55,503 nt of DNA. Source: an uncultured archaeon. GTDB taxonomy: Archaea > Asgardarchaeota > Lokiarchaeia > Sigyniarchaeales > SOKP01. The stretch spans positions 1 through 55,503 of the forward strand of contig CAZWEM010000028.1 of NCBI GenBank assembly GCA_964632315.1, in the 5' to 3' direction. This document shows positions 1-55,503 of this stretch, piece by piece (within the stretch, counting starts at the first letter, position 1; each line of letters opens with the position of its first letter). The position numbers and the translations under genes were made by a program. A model generated the notes under the pieces. That model did no database searches. It was given only the letters and a program-made list of their open reading frames with translations, and was not told the origin of the DNA.

Positions 1-1
1 A

Positions 2-928
2 GGAAAATTCATAATTACTAGATTATTGGGCAAATACATCCAAGCAATTGAATGTTCTGAATTTAAAACTGAATTAGAAAATGCATTACCAGATGAGTCC
101 GTGATTATTGCAATTTCTCAATCGGGGGAAACTGTTGATACAATTGAAGCTGTGAGATGGGCAAAGCAAAATTCAAGAAAAAAGGTTAAAATACTTTCAA
201 TAACGAATGTAGTAGGTTCTTCAATTACTAGATATTCTGATCACGTAATAGTAACCCAAGCAGGCCCTGAGATTGGAGTAGCTGCAACAAAAACTTATTG
301 TACACAAGTACTTACGCTTGCTTTAGTCGGTATTGAAATTGCTCGGTTAAGGAAAGCATTGACGGTACAAGAAATTAATAGATATGAGGAAGCTTTATAC
401 GCCACACCAGACATAGTTGAAAACTTTCTAAATAATAATACGATATTAATTAAATCAATTGTAGAAAGTTTAGAAAAGAGTCATAATTTTTTCTATTTAG
501 CTCGAGGGATATCCATAGCTACGGCTAAAGAAGGAGGTTTGAAGTTAAAGGAAGTGGCATGCCGATTCATCGAGGGATATTCTGCAGCCCACGCTAAACA
601 TGGTCCTATTTCATTAGTGAGAGAGGGATTTCCGATAATATTTATCGCTCCACCCGATGAAACTTACCAGAGATTGATTGGAAATGTAATGGAATTTAAA
701 GCTAGGGGTGGTAAAATTATATCTGTGGTAGTTGGAGAGGATAAGCAGATAACTGATTTAAGTGATATTACTATTCGCATACCCCAGCCTGCAAGTAAAT
801 ATTATAATCTCTTCAGTCCCATTACTTTTACGCCAGCACTGCAATTGCTGTCTTATTATGCGGCCTTATATCATGGTTTAGATCCTGACAAGCCACAAAA
901 TTTATCTAAAACGGTAACGGTACATTAA
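2..928 (+). CDS. glmS: Glutamine--fructose-6-phosphate aminotransferase, C-terminal SIS domains (5' end lies outside the window)
   Basis: ISQSGETVDT, AGPEIGVAATKTY, EGGLKLKE, KHGP and C-terminal DKPQNLSKTVTV; the frame is open to the window edge. Confidence 0.93.
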   Translation, partial: GKFIITRLLGKYIQAIECSEFKTELENALPDESVIIAISQSGETVDTIEAVRWAKQNSRKKVKILSITNVVGSSITRYSDHVIVTQAGPEIGVAATKTYCTQVLTLALVGIEIARLRKALTVQEINRYEEALYATPDIVENFLNNNTILIKSIVESLEKSHNFFYLARGISIATAKEGGLKLKEVACRFIEGYSAAHAKHGPISLVREGFPIIFIAPPDETYQRLIGNVMEFKARGGKIISVVVGEDKQITDLSDITIRIPQPASKYYNLFSPITFTPALQLLSYYAALYHGLDPDKPQNLSKTVTVH

Positions 929-931
929 ACT

Positions 932-2419
932 TCATTTTACTTCAATAATATCGAAAATGTGTGATTTCCAAGGATTCAATTCCACATAAAGACCGTTTAA
1001 AGAAAGATTTTTTCCAGAATATCTGTATTCCTTATCGTGCAAGAGATCTTTGAAAAGCCAATCAGATGTTTTATAATCGAAATTTGGAACTTTAACATGG
1101 GCTTTAACGTGTTTTAAACCATAATTAACCACAATTAGTTTTATTTGTTCGTGTAAAATCCAAACATAAGCAATCGCTTCATTATAAGAATTATCATCTA
1201 CGGGATCTAATCCGCACATCATCCATTTTGCTTTATTTAGATCTTTACCTGGGAAAATGTCTAATAATTTTCTATAAAATTGAAGAATTTCAGTATTCTC
1301 TTTTTCGATAGGTTTTCTCCCTAATTGGATTGGTAATTTTATTTCATTTCCTTCCATTTGACCCTCATGAATCAAACATGCACCTGGTAATGTAACTATG
1401 ATAACTGCTGCTGCTTTTGAAGGTTCTTCTCCTAGTATATTTACAACTCTATCTTCATCATGATTTTCAATGTATCTCAATAACTTACATTGAAAATTCC
1501 AATCCGCTTGAAGGTGTTCCTTAATTTTTTGCGCATCTTCATTTAATAACCGTTCATATAGTCTTTTATCATAAGTGTAATCAAAACCTTGTCGTTGTAA
1601 TTCCCATCCTAAATCCCAATAAACTTCTGCTACGAATTTGAACTCAGGAAATTGCTCCTTCACTTTAGGAATAATATATTCCCAATAGTCAACATCAGGA
1701 GGATCTCCTACTTTGAAACCCCAAGTTTTGCTGAATATTTTATTTAAAAGAAGCATTGCCATATCGCAACGAACGCCATCACACATATCAGCAATTGAGA
1801 GCAAAGTTTTAACTGCTTTTTGTCGAGCTTCTTGTGAGAAGGCATTGATCTGGACAGTATCGGTCCAAGGACTAAAATAAGGATCTTTTCCATGAGCATA
1901 TACCATTTTACCGATAGAAAAATATTCATATGGTTTTGTCATCAAATCGTCAATAGTGCCTTGTATAAACATATCTGATTTTTCTAAGATCCATAGATGA
2001 TCAACTGCAACATGGTTTGGAACAAAATCAAGGATTAATTTAATCCCCCGTTTAGACAAGTCTTCTCGAAATGAAGAAAGTCCTTCCTGGCCTCCTAAAT
2101 GAGAATCGACGTGATAATAATATACTGCATAAGGTGAACCTACGACATCATCCGTATTGAAATACCTTAAAGCTTTATGATATTCATTTTGTAAGTCTTG
2201 ATTTTGGATAGCATCTTCTCTTGCTTTAGGACTTCGCTCCCATACCCCCATAGTCCATATTACATCAAACTTTCTTAAGCGGTTATCAAGTAAATCCACA
2301 GGTATACTTCTTAAGGTAATTTTATGGCCGTATTTCTCTGATAATTCAAAAAGCCAGGGCCAGGTATTGATTTCATAAATTTTAGGATGTTTAGTCCATA
2401 TTGAATTATTTTTATTCAT
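932..2419 (-). CDS. GH13 alpha-amylase family glycoside hydrolase
   Basis: LDFVPNH, DGVRCDMA (nucleophile), FVAEVY (acid/base), YIENHDE. Confidence 0.9.
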   Translation of the reverse strand: MNKNNSIWTKHPKIYEINTWPWLFELSEKYGHKITLRSIPVDLLDNRLRKFDVIWTMGVWERSPKAREDAIQNQDLQNEYHKALRYFNTDDVVGSPYAVYYYHVDSHLGGQEGLSSFREDLSKRGIKLILDFVPNHVAVDHLWILEKSDMFIQGTIDDLMTKPYEYFSIGKMVYAHGKDPYFSPWTDTVQINAFSQEARQKAVKTLLSIADMCDGVRCDMAMLLLNKIFSKTWGFKVGDPPDVDYWEYIIPKVKEQFPEFKFVAEVYWDLGWELQRQGFDYTYDKRLYERLLNEDAQKIKEHLQADWNFQCKLLRYIENHDEDRVVNILGEEPSKAAAVIIVTLPGACLIHEGQMEGNEIKLPIQLGRKPIEKENTEILQFYRKLLDIFPGKDLNKAKWMMCGLDPVDDNSYNEAIAYVWILHEQIKLIVVNYGLKHVKAHVKVPNFDYKTSDWLFKDLLHDKEYRYSGKNLSLNGLYVELNPWKSHIFDIIEVK

Positions 2420-2607
2420 AGTTTTATATGAAGTTTCTTAATTATTATGATTTTTAAAACTCACTTTCCTATTTGAATTTATTCTACTTTAAACTTGTTA
2501 GTTATTTTTTATTAGCCTAGAATGAAATTCAATGCCTTAATAAACAAAAAGATATAAATTCCAAAATAATCATAAATATAGTAATAAAATTAACAAACTA
2601 TTCAAAA

Positions 2608-3177
2608 ATGAGTTCCGAAGAAGAAAAAGAAGCGTTTAGAAAATTAATAATGCTTATTTCAGATTTAAGAGCAAAGGATGAGGAAAGATATGAAGCACAT
2701 GTAAATTTTATGAACGAAACGATTAAAATGATAAGTGCTATCGAGTCTCAAATGAATAAGCACTGGTCCACGGTACTTGATTCACTCAAAGAATTAAATG
2801 AAAATATAAGCAATAATTTAGATTCACTTTTAACTGGAATTAACCCAAAAGGACTCCGTGAGACATCTAAATCCCTTCAAGAGATAATGGATACAATGAA
2901 TAAGAGCGTACAAACTCTAAATTTAGAAAAAGTATTATCTGAGTTAAAGGATTTAAAGGCAGGAAAGTATAATAGGGAAGAGGTAGCAGTTCCTCAAACC
3001 GTATCTGTTGGACAGCAAGCCGAAGAGATCAGTCCTGGAATCAATTTAAATCCTCCAACTTCTGATGTAAACACTACTCCACAGGAAAAGGATGTTTATG
3101 GATTTGTTCCAGGGAAGAAGAAAAAGGATGATGAAGATGAACCCCATTTAATGAAACCTTCAGATTTATTCAAATAA
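2608..3177 (+). CDS. Hypothetical protein (helical N-terminus, disordered C-terminus)
   Basis: 189-aa ORF with protein-like composition; no recognised motif. Confidence 0.7.
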   Translation: MSSEEEKEAFRKLIMLISDLRAKDEERYEAHVNFMNETIKMISAIESQMNKHWSTVLDSLKELNENISNNLDSLLTGINPKGLRETSKSLQEIMDTMNKSVQTLNLEKVLSELKDLKAGKYNREEVAVPQTVSVGQQAEEISPGINLNPPTSDVNTTPQEKDVYGFVPGKKKKDDEDEPHLMKPSDLFK

Positions 3178-3189
3178 AATTCTAATTGA

Positions 3190-4527
3190 TCAAAATTGTT
3201 TAATAAAATGGTCCAAACTATCTTTAACTTCTATTATGTTTTCACCAATTTTTTTAAATTTTATCACAGTCGCTGGTATTTCAATTTCTTCATTAATCGC
3301 TTCACGAATTGAGCTATAGAGATTTGAAATAGAAGAACATCCAAACACTTGATTAAAAATTATTCCATCGACTTTTAATTCTTTAGCTTTTTCAACATAT
3401 GATCGAGTTAGATTTTCTTTATCACACCCCAAACCTTTATTAGATGCATTTAATAAGAATTTAGCATAATTTTCAAGAGGATCTGATCTATTTGATACTG
3501 GTATTTCTTCTAAAAGTCCGAAAATATCCCAATCAGCATAAATTATGCGTCCATTTAATTCATAGATGATTTCATGGACTTTAGGATCCCATCCTGAAAA
3601 CATCGGGGTAAATAATAGTTTTGGCATTCCAGATACGTCCATTCCAACACCTTTTTTGACTCTTTGCCTTATTTCTTTTACTAATTGGCTGATATTTTCT
3701 AGATATCTTTGAGCATTTGAATTATAATCTTGGAAGGTAATCGTTAACAAAGCAAGTATTTCAGCAAAAGTAGCTGGATTACAAGGGAAAAAATCTGAAC
3801 TACTAAAATCGTGCAAGATTGTTTTGTAATAGCGCTTGATTTGATTTCCGATGCGGAATTGCTTTTTCAAACTTTCATCTGAAACTATATTTCCTGTTAA
3901 GTTTTCTAATCGATCAATAGCATTTTTTAAATTATTAACCATTATATCGACTGCTTGTTCTCTGTTCTCCAAATCTTTTGGAGGAATATCAACCCAAATT
4001 TGATCTTCTGTGTTTATAGATTCTGAAAAATAATTCCATTCCCCACAACGAAGAGCAAAGTTTAGATCAGCGTCAAGGTTTTTACCTTGAGTCGCATGCA
4101 TACCATATAATGCATTAATTCCAAAACACAGTTCTTTTAATCCTTCATTCTTTACTCCAATTTCATACATTTGGTTATATTTATCATTAATTGTATTGAT
4201 AACTTCGTCGAGTATCTTGTCCACTAATTTTAAAACATCAAATTGACGTGCTAAATCTAAGACTTTTGAGGTTAAATTCCAACCTAACACGCTTTTTGCT
4301 GAACCTAATGCCAATAGAGCCGGTAATTTAAATTTTTCTAATCTTATTGGGAAAACAGGGACGCCGCCTACGGCATATACTAAATCTGGAAACCCCAATG
4401 CTACTGATATTAATTTTTTTCGTTCTCTTGTTTTTTTTCTTTTTAGATAATCTCGTCCCATTAAAAAATTATATGACATTTTCAAAACAGAAGGAAAGCT
4501 AATGACGTCATCCGCATATATGCTCAT
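3190..4527 (-). CDS. 2-hydroxyacyl-CoA dehydratase subunit (HGD-D family), paralogue of 15437..16798
   Basis: Collinear with 15437..16798 (PCNPATFAEILALL, FQDYNSNA); C-terminal DGIIFNQVFGC; Fe-S Cys positions retained. Confidence 0.8.
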   Translation of the reverse strand: MSIYADDVISFPSVLKMSYNFLMGRDYLKRKKTRERKKLISVALGFPDLVYAVGGVPVFPIRLEKFKLPALLALGSAKSVLGWNLTSKVLDLARQFDVLKLVDKILDEVINTINDKYNQMYEIGVKNEGLKELCFGINALYGMHATQGKNLDADLNFALRCGEWNYFSESINTEDQIWVDIPPKDLENREQAVDIMVNNLKNAIDRLENLTGNIVSDESLKKQFRIGNQIKRYYKTILHDFSSSDFFPCNPATFAEILALLTITFQDYNSNAQRYLENISQLVKEIRQRVKKGVGMDVSGMPKLLFTPMFSGWDPKVHEIIYELNGRIIYADWDIFGLLEEIPVSNRSDPLENYAKFLLNASNKGLGCDKENLTRSYVEKAKELKVDGIIFNQVFGCSSISNLYSSIREAINEEIEIPATVIKFKKIGENIIEVKDSLDHFIKQF

Positions 4528-4861
4528 TTATCATAGGCTCCGAGATTATTTGAGTTATCGATTATCGATCTATAATTTTTTTAGGTAAAATTAAATATTA
4601 AAATTTGCTAAAAATAATATTAATTCGTTAAAAGATAAAATTAGTAAAATACATTGTAAATAAAATAAGAATTTGTTGAATAAGATACAACAAAAGGGTT
4701 AAATTAATAGGGTTCGGTAATTTGAAAGAAAATCTTAAATTTTATCTAATATTTAACTAAATGAAAAGTAATTTTAAATTCAATATTGAGTAATATTATT
4801 TTCATTAATTTATAGTAAATTAATGGAGTCAGTTTTAAAAATAAGTTTCAAATCTAATTAA

Positions 4862-5878
4862 GTGATCAATTTGAATGAAAAGATATATCGGATTGCATAT
4901 TTTTCAATTATAATCGTTTTAATTTTGTTTATGATATTTAATATCATATTTGATCTTTTTATACTTGATTTCTCTTTGCTGGTATTCTTCTGGGCTGTGA
5001 AATTTTTATCTGGATTTGGGATAATGTTTAGCATCGCAAATGGGTTTTTAATTATTTTAAAAAAGTTTGGAGATAAATTCGAAGAAAAGCACCTTAACAT
5101 CTTTAATATAGTGCAAATTATAACACCCTTGATTATCATTGGCTATGCGATATATCAGGTTATATCTAGCTATTTTGCAAAATCGATCTTTTCCCAAACA
5201 GGAGTTTGGCTACTTTTAGATCTATTGATATACTTCTATGGAATTATTTCTCTATTACTTAATCTATATGTATTACCAATTATTAGAGATCAAATTGAAG
5301 AGGCCGTAGAACTTGGTAAATTCAATTGGTGGAAAAAGGGAGCCAAAAAAGTAGCTAGGGGAATTAAGAAGAAATATTTTGAATTGAGAAAAGAGTATGC
5401 TAGTGCTCAAGTTCAAGACCAAATGACCACTAAAGAAATTTTAGACCTATGGAGAAAAAAATTTGCCCTCAACTTCTTATTGATAATTGGAATTGGTTCG
5501 ATCCTATTTACTCCAATAACTTTCATTTGTGTTGTTTTCTGGTTGAGAATTTTTATTTTCTTTAGAAATAAGATAAAAACCTATGAAAAGATATCATTAC
5601 TAGTAGCTTTGATATTTATTGGACTGATAAGTCTAATATTACCTTTTCTCAACTTGCCAATCTATGCAAGTATCGAGAGATTTTACTGGTCTGCACAAAT
5701 CTTTTACTTAATTGGAGTAGTCATTGCTGCAATAATATTCGTAAAGAAATTATTAGAATTACAAGGCATTACAATAAGTGGTCAGAAAATTAAAAGAAGA
5801 GAAAAACAAATCGAGACTCTACAGAAAGAAAAGCAAGAATTGGAGCAAAAACTTATGGAGAAAGAGGAATCAGAATGA
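4862..5878 (+). CDS. Multi-pass membrane protein with C-terminal coiled coil
   Basis: About 7 hydrophobic segments and a charged C-terminal tail. Confidence 0.75.
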   Translation: MINLNEKIYRIAYFSIIIVLILFMIFNIIFDLFILDFSLLVFFWAVKFLSGFGIMFSIANGFLIILKKFGDKFEEKHLNIFNIVQIITPLIIIGYAIYQVISSYFAKSIFSQTGVWLLLDLLIYFYGIISLLLNLYVLPIIRDQIEEAVELGKFNWWKKGAKKVARGIKKKYFELRKEYASAQVQDQMTTKEILDLWRKKFALNFLLIIGIGSILFTPITFICVVFWLRIFIFFRNKIKTYEKISLLVALIFIGLISLILPFLNLPIYASIERFYWSAQIFYLIGVVIAAIIFVKKLLELQGITISGQKIKRREKQIETLQKEKQELEQKLMEKEESE

Positions 5879-6101
5879 GATCATTAAAATTAAATAGTTT
5901 CTCCAATATTATTATAGAGAAGACTTGATTATAACTTGAAACCATTAAAAATTGCTATTTTATAATGGTCAAAAGAATTTATTAAAATACTAAGTAGTTC
6001 TTGCCAGATCTTTCAAAAGGTTTTGCATAAATTACGTTTCAAGTGAGATTGTCGCGTTTAATTAATTTATTATAAAAATAGAAAAAAAAAGAGGTGATTT
6101 G

Positions 6102-6368
6102 ATGACCGATAATCAAGATTTAATAGAAATAGCTAATAAGATCCTTACAGAGCAAAAAATCCCTTTAATTGATGGAAAGATATATGATAAGTTCAAAATT
6201 AAAAAGAATAACTCAGTATCATATATTGAGTTTGTTTATGAAAATGATGAGAGTATCATCCAAGGATTTCTTGGATTAGCCGATTTTTTTCACACAGTTG
6301 TCTTCAAGGAAAAGGATAAATTTTTCATTATAAATGGAAAACAAATTTATGTTTTAGAAAGTGCTTAA
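6102..6368 (+). CDS. Hypothetical protein
   Basis: GAGGTGA SD upstream; first of four overlapping ORFs. Confidence 0.7.
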   Translation: MTDNQDLIEIANKILTEQKIPLIDGKIYDKFKIKKNNSVSYIEFVYENDESIIQGFLGLADFFHTVVFKEKDKFFIINGKQIYVLESA

Positions 6369-6645
6369 AATGAAAAATATTAAACAAATAATTAAAAAGA
6401 TTAAAACCTCCTTAAAACTGAAGAGAACTAGTAAAAAGACAACAAATAGAAATATGAAAAAAGAATTAGGCGGGGAAACTTCTCTATCTTCAACCTTTTT
6501 AAATGAATATAATAGGAACATCTTAAAAAGATATAACCGACCTATCGCAAGAGAATTGCCAGAAAGAAAAAGAATTTTCACAGAAGTGAGAGACGTTTTA
6601 AATGATATTGAATCAAGATTAAGAAATGGTGAGATAGATGACTAG
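6361..6645 (+). CDS. Small basic hypothetical protein
   Basis: Overlaps both neighbours, as in an operon. Confidence 0.55.
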   Translation: MLKMKNIKQIIKKIKTSLKLKRTSKKTTNRNMKKELGGETSLSSTFLNEYNRNILKRYNRPIARELPERKRIFTEVRDVLNDIESRLRNGEIDD

Positions 6646-6904
6646 GTATTATTGCACTCAATGTCAAAGGTATCATTATCGGGGGAAGATCTATACAACA
6701 CATTTACAATATAAAAATGATGAACCAAAGAAAAAGAGCCACATTCCTACTAAAAAAATTATAGATTTTGACATAGAAGAATTAAGACCTATTGCTCAAC
6801 GCCAAGTTAAAACTTTATTAAAAAAAATGAGATTCACAAATAAACAGGACTTATACAAAAAGGAAATTAATAAGGTTATTATGTATGAAAATCAAAACAA
6901 TTGA
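6638..6904 (+). CDS. Small putative zinc-finger protein
   Basis: YYCTQCQRYH...TTH (CxxC/H/H); GGTGA SD upstream. Confidence 0.65.
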   Translation: MTRYYCTQCQRYHYRGKIYTTHLQYKNDEPKKKSHIPTKKIIDFDIEELRPIAQRQVKTLLKKMRFTNKQDLYKKEINKVIMYENQNN

Positions 6905-8105
6905 AAAAATTATCAATCTCAATGAGTTATTTGAGATTATAAAAGAAGTGATTCAACCAAAATTTAAGGTTGATGAGCGTAGCACTGTTGATGAAAATGG
7001 TTTAATATTAATTGCATCAGACAAAAATTCAAGAACGGTTCAGATATGTGCCTTTAAAGACTTAGAATTTAGTCGTACAATTATATCAATTTTGATATTA
7101 GAAGAGAACCAAAAGAATTCTAATTTCCAATTTAAACTCTATAATAAGCAGGATTTCTACAATATCATCACTTCTGAAAGTTCATTAGATTATTCGAAAA
7201 GGAAGAAGATTGAATACAGTGAACTTGAAGATAAACTATTAAAAAAATTGCTTAAAAAAGTTAAAACTAGATTTGGATATAAAGATAGGCTTTTGAATTA
7301 TCATTTTTCTTTAACCCCTGATTTTGATTTTAATGGGGAGTATTTTGCAATATATAGCAAATATCTTGATATAATTGAAAGAAACCTTGTTAAATATGGA
7401 GTACATCATTCTCATATTTTTCGGTACTATGATTTTGCCAAAAATTCTGAGATTTATCAAAGATTAATTGATATGATTGTTATCTCAGATAAAATCGTGA
7501 AGGAGAGAGAAAATAATACACATTGGATGTTATTCATTTTTTCAAATAAAAGTCAAGATAAATTAAAGTTACTAGAACTAGTAAAATTATTTGGAGAAAT
7601 TAAAAATTATTCGAAAGTGATACAAGACAAGCTATCTAAGAAGAATCAATTAATAAGACCAGCGTTGGTAATCTTATCAACAAAAGGATTTGAAGAAACC
7701 TTACCTAATTACTTAAGAAATCATCTATACGGTGAGTTCGAACACATTATTCCAATTTTCCTCATACCACCATCTAATGACGATATTTGGCACAACTTAA
7801 ATAAAGATCGCTCTTTAACTGCTGATTTAAAACGTAAGCAAAAAGAAGTACAAATGAAAATTAAACGTCTTAGGATGATAACAAATCCTGCTCCTTACAG
7901 AAAAGATCAAATTGATTCAGAAACTAAAATTTTAACTGATATTAAAGATAAGATTCATACCATCGAAAAAAATTATAAGCTTATTGATGAATTTTCTGAA
8001 ATCCTTTCTATTGAAAAATTCAAGCAAATATTCAATATAAAGGGAGAGAAATCGACTCTTAATCAGGAGAAATTAACAAAAAGTAACGAATTACTATTTA
8101 TTTGA
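6885..8105 (+). CDS. Hypothetical protein, possibly with a degenerate Mrr-like PD-(D/E)xK domain
   Basis: LIDMIV...LLELVKLFGEI...ALVILSTKGF resembles the Mrr catalytic-domain pattern. Confidence 0.55.
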   Translation: MKIKTIEKIINLNELFEIIKEVIQPKFKVDERSTVDENGLILIASDKNSRTVQICAFKDLEFSRTIISILILEENQKNSNFQFKLYNKQDFYNIITSESSLDYSKRKKIEYSELEDKLLKKLLKKVKTRFGYKDRLLNYHFSLTPDFDFNGEYFAIYSKYLDIIERNLVKYGVHHSHIFRYYDFAKNSEIYQRLIDMIVISDKIVKERENNTHWMLFIFSNKSQDKLKLLELVKLFGEIKNYSKVIQDKLSKKNQLIRPALVILSTKGFEETLPNYLRNHLYGEFEHIIPIFLIPPSNDDIWHNLNKDRSLTADLKRKQKEVQMKIKRLRMITNPAPYRKDQIDSETKILTDIKDKIHTIEKNYKLIDEFSEILSIEKFKQIFNIKGEKSTLNQEKLTKSNELLFI

Positions 8106-8182
8106 TTTCCCTAAATTAAGTTTTAAAACTTTTCTTTTCTTAACTTATTTTCCAAGAATTCAGATTTAAAATTCTTAATTTA

Positions 8183-8555
8183 CTAAATAAATAATTTTCT
8201 AATTTGAAAGAATATCAGATGTATTTGGTCAGGTAATGGGAATTTATATAAATTGAATCGCTTAAGTTTGCGAAAGTGACAAATATACTTCATAAGTTCT
8301 GCTCTCGAAACGTATTTAGCTATTTCACGGTTATTAGAGCCAGTTTGTTGAAGATTAGCTAATGGGGACAATTCTTACATTAGTATATCGCTCTTATAGG
8401 GATAGTCTATATAGAGTTCTTTCAAGTTTTTGAATCGATTAAGAAAGGACAGATCTGAGAATTGGCATTCATCAATCATAAATATTTCTATATTTTCGGG
8501 AATTTCAAGTTGTTCTAATAATAGACACACCTTACAAAAACCCACATTTAACTCT
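8183..8555 (-). pseudogene. Degenerate leucine-rich-repeat gene fragment
   Basis: The frame reads KELNVGFC...FSDLSFLNRFKNLKELYI...M*ELSPLANLQ, with an in-frame TAA at 8377-8375. Confidence 0.6.
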
Positions 8556-8780
8556 TTAGGTTTTTTTCACTAAGATGTGCTTGGATGCGTTAATGACCTC
8601 TAATTTTGGAAGCCCTTGTATCTTTTTAATTAAATTCACTTGATTCTTCACGGTAATCCAGTTGGAACTTGCCATGGCTGAAACTTCACTGATCGTATGA
8701 AATTTTCCATCTTCTAAAGCATTATATATACTCTCTATAATCTCCCAGGTTGTTTTTCTCGTGGATTGGGTTTCAGTGAT
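8556..8780 (-). CDS. Small winged-helix DNA-binding protein (74 aa, ATC start), absent from the ORF track
   Basis: (I)TETQSTRKTTWEIIESIYNALEDGKFHTISEVSAMASSNWITVKNQVNLIKKIQGLPKLEVINASKHILVKKT*; GGTGA SD 6 nt upstream; HTH-like TISEVS..SSNWITVK. Confidence 0.65.
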   Translation of the reverse strand: MTETQSTRKTTWEIIESIYNALEDGKFHTISEVSAMASSNWITVKNQVNLIKKIQGLPKLEVINASKHILVKKT

Positions 8781-8949
8781 CTCTCTTCACCATCAAATTT
8801 ATTTCAAAAAAATCAAAAATAACATCTACTATCTAAGTATTATATATAAACCTATATAAATAGTTACTTTTAGTCATAATTGTATAACAAACAGCATTTT
8901 TTTTATAACAATAGATGAGTTTTATAACTCAAAATTATATTTAAAGGAT

Positions 8950-9130
8950 CATTATATTTAAATAGGGATTTTTGCTATACTATAATAGTGTTTACCATGT
9001 TCTTAGGTATAAGTTTGTCAATAATGGCAAATACGCCTTATTTTAAAATAATTAGATCGACTTATTGCATTTCCCAAGTCGATCGTGTGAATAATTGAGA
9101 AATAAAAAACTCCCATAAGGAGGTAATTTC
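8950..9130 (+). promoter_or_regulatory. Promoter and structured 5' leader of the B12-mutase/opine dehydrogenase operon
   Basis: TATA-like element near 8952-8962; hairpins at 9014-9031 and 9055-9084; SD GGAGGT at 9119-9124. Confidence 0.45.
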
Positions 9131-10870
9131 ATGATTAAGAATGATAATAATGGCTTCAAAACCCTAAAAGGAAAGATCATATTGACAGCGAGTATTGGAC
9201 AATGCGTTCATGTTGCGGGAGCATATAATTTCATGAATATTGCGAGCCAATTAGGGTTTAAATGCATCTTTTTAGGCCCCGCTACTCCAAATTCCATTAT
9301 AATAGAAAAGATAAGAAGCATTAAGCCAAATATAGTGGGGTTTAGTTATAGGCTTACTCCGTCTACATTAAAACCTATTCTTAGGAAATTTAAAAAAAAA
9401 TATATCAATGTAGATGAAAAACCTCAACGCTTATTTTTTGCGGGTACTCCTCAAAATGTAGAAATAGCGAAAGAATTTGATCTCTTTGATGAATATTTTG
9501 TAGGAGGGGAGTCAAAATATAAAATTATATCAATTTTAAGGCGTGAAAGGTCTGATTCAGAAAAAATAATTAAAATTCCAATAGAATTGATTCCACGGAT
9601 TAAATGGAAAAAACCTTATCCTATCATAAGAGCTCATTTTGGTTTGGAAAATCTCGAGGAAACTTTAAACGGAATAAAGAAATTAGCGAACGCAGAAGTT
9701 TTAGATATCATCTCAATTGCACCAGATCAAAACACGCAAGCTAATTTTTTCCATCCAGAGGACCAAGATGATGGCCTTTCAGGGGCAGGAGGAGTTCCAA
9801 TAAGATCCAGAGAAGATTTATTAAAGATTCATCAAGCAAGATTTACTGGAAATAATCCATTATTAAGAATTTATGCCGGAACTCGTGATTTTATAAAACT
9901 AGGAAAACTTTTTAGAGAGACAATCCAAAATGCTTGGGCGGCTATTCCGATATTTTGGTTTAATCAAATGGATGGTCGGGGCCCTTTAAGTTTAAAAGAG
10001 TCAATAAAACAGCATCTGGAAGCCATTAAATGGCATGCTGAGAACAAGATTCCTGTTGAGATCAATGATCCTCATCATTGGAGTTTAAGAAATGCTCCAG
10101 ATGCTATTGCAGTGGCGGATATGTATTTAAGCGGAATAATTGCGAAAAAACTAGGAGTAAAACATTTTATTGCCCAATACATGTTTAATACGCCACCAGG
10201 AAGTTCGTTTGATATGGATTTAGCAAAAATTATGGCAAAAGATGAGTTGCTTCATACTCTGATCGATGATAAATTTTCAGTAATTCGGCAGGTTCGTGCG
10301 GGATTAGTTAGTTTTCCACTCAATCTCAATAGAGCTAAAGGACAATTAGCTGCTGCAACGATGGTTCAATTAGCGATAAAGCCAGATATTATTCATATTG
10401 TTAGTTTCAGCGAAGCAGATCATGCTGCTAACCCAGAAGATATCATAGAAAGTTGTAATATAGTTGAACAAGTTGTAAATAAGGTATATGAAAGTAATCT
10501 AAATGTCATTAATGACAAAATTAATGAAAGAAAAGAAGAATTGATAAAACAAGCTAAATGGATCATAGATTTGGTTCCACATTTAGCTAAAAATAGAGAG
10601 GAAAGAGAGAATCCTTGGAGAGATTATAACGTATTGCATAGACTAGTTAAATTTGGTATTTTTGATGCCCCTCATCTTAAAAATAACAAATATGCTCTCG
10701 GAAAAATTATAACAAAAGTGATTAACGGAGGATGTTATTCTTGGGATCTTATCCGTAATAAAAAATTGGATGAAATTGAAAGGATCAAGACGATAATAGA
10801 TGAAAATGCCAGCTTTATGGATTTTGATATAAAAGCTAAAACAAGTCCAAAAGAGGTGAAAATAAAATGA
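9131..10870 (+). CDS. Cobalamin-dependent protein: N-terminal B12-binding domain fused to a glutamate-mutase-E-like barrel
   Basis: GQCVHVAG (DxHxxG variant), FLGP, VGFSYRL, FFAG; the C-terminal AKKLGVKHF..DLAK..SFP..AATMV..SEA pattern recalls glutamate mutase E. Confidence 0.75.
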   Translation: MIKNDNNGFKTLKGKIILTASIGQCVHVAGAYNFMNIASQLGFKCIFLGPATPNSIIIEKIRSIKPNIVGFSYRLTPSTLKPILRKFKKKYINVDEKPQRLFFAGTPQNVEIAKEFDLFDEYFVGGESKYKIISILRRERSDSEKIIKIPIELIPRIKWKKPYPIIRAHFGLENLEETLNGIKKLANAEVLDIISIAPDQNTQANFFHPEDQDDGLSGAGGVPIRSREDLLKIHQARFTGNNPLLRIYAGTRDFIKLGKLFRETIQNAWAAIPIFWFNQMDGRGPLSLKESIKQHLEAIKWHAENKIPVEINDPHHWSLRNAPDAIAVADMYLSGIIAKKLGVKHFIAQYMFNTPPGSSFDMDLAKIMAKDELLHTLIDDKFSVIRQVRAGLVSFPLNLNRAKGQLAAATMVQLAIKPDIIHIVSFSEADHAANPEDIIESCNIVEQVVNKVYESNLNVINDKINERKEELIKQAKWIIDLVPHLAKNREERENPWRDYNVLHRLVKFGIFDAPHLKNNKYALGKIITKVINGGCYSWDLIRNKKLDEIERIKTIIDENASFMDFDIKAKTSPKEVKIK

Positions 10871-11970
10871 TTTTTTGCGTAATTGGTGCTGGAAATGGAG
10901 GAAGAGCCTTTGCAGCTTATCTCTCCTCAAAAGGATACACGGTTAAATTATATAACAGATCATACTCCAGAATAGCAGATATAATTAAAAAGGGTATGAT
11001 TAAATCGTCTGGTTCCTTAAAAGGTAAATATCCCATCGATACGGTTACGCAAAATATTGAGGTTGCACTTAAAGATGTCGATGTAATTTTAGTAGTAACT
11101 CCTGCTTTTGCCCATAAAGCTATCGCAAAGTTAATCGCTCCATATTTAACGCAAGATCAAATAATTCTATTAAATCCGGGAAGGACTTTTGGGTCGATAG
11201 AGTTCAGAAACACAATTAAAGAAGAAATTGGAAATATACCAATATTTATCGGAGAGACACAAACACTTCTCTTTACTTCGAGAGAGTTAAAAAAGAATGG
11301 AGTACAGATATTAAAAATTAAAGATTTGGTTGATTTTTGCGGTTTTCCAGAGAAGGACACTTTTTTCATCTATGACACATTAAGAGAGGTATTTCCTCAA
11401 CTCAATCCTATTGATGATTACTTGGAAGTATCATTAAGAAATATCGGGATGCTATTACACCCAGCATTAAGTTTGATGAACTCTGGATTCATGGATATTG
11501 GAAGAGAGTTCAAGTTTTATAAGGAGGGAGCGACATTCCACACATGTGAAGTGCTTGAACAAATACAGTTTGAAATAAATCTTATATTTGAAAAGTTAGG
11601 TATGCCACGTCTTAATTTTTGCGATTGGGCTAAAAAATCATATGGGGTAAGTTCGAAATGTATCCACGAAGCGATTCAGAATATAATTGCTTATAAGGAT
11701 ATAAATGCTCCCAGAGAATTAATCACGCGTTATTTTACTGAGGACGTGCCTACAGGATTAGTTCCAGTATCTTCAATAGCTCACTTCTTGGGCGTTAAAA
11801 CCCCAACTATTGATTCAATTATTCAGTTATCGTCTATTCTTTGTGGAACGGCATTTAAAAAGACTGGTAGAAACATTCATAAACTAAACTTTGGAGATTA
11901 TATAACGAAAAGAATTGAGATTCAAGATTTTATTATTGATGAAAAAAAATCAATAAAAGCAAGGATTTAA
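10867..11970 (+). CDS. NAD/NADP octopine/nopaline (opine) dehydrogenase family protein
   Basis: VIGAGNGG Rossmann motif, LNPGRTFG, NIGMLLHP, FYKEG, RYFTEDVPTGLVP; ATGA overlap with the upstream gene. Confidence 0.9.
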   Translation: MIFCVIGAGNGGRAFAAYLSSKGYTVKLYNRSYSRIADIIKKGMIKSSGSLKGKYPIDTVTQNIEVALKDVDVILVVTPAFAHKAIAKLIAPYLTQDQIILLNPGRTFGSIEFRNTIKEEIGNIPIFIGETQTLLFTSRELKKNGVQILKIKDLVDFCGFPEKDTFFIYDTLREVFPQLNPIDDYLEVSLRNIGMLLHPALSLMNSGFMDIGREFKFYKEGATFHTCEVLEQIQFEINLIFEKLGMPRLNFCDWAKKSYGVSSKCIHEAIQNIIAYKDINAPRELITRYFTEDVPTGLVPVSSIAHFLGVKTPTIDSIIQLSSILCGTAFKKTGRNIHKLNFGDYITKRIEIQDFIIDEKKSIKARI

Positions 11971-12770
11971 TGTTTTCTTGCTCTTAATTTAGCCAATTCT
12001 TCTTTTTCAATTCTAGATTTTATTATAGCAATGTCATCTTCCATTGTTGATATTAAATTATCTTGATCGAGATTTAACTCGACTAAAATATCACGGACTT
12101 CTTGAAACAATTTTAATAGCTTAGAATTTGGGATTTTCCTTAAAGTAGTAACTGGAATATGAATGAATCTGGATGCAAATACATATAAAGATGTAATAAG
12201 TATCCAGATAAGAATTAAGATAGTTAGTGTCCATTCTATTATTGGAATAAAGGTAGTTAAAAGTACAATCAAAACAATAACTATAATAAAACCCAAGATG
12301 GGATGAAATTTTCGAAAATTTAGTCTAGGATAAGTTGATTTTCGTGATCCTAAAAACATTAAAAGACTAAATAAACCTATATAAATCGCAGAACCGATAA
12401 AACTGAAAAATGCTACGATATCATGAAAAACTAAAAAAATTTGAATGTACGTTTCATCGGGAATGATTCCAACTAAAGCAATGCAGACACAAGTTACTAA
12501 TGACATCCCCGTAGCTAATCTTCGAACACTTTCATTGATATTTGATAGTTCTCTTTCAAGATATATATAGAAAGGTATCTCCAGGGATCCCCCAACGACA
12601 AATGCAATGCTGAATAATGACTTTGCCGGACCATAGCCTAGACTACTGACTGTATTCTTAAATGGGCTATAACCAGGAGTTTGGATAGCTGCTAAAACTA
12701 AAAGAACAATTGCAATCGTGATACCAGCAAGGCCAAATATGGGTTCTAGTTTATATTTCAAACGAATCAT
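11967..12770 (-). CDS. DUF998-like membrane protein
   Basis: PGYSPFKNTVSSLG, GIIP, HDIVAFFSF; about 6 TM helices. Confidence 0.7.
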   Translation of the reverse strand: MIRLKYKLEPIFGLAGITIAIVLLVLAAIQTPGYSPFKNTVSSLGYGPAKSLFSIAFVVGGSLEIPFYIYLERELSNINESVRRLATGMSLVTCVCIALVGIIPDETYIQIFLVFHDIVAFFSFIGSAIYIGLFSLLMFLGSRKSTYPRLNFRKFHPILGFIIVIVLIVLLTTFIPIIEWTLTILILIWILITSLYVFASRFIHIPVTTLRKIPNSKLLKLFQEVRDILVELNLDQDNLISTMEDDIAIIKSRIEKEELAKLRARKH

Positions 12771-13284
12771 AACACCATCACTTCAGCATAACTTATTTTT
12801 AAAGATTGGGTTGTATACCTATAAATTGTGTATATATAGATTCCATGATTATTAAACTTCTTTTAATCTTTTCTTCACATATCCCTATTTAGGTGATCTT
12901 TCCTTTATTTTGTGAATTTTTTATCCACCAAATTTATGAGATTTTGTATTTTTTTTAATTTGGGTCTTATTATACCCTCTGGTAATAAATTTTTGACTGA
13001 TTAAGCTCCTATTATTCTCATACTTCGCCTTTTTTTAAAAAAAATGATTTAATTTAACAAATATTAGCCCGGCTTAGTCACATAAGTTTTAGGTATAGAA
13101 ATTGATTGGAAATGTTTTTCTCTTTTTAAAATCAGAAGATTTAAATAAGTTATGCGATAGAGTATAGTGAGATTTTAGTTGAATCATTGGAAGGGCTATA
13201 TATTACTATTTTATTCTTTTTAAGCCTTCGTGTTAGCTAAAATTAAAAAAAATTATTTTATTATTTAAAAGAGGTGATTAAGAA

Positions 13285-13488
13285 ATTCCTGGGTCTCACG
13301 GTTCAATGACTAAAGCAGGAAAGGTTAGGCAACAAACTCCAAGGGTGGAATCAACAGGAGTTAATTCTGTTAAAAAAAGAATACCTAGAAAAAGATTTAG
13401 GCGATTGTATAAAAAAAGAATCGTGAATGAAAAATTTGGGGGACAACCTGATTCTATTGGGGCAAAAAAAGCAAGATATCGCTCCTAA
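13285..13488 (+). CDS. rps30e: Ribosomal protein eS30 (ATT start)
   Basis: (I)PGSHGSMTKAGKVRQQTPRV; the conserved SHGS lies upstream of the first ATG (13306); GAGGTGA SD at 13271-13277. Confidence 0.92.
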   Translation: MPGSHGSMTKAGKVRQQTPRVESTGVNSVKKRIPRKRFRRLYKKRIVNEKFGGQPDSIGAKKARYRS

Positions 13489-13535
13489 TTCAAGAATTGA
13501 TATTCATTAATAAGAAATATGGAGGTGAAGTAAAA

Positions 13536-14042
13536 ATTTACAGTAAAATATTGATAGCGATGGATGATTCAAATGATGCTTTCAAAGCAGCGAAACGAGT
13601 AATTGAAATGGTTAAAAATGGAAAGGGGGCAAATGAAGATGAAAATAGCAAAATTACCACCAAAGTAGTTGCTTTTCATTCAATTATGCATAATGCATTC
13701 TCACAAGGCCTAATAATTCCCATCCCTAGTCCGTTTGGTAGTTACTATATGATTCCATCGTTAGATTATCAAAAACTAGAGCAAGAATATCGAGAACACG
13801 GTAAACGTATATTAAGCAAAGTAAAAGAAATGTTTGATAAAGAAAATTTACCAATTGAAACTCGACTTATCGTTGATCACACACCTGCCGAATATATCTC
13901 AAAGGTTAAAAAAGAAGAAAATTTTGATTTAGTTGCTCTGGGATGTAAAGGAGAACATTCAAGAGTGGAAGAATTACTCATAGGAAATGTTGCATTTGAA
14001 ATTCTAAACAACGTCGATACTGATTTATTGATTGTTCGATAA
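13536..14042 (+). CDS. Universal stress protein (probable ATT start)
   Basis: (I)YSKILIAMDDS...FDLVALGCKG...LLIGNVAFEIL...DLLIVR; GGAGGTGA SD at 13521-13528. Confidence 0.9.
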   Translation: MYSKILIAMDDSNDAFKAAKRVIEMVKNGKGANEDENSKITTKVVAFHSIMHNAFSQGLIIPIPSPFGSYYMIPSLDYQKLEQEYREHGKRILSKVKEMFDKENLPIETRLIVDHTPAEYISKVKKEENFDLVALGCKGEHSRVEELLIGNVAFEILNNVDTDLLIVR

Positions 14043-14319
14043 TATAAATTCATACATTTAAGTCTCTATTAAAGAGATTAAATCTTTTTTGGTAATGATG
14101 AAAAGCAATTTTTTTTTTTAATTTTATCAAGAAAATCATAAAAATAAATAAAAGGTCTGTTTGATTATAGAGAATATACAAATCGAGATCTCATCAGATA
14201 GATAGAGAAAACTTCTTCATAATTTCGAGTGATTTTGAATCTTAACTGAACTATTTTCTATTATAAAATTCTGTCAAGATTTCCATATCTGATAATAAAT
14301 AAAAAAATGAGGTGATTTT

Positions 14320-14454
14320 TTGTTCGAATTTTGTGAAAAATGCGGGAGTATCATGATGCATTCAAAGGAGGATGATAAAGAATTCCTCGAATGCACGTTA
14401 TGTAAACATAAAATAGAGATAACAGAGGAAATTCACGATTCATATGTGTTTTAA
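14320..14454 (+). CDS. 44-aa stand-alone zinc ribbon (TFS/Rpb9/Rpc11 N-terminal ribbon-like), absent from the ORF track
   Basis: MFEFCEKCGSIMMHSKEDDKEFLECTLCKHKIEITEEIHDSYVF*; GAGGTGA SD. Confidence 0.75.
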   Translation: MFEFCEKCGSIMMHSKEDDKEFLECTLCKHKIEITEEIHDSYVF

Positions 14455-14640
14455 AAATTTAAATTTATTAATATTTTTAATTCTATTTTTTTGAATTAGG
14501 CTTTTCTAGAAAGATTTAGGTTTTGGAAAGTATTTTAATTCATAAAGCAATTTCAAGATGAACTTAAACGGCATATTATGGTTTTTTTATTATTAATGAT
14601 AAGTTCATCTAATTTTTTGATGATTTAGGAGAAATTTATA

Positions 14641-15399
14641 ATGATTTTCTTCAAGGTGAGTGAATTCTCGATTATAAATATTGTAAGAATTATACCAATT
14701 GGGATCTTATCAATTATGTCGCTATTTGTGGTTATATTAGCGATATCCATCATTCGAAGCAAGCAATTTAAAGTTCAAGACAAATTTTTTCTTGGAAGTG
14801 GATTTTTATTTTATGCTCTGGGAGCTGTTATAAATATTACTTATTATATATTAGGAATCTTGGTTCAAGATGAGCGGCTAATCAAAATTATATATGCGAT
14901 TGGTATATCTAGTTTATTTCTTGCATGTTTGTGCCAGATCATTTTCCAACATTCTAAACGAGATCCAAAATTCAAACCAAGAAGACAATATCTTGTCGCA
15001 GGCATTTTAAGTCTTATCATCGTTATTTCTACTATCATTATGACATTTATCTTTGTTACTTATAACGCTTCAACTAATTGGGCACCACTTTGGAGCGTGG
15101 AATATTCGCTTTATTATGATGCAATTTTATTAGGATTAATTCTGATTGAAGTAATTGAAGCAAATAAGATTTATAAACTGCTAGCAGGAAAGAGATCCGA
15201 AATCCAACGACAGGAAGGGGCTCATATTCGCTGGAAATATTTCAACATAGGGTTTATTGGGATTGCAAGTCTTATGTTACTTCCAAGTATCGCTAATTTA
15301 TTTCTAAACTCATTAATTAGGGCAATTGCAGGTAGTTTAACAGCTTTTATGATGCTTTTTGGGTATATCATGTATAAAGGGCTTAATTTTCGAAGCTAA
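14641..15399 (+). CDS. Stand-alone seven-transmembrane protein
   Basis: Seven hydrophobic segments; no soluble domain. Confidence 0.75.
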   Translation: MIFFKVSEFSIINIVRIIPIGILSIMSLFVVILAISIIRSKQFKVQDKFFLGSGFLFYALGAVINITYYILGILVQDERLIKIIYAIGISSLFLACLCQIIFQHSKRDPKFKPRRQYLVAGILSLIIVISTIIMTFIFVTYNASTNWAPLWSVEYSLYYDAILLGLILIEVIEANKIYKLLAGKRSEIQRQEGAHIRWKYFNIGFIGIASLMLLPSIANLFLNSLIRAIAGSLTAFMMLFGYIMYKGLNFRS

Positions 15400-15436
15400 A
15401 AAAAGAAAAATAAAATTTCTAATTAAAATCGATTCA

Positions 15437-16798
15437 TCAACCATTTACCATTTCCATAAACGCACCAAGACGGGTACTTACTTGCTCTACATTTTCACCA
15501 ATCCGATTAAAGGTGTAATACATTGATGGAATCTCTAAATTTCTTCTAATTTTTTCCTTTAAAAGTCTATAACAATTAGAAATCGAATGACATCCAAATA
15601 ATTGGTTAAAAACTAATCCGTCCGCACTTAACTTTTTCGCAACTCGCATATAAGAATCCGTCAACACGTTATTATCGCAGCCTATCCCATTCTCCGTAGC
15701 ATTCATTATAAAATCAGCATATGCTTCAATTGGATCTGTTTTATTTGTAATGGGAATGTCATCCAACAGTCTTAAAACGTCCCAATCTGCATACAAGGCT
15801 CTCCCTCCTAATCTATAAATGATTTCGTGAGTCTTGGGCTCCCATCCTCCGAACATAGGTGTTACCAAGATTTTCTTATATTTAGAAACATCCATACCTA
15901 ACCCTTTTCGTATGCGCTCTCGCATTTCGTTTATCATCTGGTGAATGTTTTCTGCATATCTTTTGGCATTTGAATTATAATCTTGAAAACTAATGCTAAG
16001 TAGTGCAAGAATTTCACTAAAAGTCGCTGGGTTGCAAGGATAAAAATCTGAAGCACCTATCTCATAAATTATATTCTTATAATCTCTACGTATTTGGTTA
16101 GTTAATTTAAAATGTTCTCGCAAGGCACTATCACTATAAGAATGGCCACTTAGCTTTTCAAGTTCATGGATCGCGCTTTTTATATTATCTTCCAATAATT
16201 CCATTGAATTTCCAATATTCCTAGGAGGTATATCTACCCAGATATCTTTAACATTACTATCAATACTTTTTAAAGACTCTGAATATTTATTCCAAGCGCT
16301 ACATCGAATAGTATAATTCATTGTAGCACTCACGTTTTTCATTTTTGTTACATGCATACCTACTAAAGTTTTTAAGCCAAAACAAAAATCAGTAGAGATA
16401 CCTCGCTCAACTCCAATATCATACATTTCGTTGTACTTCTGGTTTAAAGTCTCGATAACGTCATCAATAATTTCATCAATTATCTTACTAATCTCTTCGA
16501 TACCTGCATTCTTGATAAACCCAAGAAATTTAGATACATTATCCCATCCAAAAAAACTAGAAGCAGAACCTAAATAGGAAAGATACTTGCTTATTTTGAA
16601 AATATGCATTCTAATTGGAAATACCGGAACTAGATTTGGAAATCCGAAGATTAAATCAGAGAAGGGAAGCGCAACTGAGATGAGATGCTTCTTTTCCCTT
16701 AATTTCATTCTTTTTAATTCATCTCTTCCAGCAATTAAATTATACGACATCTTTAATACGGAAGAAAAACGGATAATTTCATCAGCATATAAACTCAT
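15437..16798 (-). CDS. 2-hydroxyacyl-CoA dehydratase subunit (HGD-D family)
   Basis: DFCFG, IRCSAW, DGLVFNQLFGCHS, EQVSTRLGAFMEM; in an operon with the activase. Confidence 0.85.
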   Translation of the reverse strand: MSLYADEIIRFSSVLKMSYNLIAGRDELKRMKLREKKHLISVALPFSDLIFGFPNLVPVFPIRMHIFKISKYLSYLGSASSFFGWDNVSKFLGFIKNAGIEEISKIIDEIIDDVIETLNQKYNEMYDIGVERGISTDFCFGLKTLVGMHVTKMKNVSATMNYTIRCSAWNKYSESLKSIDSNVKDIWVDIPPRNIGNSMELLEDNIKSAIHELEKLSGHSYSDSALREHFKLTNQIRRDYKNIIYEIGASDFYPCNPATFSEILALLSISFQDYNSNAKRYAENIHQMINEMRERIRKGLGMDVSKYKKILVTPMFGGWEPKTHEIIYRLGGRALYADWDVLRLLDDIPITNKTDPIEAYADFIMNATENGIGCDNNVLTDSYMRVAKKLSADGLVFNQLFGCHSISNCYRLLKEKIRRNLEIPSMYYTFNRIGENVEQVSTRLGAFMEMVNG

Positions 16799-17934
16799 TA
16801 ATTTATCATCTCCAAAAATGCCTCGATTCTCGTAGATAATTGCCCCCTATTGGCGCGAGAATAATCTCTTTCTAAATTTAAAACTTGAATCCCTTTTTTT
16901 TGTAATTTTTCCTTAAAGTACGTAGAATGCATTGAAAAATGATCACAAAATTTTATGATATGATTTATCACTCCAAGATCTTGATCTTCTCTCTCTTTAT
17001 AAATTCTATTTATCTCTTCAATTCGAGTTACTTTATACTCTAGAAAGTTGGGAATAGAATGATCGCTTAATCTATTCCTTTTAAATCTCTCAACTAATAA
17101 ATCGTAGGGATTTGATATCGAATTCAATGTTTCATTATCGAAGGTTTGAGAATAATATTGGTTACCTATCCATGTGTCAAAAAAAACGACATTCCCTCCG
17201 GCATCTTCAATCAATTCAATTATATTATCATTTAGAAAAATAGAACAACCAGTAAGAATCACATTTTTAATATGTTTTGATTTTTGCTGATTTTGTTTAT
17301 TCTTTTCTATAAATTCAGAAATCATTTCAATAGAGTTTGGGCCATAAAGCATAGCAGTTTGGATAATTTGTAGTTTTTTCGATCCAATCAAATTTAATGA
17401 GTTTAACTCGAGTAGTTTAAGCTTGAAATTATTATATTTTTTAATGCTTTTTAATAAATCTTCATCAGCAATTTCTTTATCTATGATCTTTTCAATCTGC
17501 TCTTTAAAATCAATCAATTCTAATTTAAAATACTTCAAACTATTTTGATTCTTTGTATAGGGTAAGTAAAAATTCAATCTAGGAATATTAAAGTACTTCG
17601 TAATGATTTCTGATCCACATATATCAGAAACGCAATGATTTGAAACAATGAAGTAGTCAATCAGATCTAAAAACTGATATTGAGAAGGTTTCAATGAAAA
17701 AAGTCCTATCATTGATTGAGTAAAAGCACAGGTGGATGGGGGAAGATAATCGTGACTCATATTCATTAGCTCATCGTTCCCTCCAAACATCAATCTTAAG
17801 GGAAAAACACCAGCCGCATCTAACAATTCTTCAGGAATATTATCATGTGCTAAAAATGAAGCTACTTTACATCCTTCCTGCTTCTTTAGCTTTAAAAAAA
17901 GTGAAAATTCCATTAAAAGATTATTCAAATCCAT
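16798..17934 (-). CDS. 2-hydroxyacyl-CoA dehydratase subunit (HGD-D family)
   Basis: PEELLDAAGVFP, STCAF, KFCDH, LERDY..GQLSTRIEAFLEM. Confidence 0.9.
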   Translation of the reverse strand: MDLNNLLMEFSLFLKLKKQEGCKVASFLAHDNIPEELLDAAGVFPLRLMFGGNDELMNMSHDYLPPSTCAFTQSMIGLFSLKPSQYQFLDLIDYFIVSNHCVSDICGSEIITKYFNIPRLNFYLPYTKNQNSLKYFKLELIDFKEQIEKIIDKEIADEDLLKSIKKYNNFKLKLLELNSLNLIGSKKLQIIQTAMLYGPNSIEMISEFIEKNKQNQQKSKHIKNVILTGCSIFLNDNIIELIEDAGGNVVFFDTWIGNQYYSQTFDNETLNSISNPYDLLVERFKRNRLSDHSIPNFLEYKVTRIEEINRIYKEREDQDLGVINHIIKFCDHFSMHSTYFKEKLQKKGIQVLNLERDYSRANRGQLSTRIEAFLEMIN

Positions 17935-18035
17935 TTCTGATTGCTCTTAAAACTGAAATATTAATCAAAAAAGTTTTAATTCTTTTTAAACGTTTACCGA
18001 TCAGAAATATAACTAAAAATATTAAAATGCCTATT

Positions 18036-18818
18036 TTACAAGTTTCCGCTGTTTTCTTCTGCGATGAGTGCTGCTCCAATTGCCCCTGTCAACTGAGGAA
18101 GTTCGGGAGAGACAATCTCAAATCCTAATTCTTCTTCTAAGTACCTTTTTACTGCGGCATTTTTGGCCACACCTCCACAAAAAACCAATTTGGGTTCCAC
18201 TCCAATTCTTTTTGCCATTCCAGCAACTCTACGAGCGATTGATTTATGAATACCACTCGCAATATCTTCTTTAGATGCTCCTCTAGCAAATAAACTTATC
18301 ACTTCGCTTTCAGCAAATACAGTACAAGTGGAACTTATTGAGGAAGGTCTAGAAGATTTTAACGCCAATTCTCCAAAATTGTCAATAGGTACTTCCAAAG
18401 CATGAGCCATTACTTCAAGAAAGCGCCCTGTCCCCGCTGCACATTTATCATTCATTTGAAAGTCAATAACTTTACCTGTCTTCGATGAAATCAGGATTGC
18501 CTTACTATCTTGTCCTCCAATATCTATTACTGACCGAGCATCAGGAAAGAAATATTGAATCCCTTTTGCATGAGCTGTAATTTCAGTCACTCTATCGTCA
18601 GCTATGTCGATAGTATTTCTTCCATATCCAGTACTCATTACATAAACATCAGACCGTGATAAACTATGTCTAGACAAAATTTCATCAAATAAATCATGTC
18701 CGACTTTTTTGAAATTGTATGTGGAACGTTCTGTACGGTGATCGATTAACTTTTTCTCACTGATTAATGCAATTTTAGTTGCTAATGACCCAATATCAAT
18801 ACCTATAAAAGATTTCAT
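18036..18818 (-). CDS. CoA-substrate-specific enzyme activase (HgdC/BcrAD ASKHA ATPase)
   Basis: GIDIGS, STGYGR, DIGGQDSK, MNDKCAAGTGRFLE, STCTVFAESE, GGVAKN. Confidence 0.95.
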   Translation of the reverse strand: MKSFIGIDIGSLATKIALISEKKLIDHRTERSTYNFKKVGHDLFDEILSRHSLSRSDVYVMSTGYGRNTIDIADDRVTEITAHAKGIQYFFPDARSVIDIGGQDSKAILISSKTGKVIDFQMNDKCAAGTGRFLEVMAHALEVPIDNFGELALKSSRPSSISSTCTVFAESEVISLFARGASKEDIASGIHKSIARRVAGMAKRIGVEPKLVFCGGVAKNAAVKRYLEEELGFEIVSPELPQLTGAIGAALIAEENSGNL

Positions 18819-18953
18819 TTTTTAGTCTCGAGTTTTAGGCGAACTTTTCTTAAAAAAGTATTTTAAAAAATATTAAAATTTTGGTTCTGAACGACTTATA
18901 AATTTTAGGCTTTAAAACGGCAATAATAAGAAGTGTTAGATAAGTAAAATTTA

Positions 18954-19667
18954 TTACGCTCCTAAAATCAGAAAGGATATACCAATTGTCAGTGCAAATG
19001 CGAGTAGCATTTGAAGTATATTTTTAATGATTGATTCTTTGGATACTAAACCTAAAAATATTCCTAGTAAAATTATTGAGATTAAGATAATTATGAATGA
19101 AGTTAAGAATGTAACAAAGCCAGCTAAAGCTTGAAAGAAAAAAGGGATCAGGGAAATTAACCCTCCCAAGAAAGGAGAGAGTCCATTTACAAAAGCAACC
19201 ACGATACTAGTAACAAATTCTGCGCGTTCTAATATGGTTTTACCTTTTTTTTTCAGTTTTTCATCATCCGAATCACGCTCTGTTTGCTTTCTTTTTTTAT
19301 CTATTTTTATAAGCATTGCTTTTTCGATATCTTGAGTTGCAGACTTAGCTGTTAGATTTCCATCTTTAAGTTCATCAAGTATCATAGCCTTATTTAACTC
19401 ATCCTTTAATTTGCGTCGTTCAGCCTTCTCTGAGAGATAAGAACCCGTTAATCCTGATAAGAACATTGAAATTGATGTTCCTAAGCCAGTAAAGATTACA
19501 AGTCTACTATCGACAGTGTGAGTTTCTGATTGAAAGATTATGATAAAGAATCCTAATAAAATACCTAGCACAGTGAGCATACCGTCATAAAAATTATTAA
19601 CAAAATATCTACGTGCTATTGGCCAAAGATTTGTGATTTTCGCGTAAGTTCTGAATTTTTCAAGCAT
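18954..19667 (-). CDS. VIT1/CCC1 family transporter
   Basis: RRYFVNNFYDG, SGLTGSYLSEKAE, LIPFF. Confidence 0.8.
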   Translation of the reverse strand: MLEKFRTYAKITNLWPIARRYFVNNFYDGMLTVLGILLGFFIIIFQSETHTVDSRLVIFTGLGTSISMFLSGLTGSYLSEKAERRKLKDELNKAMILDELKDGNLTAKSATQDIEKAMLIKIDKKRKQTERDSDDEKLKKKGKTILERAEFVTSIVVAFVNGLSPFLGGLISLIPFFFQALAGFVTFLTSFIIILISIILLGIFLGLVSKESIIKNILQMLLAFALTIGISFLILGA

Positions 19668-19716
19668 GATTATACTATTTTATTTAAAGCAAGTAGCATT
19701 ATTAATTACTTCGTCT

Positions 19717-20478
19717 TTAAATTCCTAATAATGCAGATATTAGCAAAGTCACGACTCCTGCTGTAATTAGATGAATAGCATACTTTATACGACCTCCTCC
19801 AGAAATGTTTCCTAAAAATATTCCCAGGTATATTAGTAATCCTGCTAAGATAATATAAGAGAAGATAAAATGCAGTAAAGTTAAACTAGTGCCAAAAAAG
19901 AATGGAATTAATGGGAGTGAGGAGCCTAAAACTGGAGCAAGTCCATCAACTAAAGAAGCCACGATTGTTGCAAAGTTTTCAGCTTGTTGAATTATTGATT
20001 TCTCTTTTTTCTGATTTTTCTCAATTAAGATTAAGTGTTTTTTAGGTACTGATTTTTTATTCTCTCTCTTGAAGGGGATTAGCATTGCTTTTTTAATTTC
20101 TTCTTCTTCATCAATTATGTTGCTTTCTCTTAATATTGATTCCACTTTAGTTCTAGCGAGTCCATCTTCGTCTAGAATGACCATCTCCTTCTTAAGATCA
20201 TCCATCTTTTTCTTTCTTTCTGCTTCTTCTGATAAAAAAGCACCCCATAAGCCGCTAATGCCAATTGCGAGAGCCGTCGAAAAACCATACACAATCACAT
20301 TTGCGGGGGTGTTCGAAGCGGAACCATAAAGAAACACAAAAAATATTCCACTTACAATCCCAGCACAAGTTAAAGCTCCATCAAAACAATTATTGAAAAA
20401 TTTCCGACGTGCGATAATGCCCAAATCGGACATTGCAGAGTATTTTCTCCATCTTTCCATTAAACTTTTTAATTCCAT
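19717..20478 (-). CDS. VIT1/CCC1 family transporter (tandem paralogue)
   Basis: RRKFFNNCFDG, SGLWGAFLSEEAE, PLIPFF. Confidence 0.8.
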   Translation of the reverse strand: MELKSLMERWRKYSAMSDLGIIARRKFFNNCFDGALTCAGIVSGIFFVFLYGSASNTPANVIVYGFSTALAIGISGLWGAFLSEEAERKKKMDDLKKEMVILDEDGLARTKVESILRESNIIDEEEEIKKAMLIPFKRENKKSVPKKHLILIEKNQKKEKSIIQQAENFATIVASLVDGLAPVLGSSLPLIPFFFGTSLTLLHFIFSYIILAGLLIYLGIFLGNISGGGRIKYAIHLITAGVVTLLISALLGI

Positions 20479-20617
20479 TTTTTTAGCGAAGCACCTTTTT
20501 TCCCTACAAGATTAGAATAATTCTTTTATGGAATTATTTTAATTCTTAATACTGATGATTTTTATTTATTTAATCATATAATATTCATAGATTATTAAAA
20601 ATTTAGTGAATCTTAAA

Positions 20618-21250
20618 ATGGCATCAAATAGAAAAATCAAGGAAGAGATTATCTCATTATTGATAGATCATTCTAGAATTATTTACAATATAATCAGTGA
20701 TATGGGTGTTTATTTTAATTCTTGGTCAGAAGACAAATCGAAACTTGAAAAGAAAAGGAATAAAATGCAAATCATTGAGGAAGAAGCTGACGAGATAAAA
20801 GTGAGGATCATTCAAGATTACTCGGAATCTGGGGCAGGATTTGGGGATTTTATTGCATTGGTATTAAGAATGGACAATGTTATTAATTATCCGCTTGAAT
20901 TTGTTGATATGCTACCTAAAATTCATTTGGATCAAAAACAGATACAATTTATAAGTAAACAATATCGCAAGTTAATAAATAAAATACTCAGCATGGCTGA
21001 TGTTCTAAAGACTACGATAAAAAACCTAAGGGATAATCAGGAAAACGTGTTCAATAATACTACTGAAATTCATGAAATAGAAAATGAAATTGATTCAATT
21101 TATAGGCAATTTCTCGAAGGGTTATACTCAAATGAAGACATTCCTATTCGCATATTACTCCGTATAAGAGATAGTATCGTACTTTTAGAGCAAATGGCGG
21201 ATCGGATTCATGATATAGCTGATTTAATAAGAATTCTGATATATCAATAA
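20618..21250 (+). CDS. DUF47 / PhoU-like phosphate transport regulator
   Basis: IEEEADEIK and IENEIDSIY repeats, LEQMADRIHDIAD. Confidence 0.85.
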   Translation: MASNRKIKEEIISLLIDHSRIIYNIISDMGVYFNSWSEDKSKLEKKRNKMQIIEEEADEIKVRIIQDYSESGAGFGDFIALVLRMDNVINYPLEFVDMLPKIHLDQKQIQFISKQYRKLINKILSMADVLKTTIKNLRDNQENVFNNTTEIHEIENEIDSIYRQFLEGLYSNEDIPIRILLRIRDSIVLLEQMADRIHDIADLIRILIYQ

Positions 21251-21343
21251 TCTTATTCTACTCTCAAAATGAATTTGATAAGCGTTAATTGAACATAGGT
21301 TTTAAATCCACACTAAACTTATTAGATTTATTCCTTTTTCTCT

Positions 21344-22828
21344 TTAATATATGGTTTCTCCAGAAATTCGGTTAACTTTCAAATGTCTGAACCGTGCTTC
21401 CGTTTTCGCAATTTGCTCGCTGTTTTCTATTTTATCTACAACCTCTTGAGGAAATAGGTGTTTTACTAAATGAGTAATCATTTCTTTTGTTTCGATACAA
21501 TTGAACAATTTTAAACTTTCGACAGAATAAAAGATTTCACTTACTAAATCATGGTTAGTTTCACTTGAGAAATTAATAAGTTCTAAATTTCTATAAATTC
21601 TATCGATAATTGGTTCTAAAAGATCATAGTCCTTCAAATTATCTAATGTATTTCTCATATAATTTAAAAAAATAACATAATATGTTGACTCTGAAGATAC
21701 AAATCCATCTCTATGATGTTTAATTCCTTCTGGAGTGACTCTTTGCTCAATCTCTTCGATGAGTATCTTTAAAATCGAGGGTTCGATTTTATTCTGAATT
21801 TTAAGAACATAAAACATCTTAACAATAACTGCTAATTCAGAGGTCTCACAATCTTTAAGATAGTTAGAATTGAAAAAATTTTCATCCAGATGTATTAATG
21901 GTGTTAGTTTATCAAATGGAAGCCAAAAATTCATTATTTCTGTTGATTTAAAAAAATAATACAATTTTGTCGTCGATTCGGCTATAGGTGCGTCAAATTC
22001 ATCAATAAATTCTTCATATAGATCATTTAAAAAATTGGTAATCTTTTCAGTTTTTAATTGAATATCAAACCGATTTGCTAAATATATTCCACAAAAATAG
22101 AGATCCGGATTTTTCAATGTTACGATCGGGAGAGAATACAGCCATTCATTTTGATTCTCTTCAATATAGTCTTTCAAATGCGTAAAATCAAAATATCGGA
22201 TAAATTGGAAGAAATTAAGAATTCTATAAATCAAATATAACAATTGTAATTTATCTTGAACTTCACTTATATTCTCCAAAGTCTCTATTTTAGCTTTATT
22301 ACTCCTAAATTTAGCAATTATTTCATCCTTCACCTTGATATATTTCCGGAGATTTTCTAATTTTTCAGGAGCTTCTGAATAAAGTTTTTTTAAATTACCG
22401 AGTTCTAAAATAAATTCTATTGGGAGGAATCCTTTAGATTTTAGGTTTAGGATTAACGACTCATCCTCCAAATCTGCGATATAGTATAAAATCACTTCTA
22501 AAAATATTTCATAAACAATAGGAGCGATTTTTTTTCTGTAGAGTTTTTCGATTGTTGTTAATTCCTCAAAGTCCCTTTTAGTAAGTTTCAAATCGGGACC
22601 AGAGAATTTATTATCAGTTTCAGTTTTATCAAAACCCAATTTTACTATTTCGCTTTTGAATTTTTTTACTATTTCGTCTGTGATTCTCAAGAGATCTTCA
22701 TGTTCTCTCGTAAAACTTTTAAAATTGTGGTTTAATAGGTTCCGAAAATAGTTGTCAATATTTTCATAAAAAAAATCTTCTTGATCTGAATACAGTTCTA
22801 TAATATTGTAAAGACCTTGAAGTATCAT
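21344..22828 (-). CDS. Hypothetical helical protein; C-terminal half may be prenyltransferase alpha/alpha-toroid-like
   Basis: 494-aa ORF; ESTTKLYY, DGFVSSESTYYV and SEIFYSVESL pseudo-repeats. Confidence 0.6.
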   Translation of the reverse strand: MILQGLYNIIELYSDQEDFFYENIDNYFRNLLNHNFKSFTREHEDLLRITDEIVKKFKSEIVKLGFDKTETDNKFSGPDLKLTKRDFEELTTIEKLYRKKIAPIVYEIFLEVILYYIADLEDESLILNLKSKGFLPIEFILELGNLKKLYSEAPEKLENLRKYIKVKDEIIAKFRSNKAKIETLENISEVQDKLQLLYLIYRILNFFQFIRYFDFTHLKDYIEENQNEWLYSLPIVTLKNPDLYFCGIYLANRFDIQLKTEKITNFLNDLYEEFIDEFDAPIAESTTKLYYFFKSTEIMNFWLPFDKLTPLIHLDENFFNSNYLKDCETSELAVIVKMFYVLKIQNKIEPSILKILIEEIEQRVTPEGIKHHRDGFVSSESTYYVIFLNYMRNTLDNLKDYDLLEPIIDRIYRNLELINFSSETNHDLVSEIFYSVESLKLFNCIETKEMITHLVKHLFPQEVVDKIENSEQIAKTEARFRHLKVNRISGETIY

Positions 22829-23098
22829 CCAAATCAGATATTAATGTAAATATTGCTCTTTAAGGTTATTAAAAGAAAACAAGCATTAATATTTTTTCAT
22901 TGTTGTTTAAAATTATATTATATACCCGTTTATTTAATTAGATATACATTCAAATAGAAGCTGATTTTTCACTTTTTTGGCACAAAATTAATAGAAAATT
23001 TAATTCATATTAAATTAAGCAAAATTTCAAAATATAACATCTTTTTTTGATTAATCTTTTACAAAGATTTTGTAAAATTCAAATATTTTTTGGATTTT

Positions 23099-24919
23099 TT
23101 ACCTAAAAATCGAATCCAAATATTTGTCTAGCATATTATTTTTAATTGATTCTATTTCAAAATAATCTTCATTTGGAATTGTATATCTTAACTTAATCAA
23201 TTCATTGACGACCTGATTAACCTTCCATGTGTTAATAAATGAACCCTTTCTTATTTGTTCCTTTCCTTCTTTATAAAATAATAAGAAAAGTTTTATTAAA
23301 CTCAAGAGTTTTTCTGGGGAAGTAAAAACATCAATTTCATCAAATGCATTTTGAATTAAAAACCCGTTTGTAATTATTTTGCTAATAACTATTTCTAATC
23401 TCTGCTCCGGAGGCATTCCTCCTTCTCCTAGCAGTTGTGTCATATTTTGGATATTACTCTCTTGGGATAAAATTTCATTCAGTTGATTGCGGCAACCATT
23501 CCAATCTAGTTTTATCTCTGGCCATTCAATGTCCTTTTTTTCCCACCACATTTTAATATATTCAGGATAATTTGAATAAGATTGCAACCAATTAATGGCT
23601 GGAAAGTTTTTTAAATAAGCAAGCTTTTGATCTAAAGCCCAAACACCTTGAACTACCCGTTTGGCGGCGGAGGTAACTGGTTCGCTAAAATCTCCTCCTG
23701 GTGGCGAAATTGTCCCGATAATAGTAATAGAACCAAATTTTTCATCGCCTTTCATACCTTTACCTAGTGTTTTTATAAGACCAGCTCTTTCAAAAAAACT
23801 AGATAATTTGGAAGGCAAATACCCAGGATATCCTTCTTCTGCGGGCATCTCTTCTAATAAACCAGATAATTCCCTTAAAGACTCCGCCCAACGAGAAATA
23901 CTGTCAGTTAATACAACAACATCATATCCCATATCTCTATAATATTCTGCGATTGTAACGCCTGAAAATAAGCTTGCTTCACGTGAGGATCCCGGCATAT
24001 TTGAAGTATTTACTACTAAAACAATTCGATCCATTATCGGTCTCCCACTTTTAGGATCAATTGTTTCGGTAAACTGCTTTAATACATTTGCTACCTCATT
24101 CCCAGGTTCACCACATCCGATATAAACAATTAAATCTGCATCACAATATTTTGCTAAACATTGTTGTATAACTGTTTTACCTGTTCCAAAGCCTCCAGGA
24201 ATGGCCATTGTTCCTCCTTTCGCTATTGGAAATAGTAAATCAATGATTCTTATTCCTGTAATCAATGGAACATTAGGTCTTTTGAGCTCTGAACTTGGTC
24301 TTGTTTTTGTTATTTTCCACTTTTGCAGCATACTAAAGAATCTTTCAGTATCTTCATCTTTTAGTCTAAAGATTTCATCGATAATAGTATAATCTCCCTC
24401 ATCTACGATAAAGGATATTGTACCTTTGGATCCCGGAGGTATCATTATTCTATGCTCAATTAAAGCAGTTTCTTGTACCGAGCCAATAACATCTCCCTCC
24501 TCAACGACATCACCAATTTTCTTACAAGGAACAAAGTGCCATTTCTTTTCTCTTGATAAGGGTTTAAATTCTATACCTCTTTCCAACTTTCCTTCTTTAT
24601 TTTCTCTGAAAGTAATTTCTAATGGTCTTTGAATACCATCAAAAGTACTTCCTAACAAACCCGGACCAAGTTCCATTGATAAAGGTTCATTTAGACTAGT
24701 AACTTTTTGACCTAATTTTAAGTTTAAAGTACTTTCAAAACACTGTATTATCGTATAAGTCTTATAGATTTGAATTATTTCCCCTAAAAGATTATGTTTA
24801 GATATCTTTACTAAATCATGTAATCTTACACGATCCTCCAATCCTTTAACTTCAATTAAAGTTCCATTTATGCCCGTTATAGCACCTTCGATACAAGATA
24901 TTTCTAAATTCATTGTCAT
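23099..24919 (-). CDS. atpA: A/V-type ATP synthase subunit A, second divergent copy
   Basis: Collinear with 29823..31625; P-loop GGFGTGKT present, but GCGEPGNE; start set at ATG 24919 behind GAGGG. Confidence 0.9.
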   Translation of the reverse strand: MTMNLEISCIEGAITGINGTLIEVKGLEDRVRLHDLVKISKHNLLGEIIQIYKTYTIIQCFESTLNLKLGQKVTSLNEPLSMELGPGLLGSTFDGIQRPLEITFRENKEGKLERGIEFKPLSREKKWHFVPCKKIGDVVEEGDVIGSVQETALIEHRIMIPPGSKGTISFIVDEGDYTIIDEIFRLKDEDTERFFSMLQKWKITKTRPSSELKRPNVPLITGIRIIDLLFPIAKGGTMAIPGGFGTGKTVIQQCLAKYCDADLIVYIGCGEPGNEVANVLKQFTETIDPKSGRPIMDRIVLVVNTSNMPGSSREASLFSGVTIAEYYRDMGYDVVVLTDSISRWAESLRELSGLLEEMPAEEGYPGYLPSKLSSFFERAGLIKTLGKGMKGDEKFGSITIIGTISPPGGDFSEPVTSAAKRVVQGVWALDQKLAYLKNFPAINWLQSYSNYPEYIKMWWEKKDIEWPEIKLDWNGCRNQLNEILSQESNIQNMTQLLGEGGMPPEQRLEIVISKIITNGFLIQNAFDEIDVFTSPEKLLSLIKLFLLFYKEGKEQIRKGSFINTWKVNQVVNELIKLRYTIPNEDYFEIESIKNNMLDKYLDSIFR

Positions 24920-24953
24920 TTTTTTCCCTCTAATATTAGATTCAAAAATTGTT

Positions 24954-25394
24954 TTATTCAAGAGATGCTCCACAATTAGGGCATTTCTTCACAAAATTAG
25001 GCACTATGGTTCCACAACTAAGACATTTTACTATCATCGATTTTTTATAGGTATACCCAAGATCGATTGGAGTTGGTATTTTTTTTTTATAAAATTCAAA
25101 GTCTTTTTTCTTTTTTTCTTCTAAACGTTTCTTATCAAATTTTTCTTTGATTCTTTTATTCTTGTCGGGGAATAACCGTTGATACATTCTTTTTGTTCTT
25201 TGATATTGAAAAATTGGTCCAATAAAAATCAGAAATGAGAAAACGATTAATAGTATTCCAACCAGTAAATTATGTTCAGTTATGATAAAGAATTGATAAA
25301 TTAACAATAATAGAATAACATAGATTAACAAAAATACAATCCTAATTCCAACATGAGATTTTTTCTTGGGAGCTTTATTATCCGATTTTTCCAT
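24954..25394 (-). CDS. Two-TM membrane protein with C-terminal zinc ribbon, inside the ATPase operon
   Basis: Two TM helices; CLSC...CPNCG. Confidence 0.75.
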   Translation of the reverse strand: MEKSDNKAPKKKSHVGIRIVFLLIYVILLLLIYQFFIITEHNLLVGILLIVFSFLIFIGPIFQYQRTKRMYQRLFPDKNKRIKEKFDKKRLEEKKKKDFEFYKKKIPTPIDLGYTYKKSMIVKCLSCGTIVPNFVKKCPNCGASLE

Positions 25395-25397
25395 TTT

Positions 25398-27770
25398 TTA
25401 AGTCTCTTTAATGAATTTTGAAATAACTTCTGATCTTGCTTTGTCAAGATCTTTTTTATCTTGCGGATTAATCAATTTTTCTAGTTCTTCAGAGATCTTA
25501 TCTTCTTTTTCCTTGACTTCAAAGAAGATTTTTGAATACTCTTCACTTATCATAAAGGATTTAAATTCGATTCCAGATCCTTGATAGAATTTAGAGAAAA
25601 ATTCATAAAAATGTAACCTCAAATCATGGATAAATACTAATAATCCTTCTAATGCCATTACAGTAATATTACTTGCGATCAACGCAACTGTCACCGTTAT
25701 TTGATAACCTCCAAAAAAGTATCCTAAAATGACACCTAAAATTGCACCCAAGAGAAGACCTAAGAATTTATAACGTCTAATTAGGATGAATCCAACAATT
25801 CCTACAATAAGACCACCTACAATCACCCCTAAAATCTGATCTGTTAATAATTCAGGTTTAGTTATCAATGCAATTAAATCAGTAAACGTCAGCATTAAAC
25901 CAATATGAGCCATTTCCAAGGCTAATAACCTTGCATATGATGCAACATTGCTTAAAGAAGACAATACTAATTCGAACGCCTCCATGGTTCCTTCAGTCAT
26001 TAAAGATTTGTATGATTCATGTTTTAAATACGAAACTCCTATCATCCGACCTATAGGTTTTGATATTAATAATGCAATAATCGGAATTCCTAAATACCAA
26101 ATGATGGGATACGGAGGAGCTAACCATCCAAAAATATCAACACTAAACTCAAAAAATAAAATTCTAGTCAAGAAACCCGCACCAACTAAGATCCAGATTT
26201 TAAATAATGAATCGGTAACAGCAAGGTATTTTTTCCCTAGTTTCCAATAATTTATAAATTGAATAAACCATCCTAAACAAATTTGGATAATTCCTACAAA
26301 AAGTGCGAATATGAATATCAAGAAGATATTATCCAGTGGATTAAGCAGTAAAGGAGTTAAATGGAATCCAAAGATCTCATGTCCACCAAACCATTCACCA
26401 TATGCTAATCCTGCTACAATGGCACCAATCCCACAATAAGCTATAATATAGCTGAAGTGATATCTGGTTTCCTTTTTGTTTTTATATAGTTTCGCACCAA
26501 CTAAACCAACAATTAGTAAAGCTAATCCTTGACCAATATCGCCAAACATTATACCAAATAATATTGGGAAACTGATAGCTACAAAAATAGTAGGGTCAAT
26601 TTCAGAATAGGTGGGGACCCCATATAATTTAGTAAGAAATTCAAAATGACCAACAAATTTACTCTTGTGCTTCATGATCGTGGGAGCTTTATTTTTTAAA
26701 TCTTTTGTATCAACAAACCTCTCAGCAACATCAAGTTCTCTCTGATCAATTTCATGAACCTCCTCTGATTCTCTTTTTGATTCCTCCTCTATTCTAATAA
26801 CTTTCTTTGTAATTTCTATAATATCCATTTTGATCTTATCTTGAAAAATCCTCGATAATTCTTCCCTAACTTGTTTGGTATAAGTGCTAGGAATGTAAAA
26901 TGTGAGAAGTGAATTACTAGAAGAAGTTTTTAGAAATTGTCTTTCGCTCCAATTATAAATTTCAATGTTTTCCAGAGTCTCTTTAAAAGCAAAAAATTTC
27001 AATAAATTATTGTCTCTGATTGAATCTTTCTCACTTTGTAACCGTGAAATGTTTTTTGAAATTAAGTCTATTTCTTTTTCTAATCTTTTAAAATTGATAC
27101 CTTGATTAGTTATATATTTTTTTAGTAATGAAATTTCATTTGTGTGTAGAATCTTAAATTCCTTAAAAATAGTTTCTTCTTGGTTTGCAGGGTAAATTAG
27201 GAAAAATACCACATTATCATCCCCTAAATCTTCTTTTTGATATATTGTAGGAAATGGTAGGGTATCTATTGTTAATTCTAAATTAGGGATATTTTTACTA
27301 AATGTAGTAAAAACTTTGAAATGAAAAAAATTAAAAATTTGCAATTTTTCACGATTAATTTCATATCTTTCAAGAAACTTATAACAGCCTCTTAAAATTT
27401 TTAGATTCTCTAACTCTATTTGAGCGTTTGTTTGATATTCATTTAATTCAGCTAATCTATTATCATAATATTTTACTTCGTCTGAAAGATATCCTATTAA
27501 ATTGTATAAAGAAGTTACCCTAAATTCTACTTTTTTTTCCTGTTCTAAGTTGATTTCCTCAATTTCTAATTTATTAAATAACGAGATTAGGTTAGTTCGC
27601 AATGTTTTTATTTTTTCAATTGTTGAAATTTCTTCTTCTTTCCTTTCCTTTTTAATTTCCAATTCACGTATTTGAACATTCTTTATTGTTGCAAGATAAT
27701 TCAATAGCGATTCTTTATACTTATCATTGATAAGTACTTCAAACAGACTTAATTGAGTGAGATCCGTCAA
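25398..27770 (-). CDS. atpI: A/V-type ATP synthase subunit I (a)
   Basis: YGVPTYSEIDPT, FGIMFGDIGQG, SNVASYARLLAL, HDLRLHFYEFFSKFY. Confidence 0.95.
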   Translation of the reverse strand: MTDLTQLSLFEVLINDKYKESLLNYLATIKNVQIRELEIKKERKEEEISTIEKIKTLRTNLISLFNKLEIEEINLEQEKKVEFRVTSLYNLIGYLSDEVKYYDNRLAELNEYQTNAQIELENLKILRGCYKFLERYEINREKLQIFNFFHFKVFTTFSKNIPNLELTIDTLPFPTIYQKEDLGDDNVVFFLIYPANQEETIFKEFKILHTNEISLLKKYITNQGINFKRLEKEIDLISKNISRLQSEKDSIRDNNLLKFFAFKETLENIEIYNWSERQFLKTSSSNSLLTFYIPSTYTKQVREELSRIFQDKIKMDIIEITKKVIRIEEESKRESEEVHEIDQRELDVAERFVDTKDLKNKAPTIMKHKSKFVGHFEFLTKLYGVPTYSEIDPTIFVAISFPILFGIMFGDIGQGLALLIVGLVGAKLYKNKKETRYHFSYIIAYCGIGAIVAGLAYGEWFGGHEIFGFHLTPLLLNPLDNIFLIFIFALFVGIIQICLGWFIQFINYWKLGKKYLAVTDSLFKIWILVGAGFLTRILFFEFSVDIFGWLAPPYPIIWYLGIPIIALLISKPIGRMIGVSYLKHESYKSLMTEGTMEAFELVLSSLSNVASYARLLALEMAHIGLMLTFTDLIALITKPELLTDQILGVIVGGLIVGIVGFILIRRYKFLGLLLGAILGVILGYFFGGYQITVTVALIASNITVMALEGLLVFIHDLRLHFYEFFSKFYQGSGIEFKSFMISEEYSKIFFEVKEKEDKISEELEKLINPQDKKDLDKARSEVISKFIKET

Positions 27771-27791
27771 TTATGTTCCCTTAATTCTTTT

Positions 27792-28427
27792 TTAATTAGT
27801 ATTTATTAATTCTTTAATCCTTTTTAATCTTGAAAATGATTCTCTTTCATTTTCTTCTAAAACATCTTTAATTTTTTTTATATCTGTTTCAATCCCTGGA
27901 ATAATTTTGCTTTCTAAAGCATTGATTCTTCTATTTAACTTTTTTAAATCTATTCCAAATTTCATCATTAAATCTTCAAGTTCTGCCAATCTCATGATGT
28001 TTTTGATAACATTTTTTAAAGTAAATATTAAATCATCTAAATGATGAGTAGTGTTCTCAAAAGCATACGAGGGGTATTTTTCATGTTCATCAAAAATATA
28101 ATCTATTTTAGGAGTTATTAAACCTAAATTCTTAATTACTCTAATATTTATTTTGAAGTCATACTGAATTCTACTTAAGGTACTTATTAGATTAAAATAT
28201 CTCTTACCCATACCTTTATAGGTCAAATTTAATTTTCTGTAAGAGTCAATCCATAAATCGTAAAACTGAGTTTTTAATGAAATATATTCATTCCAATAAT
28301 TATCTATATAAAATAACAATTGTTCCCGTTTGATATTTAATAAATCCTTCCCTTTAATCGCAAATTTTAATTTTTTTTGTAAACTAATTAAATTCGATTT
28401 TGTAGGTTTAACTTCTCTAAAGCTAAT
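27792..28427 (-). CDS. atpD: A/V-type ATP synthase subunit D (ATT start, 211 aa)
   Basis: (I)SFREVKPTKSNLISLQKKLKFAIKGKDLLNIKREQL...RRINALE..IIP...LEENERESFSRLK. Confidence 0.9.
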   Translation of the reverse strand: MSFREVKPTKSNLISLQKKLKFAIKGKDLLNIKREQLLFYIDNYWNEYISLKTQFYDLWIDSYRKLNLTYKGMGKRYFNLISTLSRIQYDFKINIRVIKNLGLITPKIDYIFDEHEKYPSYAFENTTHHLDDLIFTLKNVIKNIMRLAELEDLMMKFGIDLKKLNRRINALESKIIPGIETDIKKIKDVLEENERESFSRLKRIKELINTN

Positions 28428-28433
28428 TAAGTA

Positions 28434-29819
28434 TCACCCAATATAATATTCTTTAACAAATTTATCATGAATTCTATAAAGATTTTCTTTTGGAATATTT
28501 GCTAGCACCTTCCAAGCAATATTTAAAGTCTCTTCAAAACTTCGGTTCTCTGTTTCTTCTTGATTTATGAAATTGGCTTCAAATTCTCGATTAAAATTCA
28601 ATAATGATTTTTGATATTGATTTAAACTATCTTCTCCAACTATAGAGATTAATTCTTTTACATCTAGGGATTCAGAATAAGATGCTAGTAATTGTGATGC
28701 AACATCGGCATGATCTGCCCTTGTTGTTTCTGCCCCTATAGCATCCTTCATTAACCGTGATAATGAGGCTAATAATTCAATAGGAGGATAGATTCCGCTT
28801 TTATGCATACTTCTATTTAATACAATTTGACCTTCTGTGATGTAACCTGAAGTATCAGCAATCGGATGAGTTATATCATCATTTGGCATTGTAAGAATTG
28901 GAATTTGGGTTATTGATCCTTTTTTTCCCTTAATTTTACCCGTGCGTTCATATATAGAAGCTAAATCAGAATATAAATATCCTGGATACCCTTTTCTACT
29001 TGGAATTTCTTCTCGAGCAGAACTTAATTCTCTTAAAGCTTCCGCATAATTTGTCATATTAATCAAAATAATTAATACGTGCATATCTTTTTCGAAAGCA
29101 AAATATTCTGCAGTTGTGAGAGCAACTCTAGGAATTAAGAGTCGCTCCATAACGGGATCATCAATAAAATTGAAAAAAGAAATGATATTATTTATATTAC
29201 CGCTTTCTTTAAATTTATCTAAAAAGAATACAGCTTCATCTTGTAGTAAACCAATCCCGCAAAAAATCACTAAAAATGGTTCATTAGTCAAAACTTTCGC
29301 TTGAGTTACTATTTGTGCAGCCAGATTATTATGAGATAACCCTTGTCCACTAAAAATAGGTAGTTTTTGTCCTCGAATCAGTGTATTTAATCCATCGATT
29401 ACAGAGATCCCAGTTTGAATAATTTCTGTAGGATATTCTCGAGCAAATGGATTAATTGGGCTTCCATTAATTTCTCGTTCAACCCCTGAAATTATATCTG
29501 ATTCTAATGCTTTTTTGGTGTATATATTAATTGGTTTTCCTAACGAGTTAAATGTGCCCCCCATCATATCTTTAGATAGCTTTACTTTAAATAAATCTCC
29601 TGTAAAAGCAATATCTGAGTTTTCTGAAGAGATACCTGTGGTATCTTGAAAAACCTCGAGAACTATTACTTCTTCATCCATCCTTATAATTTGTCCGTTT
29701 CTTTCTTCTCCATCATTAGTAATGATCTTAACAAATTCTCCAAACTGAACATCATGATTATTCTTTAAAAATAATAGAGACCCAATTATCTGATTAATTT
29801 TATTATATGTTACACTCAT
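28434..29819 (-). CDS. atpB: A/V-type ATP synthase subunit B
   Basis: GQKLPIFSG, GYPGYLYSDLASIYER, MPNDDITHP, TEGQI, SLSRLM. Confidence 0.96.
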   Translation of the reverse strand: MSVTYNKINQIIGSLLFLKNNHDVQFGEFVKIITNDGEERNGQIIRMDEEVIVLEVFQDTTGISSENSDIAFTGDLFKVKLSKDMMGGTFNSLGKPINIYTKKALESDIISGVEREINGSPINPFAREYPTEIIQTGISVIDGLNTLIRGQKLPIFSGQGLSHNNLAAQIVTQAKVLTNEPFLVIFCGIGLLQDEAVFFLDKFKESGNINNIISFFNFIDDPVMERLLIPRVALTTAEYFAFEKDMHVLIILINMTNYAEALRELSSAREEIPSRKGYPGYLYSDLASIYERTGKIKGKKGSITQIPILTMPNDDITHPIADTSGYITEGQIVLNRSMHKSGIYPPIELLASLSRLMKDAIGAETTRADHADVASQLLASYSESLDVKELISIVGEDSLNQYQKSLLNFNREFEANFINQEETENRSFEETLNIAWKVLANIPKENLYRIHDKFVKEYYIG

Positions 29820-29822
29820 TGT

Positions 29823-31625
29823 CTACAAACCCTTATAACTAAATTTTAAATCTTCCATTTCTTTTATTAAAGTATCTTTTATTTCTACTATTTTATCAAA
29901 ATCCTCATTAGGTATAGTAATACCAATTCTTAAGATTTTATTAATAACATCTAATTTTTTAATGTCCTCTAATAATACTCCAGATTGTAAAAGCTCACTT
30001 GCTTGTTTATAGAACAAAAGAATAATTTTAATCATTCCTAAGAGTTTTTTTGGTTCTGTAAATCGATCAATTTCATCAAAAGCATTCTGAATTAAAAATC
30101 CTTTTTTAATAAGGTTCGCTAAAAAAAGGCTAAGCTGTTGTTCTTCTGGTAAGTTTTCTTCCCCTATTAACTGGCTGATATTTTCTAAATTAGCTTCTTT
30201 TGCAAGAATTTCATCAATTCTTGTCCTACATTCTAACCAATCTACATCAATTTCTTTCCAATTAAAATTTTTTTCAAGCCACCAATCTGAAACATAATCC
30301 GTATATTTTGAATACGAATCTAACCAGTTAATTGCAGGGTAATGTTTCGAATACGCTAATTTTGCATCCAAAGCCCAAAATGCTTGCACAAAACGTTTTG
30401 TAGTAGCGGTAACGGGTTCACTAAAGTCTCCAGAAGGAGGTGACACAGATCCCACGAGAGTAATAGACCCATATTTCTCTTCAGAACCAACCAATTGAAC
30501 AACACCAGATCGTTCATAAAAACTTGATAGTTTAGAAGATAGATAAGCAGGATATCCTTCTTCTGCGGGCATCTCTTCCATCAAGCCCGAGATCTCTCTT
30601 AAAGCTTCTGCCCATCTTGAAGTGCTATCTGCTAACACGGCAACATTATATCCCATATCCCGGTAATATTCAGCTATTGTGACGCCAGAAAAAATGCTAA
30701 TTTCTCGAGCAGAGACAGGCATATTTGAAGTATTTGCGATGAGAACTACTCTTTCAATTAAGGGGCGATTTGTTTTGGGATCAATGATTTTCAAGAAATC
30801 TTTTAGAACATCCGCCATTTCATTTCCACGTTCCCCACATCCTACTAAAATAATTATATCTGCATTACTCCATTTTGCTAAGGACTGTTGTATTACCGTT
30901 TTTCCCGTTCCAAAACCACCAGGAACAGCAACGCAACCTCCCCTTGCAATAGGAAATAATAAATCAATTACGCGAATTCCTGTAACCAAAGGTTCATATG
31001 GAATCTTCTTTCTTTTAAACGGTCTAGCTCTTGTAACGGGCCATTTTTGTAACATTGGAAAGGAAATCTCATCATTTTCTCGCTTGATTGTATAAATATC
31101 CTCTAAAATGGTGTATTCCCCTTCTTGAACGATTTGAGTAATTATTCCCGAATAAGTGAAAGGAACCATGATTTTATGTTCTATTAAAGGCGTTTCCTGT
31201 ACAATTCCTATGATATCACCTTCCCCTACTTTATCTCCGATCTTTTTAGAAGGTTGAAAATGCCATTTTTTTGTCCTTGATAAAGGTTCAACTTCAATAC
31301 CACGTTCTAAAAATCCACCTTTTTGTTCATAAATGATCTTCAAGGGTCTTTGGATACCATCAAAAATACTTGAAATTAAACCTGGTGCTAATTCCATAGA
31401 CAATGGTGAACCTAGATCAACTACATCCTCATGAATTCTTAATTTTTCTGTATTTTCAAAACATTGAGCAATTACATGATCGGGATAAATTTGCAAAACT
31501 TCTCCCAATATATTATGCCTTTCAACTTTCACAATATTATGTAGTTTTACTTGTCTCTCAATTCCCTTAATAGAGATTAATGATCCATGAATACTTGCGA
31601 TCGAGCCTTTTTTAGAACTGATCAT
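29823..31625 (-). CDS. atpA: A/V-type ATP synthase subunit A
   Basis: PGGFGTGKT, GCGERGNEM, NTSNMPV, DSTSRWAEALREISG, EEGYPAYL. Confidence 0.96.
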   Translation of the reverse strand: MISSKKGSIASIHGSLISIKGIERQVKLHNIVKVERHNILGEVLQIYPDHVIAQCFENTEKLRIHEDVVDLGSPLSMELAPGLISSIFDGIQRPLKIIYEQKGGFLERGIEVEPLSRTKKWHFQPSKKIGDKVGEGDIIGIVQETPLIEHKIMVPFTYSGIITQIVQEGEYTILEDIYTIKRENDEISFPMLQKWPVTRARPFKRKKIPYEPLVTGIRVIDLLFPIARGGCVAVPGGFGTGKTVIQQSLAKWSNADIIILVGCGERGNEMADVLKDFLKIIDPKTNRPLIERVVLIANTSNMPVSAREISIFSGVTIAEYYRDMGYNVAVLADSTSRWAEALREISGLMEEMPAEEGYPAYLSSKLSSFYERSGVVQLVGSEEKYGSITLVGSVSPPSGDFSEPVTATTKRFVQAFWALDAKLAYSKHYPAINWLDSYSKYTDYVSDWWLEKNFNWKEIDVDWLECRTRIDEILAKEANLENISQLIGEENLPEEQQLSLFLANLIKKGFLIQNAFDEIDRFTEPKKLLGMIKIILLFYKQASELLQSGVLLEDIKKLDVINKILRIGITIPNEDFDKIVEIKDTLIKEMEDLKFSYKGL

Positions 31626-31626
31626 T

Positions 31627-32361
31627 CTATACCAATTCCTCTAGTTTTTCTAAATAAATATGAATCTTCTTTCTGATATCTTCTATACTTTTCTCAAACT
31701 TTTCATTTATACCATAGTAGGACTCTTCTAATAATGAAAGTTCCTCAGTTATCAATGATTCAAATGCATTTGTATGCATTTTTATTTGATTTTCAAGTAT
31801 GTAATTTAGGTTAAATGATTCTTCTGGGATAATCAATATATAACCTCCTATAGTTTCTTTTTCAGATTTCTGTAATTCGTAATTATTAATCTGATTAGAT
31901 TTTAATAATTCCTTATGATTACTAAGATAATTGAAATCATTAGAGTTTAGAATAAACGTCATTTTTTTATGAATTTTTAAGTCATCTACTTTTTCTTTCA
32001 TTATCTTAAGCAAATATTTAATATATTTATCATAGTTTTTTGAGATTTTGAGCGCTATTGCTTCTTTAAAATCATTTTTAATGTTTGTAATAAGTTTATT
32101 TTTTAATTCTAATAATTGATTTTTAATATCCAATAAAATTGAAACTGTGGATTCATTTATTTGAGAATGATATTGGTCTTTAAATTGCTTTTTTTTCTTA
32201 TTTAGAATTTGTTCAATTCTTTCATTCTTTCTTTTTTTTAAACTAGAATTTAATAGAACCTGTTTACGTTCAATTTCTTTAATTTCATTTTCCGCATTTT
32301 CAACCAAATATAATCCTAAATTTCCAAATTCTTTTTTTAAACTAGAATCATTCTCTTCCAT
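31627..32361 (-). CDS. atpE: A/V-type ATP synthase subunit E
   Basis: N-terminal coiled coil, TIGGYILI; operon position. Confidence 0.75.
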   Translation of the reverse strand: MEENDSSLKKEFGNLGLYLVENAENEIKEIERKQVLLNSSLKKRKNERIEQILNKKKKQFKDQYHSQINESTVSILLDIKNQLLELKNKLITNIKNDFKEAIALKISKNYDKYIKYLLKIMKEKVDDLKIHKKMTFILNSNDFNYLSNHKELLKSNQINNYELQKSEKETIGGYILIIPEESFNLNYILENQIKMHTNAFESLITEELSLLEESYYGINEKFEKSIEDIRKKIHIYLEKLEELV

Positions 32362-32377
32362 TCATTTCCACCTCTAT

Positions 32378-32707
32378 TCAATGCATAACCTTTCCAATAT
32401 ATTCTTGAATATTTTTCGTAATTGAATCAGTTTTTATATTTCTTGATTGAAAAATATCGGGTAATAAGAATATAAATGGTTTTGGGTTATTCAATTTAAA
32501 ATTTAGATAAAAATCTAAATGTCCAGTTAAAGCTCTTTCGGAGATAAGGACCATTCCAATTGTCGGATTTTTTATTATTTCATTTAACTCTAATTCAAAT
32601 TCATTAAAATTATTAACCACTTTCCCCTCAATACCTAATAATTCAAATAAAGTTACTGTCTCTTCATCCCCTAAGACCTTAATTCTATTGTAATTAGAAA
32701 TAGCCAT
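32378..32707 (-). CDS. atpF: A/V-type ATP synthase subunit F
   Basis: IKVLGDEETVTLFELLGI, IGMVLISE, PFIFLLPD. Confidence 0.9.
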   Translation of the reverse strand: MAISNYNRIKVLGDEETVTLFELLGIEGKVVNNFNEFELELNEIIKNPTIGMVLISERALTGHLDFYLNFKLNNPKPFIFLLPDIFQSRNIKTDSITKNIQEYIGKVMH

Positions 32708-33018
32708 CAGAATGGTAACTCCAATACTTTGATTATTTGATTTATAAAATCTTCTTTATTCTTTTTATATTCCTGTTCAATTTCATGAAATAGTTGTGTA
32801 TTTGTATTTTTGTATTCATTTATTTTGTCCTGTAATTCTATTGAAAGATTTTCAAGAGTATCATTTATGTACACATCTAATAAATTAGCACGCTTATCTA
32901 TTACTTCATCGTATTTCTCTCTTAAAGAACGAACCTCTTCTGTATGCCTTTCTTTAGCCTCATTTAAGAGGTTTTCATACATTTTTTCTAATTCTTTCAC
33001 ATTATCAAATATATTCAA
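32707..33018 (-). CDS. A/V-type ATP synthase subunit H/G (peripheral stalk)
   Basis: 103-aa charged helical protein within the operon. Confidence 0.65.
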   Translation of the reverse strand: MNIFDNVKELEKMYENLLNEAKERHTEEVRSLREKYDEVIDKRANLLDVYINDTLENLSIELQDKINEYKNTNTQLFHEIEQEYKKNKEDFINQIIKVLELPF

Positions 33019-33042
33019 TTTATCTAACCTGTTTACTTTTGT

Positions 33043-34092
33043 TTATAAAGTTTGATATTTGAGATTTATTATATTGACGACTAAAGGAATTAAAACATAT
33101 TTGATCTCAGATTCCTTTTTAACTAATAACTCTAAGACTTTACTCGCCGTTAGTGCAGATAAACTTGAAATTTGCTTATGACATTCCTTAAAAAAATATT
33201 CATCATAAACACCTTTTAATATAGCGATGATATCTTCAGTACTTTTATTAAAAACATCTGGTGGAAAAAGTCTTGGTTTAGATTCCGTTAAAAAGGAGAT
33301 TAATGATTGATTAAATCCTTCAACCGTTTCTTGATTCAGTAAAATATTTAATTTTTTTGAATTTAAGAATAAATAACTATTTATAATCAATTGCGATAAT
33401 AAATTTTTTTCAATATTATTTTTAATCCCCCGATAAAGAATTTTGACATTATAGATTTCAACCACATAATTAATGTATATTCTCATTATCTCGAAATCCG
33501 ATTTACTAAATCTAGATTTTATTCTACTTAAAATTTCATAGTATAATTTATCAAGGGAAACCGCCAAGAAAAAAATTTCTTGATTTCTCTTATAAAAATC
33601 CAATCCTTCCTTTATAACTTGATAATAGTTTGTCTTTTTCATAAATAACTGAATTTCGTTGATAGTGCGTTTATTTATGAGTTCCCGGATAAAATCCTCA
33701 TTATCAAGTAATTCTTCAATTATAAAATTAGTATCATTTAATTTTTCTTTTTTAGTTCTATTAAGGATCGTTCCAAGTATTATATTCTTTATATTGTATA
33801 TCTCGTACTTCATTAAAAAATATTTTAAAAATTGTCTTAATTCATCTGGTGAATTTACAAGAATTCTCCCAATTAATTTAAAAAAACTATGATACAGAGA
33901 TTTTTCGATTTCCGAAATTGATAGCATTTTAAAAGAAGTATCAGGATAATATGGTTTTATGAATTCGATAAGTTCATCTATAGATTTGATGTTTTTTGCA
34001 CTATTAATATCTGACTCAGTTAACACAATTTGTTTTAAAATAGCCAACTTTACATATAAATAACCATAATCTGGTACAATAACACCACTCAT
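33043..34092 (-). CDS. atpC: A/V-type ATP synthase subunit C (d)
   Basis: DYGYLYVK, KYEIYNIKNII, LDKLYY, EIYNVKILYRG. Confidence 0.8.
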   Translation of the reverse strand: MSGVIVPDYGYLYVKLAILKQIVLTESDINSAKNIKSIDELIEFIKPYYPDTSFKMLSISEIEKSLYHSFFKLIGRILVNSPDELRQFLKYFLMKYEIYNIKNIILGTILNRTKKEKLNDTNFIIEELLDNEDFIRELINKRTINEIQLFMKKTNYYQVIKEGLDFYKRNQEIFFLAVSLDKLYYEILSRIKSRFSKSDFEIMRIYINYVVEIYNVKILYRGIKNNIEKNLLSQLIINSYLFLNSKKLNILLNQETVEGFNQSLISFLTESKPRLFPPDVFNKSTEDIIAILKGVYDEYFFKECHKQISSLSALTASKVLELLVKKESEIKYVLIPLVVNIINLKYQTL

Positions 34093-34128
34093 TAGAATTT
34101 CACCAGATAAAAAAATAGTTTATGCTAT

Positions 34129-34506
34129 CTAGCTTGTTGGAATGGCTGGAATCTTTGTCCATAATAATATCCCGACAATTAGCCCGTAAATCGCAATAGC
34201 TTCACCTAATGCTACTACGATAAAGGCTTTACCGAATGATTCTTCTCTCTCTAACATCGCAGAAATTACTGCCGTTCCGACGGTTTTAATTGCTATTCCG
34301 CCACCTAAACCTGCTAAACCAATAGCTAACCCCGCTCCAACACCTAGAAGTCCCGCTGTTGCAGTATTATAATAATCATAGAGATCATGAGTGGTTGTCT
34401 GTGCGCTGACAAAAGTTACTAATCCATTTATTGAAAAAAATACAATCAATACTAAAAACACTTGAAAAAGTGCTAGTAATATGTAAAACTTACTTTTGGG
34501 CTTCAA
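34129..34506 (-). CDS. atpK: A/V-type ATP synthase subunit K (c), single hairpin with N-terminal hydrophobic extension
   Basis: GAGLAIGLAGLGGG, VALGEAIAIYG. Confidence 0.92.
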   Translation of the reverse strand: MKPKSKFYILLALFQVFLVLIVFFSINGLVTFVSAQTTTHDLYDYYNTATAGLLGVGAGLAIGLAGLGGGIAIKTVGTAVISAMLEREESFGKAFIVVALGEAIAIYGLIVGILLWTKIPAIPTS

Positions 34507-34793
34507 TTTTAAACCTTTTTTTTGTAATTAGTTTTAAACTATATCTATTTAATATAAATATTCATAATTATTAACTTTGGCTATTTTTAACCATATTACG
34601 ATGTATACTTTTTTGAAATATGAAGCAGTTTCAGTATGAGACTAAATTTTGTTTTTTACAATTAGATTGTTCTTTTTCACTAAATCTTTTCATAAAGATT
34701 TAATATATGATATTTCAAAATTAACTTATTGAATTAGCTATATCATTTTATAAATTTTAATATAAAAGAGAAGATAATAGTTCTTATACCTCA

Positions 34794-35417
34794 TTAAGGT
34801 TTAAACCATTCAAAAAAGTAATAACTTCTAGTTAATGGATTTGCAATTACGAACTTTTTTCTTACAGAAGTAGCTAATCTCCCCGCTCTAACCATATCGA
34901 TGGCTGAGATTTTAGCATTATGATCTAAGACGTGAACTATGAAGGGAGAATGCTCTAAACCAGGTCCTTTTTTATAAACCACAAAATCAGCACCAAATTT
35001 AAGACCTGGCCGGGGAACATATCCCTTTTCCCTTAAATCTTCATAAATTATTAACTTCTCCTCAAATTTATGATGAATTTTTTTACAAATTTCAAAAAAT
35101 TCTTTCTCATTCATAAAATCTTGATTTTTAACATCATAAATCGTTATTTTATTCTTTTTAAGTAAGTAAAATGCCTCGATAAGGGATAACTCACTAGGTT
35201 TTGAAAAATATTCTAAACGAGGTTTATTAATCCCTAATGGAGCACCAAAAAAATTATATTTAACGTATAAATATGACGCGTATAATGGATTGAATACCAC
35301 AACTCTTGAGTTAATGAACTTAGTTGGGATTTTATCTGGGATCTGATCCTCGTGAATCTTATCCAAGTTTTTCGTGGTAGTATTTTCTTCACTCATCGAA
35401 TTAGAAATATTTTCCAT
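34794..35417 (-). CDS. endA: tRNA-intron endonuclease
   Basis: LSLIEAFYL, YEDLREKGY, GLKFGADFVVY, EHSPF, RLATSVRKK (Tyr/His/Lys triad). Confidence 0.93.
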   Translation of the reverse strand: MENISNSMSEENTTTKNLDKIHEDQIPDKIPTKFINSRVVVFNPLYASYLYVKYNFFGAPLGINKPRLEYFSKPSELSLIEAFYLLKKNKITIYDVKNQDFMNEKEFFEICKKIHHKFEEKLIIYEDLREKGYVPRPGLKFGADFVVYKKGPGLEHSPFIVHVLDHNAKISAIDMVRAGRLATSVRKKFVIANPLTRSYYFFEWFKP

Positions 35418-35518
35418 AATTTAATAAATCTTTCAAATTTATAAGACTTGAATCAAACTATAAAAACTTTAAAATCAAATTATTTATATACAATTATTAA
35501 AGATCTGAGGTGAATAAT

Positions 35519-36421
35519 ATGGTCCTTAGGAAAGCAGCTGTTGCTGGATCATTTTATCCTCGTTTTAAACCTGATTTAATCAGAATAATCGAAAGTTCAT
35601 TTTTAGATAACGAATTTGGACCAGGGGCTCTCTTTGAGAATTCAAGGGAGGAAAGCAGGACTATTCTCGGAGGTATTTGTCCCCACGCGGGTTATACTTA
35701 TTCTGGTTGTTGTGCTGCTCATACATACTTGAATATTTTTAAAGAAAAAACACCAGATACAGTTATCGTTTTAGGGACAGATCACGTGGGATTGGGAAAA
35801 ATAGCCTTATTGAAAGAAGGTGAATGGGAGACTCCATTAGGTAATTTAGAAATTGATTCTGAAATTACAGAAATGATATTAAAAAAAACTAAAAACATCA
35901 TTGCGGATGATTCAGCATTTATTGGGTATCCTTTTGGGAGAGAGCATAATATTGAAGTCCAATTACCATTTATTAAATACTGTTCTAAAAATAAGTTAGT
36001 AAAAATTGTCCCTATAAAAATTTCAAAATATGATTTTGAGTTACTTGAAAAAATCTCAGAACAACTCGCAAATGTCATTCAATCTTCTTCAAAAGATATT
36101 ATAATGATCGCTTCTTCTGATATGACTCATAAACAACCAAAAAATATGATGAATCCTCAAAATGATATTCAAGAAATGAAAAATAGTGATTTAGAAGTTA
36201 TAAACGCTTTCAAAGAATTTAATCCCCTGAAAACTTTTCAGAATGCTAAAAATACAACAGTTTGTGGTCCACAGACTATTACAACGTTAATGTTAACTTG
36301 TCAGAAACTAAACGCAAAAACATGTGAAGATTTAAAATATTATACTAGCTATGAAAAAGGAGGGGGAACAGGACCTTGCGAATATTCTGTAGGATATTTT
36401 TCTGGAATCATTCGAATTTAA
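35519..36421 (+). CDS. amrB: MEMO1 family / AmmeMemoRadiSam protein B
   Basis: RKAAVAGSFYP, PHAGYTYSG, EHNIEVQLPF, ASSDMTH, SVGY. Confidence 0.92.
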   Translation: MVLRKAAVAGSFYPRFKPDLIRIIESSFLDNEFGPGALFENSREESRTILGGICPHAGYTYSGCCAAHTYLNIFKEKTPDTVIVLGTDHVGLGKIALLKEGEWETPLGNLEIDSEITEMILKKTKNIIADDSAFIGYPFGREHNIEVQLPFIKYCSKNKLVKIVPIKISKYDFELLEKISEQLANVIQSSSKDIIMIASSDMTHKQPKNMMNPQNDIQEMKNSDLEVINAFKEFNPLKTFQNAKNTTVCGPQTITTLMLTCQKLNAKTCEDLKYYTSYEKGGGTGPCEYSVGYFSGIIRI

Positions 36422-36447
36422 TTAAATAATACTTAAAGTGAAACTAT

Positions 36448-37488
36448 ATGCCAGCTGATAAAGATAAAATAGAAGATTTTGTTACATTGTGGAAAAATAA
36501 ATCTCAGGAAAATAATCAGCCTTCAATTATTGGTGAAACAATCGATCAGTTAGACAAACTTAAGAAAGAGAATGATGAATTGAGAAAAAAAATAGGAGAG
36601 AATATTGAATTAATTTCAAAATCTGAAGAAGTCATAAAAAATTTATCAAATGACAGGGAACGATCAAGGATAGAGCATGAAGAGTCAATTATGGATCTTA
36701 CAATGCGTGTAAATAATCTTGAGCGAGAAAATGTAGAATTAGGTAATAAAGTGAAAAGCATGGTTAAGGTACTGATGGAAAAAGATGAGGAAATAAATGA
36801 GCTTAAAAATAAAGTTAATTCAAGTGGGGGAATAGGGAATGAAAAGATGAAATCAGAACTTTCTGAAAAAAATGATACAATTGATCGTTTAAGTCAGCAA
36901 ATCTTAGAAATTAAGGACGAAAATGAAAAAATAAATGCTCAACTATTAGAAAAAATTAAAAGTGTCCCCACTTTCGTAGTATCAGCAGAAAAGGATGAGA
37001 ACAAAGCACTTAAACCCTTACCTCCTCGACCTTCTAACGAACCACTTGAATTATTATGCCAAGATCTTCAAGCGGATTTAAATAAATATAAGAAAATTAT
37101 CACTCATTTAAATCAAGAAAAAGATCAATTAAAAAAAGCATTAGAAAAAGAAGGTATAACCTTTGATGTTGAGGAGCTAAACGCATTAAAAAATGAAAAT
37201 GATGCTCTTAGAAATGATTTACAGCAACTAAGAAATAGTTTCTCGGAGAAAACTCCAATGCAATCAACTTCGGATGACCATACTTTAAAGGAACTTCAGG
37301 AGAAGTTATTAGAAAAAGATAATCTTATAGCAGAACTAAAATTATCTCAAGTAACGCAGAATTCTATCCCTAAAGGACCAATGGCAGATTTAGTTGAAGA
37401 ATTACAAAATAATATTAATAAATTGAAACATGCAATTCAAGAAAGGGATCAGAAGATATCTGAATTAACAAACGCACAAAATCTTTAA
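36448..37488 (+). CDS. Long coiled-coil protein
   Basis: Heptad E/K/L/N-rich segments broken by a Pro-rich linker. Confidence 0.75.
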   Translation: MPADKDKIEDFVTLWKNKSQENNQPSIIGETIDQLDKLKKENDELRKKIGENIELISKSEEVIKNLSNDRERSRIEHEESIMDLTMRVNNLERENVELGNKVKSMVKVLMEKDEEINELKNKVNSSGGIGNEKMKSELSEKNDTIDRLSQQILEIKDENEKINAQLLEKIKSVPTFVVSAEKDENKALKPLPPRPSNEPLELLCQDLQADLNKYKKIITHLNQEKDQLKKALEKEGITFDVEELNALKNENDALRNDLQQLRNSFSEKTPMQSTSDDHTLKELQEKLLEKDNLIAELKLSQVTQNSIPKGPMADLVEELQNNINKLKHAIQERDQKISELTNAQNL

Positions 37489-37564
37489 ATCACCCAAAAT
37501 TAACTTATTTTCAAATTATTATAGATAAATTTTTTGAAGAATCGGCAATTAAATTAAGAGAATC

Positions 37565-38545
37565 GTGGATCAAAAGAAAAAAATTATAGAAATTCTCTTC
37601 ATTGGACATTTAGCAATTGATAGTATTATTCGATTTAAAGCAGCTAAGAGCCCAACACTAGGAGGGAGTGTTTCCTATGGATCAATTGCATTGAGCTGTT
37701 ACACGGATCGCGTTAAAATCGGCATAGTTTCAAATTTGGGATCTAAGAACTTTAATAATGAGTTATTAAATAAATTGAAAATGAAGAAAATTGACTTAGA
37801 GGGAATTAAGTGGTTTGATTCTTTAAATACTAATTTTGTTTTAGATTATCAAGATCATTCGAGAACTTTAATCTTGAAATCTAAAAGTCCTAATCTAGAA
37901 TTTAAGGACTTTCCTGAATCTTATATTCACTTTCCTCCAAAAGTCATAGTTTTAGTACCACTTTGCAACGAAATCAGCTATGATTACGTAAAAAAAATAA
38001 TAGAAACGTTTCCAAGAGCATATTTTGGGATAGATATACAAGGGTTTATACGGAACATAGATATGAATGGAAATGTATCCTATATTATTGATCAAGATCT
38101 GATCAAAAACCTAAAAAGTATCATTCATCTTGTTGGAGATAAATTGATTTTAAAAGGATCTGAGATTGAGATGAAATTAGTCTCTAGAGAAACTAATTTA
38201 ATTAAAGTCATGGAATATTTTAAAAAATTTGACAACGAGGGAATATATATAATGACGTTAGGGGAATCTGGATCTTTGATTATGAAAAAAGGGCGTGATA
38301 TTTTAAAAATTCCAGCATTTAAAAGTAAAGTTGTGACTGATGAAACTGGTGCTGGTGATGTATACTTAGCAATTTTTCTTTATGAACTCTTTAATTCTAA
38401 TAGATCTTGGAGATCAATAGAAAAGGCAGGACTTCTTGCCTCCTCAGCAGCTTCTTTTCTCATTGAAAAAGATGGCCCTTCAGGATGCGAATCAAAAGAA
38501 GAAGTTATGAAGCGTGTTAAAGAAAAAAAACATATAAAAGATTAG
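37565..38545 (+). CDS. PfkB family carbohydrate kinase
   Basis: GHLAID, LGGSVSY, TLGESGS, DETGAGDVY. Confidence 0.9.
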   Translation: MDQKKKIIEILFIGHLAIDSIIRFKAAKSPTLGGSVSYGSIALSCYTDRVKIGIVSNLGSKNFNNELLNKLKMKKIDLEGIKWFDSLNTNFVLDYQDHSRTLILKSKSPNLEFKDFPESYIHFPPKVIVLVPLCNEISYDYVKKIIETFPRAYFGIDIQGFIRNIDMNGNVSYIIDQDLIKNLKSIIHLVGDKLILKGSEIEMKLVSRETNLIKVMEYFKKFDNEGIYIMTLGESGSLIMKKGRDILKIPAFKSKVVTDETGAGDVYLAIFLYELFNSNRSWRSIEKAGLLASSAASFLIEKDGPSGCESKEEVMKRVKEKKHIKD

Positions 38546-38546
38546 A

Positions 38547-39137
38547 ATGCATATAAATAGCCATTTTGCCATAGGTGTTTCGATTACTTCAATATTAAAC
38601 AGTATATTTTCTTTTTCATTGTTGGACTATTCTATAATCGTCATCTCTTCTTTTATTTGTGATTTCGATGTTTTTTTTTCCAAGTATGCAATAGACCACA
38701 ATCACAGGATGTTAATAAGTCACTCTTTAATCCCTAGTATTATTTTAATCCTTTTAGGCTTAATTTTTAATTGGTTTGTAATATTATTTAGTGGAATTGT
38801 TTACTCTATCCATATTATCATTGATACATTAGATTGGGGAACAAACATATTCTTTTTTCATAAAAAACCAGTTGGTTTGAAGCTGTTGATCACGAAAGAA
38901 GAACAAGAAAATCTTCCAAACTACTTAGCAGAATACAACAATAAGGAATCATTTTTTGATTCTAAATATTACAATAATAAGATTTGTATAATTATTGAAG
39001 TTTCCTTGTTTATAGTAATGATAATTAGTCTATTGGTTTTTACACCATATTACCTTCCCATTTCTATTTTTTACTTTTTAGGTTTATATTTTCACTTATC
39101 ACGGCATTTTCACCTTAAAAAGGCAGAAAATAGGTAA
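38547..39137 (+). CDS. Membrane-bound metal-dependent hydrolase (YdjM-like)
   Basis: MHINSH, DFD, HRMLISHS, HIIIDTL. Confidence 0.75.
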   Translation: MHINSHFAIGVSITSILNSIFSFSLLDYSIIVISSFICDFDVFFSKYAIDHNHRMLISHSLIPSIILILLGLIFNWFVILFSGIVYSIHIIIDTLDWGTNIFFFHKKPVGLKLLITKEEQENLPNYLAEYNNKESFFDSKYYNNKICIIIEVSLFIVMIISLLVFTPYYLPISIFYFLGLYFHLSRHFHLKKAENR

Positions 39138-39222
39138 AATATTATATATAGAACGAATTAAATATGTTTAAAAGAATTAACTCATATTAAAATTAGTCAA
39201 AAATAAAAAGTGGATCATAAAA

Positions 39223-39663
39223 ATGTCAGAGGAAATTAAAAAGGTCAATGTAAATATCACATTAGAAGAGGAAATGATTTTTAAATGTGAGCTTGGCGAT
39301 ATAAAGGTGGAGGAGTGTTATATAGATGATACAAATAAAGATGAGGTCAACATGCTCGGTCCTAATCCTTCAAGATTGGTAGGTTTAGCCGTTTTAGGGT
39401 GTTTAAGTTCAAGTTTTATTTTTTGTCTAAAGAAACGTGATTTTACCTTAGATAACCTGAAAGCAGAAGCTGAAGTAATAATAGGAAGAAATGAAAAAGG
39501 ATTTTGGAGAGTTAAGAAAATCAATGTTAATATAGATGTAAAAATTGACGATCCGGAAACTAGGAAAAGAGCAGATCAATGTAGGAAAATGTTTGAGCAA
39601 TACTGTCTTGTCACTCAATCAATTAGAAAGGGTATCGATGTAGAACTAAAAATGAATTACTAA
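39223..39663 (+). CDS. OsmC/Ohr family protein
   Basis: GPNPSRL..AVLGC...YCLVTQSI. Confidence 0.88.
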   Translation: MSEEIKKVNVNITLEEEMIFKCELGDIKVEECYIDDTNKDEVNMLGPNPSRLVGLAVLGCLSSSFIFCLKKRDFTLDNLKAEAEVIIGRNEKGFWRVKKINVNIDVKIDDPETRKRADQCRKMFEQYCLVTQSIRKGIDVELKMNY

Positions 39664-39675
39664 AATATTTTTAAT

Positions 39676-40650
39676 TTAATCTCTTATGCCATCTTCAGTA
39701 ATTGAAAAGATTGCCTCTTCTTCAGGTAGATTTGGAGCATCAACAATTTTAGCAACCCGTTGCTCACCTTTACCTTTACGTAAATATACTCTTATAGTAG
39801 CTCCATGAGCAACGATATTTCCTCCTGTGGCTCTTATTGGATTACCATAAAAAACATCTGGTTTTGCTGAAACTTGATTTGTGACTAAAACAGCCATATC
39901 CTCATATATTTCACTTATTCGTAATAAATCATGTATATGAGTATTAAGAATTTGTTGACGATTTGCTAGTGTTCCTCTACCAACATACTCGCTACGAAAA
40001 TGACCAATAAGAGAATCAACAATAACGAGCTTTATATCTTTTTCTTCAATAATTTTTGAAGCCTCTTTGATTAAAATAATTTGATGATCACTGTTATAAG
40101 CCCGACCAACAACAATTTTTTGCAGAGCTTTCTTATAATCCATATCTTTAGCTTCTGCCATATGTATGATTCGTTCAGGGCGAAATGTACCTTCTGTATC
40201 TATATATAAAGCGCCTCCATCAAGACCTCCCTCTTCTTGCTTTAATTGCACATTAACGCATAACTGATGAGCAAGTTGGGTTTTGCCAGTCCGATATTCT
40301 CCAAATAATTCTGTCACGGCTCTTGTTTCAATACCTCCTCCAAAAAGATCATCCAAATTCTGACTTCCAGTACTAATTCGATGCATTAATTTACGTTTTT
40401 CCCAAACCAAATCAGCAGATTTAAAGCCCATTTGTTCAAAATCTTGAGCTTGTTTTATTAATTTCTGAGCAGTTTTTTCTCCGACACCAGCATCTTCCAT
40501 TAAATTTTGAATAGGATACATTGCTAATGTTCGTACTGAAATTATCCCTGCGTCTTTTAACTTTTTCAGAGTAGCTTCTCCAACTCCAGGTATGTCATTT
40601 AGGGTATAAGTTGGTTGTTCTCCTTCAGATGATGCTATCTTTTTAGCCAT
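39676..40650 (-). CDS. radA: DNA repair and recombination protein RadA
   Basis: N-terminal Hh[36 protein letters not shown]. Confidence 0.97.
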
Positions 40651-40744
40651 AATTTTAAAATTTGAATATAATTCGTTCTCTTATAAATAAATCGTTATGA
40701 ACATATAAAAATAATGACAAATCATTAATAAAGGAATAAAAAAG

Positions 40745-41452
40745 TTAAGATTTTTTTTGTTGTGGTTTAATTTGTTGAGCTTCTTTACCACTTCTAGTTA
40801 TGAGCAGTAATACGATAAATAAGATAACACACATGAGGAATGTTAGGACTACCAGAGCAGAAGGCAACCAGATATAGCTTAAATATAAAAATGGAAGAAT
40901 GAATAATGCAATTATAATGATAAACATTGGTAAAGGTACTTCTTCATCTTTTAGGTCTACTATTAACGGAATTATCACCAAAATGATTAATAGAGTCGCC
41001 GTTAATCGAAAACCGAGTAACATTATTGGATTCACCCAGGATTCTATTGCGAAGGTATCAGTATATATATCGGGTAGATAAAATACGCCCACCCAAACAG
41101 TTGTATTTGTACGAAAGACGGCATTTGTTACTGGCAATATTGCTGTCAAGATGAATTGCACGACAATAGCCAATACTAAATATAATACTATATCATTGAT
41201 ATTCTTCGTATTTGCTTTTACACCCCACAAATCACGTAATAGACAAATACACCAAAGAATAAATAGTACGAAATAAACTCCTAAAACATCGAAATTTAAT
41301 GACCATAAGTAATTTACAGGTGCTAAAGCTACTAAATAAGCCAGATATGCATATTTCTCGTTTCTTTTAAACATATCAAATATAAGAAACACGGCAAAGA
41401 TAATTAGAAGGGTAAATAGAATGATAATTGAATTAATATCGAATAATGCCAA
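40745..41452 (-). CDS. Multi-pass membrane protein
   Basis: About 7 hydrophobic segments. Confidence 0.75.
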   Translation of the reverse strand: MALFDINSIIILFTLLIIFAVFLIFDMFKRNEKYAYLAYLVALAPVNYLWSLNFDVLGVYFVLFILWCICLLRDLWGVKANTKNINDIVLYLVLAIVVQFILTAILPVTNAVFRTNTTVWVGVFYLPDIYTDTFAIESWVNPIMLLGFRLTATLLIILVIIPLIVDLKDEEVPLPMFIIIIALFILPFLYLSYIWLPSALVVLTFLMCVILFIVLLLITRSGKEAQQIKPQQKKS

Positions 41453-41560
41453 AATTAGACCATCTTTTATTTTTTATTTGAATTAGTTTATAATAATATA
41501 ATAATCTAATTTTTTAAATCTTTAATGTTATTTACGTGTGAATATTAGTAAAGCTGATAA

Positions 41561-42943
41561 TTATTTAGTCAAATCCGAGATTAAGTGAGAGATGGTTTCG
41601 ATCATTTCTTTTGATTTTTTCGGATCTTTTGCTTCTGATGAGAGAAGTATAGAATCTCGATTTAAGGCAACTTTTATCGTCATATTAGCATCTTCATCTA
41701 ATATTTTCAATTCATTAATTATATCATGATATTTAAGATCGTGTGCTTCAGCGAATTTAATTAACTTATTATGGATGTTTTCAAGAACTTTTGATGGGAC
41801 AGGTACGCTTTTATTTACTTTAATTCCTTTTGGGAAGCCTCTAATAAGAGCACTTAATAAATCGTTTTCTTTTGTCATTATTTCAAGCAGTTTTAACAAG
41901 ATTAAATTGCCATCAGAAAATGGAGCATACTGAGGGAAATAAAATTTTAGTGTATCTGCAGCACCAAAACAAGCTCTATGTTCTCTCATTTGGCGAGATA
42001 TTTCTCCAGGATAATTTTCATATTGTTTGACTGGATGCCCTGTATCTTCAATATACTTAATTACAATTGGGGAGATTGAGGGGGTTGTGATTATTGTATT
42101 GGAACTAGACTTCCTTATACGATCTTCGTAGGTAATAAAAAGCATCAATAAATCTTCAAAACTTATTTCCAATCCATTTTCATCTAAAATCAAAATACGC
42201 GAACCGTCAACATCAAAACAAACTCCAAGATGACTGTTTGAAGCTTTGACTATATCTGCCGTGTTTCTGATGGAATTAATACTTGGTACAGGAATTTCTG
42301 ATCGCTCGCGATAATGAGTATTTAGTGCGATAAATTCTGTTCCAATATCGTTTAAGAGTAAAGGAGTAATTTTTCCAGTCGGTCCATAGGAACAATCAAT
42401 TACGACTTTCAAATTTGCGTTCCTAATTGCTTTATTATCTACAAACTGCTGGAGTGATTTTACATAAACATCTTGAGTTTGAGGAATGGCAGTGATTTGT
42501 CCAATTCTACTTGGTTCCACGCGTCGTACTTCTGACGGATAAGAGTTATAAGAAGCGATAATTTTTTGTATTTCACTTTGCTCAAATTCAATCCCTCCAG
42601 CATCCACAAATCTTATGCCTACATCTTCACTATATAAATGGCCTCCAGAGAAATATACTCCTCCATTTGCTCCAAATCTACGTATAGTAAATTGTAATAG
42701 AGGATAAGTACAATCACTTAAATTAAGTATATCTACACCCGTACTCATCACTCCTGAAGTGTATCCCCTCTTCAACATTCTACTGTCATTATGATAATCT
42801 CGTCCAATTACAATCGTATCATCCTCATTAAAAAGACTGCCATGAATAGAACCTATAGAACTAGCGATCTCCGGCGTGAAGATATAATTAGCTCTACCGA
42901 TAATACGACCCCTTTTATTAAGTTCATTAAGATTTTGGACCAT
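41561..42943 (-). CDS. Phosphoglucomutase/phosphomannomutase family protein with degenerate active site
   Basis: IGRDY..SRMLK, VVIDCSYG, CFDVDGSR; the TASHNP position reads SGGHLY. Confidence 0.85.
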   Translation of the reverse strand: MVQNLNELNKRGRIIGRANYIFTPEIASSIGSIHGSLFNEDDTIVIGRDYHNDSRMLKRGYTSGVMSTGVDILNLSDCTYPLLQFTIRRFGANGGVYFSGGHLYSEDVGIRFVDAGGIEFEQSEIQKIIASYNSYPSEVRRVEPSRIGQITAIPQTQDVYVKSLQQFVDNKAIRNANLKVVIDCSYGPTGKITPLLLNDIGTEFIALNTHYRERSEIPVPSINSIRNTADIVKASNSHLGVCFDVDGSRILILDENGLEISFEDLLMLFITYEDRIRKSSSNTIITTPSISPIVIKYIEDTGHPVKQYENYPGEISRQMREHRACFGAADTLKFYFPQYAPFSDGNLILLKLLEIMTKENDLLSALIRGFPKGIKVNKSVPVPSKVLENIHNKLIKFAEAHDLKYHDIINELKILDEDANMTIKVALNRDSILLSSEAKDPKKSKEMIETISHLISDLTK

Positions 42944-43098
42944 TTCTATCGAACTGTAAGTTAATTTTCAACTTAGATTAATGTGATTAAGCAAGGATAG
43001 AACTTATATTTTTAGAGTTTTTATTATAGAAACATTACCTATATTAATTTAGTATTAAGCTTAAATAGAAAAAGACTATATATTAGGATGAATTTCTC

Positions 43099-46000
43099 AT
43101 GAAAATCTCTAGAGATGCAAGAAAAAAGTATCAACTTAGTGAATTCAAGTATTCAGACGTTGGAAACATAATTTTTGATGGTGATATTTATACCGTTAGA
43201 AAATTCACTCAAAAAATAAATGAAAAAAAAGACTTGATTAACTATCCCGAATTAGCAGTAAAAACGGCATATTTTAATGCAATGGCTTTAATTTATGAGA
43301 TTTATGATGCAATTATTGAAAAGTATAAAAAAGAAACTCAAAATGAAGATATTGAAACTGACTTATACGATCACTTAGAAGAAACTTTTGATTTAAAGGA
43401 GATTAAGGAATCAATTGAATTATTCTCTGAAGATTTTCCTCCAGAAAAGGTTTATGAGGATAAAATCGATCTGGATGAATATCTTGAACAAAAAACTAAT
43501 GGGATTGAGAATGAAAAAAGGCTTTTGAATGAAGTTATAATATTGTGGTTGGGAAATACGAATCCCTCATTTCTCCCCTATATAGAATTCTTTGATGATG
43601 AAAAGCTTGAAAAGCAAACTGATTATCGAGAAATTATTGATGAAATATCAAAATTTTTTGAGAGTAAGCAAAAATTTGGTCCTAATAATCAAAATTTAAT
43701 TGAAATGTTAAAAGCTCCATTTGAATTATATCCTCACTCTTTAAGGGAACAATTGGAATATATTTATAAGAATTGGAATGAATTGTTAGGGGATTTTGCT
43801 TACAAAATATTACGCGCTTTGGATTTAATAAGGGAGGAGGAACAATTTCGAGGTTTAGGGCCTGGAAAGTCCAGAGCATATGAATATGATCTCATGGAAG
43901 GTGAAAATTTCACTCCTGATAAAGATTGGATGCCGAAAGTTATCATGCTAGCGAAAAATGTCTATGTTTGGTTAAATCAACTTTCAAAAAAATATCAAAG
44001 ATCTATTAGCAAATTGCATGAGATTCCTGATGAGGAATTACATGAAATTCGGAATTACGGATTCAATGCCCTCTGGCTTATAGGGGTTTGGGAGCGAAGC
44101 CAAGCTTCCAAAAAAATTAAAAGATGGTGTGGGAATCCAGAAGCTGAAGCAAGCGCATATTCACTTTGGGATTATGTAATTGCCTATGATTTAGGAGGGG
44201 AAAATTCATTTCAAAATTTAAAAAAGAGAGCTTCAGCAAACGGGATTAGACTTGCTAGTGATATGGTACCAAATCATACTGGAATCGTTTCTAAATGGAC
44301 CCTGGAGCATCCCGATTGGTATGTTTCTTTGACTTATCCGCCATTTCCTTCATATCAATATTCAGGGGAAAATTTAACGGGTAAGGCTGATGTAGGGATT
44401 TATTTAGAAGATAAATATTTCAACAGGAGTGATGCTGCAGTTACATTTAAACATGTGGATTTCAGAAATGATATAACTAGATATATATATCATGGAAATG
44501 ATGGTACTAGCTTTCCTTGGAATGATACTGCTCAATTGAATTATTTAGTTCCAGAAGTCCGAGAAGCGGTAATTAAAACAATACTTTATGTATCAAGATT
44601 ATTCCCAATTATTAGATTTGATGCTGCTATGACATTGACAAAAAAACATTATCAGCGATTATGGTATCCTGTTCCGGGAACTGGAGGGGCAATTCCTTCA
44701 AGAGCCGAGCATGGAATTTCAAGGGCTGACTTTAATCGAGCAATGCCCAAAGAATTTTGGAGAGAAGTAGTTGAAAGAATAAATCAAGATAATCCCGATA
44801 CCCTTCTTCTTGCTGAGGCTTTTTGGCTCCTTGAAGGATATTTTGTACGGACTCTGGGAATGCATAGAGTCTATAATTCTGCATTTATGAACATGCTTAG
44901 AGATGAGGAGAATTCAATGTATAGGTTAGTAATAAAAAATACGCTTGAGTTTGATCCCAAAATTCTCAAAAGATTTGTAAATTTCATGAATAACCCTGAC
45001 GAAGAGACAGCAATAAAACAATTTGGTTCTGGAGGTAAATACTTCGGAGTATGCCTAATGATGGTAACAATGCCGGGATTGCCGATGTTTGGTCATGGTC
45101 AAATCGAAGGATACCATGAAAAATACGGAATGGAATACCGTAAAGCCTATTGGGATGAAGATATAGATTATGGATTATTAAATTATCACAAAATGGTGGT
45201 ATTTCCAATCATGAGGAAAAGGTATTTATTTTCTGAGGTATCAAACTTTTTTCTTTATGATTTTTGGACTGGTAATGTAGTTAACGAAGATGTGTTTGCT
45301 TATTCTAATAATTTTAACAGTGAAAGATCATTGGTTATTTATCATAATAAGTACAACGAAACGAAGGGATTCATAAAAAATTCAGTTGGTTTTGCTGTAA
45401 ATGAAGGAGAAAATAAAGTAATTAGACAAACAACCTTAGGCGAAGGATTAAACCTCCCCTCTGAAGATTATTGCATCTTTAAGGATTATGTAACTGGGCT
45501 TGAATATCTTAGAAGAAATAAAGATATTCACGAAAAAGGCTTGTATATCGAGCTTCAGGCGTATCAAGTTTTTGTCTTTTTAGATTTCCAAATTATAAAA
45601 GATAACCAATTCTTTCATTATGCCCAATTATTTGATTTTCTCTCAGGAAAAGGTGTTCCAAGTATAAATGATGCTTTAAATGATGTGATTTATCAACCTA
45701 TACATGTTCCTTTTAGGAAATTAATTGAAGAGAAAATGTTAAATGAACTTTTGGATGAAGAAAAACGTGAAGACTCAATAGACTCTTTTGATTCAATTTT
45801 GGAAAGTTTATTAAAAGAAGTCGAAAATTACATGCAAGGGTTGGGTGATATTAAAGAAATTAGAAAAGAATTAATTAATAAACTTAAAATTGCTCTAAAT
45901 TATAAAAACTATCTAGAGCTTTTTGATTCGAATGATGATTTAATTAATTTCATAAGAGACATCATTCCAAAAAATCCTCTTGAATGGGCTATTTTCATAT

Positions 46001-46509
46001 CTTGGTTAATCTTACATCAATTAGGTCGTGTAAAAGAAGAAGAATCTTCTGAACTTAGAAGTAGAAGTTTGATGGATGAATGGCATCTTTCTAAATTTCT
46101 TAATAGCACATTTCAACAAATATCAGCTAATGAACCTTCAAGATCTATCATTAATGATATAAAAATTGTAAAAATTATGATTAGCCAGCAAAATTGGTAT
46201 AATATACTCAAATCATCGAATTTCAATGCTGGCATTACATTAGAAAAAATATTTCATGATACTGAAGTCCAAGAGTACTTAAACTTTAATAGATATAAAG
46301 AGATTTTATGGTTTAGTAAAGAAAATTTTATGGAATTAGCGAGATGGCTAATGATAATTGCAAGTTCCAACTTTTTAGAGAATAATCTACCTGATCTAAA
46401 AGAAAAATTAAGAAACATTTCCAAAGTGTATGAATTATGGAAAAGTGCGGCAATAGAATCCAAGTTTAAAGTAAATAATTTCTTTATGCTATTAAAAAAT
46501 GAAATTTAA
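43099..46509 (+). CDS. Large (1136 aa) GH13 alpha-amylase family protein
   Basis: SDMVPNH, IRFDAAM, LLAEAFW, FMNNPDE; long N- and C-terminal extensions. Confidence 0.9.
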   Translation: MKISRDARKKYQLSEFKYSDVGNIIFDGDIYTVRKFTQKINEKKDLINYPELAVKTAYFNAMALIYEIYDAIIEKYKKETQNEDIETDLYDHLEETFDLKEIKESIELFSEDFPPEKVYEDKIDLDEYLEQKTNGIENEKRLLNEVIILWLGNTNPSFLPYIEFFDDEKLEKQTDYREIIDEISKFFESKQKFGPNNQNLIEMLKAPFELYPHSLREQLEYIYKNWNELLGDFAYKILRALDLIREEEQFRGLGPGKSRAYEYDLMEGENFTPDKDWMPKVIMLAKNVYVWLNQLSKKYQRSISKLHEIPDEELHEIRNYGFNALWLIGVWERSQASKKIKRWCGNPEAEASAYSLWDYVIAYDLGGENSFQNLKKRASANGIRLASDMVPNHTGIVSKWTLEHPDWYVSLTYPPFPSYQYSGENLTGKADVGIYLEDKYFNRSDAAVTFKHVDFRNDITRYIYHGNDGTSFPWNDTAQLNYLVPEVREAVIKTILYVSRLFPIIRFDAAMTLTKKHYQRLWYPVPGTGGAIPSRAEHGISRADFNRAMPKEFWREVVERINQDNPDTLLLAEAFWLLEGYFVRTLGMHRVYNSAFMNMLRDEENSMYRLVIKNTLEFDPKILKRFVNFMNNPDEETAIKQFGSGGKYFGVCLMMVTMPGLPMFGHGQIEGYHEKYGMEYRKAYWDEDIDYGLLNYHKMVVFPIMRKRYLFSEVSNFFLYDFWTGNVVNEDVFAYSNNFNSERSLVIYHNKYNETKGFIKNSVGFAVNEGENKVIRQTTLGEGLNLPSEDYCIFKDYVTGLEYLRRNKDIHEKGLYIELQAYQVFVFLDFQIIKDNQFFHYAQLFDFLSGKGVPSINDALNDVIYQPIHVPFRKLIEEKMLNELLDEEKREDSIDSFDSILESLLKEVENYMQGLGDIKEIRKELINKLKIALNYKNYLELFDSNDDLINFIRDIIPKNPLEWAIFISWLILHQLGRVKEEESSELRSRSLMDEWHLSKFLNSTFQQISANEPSRSIINDIKIVKIMISQQNWYNILKSSNFNAGITLEKIFHDTEVQEYLNFNRYKEILWFSKENFMELARWLMIIASSNFLENNLPDLKEKLRNISKVYELWKSAAIESKFKVNNFFMLLKNEI

Positions 46510-46533
46510 CATCTCTTAATTCAATTTATATTT

Positions 46534-47682
46534 TTACACAAATTCTCCAAGTTCTATAGTTCGATTCCGAATTTGTTTATTATCGCTTATTTTACAGTTA
46601 GGTCCAACTACAGCATTTTGCAAAACAACATTTTCTCCTATTTCAGTATCATTACAGATTATTGATTCATTTATTACTGCTCCAGCTCCAATATTAACAT
46701 CATCCCAAATGACACTTTTTTCAATGATTGAATCTTCTCCAATTTTAACTCGATTTCCGATAGATGTCAATTCCAATATTTTTACCCTATTTGAAAGTTC
46801 AACGAATTCTCCAAAGCAAGATGGTTTTTCTATAGTTACATTTTGTCCAGAACTGATCAAACCCATTACAAAAACACCATCATATTCTTCCCCATTAGGG
46901 GTAATTGGCCATCCATATTTCCGTAATAAATCCCAATTAGCCCATATATACGTTAGAGGGTTTCCACAATCCAACCAATAATAATCTTTTACAAAACCAT
47001 ATAGATCATAATTATTTTCTAATAGATATGGAAAAACTTCACCCCCAAAGTCCATCAATCCCGTTTCATAAAGAATATCAGCGATTCGTTTTTTGAAACA
47101 ATAGATGCCAGTATTAATAATATTTGTATGCAGGAAAAGATCAGTTTTTTGAGCCATACTACTCAGATACAATTCCATTGGTGCTGGTTTTTCTAAAAAT
47201 AAATAGATTTTTCTTTTCTGATCTAATAGTACAACTCCATACTGACTCGTATGACTTTCACTCATTTTCATTGAAATTGTAGCAATTCCATTTTTTTCAG
47301 AATGAAAATCCATAAATTGTCTCATGGGAAGATTTGTTACTATATCTGCCATGCTCACAACGATATTCTCTGAATCGATTTTATCCGTTAACATCCTATA
47401 TGCATCTGCCGTCCCTTTGCTTTCTTGGATAACACATTCTAATTCAACATCTCCCAGCTTATCAGGTGTCCAAGTACTCTCAATGTACTTTTTCATTTTC
47501 TTCCCCATGTATGCCAAAGCGAGTACTATATATTTGATATCAGCATATATTAAATGAGCTATCGAGTAATCCACCATAGGCTTATTTGTTACTTTTACAA
47601 GTGGTTTAGGCATTAATGAAGTTAATGGCATCAGTCTGGAACCTTTCCCACCAGCTAAAATAATCGAAGCCCAATCTCTCAA
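46534..47682 (-). CDS. NDP-sugar synthase (sugar-1-phosphate nucleotidyltransferase with left-handed beta-helix)
   Basis: ILAGGKGSRL.PLT..PKPL, FLEKP, INTGIY, YWLDCG, hexapeptide repeats. Confidence 0.92.
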   Translation of the reverse strand: MRDWASIILAGGKGSRLMPLTSLMPKPLVKVTNKPMVDYSIAHLIYADIKYIVLALAYMGKKMKKYIESTWTPDKLGDVELECVIQESKGTADAYRMLTDKIDSENIVVSMADIVTNLPMRQFMDFHSEKNGIATISMKMSESHTSQYGVVLLDQKRKIYLFLEKPAPMELYLSSMAQKTDLFLHTNIINTGIYCFKKRIADILYETGLMDFGGEVFPYLLENNYDLYGFVKDYYWLDCGNPLTYIWANWDLLRKYGWPITPNGEEYDGVFVMGLISSGQNVTIEKPSCFGEFVELSNRVKILELTSIGNRVKIGEDSIIEKSVIWDDVNIGAGAVINESIICNDTEIGENVVLQNAVVGPNCKISDNKQIRNRTIELGEFV

Positions 47683-47801
47683 CTTGAATCTCTCGAAAAT
47701 ATGCTCATAAAATATAAGTTTATAGCAGATTTAAATCTAATTTTCTTTAGAATTTAAAAATTTTCAATAATAACTATTAGATCAAATTGTATGATTATAA
47801 T

Positions 47802-49055
47802 TCATATTTGATTATTCAGAGCTTTTCTAATTTCTGCAGCTGCTATATGGGGTAGAATTGTTCCAACTCGCATATCGTCTGCCATTTCAGCGCCTCCAAT
47901 TATTTCATGAGGTATTATATCACCAAACAAATGAAAATTTGCGTCGTATCCATAAGGACAACAATTGAATATAATATTGCGATTTCTATCAATCTCGATT
48001 TGATCTAAAGCCTGAAATAATCGTTTAATCGATCTTGCTAAATCTTCTATTTGATTTATTTTTAATTGGGTAAATCGCCTAACGTGCTCGTTAGGGTGAA
48101 ATCGGATGTGATAATTCCTAATGGGACTCCCAGTTGTATAGTAAGTCCAGAATTTGGTTTTTAAAACGATTCGATCGGTATCTCCGTGGGTAGTTTCACA
48201 TAAATGACAATTGTCTCCCATATGTTTGAACGCTTGTAAATATCCCTCTAATCGGGAGCCATGACCGTCTCCATTAAGATCAATATAAACTTGGCTATGT
48301 ATTCTAGGTTGAGAACCACCTACCATTGTCCCTATATTAAAAAAGGGATTTACTGGAATATCATAATAATCTCGTTCAATGGCTTCTATTATGGAGTAAA
48401 GTATGGCTTCTTTCATGGATAAAAAGATTGCAGTTAAAACATTTTCAGGAATCAACTCAAAATGCATCGCTGGATAAAATTCTCTCGATATAGTTACTAA
48501 ATTAATACCTTTAGCCATTTTAAGATGAGAAGGTAAATTTTTAGTAATTAAATCCTCAATTTCTGGTTCAACTACACGAACCATTGATGGATACCTATTA
48601 ATCAAAGTGAGGGCTTTACAAGCCTTGTCAAGATTCTTCAGTTCTTGAGGAGTAATTGAAAATGGATTAGACTTCTTCAATTCATCTTCAGTTATAACTA
48701 TTGTATGTCCATCACCAATTAACCTATTCTTTTCATTATATACTGGTTTACCTTCTATGACAGCTTTAAAAACATCAACATAGTCCTTCCAATCTTTTTC
48801 TTTAAGTTTTTTCTTTTTTTCAACAGTTTTAAATCCTTTAGGACGCTTTCCCCTAATCGGAGATAAGTAAGAATAATGTCCGTGAAATCTTTTCTCTTTC
48901 CTATGGAGCCCAAATTCATTAGTCTCAATTATAACCGTTGATAAGGGATCCCAGCGTTTGATGGGTACCTTGTAAATGTCTTTAAAGTTTTTTTTATTGA
49001 TGATACCCCATTCCATAAATTTTGGTTCGTAGGTTTGGTGACTTTCTTCTTTCAT
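47802..49055 (-). CDS. GalT-like (HIT superfamily) nucleotidyltransferase/phosphorylase
   Basis: RWDPLS, NRYP, FFNIG..GGSQPRIHSQ, CHLC, FHLF. Confidence 0.75.
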   Translation of the reverse strand: MKEESHQTYEPKFMEWGIINKKNFKDIYKVPIKRWDPLSTVIIETNEFGLHRKEKRFHGHYSYLSPIRGKRPKGFKTVEKKKKLKEKDWKDYVDVFKAVIEGKPVYNEKNRLIGDGHTIVITEDELKKSNPFSITPQELKNLDKACKALTLINRYPSMVRVVEPEIEDLITKNLPSHLKMAKGINLVTISREFYPAMHFELIPENVLTAIFLSMKEAILYSIIEAIERDYYDIPVNPFFNIGTMVGGSQPRIHSQVYIDLNGDGHGSRLEGYLQAFKHMGDNCHLCETTHGDTDRIVLKTKFWTYYTTGSPIRNYHIRFHPNEHVRRFTQLKINQIEDLARSIKRLFQALDQIEIDRNRNIIFNCCPYGYDANFHLFGDIIPHEIIGGAEMADDMRVGTILPHIAAAEIRKALNNQI

Positions 49056-49216
49056 TTTATTCTATTTTAAAGGTAGATTTTCCCATTTAAATAATTATCT
49101 TTGAAGATTTTTTACTTTTTATTAAGATTAAGCATTAAATGTTCGCCAATAAACTAAGATATATATCAAAACAACTGGGATTCCTAATGCATATTCGATA
49201 TTCGCTACAAGCGAAG

Positions 49217-50389
49217 TTACGTTTCATTTAAAACTATTAACCGTACCAATTCTTCAAACATCATTTCTATATTCTTACCTGTATTCACATTACATTCAAG
49301 ATATCCATCTATCCCACTAACTTCCACTAATTTAATTGCTTCTTCACGTGGGACTTTTCGATTCTCTTTTTCTCCACTTGCAAGCCCTACCATAATAATT
49401 GGAAAATAGGAACTCTGTCTTAATCCCTTTCTAATTAATTGTAACCATTCATCAAAACATTGAAAGGAAGAATAGTCATTAACATCATATATGAAAAGCC
49501 CACCAAGAGAACCTCGGACATATGTAGGGACAAGATAATTCTTTTTTGCTTCTTGTTTACCTATAAAATCCCAAATTTGTATTTTATATGACACCCCTTC
49601 AATTAAAACATATTTGGTTTTAAAATTAACACCAATATTCATTTTTGCATCAGAAATGATTTTGTTTGAGTAAAAATTCCTCGATAACTTATTCCATTTC
49701 TGAACATCTGGTTCACCAAACACTACAATTTTAAACATACCATATTTCCCATCCAAAGCCTTCTTACTAAATTTTTTTCTAAGAATTTTTTCATTCTGTG
49801 GTTGCATAACCTTAAGTGAAGTAATTGGATGACAATCAATGGAATCATCGTTCACCATTCTTTTAAGAAGATCTGTAAAAGCATCATCAACATTGATCCC
49901 CTCTCTTGATGAGATTTCATGGGAAAATGAAATATTAAATTTTTCTTTCAAATATTCAATATCATCCTTAAAAATATGTCGATGACTTATTAAATCCACT
50001 TTATTTCCAAGTAGCAGGGTGGGAATCCTCATTTTTTCTTCACGAAGCTGGTCAACTATTTCAGGAATAATTCTCAAGCTTTTAGGTTCTGTAAGGTCAT
50101 AAAAAAAAATTATGGCATTAGCACCTTTTAGGTACTCTTTTTTCATAACTTTATATTTTTCTTTATTAGGTAATTGCCAAATTTGCATTTTAAAAGACTT
50201 ATCATTACAAGAGAATTCTTTTAAATAAAACTGAACACCAGGATTGAGAATTGACTCTCCAGAAGAAATTTTCTTAGTGAAATTGTTTAAGAGTGTTGAG
50301 AGCCCAGCTCCATCATCTCCTACAATTAGGACCTTAAAGAATATCCCATGTATCGCATTATATACATTGAGGTGATTAATTAGTATCAC
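49217..50389 (-). CDS. Tandem double Rab-like small GTPase-domain protein, degenerate
   Basis: FKVLIVGD...MQIW...LLGNKVD, then FKIVVFG...KIQIWDF...YVRGSLGGLFIYDV. Confidence 0.85.
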   Translation of the reverse strand: MILINHLNVYNAIHGIFFKVLIVGDDGAGLSTLLNNFTKKISSGESILNPGVQFYLKEFSCNDKSFKMQIWQLPNKEKYKVMKKEYLKGANAIIFFYDLTEPKSLRIIPEIVDQLREEKMRIPTLLLGNKVDLISHRHIFKDDIEYLKEKFNISFSHEISSREGINVDDAFTDLLKRMVNDDSIDCHPITSLKVMQPQNEKILRKKFSKKALDGKYGMFKIVVFGEPDVQKWNKLSRNFYSNKIISDAKMNIGVNFKTKYVLIEGVSYKIQIWDFIGKQEAKKNYLVPTYVRGSLGGLFIYDVNDYSSFQCFDEWLQLIRKGLRQSSYFPIIMVGLASGEKENRKVPREEAIKLVEVSGIDGYLECNVNTGKNIEMMFEELVRLIVLNET

Positions 50390-50686
50390 TTTTTAGATAG
50401 GGATCTTTTCATAATTTTTAGGACAATATTCGTTTAAATATTTTTTTCATCATTATCCCATCAAATTTTTATTATGGAATATGAAATGTGAGTTGATAAG
50501 ATAAAAATACTAAAAAATAGTGAAACCATTGTATAGTATTTATTTGAACAATCTATATAAAATCGGGATAAAACTTAAACATTTTTTATATTTATAAATT
50601 TGGACAAAATAGTACGGTATACTCGTTAAAAAGCTGTTCTGATAAGGTTTTAAATTTAAAAAAAAATAAAAAAATCACTAAATTTC

Positions 50687-50980
50687 TTAATGATCTAATC
50701 GCTTCACTATTTTATAAGTTTTAAATGCGCGAACGGGTTCTGAATTTTCATTAATACTTTCTACAGGAACTCTTACAAAATTTTCATCATCAAAATCATC
50801 CAATTTCTTGACTTCTCCCACTTTAACCAATTCATTGGCGGATTTTAATTCTCTTATCAGAAAATCTCTTACTGCACATCTAATAAGCTCGGATCGTGAA
50901 GGATACAAACCGTTTTCCCCGATAAGTTTGTTTATAGCATCAATATAACTCTCGGGAACATTTACTGTCACAATTTTCAT
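50687..50980 (-). CDS. Ribbon-helix-helix (CopG/MetJ) transcriptional regulator
   Basis: MKIVTVNVPESYIDAINKLI...YPSRSELIRCAVRDFL. Confidence 0.9.
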   Translation of the reverse strand: MKIVTVNVPESYIDAINKLIGENGLYPSRSELIRCAVRDFLIRELKSANELVKVGEVKKLDDFDDENFVRVPVESINENSEPVRAFKTYKIVKRLDH

Positions 50981-51028
50981 GTTATCACAATCCATCTATT
51001 ACTGATTAAGCCATATTAACATTTGGGT

Positions 51029-51062
51029 GAAATCCTAAGGATTTCTGGTGGTTTAAACTGCC
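51029..51062. promoter_or_regulatory. Two adjacent palindromes upstream of the RHH gene (candidate operator)
   Basis: GAAATCCT-A-AGGATTTC (perfect 8 bp) and GGTGGTTT/AAACTGCC. Confidence 0.45.
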
Positions 51063-51413
51063 TTAACCTTAAATTTTTTTATATAATTAAGTATTGCAGA
51101 CTCATATATAAACCTTTTTTTTTAACCGATTAATATGACTTAAAAAGTAAAATTTTACTCAAAATAAATTATCGTTAATCTAATATAAGATTTATTAATT
51201 TGGGAAAAATAGTTTCCTCCATTAAGATTTTTAAGAACGTTAAATTTTTTTTTTGATCATCTTTAAAAACTGACTCTTAATTGTTTTATGACTTTTAATG
51301 AAAGTTTAATAATTGTTCATATAATATAAAAAATTTTCAAAAATAATTTCATTTACCAGTATTTCATATGAATTATTAGATTTTATATTTGAGTAATTAT
51401 GGTAGATTTTGCA

Positions 51414-52460
51414 TTAATATTCTGACTTAAGATCGACAACATTAATAAAATCTTTTTCATTTCTTGATATTTTTTTTAAATTCTCAATTACTTCATTCCA
51501 TCTTAATAAATCATCGAAGGGAGAATAACCTCTATGGGGAGAAAGGATAATGTTATCGAGTTCATGAAAAGGATAATTATAGGGATACTTGCGTCCTTTA
51601 CTATCTTCAGAGGGTTTATAAATATACCAGACATCTATTGCGGCCCCAGTGATGACATTATTCTTAAGAGAATTGTAAAGTGCTTTTTCCTCAATAATGT
51701 TCCCACGAGCAACATTAACTACTAATCCCTTTTTATTTCCCTCACCTAATAATCGCAATTCCTCTTCACTTATCATATTTTCTGTTAGACTAGTGTGAGG
51801 AAGAGCTATTATTAGCGTATCTATTTCATTGCAAAATTCTCTAATTTGAGAAGGGTCATATCTCTTAAAAAAAGTGATATTATTATCTTTATATCCTTGC
51901 CAATTATTCTTCAATATATGAAACTCGACATTAAAACCTGAAAGCATCCGATGTACTTTTTGATTGATTGCTCCATATCCTAAAAGTCCAATTTTTCGAA
52001 ATCTCAATGGAATAGAAGCAACTTCAGAATCTCCTGTCCTCCATCTCCCTTGCTTCATCCAGAGATGATGGGGAATAATTTTATTCATTAAGGCTAAAAG
52101 GAGTGCAACAGCATGCTGTGCGACAAAATAGGAATTTCCATGACCATTAATTAATACTACACGCTTGTTTTTTGTAATTTCTTGAAATAAATCAATAAGA
52201 TGTTTAACTCCAGCACCAGGATTGATAAATATTTTTAAATTCTCAGCTTTCTCCAACAATTCCTTAGTTGGGCGCCACCCTATCAAAACATTCGCATCAC
52301 GAACTAGTTCTAATAAAGCTTGATGGGAAAAATTAGAGGGATAGATGAAATTAATATTTCTATAATCAACCAAATTATCTGCTAAATAATCACGGACTCG
52401 TTTTGAGACCTCATTAATAAATAAAACGTTAATAGTATTACTTGACATGTTTTCAGTCAA
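51414..52460 (-). CDS. D-isomer-specific 2-hydroxyacid dehydrogenase
   Basis: GLLGYGAI, ALPHT..T, VNVARG, AAIDVW, LSPH. Confidence 0.92.
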   Translation of the reverse strand: MTENMSSNTINVLFINEVSKRVRDYLADNLVDYRNINFIYPSNFSHQALLELVRDANVLIGWRPTKELLEKAENLKIFINPGAGVKHLIDLFQEITKNKRVVLINGHGNSYFVAQHAVALLLALMNKIIPHHLWMKQGRWRTGDSEVASIPLRFRKIGLLGYGAINQKVHRMLSGFNVEFHILKNNWQGYKDNNITFFKRYDPSQIREFCNEIDTLIIALPHTSLTENMISEEELRLLGEGNKKGLVVNVARGNIIEEKALYNSLKNNVITGAAIDVWYIYKPSEDSKGRKYPYNYPFHELDNIILSPHRGYSPFDDLLRWNEVIENLKKISRNEKDFINVVDLKSEY

Positions 52461-52615
52461 ATTAATTTTATATTGATTAATAATTAAAACAAGCTTAATG
52501 ATTTATTGTCTATTGTTGGATAGTGAATATTCCATAAAGTTAAATAAATTTTTATAACCTCTACTCGTTGATATAATTATAAAGATAACTAAAATTTTAT
52601 GTGAGATAATCTTTA

Positions 52616-53965
52616 ATGTCTGAGTCAAAACTATTTAACATGTTTATATCAAATATTGAGTTCAACATTGAGGAGTTCCTAATAAAAGAACTTACAGATA
52701 TGCAAAAAGAAATAATTGATGAAGCTAGTTTCATATTTAAAGATAATATTGTTGGAGATTTAACAACTTTTGGGGGCAATATTAAAAAGAACGAGGAAAA
52801 GTTTGATGAATTCAGTAAAAATGCAGAAGAAGAAATGGAAAAAGATCAATATAAGGAGATAAAAAAGGAACTCAAGGAATTTCTCAAAATGTTACCAGAA
52901 ATGATCATAAAAACTTGTTATGCTATTATTCCAGTTAAAGAATTACCATGGGAAAACGTTATTTTTCGTACCAAACCTCAAATCATATTCGATGAGAAAA
53001 TTAAATTGGTCGACAATGTGATTTCTTATTATGGATTAACGAACTGTTATTTAGGAAGAACTACCATTTATGGAAAAATAAATGGTCAAGAGCCATTATT
53101 CGCTCCATTTACTGGGAATTTAGATTTAGGAGGTTTGAGATTGGAAGAATTCAAGGAAGAATCTAACTCATTCATCTACGTGGATAATATTATTAATTCG
53201 TTAGATGCTGCCATTACGAAGAGTCAATTAGCGAAATATCACGAACAATTTTCAAGGCACGGTGATCCTGTAGCTGATTTTTTGATGAAAAGAGAAGAAT
53301 TAATAGAAGTAATGTCTCGATTAACAACTTCTTTAGAGAGTGGAAGAGCTAAGTCTGATATTGCCCTAAGTTCTATTGCATTGCCTATACCCTCAAAAAA
53401 TAAGACTCTGACTATAGTTATAGAAGAAAGCTCCGAAAATGATAAATATACAAAATGTTTTGAAGCATTTCTAAAGTTTTCAGCAGCATGTTGTGAAATT
53501 CCAAGTATATCTTCGGCGGGGAGTCAACAAGAAACTCAATCCGGTCAAATACGAACTCCAGGAGGGCAAGAACTAAAAGAGTGGACAGCGGAGGAATTAG
53601 CTCAAGAAGCTCAAAAAAGACTTTCGACTCGACCCGAAATGCCAGTTTGGACTGAAGAAGAGCTTTCAGAATTCGTTTCAGAAAGAGGGACGGGAATTCC
53701 TGAGGGAATGGAAGTGTGGACGGAAGAAGATTTGCAAGAACTTGCAAAAAAACGAAGTGGTGGAGGATTAAACATTCCAGAATGGGAAGATCAAGAATTT
53801 CCAGAATGTAAAAATTGCGGATACTCTTTAAGACCCGGATGGGAAAAATGTCCAATTTGTGAGACTCCAGTTGAAGAGGATGATAATGAAGCCTCCAATA
53901 GTCAAGAAAAATCAGAAGAACTTGAAGAAGAAACCTCAGAGGAAGAATCCACAAAAGAAAACTGA
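52616..53965 (+). CDS. Hypothetical protein with WTxE(E/D)L repeats and C-terminal zinc ribbon
   Basis: WTAEEL/WTEEEL/WTEEDL repeats; CKNC..CPIC; acidic tail. Confidence 0.75.
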   Translation: MSESKLFNMFISNIEFNIEEFLIKELTDMQKEIIDEASFIFKDNIVGDLTTFGGNIKKNEEKFDEFSKNAEEEMEKDQYKEIKKELKEFLKMLPEMIIKTCYAIIPVKELPWENVIFRTKPQIIFDEKIKLVDNVISYYGLTNCYLGRTTIYGKINGQEPLFAPFTGNLDLGGLRLEEFKEESNSFIYVDNIINSLDAAITKSQLAKYHEQFSRHGDPVADFLMKREELIEVMSRLTTSLESGRAKSDIALSSIALPIPSKNKTLTIVIEESSENDKYTKCFEAFLKFSAACCEIPSISSAGSQQETQSGQIRTPGGQELKEWTAEELAQEAQKRLSTRPEMPVWTEEELSEFVSERGTGIPEGMEVWTEEDLQELAKKRSGGGLNIPEWEDQEFPECKNCGYSLRPGWEKCPICETPVEEDDNEASNSQEKSEELEEETSEEESTKEN

Positions 53966-54059
53966 AAAGAGTTTCGATTATACGTTTCCTATTTTTTTAT
54001 AGCTGACCGATACAAACTTTTTAATTAGTTTAATTATTTTACTAACCAAGTATAAACCA

Positions 54060-55082
54060 TTGGAATTCCCTTTGTTATCAAACATTTTCTTGTTAATTGG
54101 TAAAAGCTTTTACGATTTAAAGGATGTAGATATATATAGTTATCCAGACGACATTAACAAAAAAAAAGATGCTGATTTCATACACAAGGTAATTTTTGGA
54201 CACGATCACAACAGTGATCCCATATTTGATGATCAGAGTTCCTCTCAAACATTAAAGTTTGAGAATTATGAAATGGATTGTCCTGTGTCTCAAATAGTTG
54301 ACGGTCAAAACGTCTATACAATATGTGTTAATTCAAAAATGATAATCGGATTGATCTTAGAACAAGATGATAATCCGTATGATTATAAAGAAATTTTTGA
54401 GGAACTGGCATTTGATTTATTGAATAATGAGAAATGTTGCGCATTTGAAGATGAAATCGAAATAGAGAATTTCCTAATCACTCTTTTTATCGATATTAGA
54501 AGATATGGAGATGAATTTATTAAAAAAACCCCTGAAATCTCATTCGCTGCAGGGATTTTTACAAAAATATTTCTATTTGGCATTGACGATGTAGGAAAAT
54601 CATCACTTGTAAGGAGAATAAAAACTGGAAAATTCAATGATAATTATCTTACTCCAACTCGTAAATTTAATATTGAATATATTCAAGATAAAGAAGGGAA
54701 AGGAGGATTGGCAATCTGGGACCTTCCGGGTCAGCGAACGTTTAGAGAAAAATGGTTAACAGGAATTCAAGATTCAAATTTAATTATTTACATGATTGAT
54801 GTAGCGAATCAATTGCGTTTTGAGGAAGCAAGAAGAGAATTTTGGAATTTAGTAAGGGAATATGATCTATCAGAAATTCCAATTATTATTTTGGGAAATA
54901 AAGTCGATTTAATTAATATTAAGGATAAAAATGGAGATCAGTTACACCGAAGAATGCAAGAGATGATTGATTTTCTCGAACTTGATAAACTTGATAATAA
55001 TAATTGGAGATTTCTTTTCACTTCTGTTAAAACAAATTACAATATTAAAGAAGTCATGGAAACCGTTTTTAACATGATTTAA
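54060..55082 (+). CDS. Arf/Ras-superfamily small GTPase with an N-terminal accessory domain
   Basis: G1 GIDDVGKS, G2 PT, G3 WDLPGQ, G4 NKVD, G5 TSV; about 165-aa N-terminal domain. Confidence 0.9.
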   Translation: MEFPLLSNIFLLIGKSFYDLKDVDIYSYPDDINKKKDADFIHKVIFGHDHNSDPIFDDQSSSQTLKFENYEMDCPVSQIVDGQNVYTICVNSKMIIGLILEQDDNPYDYKEIFEELAFDLLNNEKCCAFEDEIEIENFLITLFIDIRRYGDEFIKKTPEISFAAGIFTKIFLFGIDDVGKSSLVRRIKTGKFNDNYLTPTRKFNIEYIQDKEGKGGLAIWDLPGQRTFREKWLTGIQDSNLIIYMIDVANQLRFEEARREFWNLVREYDLSEIPIIILGNKVDLINIKDKNGDQLHRRMQEMIDFLELDKLDNNNWRFLFTSVKTNYNIKEVMETVFNMI

Positions 55083-55170
55083 ACCAAAAGCCAATGAGTT
55101 TAAAGAATAAATTTATAAATCTGAAAAGTTAAATTTCTATTATATTACAAAAAATTGAAAAGCATCCGCC

Positions 55171-55503
55171 ATGTTTAAAAGATTAAAAAAAGATTTAACC
55201 ATCAATATTGAAGAAAAAGAAGGGCAACTTTTTTTAGGAGATAAAAAGAAAAATTTACGTCTAGTCATGCTTAGACCGAATGAATTAATGGAATTTTGCG
55301 AGTTTACTGGTACAAATGCCGATGATATCCTAATCTGGGTTGGTAAAACTTTAGGTAAAAGTTTCATGGAACAATTTTTCTATAATAAAGATTGGAGTAG
55401 TGAATCGTTAGCTGTAAAAAAAGAGGTTTTATTGGGTGTTTTAGAAGCACTAATGCTCATGGGATATGGAGGCTTAACTGGAATGTTCAAGAAGGATCAT
55501 GCT
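55171..55503 (+). CDS. V4R-domain (Bet3/TRAPP-related fold) protein, 3' end outside the window
   Basis: MFKRLKKDL...RLVMLRP...ILIWVGKTLGK...LMLMGYG; open to the window end and absent from the ORF track. Confidence 0.65.
   Translation, partial: MFKRLKKDLTINIEEKEGQLFLGDKKKNLRLVMLRPNELMEFCEFTGTNADDILIWVGKTLGKSFMEQFFYNKDWSSESLAVKKEVLLGVLEALMLMGYGGLTGMFKKDHA

Follow-up and report, generated by a model that had tools for sequence, protein, structure and literature searches.

To our knowledge, the reactions ascribed to adenosylcobalamin (AdoCbl) isomerases number only about a dozen, and additions to the list are rare. The reference glutamate mutase used here is that of Clostridium cochlearium (GlmS/GlmE, or MutS/MutE, with the accessory protein GlmL/MutL; EC 5.4.99.1; PDB 1cb7, 1ccw, 1i9c, 6h9e), and the reference aminomutases are lysine 5,6-aminomutase (KamDE; 1xrs, 8t0v) and ornithine 4,5-aminomutase (OraSE; 3kow–3kp1).

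[quoted passage not shown] The family of the first gene described below is this family, matched by description (PMC2667541), and we found no report of a function for it in the literature. More recently, Telek et al. (2024) described metagenomic opine dehydrogenases from hot springs (mODHs), the genomic context of which was not discussed there (PMC10787698).

Here we describe a two-gene locus from an uncultured Lokiarchaeia archaeon (GCA_964632315.1, contig CAZWEM010000028.1). The window is the whole 55,503-nt stretch of DNA that was analysed.

Gene layout

An initial annotation of the DNA had described a two-gene operon with an ATGA overlap. Both open reading frames and the overlap are confirmed, as shown in Table 1, and the majority of the Asgard loci that were inspected share this 4-nt ATGA overlap. 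Each of the two genes is present in one copy in the host genome. The observation that methylaspartase is not adjacent is likewise borne out, and none scores above threshold anywhere in the host genome, which is 99.5% complete.

Table 1. Coordinates of the features of the locus, numbered from the first nucleotide of the window.
Feature	Position	Strand	Comment
Shine-Dalgarno-like GGAGGT	9119..9124	+	6 nt 5' of gene 1 ATG, read from sequence
Gene 1 (P0001, 579 aa)	9131..10870	+	ORF; single-chain B12-binding domain and glutamate-mutase-E-like barrel
B12-binding Rossmann domain	9170..9544	+	residues about 14–138, without N-terminal helical cap
CVHVAG motif, residues 25–30	9203..9220	+	His27 is the predicted lower-axial ligand; Cys replaces the usual Asp
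TIM barrel and C-terminal cap, residues 148–551	9572..10783	+	predicted substrate/adenosyl site
Shine-Dalgarno-like GAGGTGA	10853..10859	+	within the end of gene 1, 7 nt 5' of gene 2 ATG
ATGA, gene 1 TGA stop/gene 2 ATG start	10867..10870	+	translational coupling
Gene 2 (P0002, 367 aa)	10867..11970	+	ORF; opine dehydrogenase, predicted NADPH-type, acidic-amino-acid type
N30-R31-S32	10954..10962	+	replaces ArODH D34-I35-D36; predicted NADPH-type signature
Arg106 (ArODH Ala111 position)	11182..11184	+	predicted determinant of acidic amino-acid preference
Gly194 (ArODH Asn198 position) to His198 (catalytic, ArODH His202)	11446..11460	+	alignment to 1bg6

Domains and predicted structure of gene 1

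The initial annotation proposed that gene 1 carries a base-off/His-on B12 domain with CxHxxG in place of DxHxxG, and that it lacks the radical-SAM CxxxCxxC motif. Both statements hold: residues 25–30 read C-V-H-V-A-G, and no such motif occurs among the four cysteines of the protein (25, 45, 442 and 535). CVHVAG aligns with the DxHxxG of MetH, MttC and KamE. In the homologues that cover the site, His27 and Gly30 are conserved throughout (79/79 each), and Cys occupies position 25 in 76 of them, Asp in the other 3. The Pfam B12-binding model scores 26.4 bits, below its cut-off of 32.1. The family profile matches the corrinoid protein 4jgi with E 3.6e-9, and the domain (residues 10–140) superimposes on 4jgi, 1y80 and 7xcn_M with VIA Z of about 15 and rmsd of 2.1–2.5. 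In gene 1 the Rossmann domain starts after only about 13 residues; the corrinoid-protein matches begin near residue 87–92.

The structure of gene 1 was predicted using AlphaFold2 (pLDDT 83, pTM 0.81). The best structural match of the barrel is GlmE (1cb7_B; VIA Z 29.1, 373 residues aligned, rmsd 3.1), which is also its top match in Foldseek (E 8.5e-15). Next come lysine 5,6-aminomutase (Z 28.2), ornithine aminomutase (25) and methylmalonyl-CoA mutase (20), and the top 29 structural matches consist of GlmE, aminomutases and acyl-CoA mutases, plus ThiC at rank 24. Barrels of the MetH and dihydropteroate-synthase type reach Z of about 14–15; the fold is closer to GlmE than to the methyltransferase/pterin-binding barrel that the initial annotation had set against its own reading. 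Profile–profile comparison of the family with a GlmE alignment gives Prob 85% and E 6e-6. The Pfam model Met_asp_mut_E (PF06368) gives 24.3 bits, below its cut-off of 26.6 and covering profile positions 170–347 only, compared with 741 bits for a true GlmE. The gene 1 motifs that had been likened to GlmE (AKKLGVKHF, DLAK, GLVSFP, AKGQLAAAT and IIHIVSFSEA) are all found in gene 1, the GlmE strings given for the comparison are found in the 1cb7_B text (aaeqgvk, qdiaa, ggfpqde, afgvi and atkvivktphea), and the profile alignment pairs the identical segments.

Fifteen residues are invariant in 81 homologues, six of which are arginines: R156, R167, H169, D199, Q203, R246, Y248, D281, R283, E310, R320, D324, R389, H422 and E428. 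The substrate arginines of GlmE are not retained: R66, R100 and R149 align with the invariant H169, Q203 and Y248, where the mapping of R66 and R100 derives from a low-probability profile alignment (the GlmE numbering was verified on the 1cb7_B text). The invariant R167 and R246 sit two residues upstream of H169 and Y248. We note that a second alignment of gene 1 with GlmE reproduces the first only from residue 244 onward, and that the well-supported alignment begins near residue 282. GlmE Glu171 is conservatively changed to D281, and nine residues are deleted at the GlmE loop that bears Y177 and Y181. Because the substrate residues of GlmE are not kept, gene 1 is glutamate-mutase-like in fold only: the likeness proposed in the initial annotation stands for the fold, and does not extend to the substrate residues, which are replaced or deleted. 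The gene 1 family is a separate, strictly conserved branch of the AdoCbl isomerase fold, and gene 1 is predicted to be an AdoCbl-using radical isomerase, given its fold, the conserved His27, the missing helical cap and the MutL/GlmL genes of some relatives (see below). AdoCbl is available in the host genome, which encodes two CobA-type adenosyltransferases and three methylmalonyl-CoA-mutase-type large subunits.

The opine dehydrogenase

The family assignment of gene 2 to the opine dehydrogenases is clear. Pfam Octopine_DH (PF02317) scores 123.4 bits (cut-off 30, 1e-35), and there is a full-length match, over residues 3–343, to the Arthrobacter enzyme 1bg6 (CENDH, here ArODH; E 4.4e-72). The GxGxxG/A dinucleotide motif reads G7-A-G-N-G-G12. 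The catalytic His-Asp dyad and Arg (H198, D293 and R288) correspond to ArODH H202, D297 and R292; no fewer than 72 of the 76 partner opine dehydrogenases retain them. The N-R-S cofactor signature is kept in 75 of the 76, and D-to-N/S changes have likewise been reported in NADPH-preferring mODHs (PMC10787698). R106 (76/76), G194 (75/75) and H198 (75/75) are kept throughout the partner enzymes. In mutagenesis, the Arg/Gly pair sets the preference for L-Asp/L-Glu plus pyruvate, and exchanging the two residues equivalent to R106 and G194 switched ArODH and mODH-582 between L-Phe and L-Asp (PMC10787698). Judged by these residues, gene 2 is predicted to be an NADPH-type opine dehydrogenase of the acidic-amino-acid type.

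Occurrence and genomic context

The mutase and opine dehydrogenase genes are adjacent in 77 of the 80 loci fetched from Asgard archaea, Bacillota, Chloroflexota and Gemmatimonadota, and the three non-adjacent loci are all at contig ends. Either gene order occurs, and in a single case (L069) the two are naturally fused into a 920-aa protein. Among 201 sampled Asgard genomes, 78 carry the mutase, and all but two of these (76) carry the dehydrogenase as well. The pairing is obligate, and its conservation across two domains of life, in both orders and with one fusion, together with the fold of gene 1, supports the reading of the initial annotation that an AdoCbl mutase acts with an opine dehydrogenase. 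No third gene is conserved beside the pair across the loci compared. Hundreds of anaerobic bacteria and archaea share the conserved pair, and it is present in the cultured Promethearchaeum syntrophicum MK-D1. Its distribution is patchy among high-quality Asgard genomes (38 of 85), which counts against the explanation that we favour below. One Halanaerobiales genome (G205) contains canonical glmL-glmE as well as the pair, and the gene 1 family is therefore not a simple isozyme.

Reactivase genes of the GlmL/MutL type are fused to three relatives of gene 1 (P0143, P0145 and P0150), and separate MutL genes adjoin the pair in 5 of the 80 loci, one of them scoring 570 bits with PF13941. No MutL-type reactivase was found in the host genome, which again counts against the favoured explanation. 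AsnB-like and ATP-grasp ligase genes recur around the pair; in one locus (L068) the ATP-grasp gene sits between a riboswitch and the dehydrogenase gene.

This riboswitch class, which responds to c-di-AMP (ydaO, RF00379), is located directly 5' of the operon in 13 of the 15 Bacillota loci, with scores of 98–118 bits. Of the roles suggested in the initial annotation, that of a compatible solute therefore gains support, and neither a metallophore nor a catabolic role gains any. No c-di-AMP riboswitch was found in the window between positions 7800 and 12300 at E up to 1, nor in 7 Chloroflexota and Gemmatimonadota loci, and the osmotic link is for this reason carried over from the Bacillota, a further point against the favoured explanation.

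Proposed function and alternatives

We propose that the two genes form a two-enzyme module acting on one small molecule, in which the dehydrogenase makes an opine and the mutase then rearranges its carbon skeleton. We regard this as the best explanation, although tentatively, and as having slightly less than an even chance of being correct. Gene 2 would couple an acidic L-amino acid resembling aspartate or glutamate to pyruvate by NADPH-dependent reductive condensation, giving an N-(1-carboxyethyl) amino acid, which is a tricarboxylate secondary amine. That the mutase has an obligate redox partner predicts its substrate class, namely an N-carboxyethyl acidic amino acid; R106 and G194 of gene 2, and in gene 1 the six invariant arginines and the loss of the GlmE tyrosine loop, speak for this class. 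Gene 1 would be a single-chain base-off/His-on AdoCbl isomerase, whose B12 domain would deliver the 5'-deoxyadenosyl radical into a barrel of the glutamate-mutase type with a remodelled, arginine-rich pocket, where the carbon skeleton of the opine would be rearranged. The product of the module would be made, not degraded, in line with the NADPH-type signature of gene 2, the Bacillota riboswitch and the recurring ligase genes. In Bacillota its synthesis would be switched on at low c-di-AMP, which points to an anionic solute or a potassium counter-ion, and in some lineages amide ligases appear to modify the product further. The product is probably tied to osmotic or potassium balance; an osmotic role in Asgard archaea would be an extension from the bacterial loci. 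Against this explanation, a tricarboxylate would be an unusual osmolyte. The Cys that replaces Asp in the DxHxxG motif of gene 1 was also counted against it.

The two steps could instead run in the opposite order, so that the mutase begins by rearranging an acidic amino acid in its free form, turning glutamate for instance into a branched isomer such as 3-methylaspartate, and the dehydrogenase then condenses the product with pyruvate. GlmE is the top structural match, the residue at the position of GlmE Glu171 is still acidic, and metagenomic opine dehydrogenases with the same R/G determinants take several non-canonical acidic amino acids. We nevertheless consider this order unlikely, since the three substrate arginines of GlmE are replaced at the aligned positions and its tyrosine loop deleted, the Halanaerobiales genome has a canonical glmL-glmE alongside the pair, and no methylaspartase was found in the host genome. 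The recurring ligases would fit a different fate for the product, as an opine-type amino acid joined by amide linkage to a glycan or wall peptide rather than a free solute. It supports such an envelope role that c-di-AMP riboswitches control cell-wall genes too. A distant 620-aa homologue is encoded in a glycan gene cluster (L030) that also contains glycosyltransferase, DegT, FdtA, ATP-grasp ligase and Octopine_DH genes, and it is Ddl-like ATP-grasp and AsnB-like genes that recur near the pair (cf. PMC2667541). However, that homologue is a distant paralogue (35% identity) and not an orthologue, most loci, this window included, conserve only the two genes, and murein is absent from Asgard archaea; we judge an envelope building block to be unlikely.

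Catabolism would require the dehydrogenase to cleave an imported opine or imino acid oxidatively, with the mutase reshaping either the amino acid set free or the intact opine for fermentation. We find this distinctly unlikely. Opine dehydrogenases are reversible, and some Asgard neighbours are AsnC-type regulators, peptidases, an MFS transporter and 2-hydroxyacyl-CoA-dehydratase-like genes, but no transporter, lyase or downstream catabolic gene is conserved across the loci compared; moreover, the NADPH-type signature is nearly universal in the partner enzymes (75/76), the recurring partners are ATP-consuming ligases, and the riboswitch class controls potassium and osmolyte genes. A corrinoid methyltransferase or "methionine synthase", the label that many homologues carry at NCBI, would use the B12 domain to shuttle methyl groups and the barrel to bind the methyl donor or acceptor. 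In sequence, the B12 domain does match corrinoid proteins of methyltransferase systems and MetH best, but this reading is highly improbable: the barrel gives Z of 20–29 with AdoCbl isomerases compared with about 15 for MetH/dihydropteroate-synthase barrels, the helical cap found ahead of this domain in such methyltransferase proteins was not seen, MutL/GlmL fusions and neighbours occur among the relatives, and the TIGR02082 (metH) score is 15 bits where the cut-off is 1011. Finally, the pair might be a PLP-independent aminomutase, in which an imine C=N formed or held by the dehydrogenase from amino acid and pyruvate replaces the PLP aldimine of the lysine and ornithine aminomutases. The AdoCbl radical enzyme would then move the nitrogen to the neighbouring carbon, after which reduction or hydrolysis would yield a β-amino acid or its opine, such as a β-glutamate-type solute. 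This we think quite improbable. The similar Z for the aminomutase and GlmE (28.2 and 29.1), the missing PLP lysine and the natural fusion fit it, and nothing specific supports it.

Under the preferred reading, in which an opine is made and then rearranged, the locus encodes a candidate new B12 reaction, with fifteen pocket residues invariant from Asgard archaea to Firmicutes. If solved, the pathway would provide a function for genes mislabelled "methionine synthase" in hundreds of genomes, and could reveal a new metabolite under the control of c-di-AMP, whose regulon attracts broad interest in connection with potassium and osmotic homeostasis. Knowledge of Asgard metabolism, still scant, would also be extended by a B12-dependent pathway. 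The proposal is directly testable, as there are cultured hosts (Caldanaerobacter, Thermoanaerobacterium and Tissierella) and a closely related class of opine dehydrogenase has already been expressed and assayed.

Comparison with known systems

Gene 1 resembles glutamate mutase in having a B12 Rossmann domain of the base-off/His-on type, and in that MutL/GlmL-type genes are fused or adjacent in some members of its family. It differs in being a single chain whose N-terminal part is the B12 domain, whereas GlmS and GlmE are separate S and E subunits; in having CxHxxG, not DxHxxG; and in having an opine dehydrogenase, not methylaspartase, as its partner. The barrel is nearly as close to those of KamDE and OraSE as to GlmE, and the B12 domain aligns with KamE. 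In contrast to these aminomutases, the PLP lysine (KamE K144, 11 residues past the His ligand) is replaced by Ala38, which is Ala in 90% or more of the family alignment, and the S/β-type accessory subunit is absent.

The NAGGN pathway is osmotically regulated and uses an AsnB-like amidotransferase, AsnO, and an ATP-grasp enzyme, Ngg, to convert acidic amino acids into a solute. We know of no B12 enzyme or opine dehydrogenase in that pathway, and the likeness of the module proposed here would be an analogy of logic only.

The earlier prediction of the gene 1 family was based on 11 bacterial genomes and no archaea, and came without a glutamate-mutase fold assignment, a riboswitch link or a function (PMC2667541). 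As for gene 2, ArODH from Arthrobacter sp. 1C differs from it in having Ala111 and Asn198, in preferring hydrophobic amino acids and in using NADH. Gene 2 resembles the hot-spring enzymes mODH-45, mODH-47, mODH-48, mODH-49, mODH-55 and mODH-582, with which it shares Arg at ArODH position 111, Gly at position 198 and the N-R-S signature; the first 74 residues of mODH-48 are 44–51% identical to the mutase-linked opine dehydrogenases.

The gene pair in the window

The window has a G+C content of about 30% and comes from a genome that is 99.5% complete; the homologues of gene 1 are from Asgard archaea nearly throughout. The initial annotation described a two-gene operon with an ATGA overlap, consisting of gene 1, encoding a B12 domain followed by a barrel (P0001, hereafter the mutase), and gene 2, encoding an opine dehydrogenase (P0002, hereafter ODH), and the two reading frames agree with this. 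Its sequence observations hold as well: residues 23-30 of P0001 are G-Q-C-V-H-V-A-G and include the CxHxxG motif, CxxxCxxC is absent from P0001, which has four cysteines in total, the barrel motifs quoted there are found in P0001, and the strings given there for the glutamate mutase E subunit (GlmE) agree with the sequence of PDB entry 1cb7_B. P0002 is a clear match to Pfam Octopine_DH (1e-35), while the matches of P0001 to B12-binding (26.4 bits, cut-off 32.1) and Met_asp_mut_E (24.3 bits, cut-off 26.6) are both sub-threshold.

Features of the window around the mutase and ODH genes
Feature	Position	Strand	Remarks
HGD-D (2-hydroxyglutaryl-CoA dehydratase D-component family)	3190-4527	-	family match
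Four ORFs	6099-8105	+	co-directional, overlapping; 89, 94, 88 and 406 aa
Region of short ORF pieces	8183-8798	-	pieces 8183-8371, 8375-8545, 8556-8675
P0001 (mutase)	9131-10870	+	ORF, 579 aa
GGAGGT	6 nt 5' of first ATG (gene 1)		read from sequence
P0002 (ODH)	10867-11970	+	ORF, 367 aa
GAGGTGA	7 nt 5' of second ATG (gene 2)		read from sequence
DUF998 membrane-protein gene	11967-12770	-	converges on ODH gene; 4-nt overlap with ODH stop
HGD-D	15437-16798	-	family match
ORF	16798-17934	-	ORF of equal length and position in locus L002 is HGD-D

None of the four ORFs at 6099-8105 has a Pfam match. Three short ORF pieces lie in the 1-kb gap before gene 1, and the one at 8556-8675 extends upstream into a winged-helix-like sequence (TTWEIIESIYNALEDGKFHTISEV...) that no ATG, GTG or TTG start precedes; this is a gene that has decayed or else one that uses a non-canonical start codon. 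HGD-D-like genes are also found a few kb from the pair in the loci L002 and L003. Their proximity may be due to chance, making them neighbours only, because only three loci share these genes, and at a distance of several kb.

Coupling and distribution

The two genes are adjacent in all 11 of the Asgard loci first examined, and both gene orders are seen. The mutase family alignment (A1) was scanned against one representative genome for each species, which gave at least 595 loci, and the best 80 were analyzed. The ODH gene adjoins the mutase gene in 77 of these best 80, and the other three loci end at the gene. The best 80 span Asgard archaea, Bacillota, Chloroflexota and Gemmatimonadota, and their cultured hosts include Caldanaerobacter, Thermoanaerobacter, Thermoanaerobacterium, Tissierella, Fervidicola and Promethearchaeum syntrophicum MK-D1. 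In Bacillota the ODH gene precedes the mutase gene, and in Chloroflexota and the clade of the window it follows. In an uncultured Anaerolineaceae bacterium (L069:5392-8154), the B12 domain, barrel and opine dehydrogenase form a single chain of 920 residues, a natural fusion that is a good target for structural work.

Of 201 Asgard genomes sampled, 78 have the mutase, 81 the ODH and 76 both; one of the two genomes with the mutase only is cut at a contig end. In a FastTree tree, the window belongs to an Asgard clade of 28 that has good support, and MK-D1 is its sister on a long branch. The bacterial clades mostly track phyla, and one Asgard copy lies among the bacteria.

Fold of the mutase

A profile built from 20 members of the family gives matches to the B12 domains of corrinoid proteins (4jgi, E 3.6e-9; also MttC, MetH and KamE). 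The structure of P0001 was predicted using AlphaFold2 (pLDDT 83, pTM 0.81). Foldseek ranks GlmE first (1cb7_B, E 8.5e-15), followed by ornithine and lysine aminomutases, methylmalonyl-CoA mutase and 2-hydroxyisobutyryl-CoA mutase. VIA-align places residues 148-551 of the model on 43-440 of the GlmE chain (Z 29.1, 373 residues, rmsd 3.1), with Z scores of 28.2 for lysine 5,6-aminomutase, 25 for ornithine aminomutase and 20 for methylmalonyl-CoA mutase. The glutamate-mutase-like fold suspected in the initial annotation is thus borne out, and the model does not point to the pterin-binding or methyltransferase barrel that would have refuted it, since the barrels of MetH and dihydropteroate synthase reach a Z of only 14-15.

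HMM searches of the barrel against the PDB gave no GlmE match. Comparison of a wider, more diverse family profile (A2) with one built from 18 genuine GlmE sequences (A3) gave Prob 85% and E 6e-6; when A1 was aligned by hhalign with one GlmE or with A3, the probabilities were low (2-5%), in alignments that are consistent with the better-supported one. The relationship between the barrel and GlmE is therefore visible only by structure and by profile-profile comparison.

The opine dehydrogenase

P0002 aligns over its full length with the Arthrobacter opine dehydrogenase (ArODH, 1bg6; E 4.4e-72) and keeps the catalytic His198 together with Arg288 and Asp293. In a study of six hot-spring ODHs (Telek et al., 2024, PMC10787698), L-Asp and L-Glu were the preferred amino acids, together with pyruvate and in most cases NADPH, and exchange of two residues (A111/N198 in ArODH versus R/G) switched the preference between L-Phe and L-Asp. 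P0002 has Arg106 and Gly194 at these two positions, and N30-R31-S32 in place of D34-I35-D36 of ArODH. In the 76 mutase-linked ODHs, Arg106 is found in 76/76, Gly194 in 75/75 and N30-R31-S32 in 75/76. The same motifs occur in the published metagenomic ODH (mODH) sequences, and over its first 74 residues mODH-48 shares 44-51% identity with the mutase-linked ODHs. To judge from these motifs, P0002 probably uses NADP(H) to form or to cleave an N-(1-carboxyethyl) acidic amino acid.

Alternative assignments

The evidence favours adenosylcobalamin (AdoCbl) chemistry over methyl transfer for P0001. The barrel belongs to the isomerase class, and the Rossmann domain has no preceding helical cap. MutL/GlmL, the accessory protein of clostridial glutamate mutase, is fused to some relatives (P0143, P0145 and P0150), and separate MutL genes adjoin the pair in five loci (L060, L062, L064, L066 and L099), with 570 bits for that of L064. 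The window genome can supply the cofactor: it encodes two CobA-type adenosyltransferases, three methylmalonyl-CoA-mutase-type subunits and 15 B12-binding domains, with neither MutL nor methylaspartase above threshold. P0001 would accordingly be expected to use AdoCbl, and the names given to its homologues in databases (P0009-P0121), often 'methionine synthase' at NCBI and for some 'methylmalonyl-CoA mutase cobalamin-binding subunit' or 'glutamate mutase epsilon subunit' at JGI, are at odds with the evidence. P0001 is not itself a glutamate mutase, as profile alignments place H169, Q203, Y248 and D281 at the positions of R66, R100, R149 and E171 of GlmE, the first two mapped by a low-probability alignment and the last two reproduced in two alignments, and the stretch holding Y177 and Y181 is lost in a nine-residue deletion (all GlmE numbering was checked on the 1cb7_B sequence). 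R167 and R246, two residues upstream of the lost GlmE arginines, are invariant. Nor is it a canonical PLP aminomutase: Ala38 is aligned with the PLP-binding lysine of KamE, K144, which follows the His ligand by 11 residues. For the ODH, a metallophore role of the staphylopine type was rejected, there being no CntM-type structure among its PDB sequence matches and no nicotianamine-synthase-like or racemase gene recurring among the conserved neighbours in 12 Asgard loci or in the 80 loci.

P0001 and 80 homologues, drawn from two domains, show no variation at fifteen residues: R156, R167, H169, D199, Q203, R246, Y248, D281, R283, E310, R320, D324, R389, H422 and E428. One pocket is therefore conserved from Asgard archaea to Firmicutes, and presumably one reaction with it. 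A genuine GlmE (741 bits to PF06368) comes from a Halanaerobiales genome, G205, in which canonical glmE and the ODH-mutase pair (L070) coexist; glmE lies there between ORFs of 456 and 434 aa (L112:30-4185), which by position could be glmL and the methylaspartase gene.

A link between MutL and Cys or Asp at position 25 was considered and rejected: Asp occurs in L062, L079 and L083, and MutL in only one of these (L062), so that the two do not correlate. The three MutL fusions are 826-1266 aa long. The P0143 locus (L027:3908-7588, and L028), the one fusion locus examined, lies beside oligopeptide ABC ATPases and an AAT-family gene. This context, in which the contig lacks an ODH gene, suggests a related subfamily whose partner is different.

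Riboswitches and neighbouring genes

A c-di-AMP riboswitch (RF00379; 98-118 bits, gathering score 38) lies directly 5' of the operon in 13/15 Bacillota loci; in L066 and L068 a Ddl-like ATP-grasp gene stands between it and the ODH gene. Such riboswitches turn genes off at high c-di-AMP, mainly those for potassium uptake, osmolytes and the cell wall. An osmotic role in Asgard archaea would be an extrapolation, because the riboswitch was not found in the window or in the seven Chloroflexota and Gemmatimonadota loci tested. An Anaerolinea contig carries two tandem c-di-GMP-I riboswitches at its start (L067:20-108 and 194-279); they lie some 7.6 kb upstream of the pair and are probably unrelated to it.

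No third conserved gene was found among the 12 Asgard loci or the 80 loci. Loosely linked are genes for AsnB-like amidotransferases (13 loci), Ddl-like ATP-grasp ligases (9) and DUF5698/DUF2179 (5), and the genes immediately downstream vary (CutC, amidase, methyltransferase, Lnt). The operon L029:35-4463 encodes an ODH, a mutase fused to a glutathione-synthetase/RimK-type ATP-grasp domain (P0124) and a C26 peptidase/GATase, and L030 holds a distant paralogue within a glycan cluster. In L002, C26, GGACT and GCS2 genes lie 2-5 kb downstream of the pair.

Proposed reaction and comparison with known systems

Over four rivals we tentatively prefer, at a little below an even chance, a reading in which the NADPH-dependent ODH would join an acidic amino acid to pyruvate, giving a tricarboxylate opine whose skeleton the AdoCbl enzyme would then rearrange. 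The enlarged pocket of P0001, with its six invariant arginines, is compatible with such a substrate. What the data show directly are the folds, the motifs, the pairing, the riboswitch link and the supply of the cofactor; we infer its use by P0001, the substrate, the order and direction of the two steps and the role of the pair.

A family of this description was predicted in 11 bacteria by Zhang et al. (2009, PMC2667541), who noted a constant ODH neighbour with Ddl and AsnB genes close by, and called for experiments. Beyond that prediction, full-text searches of a literature with few subscription journals gave no characterised function, although one may have been published. Compared with glutamate mutase and its relatives, the system is a predicted AdoCbl isomerase with a remodelled pocket and a new obligate partner.

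Follow-up and report, generated by a model that had tools for sequence, protein, structure and literature searches.

ATT, ATC and ATA are listed as initiators in NCBI translation table 11. The archaeal start codons described so far are AUG, GUG and UUG, and in Sulfolobus the initiation factor aIF1 rejects AUU in vitro (PMC4705826, PMC6237735, PMC12993045). The Sulfolobus 30S complex binds an AUU mRNA when aIF1 is absent, not when it is present (PMC4705826). Bacterial infC is autoregulated via its AUU start and eIF1 via a poor start context (PMC4705826). Our literature search returned no paper that reports AUH starts in Asgard archaea. The stretch of DNA analysed here, called the window in the following, comprises 55,503 nucleotides and is one contig (C28) of a lokiarchaeial assembly (G000; GCA_964632315.1) of 4.45 Mb, 33% GC and 119 contigs. 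In this window we found four intact genes that are, in our reading very probably, translated from AUU (eS30, atpD and a universal stress protein gene, USP) or from AUC (a small winged-helix-like gene). All four N-termini are inferred, without protein or RNA evidence.

The eS30 gene lies on the plus strand. Its Shine-Dalgarno (SD) motif GAGGTGA (13271-13277), which matches the archaeal anti-SD complement GGAGGTGAT, is followed by the 7-nt spacer ttaagaa and then by the proposed start codon ATT (13285-13287), from where the frame reads ATT CCT GGG TCT CAC GGT TCA ATG. The ATG at the end of this run (13306-13308) is the start chosen by the public annotation. An in-frame TAA is located at 13279-13281, and between it and this ATG there is no ATG, GTG or TTG. 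Starting from the ATT, the coding sequence (13285-13488) gives a protein of 67 amino acids, which matches Pfam PF04758 (E = 1.5e-10; 41.5 bits, cut-off 27) with profile positions 3-48 on residues 5-52. We aligned the stop-to-stop frames of 30 eS30 loci from 29 genomes of the same order, all of which share the N-terminus (M)PGSHGS[LM]TKAGKV. The ATT of the window aligns to the ATG of MPGSHGS in its orthologues: at this one position, 23 of the 30 loci carry ATG and seven, the window included, carry ATT. The window protein possesses the conserved N-terminus only if it is translated from ATT 13285. In two of the ATT loci (L008 and L012) the next leucine is encoded by TTA, not TTG, and the first canonical codon appears at residue 25 or later. 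In five other genomes, the sole eS30 copy that was found carries the ATT. The seven codons from ATT to ATG differ from those of the closest copy by three synonymous and zero nonsynonymous changes. The whole gene differs from the copy in GCA_004524705 by 24 synonymous and 5 nonsynonymous codons, showing that eS30 is under purifying selection. For this syntenic MAG copy NCBI starts eS30 at an ATT behind GGTGA (TFG23141.1), so the pipeline is occasionally right. We hold it to be highly probable that eS30 is translated from ATT 13285, with the N-terminus inferred.

A second eS30 paralogue is present in the genome (G000:C3:68895-69089). It has an ATG start and a weak SD, and is 68% identical to the window copy. 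Both paralogues are likewise found in G007, where the extra eS30, a USP and a second aIF1 are located inside 5 kb on contig C23. On G005:C60 the winged-helix gene, a second aIF1 and a USP stand together; the window itself is without aIF1. The duplicated translation genes may form a small island in such neighbourhoods.

The initial annotation had described the eS30 geometry, had claimed that it recurs at the other three genes and at canonical genes of the window, and had argued that a start at the first ATG would strip eS30 of its HGS. Every coordinate that it gave could be confirmed. At atpD, USP and the winged-helix gene we read spacers of 6-7 nt followed by ATT, ATT and ATC. The two canonical comparators indeed have 7 nt between GGTGA and ATG, one on the plus strand (10855-10869; GGTGA 10855-10859, ATG 10867) and one on the minus strand (34090-34104; GGTGA 34104-34100, ATG 34092), and the public eS30 product of 60 amino acids lacks PGSHGS.

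The gene for the A-type ATP synthase subunit D (27792-28427, minus strand; Pfam PF01813) has its ATT at 28427-28425. Its SD GGGTGA (28434-28439) includes a GGTGA (28438-28434) that stands 6 nt ahead of the ATT, and the TGA of this motif (28436-28434) is in frame with atpD. Directly upstream are frames of 605 and 462 codons, which we read as atpA and atpB by position only (no family search); the frame 28434-29822, atpB by position, ends with this TGA inside the atpD SD and in the same frame as atpD. In many atpD orthologues, GGTG is followed by an in-frame TAA ahead of the ATT, instead of a stop within the SD. The next canonical codon of the window gene is a TTG, 36 codons downstream at residue 37. 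The full-length PF01813 match (E = 4.8e-40) places profile positions 1-196 on residues 12-206 of the ATT-initiated protein, so that a start at the TTG would lose 25 profile positions. Aligned over 30 loci, the first codon reads ATT 13 times, ATA three times, ATG six times, TTG twice and GTG once, with five unclear cases. Across the 36 codons of the extension, the window and G010 differ by 10 synonymous and 3 nonsynonymous changes. Translation of AtpD from ATT 28427, again with an inferred N-terminus, appears to us as firmly supported as that of eS30.

Because the atpD SD overlaps the atpB stop codon in the same frame, an arrangement that looks like translational coupling, termination-coupled reinitiation may contribute at atpD, besides the effect of the SD. 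A more radical reading would be that initiation is independent of the start codon altogether: terminating ribosomes resume translation a few bases downstream, and the ATT itself is not selected. The in-frame atpB stop, 6 nt before the ATT, speaks for this reading. However, the aligned atpD codon is ATT, ATA, ATG, TTG or GTG in 25 of the 30 loci, which is a set resembling start codons and not an arbitrary one. Moreover, coupling cannot explain eS30, because no upstream ORF ends near its SD. We thereby leave start-codon-independent reinitiation only a small chance, and continue with the reading that the AUU or AUC is itself selected.

The USP gene (13536-14042, plus strand; Pfam PF00582) starts with ATT 13536-13538 and possesses the SD GGAGGTGA (13521-13528), an 8-nt match with a 7-nt spacer. 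The PF00582 match has E = 7.6e-15, and its best stretch covers only profile positions 43-141. An N-terminal strand [MI]Y.KIL..(D) is common to 29 relatives. Among 30 orthologues and paralogues, the aligned first codon is near-cognate in 15 (ATT 12, ATA 2, CTG 1) and canonical in 15 (ATG 10, GTG 3, TTG 2), and several of the ATT-start copies are without a canonical codon for 19-32 codons. The syntenic copy in L146 has ATG at the codon where the window has ATT. In GCA_004524705, the USP next to eS30 carries ATG there. From the ATT up to the first canonical codon, 4 synonymous differences stand beside 1 nonsynonymous one. The alternatives in the window are a TTG 5 codons and an ATG (13560) 8 codons downstream of the ATT. 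Since the TTG lies inside the first strand, USP is the weaker case when it comes to the absence of any available canonical start. That USP is translated from ATT 13536 we nevertheless judge to be quite probable, the N-terminus being inferred here as well.

For the small winged-helix-like gene of 74 amino acids (8556-8780, minus strand), the putative start is ATC 8780-8778, which lies 6 nt behind the SD GGTGA (8787-8791), whose TGA is in frame. The next canonical start is an ATG 35 codons downstream, and over these 35 codons 13 synonymous stand beside 10 nonsynonymous codon differences. The search for orthologues yielded only four, of which the closest (G022) carries ATT in this place, 6 nt after GGTGA, and the other three are ambiguous. 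A Pfam scan of the product gave zero matches, and for this reason the winged-helix gene is the weakest and least secure of the four cases. Translation from ATC 8780, with its inferred N-terminus, is what we favour with moderate confidence. In one winged-helix orthologue (L143, G012) the entire frame of 76 codons is without a canonical start, and TTC is found at the aligned start. At three GPN GTPase loci (L193, L195 and L199 in G021, G017 and G009) the aligned codon is TTT, and an ATT stands two codons upstream, about 2 nt after GAGGT. These four starts fall outside the 6-7-nt rule. A frame of 391 codons in the window (49217-50392, minus strand) opens with AAA GTG ATT TTA ATT, which allows two readings: a start at the GTG, or an SD GTGAT that serves the ATT 5 nt further on and could make this frame a fifth case in the window.

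According to the public annotation, translation would begin at the first downstream ATG or TTG, and the in-frame codons upstream of it would be untranslated leader. The NCBI and JGI/IMG collections do hold, for this contig, exactly the eS30 of 60 amino acids starting MTKAGKV and a USP of 160 amino acids from ATG 13560, and the TTG and ATG shortly past the USP ATT make such a start conceivable there. Yet the codons upstream of the canonical starts evolve mostly synonymously, and they align to the conserved N-termini of orthologues that have their ATG exactly at the upstream position. The strong SD stands 6-7 nt ahead of the ATT, not of the ATG; the downstream start would cost atpD the 25 profile positions mentioned above; and two eS30 orthologues are without a canonical codon before residue 25. 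We therefore consider it very improbable that the public starts are correct. The two shortened entries rather bear out the expectation of the initial annotation that pipelines truncate such genes: in the public entries for the window, eS30 is without its conserved N-terminus and USP without its first strand.

The near-cognate starts are not restricted to the window. In G000 we looked at ORFs with 100 or more codons whose frame opens directly behind a GGTGA with its TGA in frame, so that the third codon corresponds to a spacer of 6. The codons at this spacer were ATG 19, TTG 10, GTG 6, ATT 10, ATA 10, ATC 4 and ACG 6. ATH was thus found 24 times, versus 6 times for five other AT-rich codons, compared to a ratio of 47:121 at other in-frame positions (odds ratio 10, Fisher p = 1e-7). 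A wider analysis accepted any uninterrupted stretch of 5 nt or more that matches GGAGGTGAT, with spacers of 5-8 nt, in frames without an upstream canonical codon. It gave 93 ATT, ATA, ATC, ACG or CTG sites, where the background rate of other codons would predict about 49, an excess of about 44. With SD matches of at least 6 nt, 33 near-cognate sites were observed versus about 11 expected, beside 67 canonical starts; from these numbers it follows that about a quarter of the genes with the strongest SDs start near-cognate. At least about 44 genes are affected in the genome. These figures are lower bounds covering only genes with a strong SD, and several of the genome-wide candidates have a canonical codon within 1-7 codons as a possible alternative start. 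Cruder enrichment tests, which counted any SD-like 5-mer in the first 40 codons or all GGTGA sites, gave no ATT signal. They are swamped by GGT-GAx sites inside genes, and the signal is present only at ORF-proximal sites. A coding-potential model based on codon usage, intended for a count independent of the SD, was dropped due to its weak discrimination (+0.105 vs -0.091 nats per codon).

The set of start codons is broader than ATT and ATC: ATA serves as a start just as often as ATT, and ACG and CTG probably belong to the set too. Some ACG sites lie on high-GC contaminant contigs, and the ACG matches on five of these (C74, C80, C90, C103 and C113) were dropped as contaminant noise. In total 17 contigs of G000 (C36, C74, C80, C82, C87, C90, C98, C103, C105, C106, C108, C109, C111-C113, C115 and C117) have 49-70% GC compared to 33% for the genome; they are most likely bin contamination and yield spurious ACG and CTG "starts". 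The claim of the initial annotation that the lineage uses SD-directed AUU and AUC starts even in core genes is upheld by alignment, synonymous bias and Pfam cuts, while the codon set it named was too narrow. The genome scan that it proposed for GGTGA with a near-cognate start revealed the enrichment at spacer 6, and in the orthologue alignments that it also proposed, ATG and ATT or ATA do interchange and the orthologues do have the N-terminal extension.

In a Pfam scan of 20 further candidates from G000, at least 10 contain a domain that would be cut by the next canonical start. The cut domains begin at profile positions 1-7, inside the first 2-19 residues. Putative ATA starts were seen for URO-D (next ATG 39 codons in), for the HMA domain of a copper ATPase (the next ATG is the Met of GMTCxxC) and for ATP-grasp_2 (next canonical codon 88 codons in). 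ATC is found ahead of NifU_N, which the next canonical start would cut, and of Roadblock (47 codons in). ATT stands ahead of the TFB Zn-ribbon (73 codons in), a GPN-loop ATPase (45 codons in, P-loop lost), a Ras-like GTPase (51 codons in, P-loop lost) and TGT and TetR_N, both of which are again cut by the next canonical start. A sample that is not biased by the SD consisted of 36 ORFs with a small-GTPase P-loop, about 25 of them stand-alone; 2-3 of these roughly 25 are without a canonical start before the P-loop. Gene callers that accept only ATG, GTG and TTG cut or miss such proteins, and genome-wide the predicted proteins lose P-loops, Zn-ribbons and metal-binding sites. This truncation skews comparisons and structural studies of Asgard "eukaryotic signature" proteins, among them small GTPases, Roadblock and TFB.

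Comparison with relatives shows that the near-cognate habit is much stronger in the genus of the window than in the sister families. The main TFB orthologue has ATT in 19, ATA in three and ATC in one of its 23 loci in the genus, compared to ATG at all seven loci in other families of the order. The GPN-loop GTPase has ATT in 14, ATA in one and ATG in five loci of the genus, with three unclear, and ATG in 7/7 outside. For eS30 the genus has seven ATT and 16 ATG, the other families ATG in 7/7; for atpD the genus has 16 near-cognate codons and three ATG, with three unclear, and the other families canonical codons in 8/8. In some genes the weak start is kept genus-wide with the third base drifting among T, A and C. 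At one aligned codon, ATG, ATT and ATA interchange in eS30 (ATG and ATT), atpD, USP, TFB and the GPN-loop GTPase. Judged from these alignments, near-cognate starting is a property of the lineage, which affects dozens of genes or more in this genome, and the same genes throughout the genus.

The SD strength was compared in the families eS30, atpD and USP, with the start defined by protein alignment alone and independently of the SD. For the anti-SD we assumed the canonical archaeal sequence. The predicted duplex has a mean of -10.2 kcal/mol for 38 near-cognate orthologues versus -5.7 kcal/mol for 39 ATG orthologues, and the difference points in the same direction in all three families (Mann-Whitney p = 6e-8). 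The p-values from orthologues are overstated, since relatives are not independent. GTG and TTG orthologues also possess strong predicted SDs (-10.1). Only about 7% of the first ATGs in G000 are preceded by an SD that matches over at least 5 nt, which agrees with the reported rarity of SDs in Lokiarchaea (PMC12993045). From the duplex energies, together with these 7%, we conclude that the weak start codons sit behind unusually strong SDs.

What we observe is the position of the start, the SD with its spacing, and selection on the codons ahead of the first canonical start; how initiation proceeds there is inferred. We suppose that the strong SD:anti-SD duplex would fix the 30S subunit with the P site 6-7 nt downstream. 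The ordinary initiator Met-tRNA (CAU) would then form pairs at two of the three positions of the near-cognate codon, and the protein would still begin with Met. The weak codon would lower initiation and raise its sensitivity to proofreading, for which the stronger SD would partly compensate. The expected outcome would be full-length, Met-initiated proteins, made with reduced and probably aIF1-sensitive efficiency.

The pairing partners in this proposal are taken from general archaeal knowledge, since the 16S 3' end, the initiator tRNA and aIF1 are all absent from the assembly. The 16S 3' end was not found in G000. Neither was a Met or initiator tRNA, using ARAGORN with and without introns, Rfam RF00005 and patterns for the CAU anticodon stem-loop. 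The assembly contains only about 20-26 tRNAs, an incomplete set. Many tRNA genes of G000 have introns, for example tRNA-Ile(TAT) with an intron of 59 nt (G000:C35:150-304), and ARAGORN counts 26 tRNAs when introns are allowed for and only 11 when they are not. The bin is a MAG with 8.6% contamination, and although its completeness is rated at 99.5%, it contains neither aIF1 (SUI1) nor the 16S 3' end nor a Met tRNA.

The incomplete tRNA set and the missing initiator tRNA leave some space for a dedicated decoding, be it by an initiator-like tRNA that reads AUH, by Ile as the first residue, or by RNA processing that creates an AUG. We find this hardly credible. ACG and CTG appear enriched as well, which is easier to reconcile with one-mismatch pairing to CAU than with an initiator specific for Ile, and a spliced-in AUG has no room, because in all four genes but USP the ATT or ATC has an in-frame stop 1-2 codons ahead of it. 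That the true codon is ATG and was changed by a sequencing, assembly or binning artefact is practically ruled out even for a MAG with this contamination and its 17 high-GC contigs, because ATT or ATA recurs at the corresponding sites of many genomes that were assembled independently (7 for eS30, 16 for atpD, 23 for TFB), and the window is as low in GC as the main genome.

We come back to initiation with the ordinary tRNA and to the part that aIF1 may have in it. In G000 aIF1 was not found, neither with PF01253, nor by tblastn with the congener sequences, nor when every ORF of 40 or more amino acids was searched with a profile specific to the lineage. It was likewise not found in 6 of 24 congeners, and its gene may belong to a region that is difficult to assemble or bin. 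In 17 congeners, all 20 aIF1 copies are without ATG, GTG or TTG before the CxxC zinc knuckle, and the start is ATT. The main congener copy has AAGGTTGTGA, three codons and then the ATT, while two extra paralogues have GAGGTGA, 8 nt and ATT. In the sister family, some genera carry ATA on aIF1. In one complete genome of 4.4 Mb (L033 in G032), aIF1 has TTA where the congener G025 has TTG, and a canonical start upstream in frame is absent. For most of the aIF1 genes in 30 genomes of other Asgard families, an ATG or GTG stands 4-6 codons ahead of the knuckle. A canonical codon is lacking there in six genomes from three of these families (L208, L211-L213, L220, L223), in which ATA is found 9 nt behind AGGAGG or CTG 7 nt behind AAGGTG. 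By these predicted ATA and CTG starts, the weak start on aIF1 reaches beyond Lokiarchaeia.

The weak start of aIF1, taken together with the published results on infC, eIF1 and Sulfolobus, suggests a feedback loop like that of infC. This loop is inferred; autocontrol is not shown. The relaxed start-codon discrimination by aIF1 that the initial annotation deduced is likewise only inferred, and the ATT on the congener aIF1 is more in line with a stringency that can be tuned than with its mere loss. One may speculate further that the near-cognate starts constitute a translational regulon that is set by the aIF1 concentration, in which aIF1 is autoregulated and dozens of AUH genes are co-tuned, among them TFB, AtpD, the eS30 paralogue, small GTPases and USPs. 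This far-reaching idea remains tentative, and at present we regard it as rather unlikely. If true, a circuit for start-codon stringency already existed in the closest archaeal relatives of eukaryotes.

In summary, the closest parallel is infC of E. coli, which encodes IF3 (PMC4705826). As there, a near-cognate AUH codon stands at normal SD distance and is presumably read by the normal initiator tRNA. Weak starts of this kind would be sensitive to the fidelity factor, and in the congeners where its gene was found, aIF1, the functional analogue of IF3, itself has ATT as its predicted start. Two marks of starts of the infC and pcnB type are seen here as well: eS30, atpD and the winged-helix gene have no upstream canonical start, and the spacing equals that of canonical genes and is found above chance. 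Bacteria differ in that they have a handful of AUU-start genes per genome, compared to at least about 44 here, including eS30, AtpD, TFB and the GPN GTPase. In addition, the weak codon is kept genus-wide here (TFB 23/23), the factors are aIF1 and aIF2, not IF3, and autoregulation has not been shown. Near-cognate initiation in eukaryotes (CUG, ACG, AUU and others) uses the same set of one-mismatch codons, aIF1 is homologous to eIF1, and the proofreader's gene has a weak start in both (PMC4705826). In contrast to eukaryotes, scanning and Kozak context are absent here and positioning relies on the SD at 6-7 nt. Furthermore, eukaryotic near-cognate starts mostly belong to uORFs or N-terminal extensions and are not, as here, the sole start of core genes. 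Archaeal initiation as described so far shares the SD consensus GGAGGTGAT and the factor set; AUU, AUA and AUC as regular starts are not part of it. AUH codons on essential genes, genus-deep and behind stronger SDs, offer a natural system for the trade-off between SD strength and aIF1 proofreading. The weak aIF1 start parallels the autoregulation of eIF1 and IF3, and the origin of start-codon stringency control thereby becomes testable. Compared with the infC-like AUU starts of bacteria, what stands out in the starts described here is their scale, their conservation, their use on essential genes and their presence in the closest archaeal relatives of eukaryotes.
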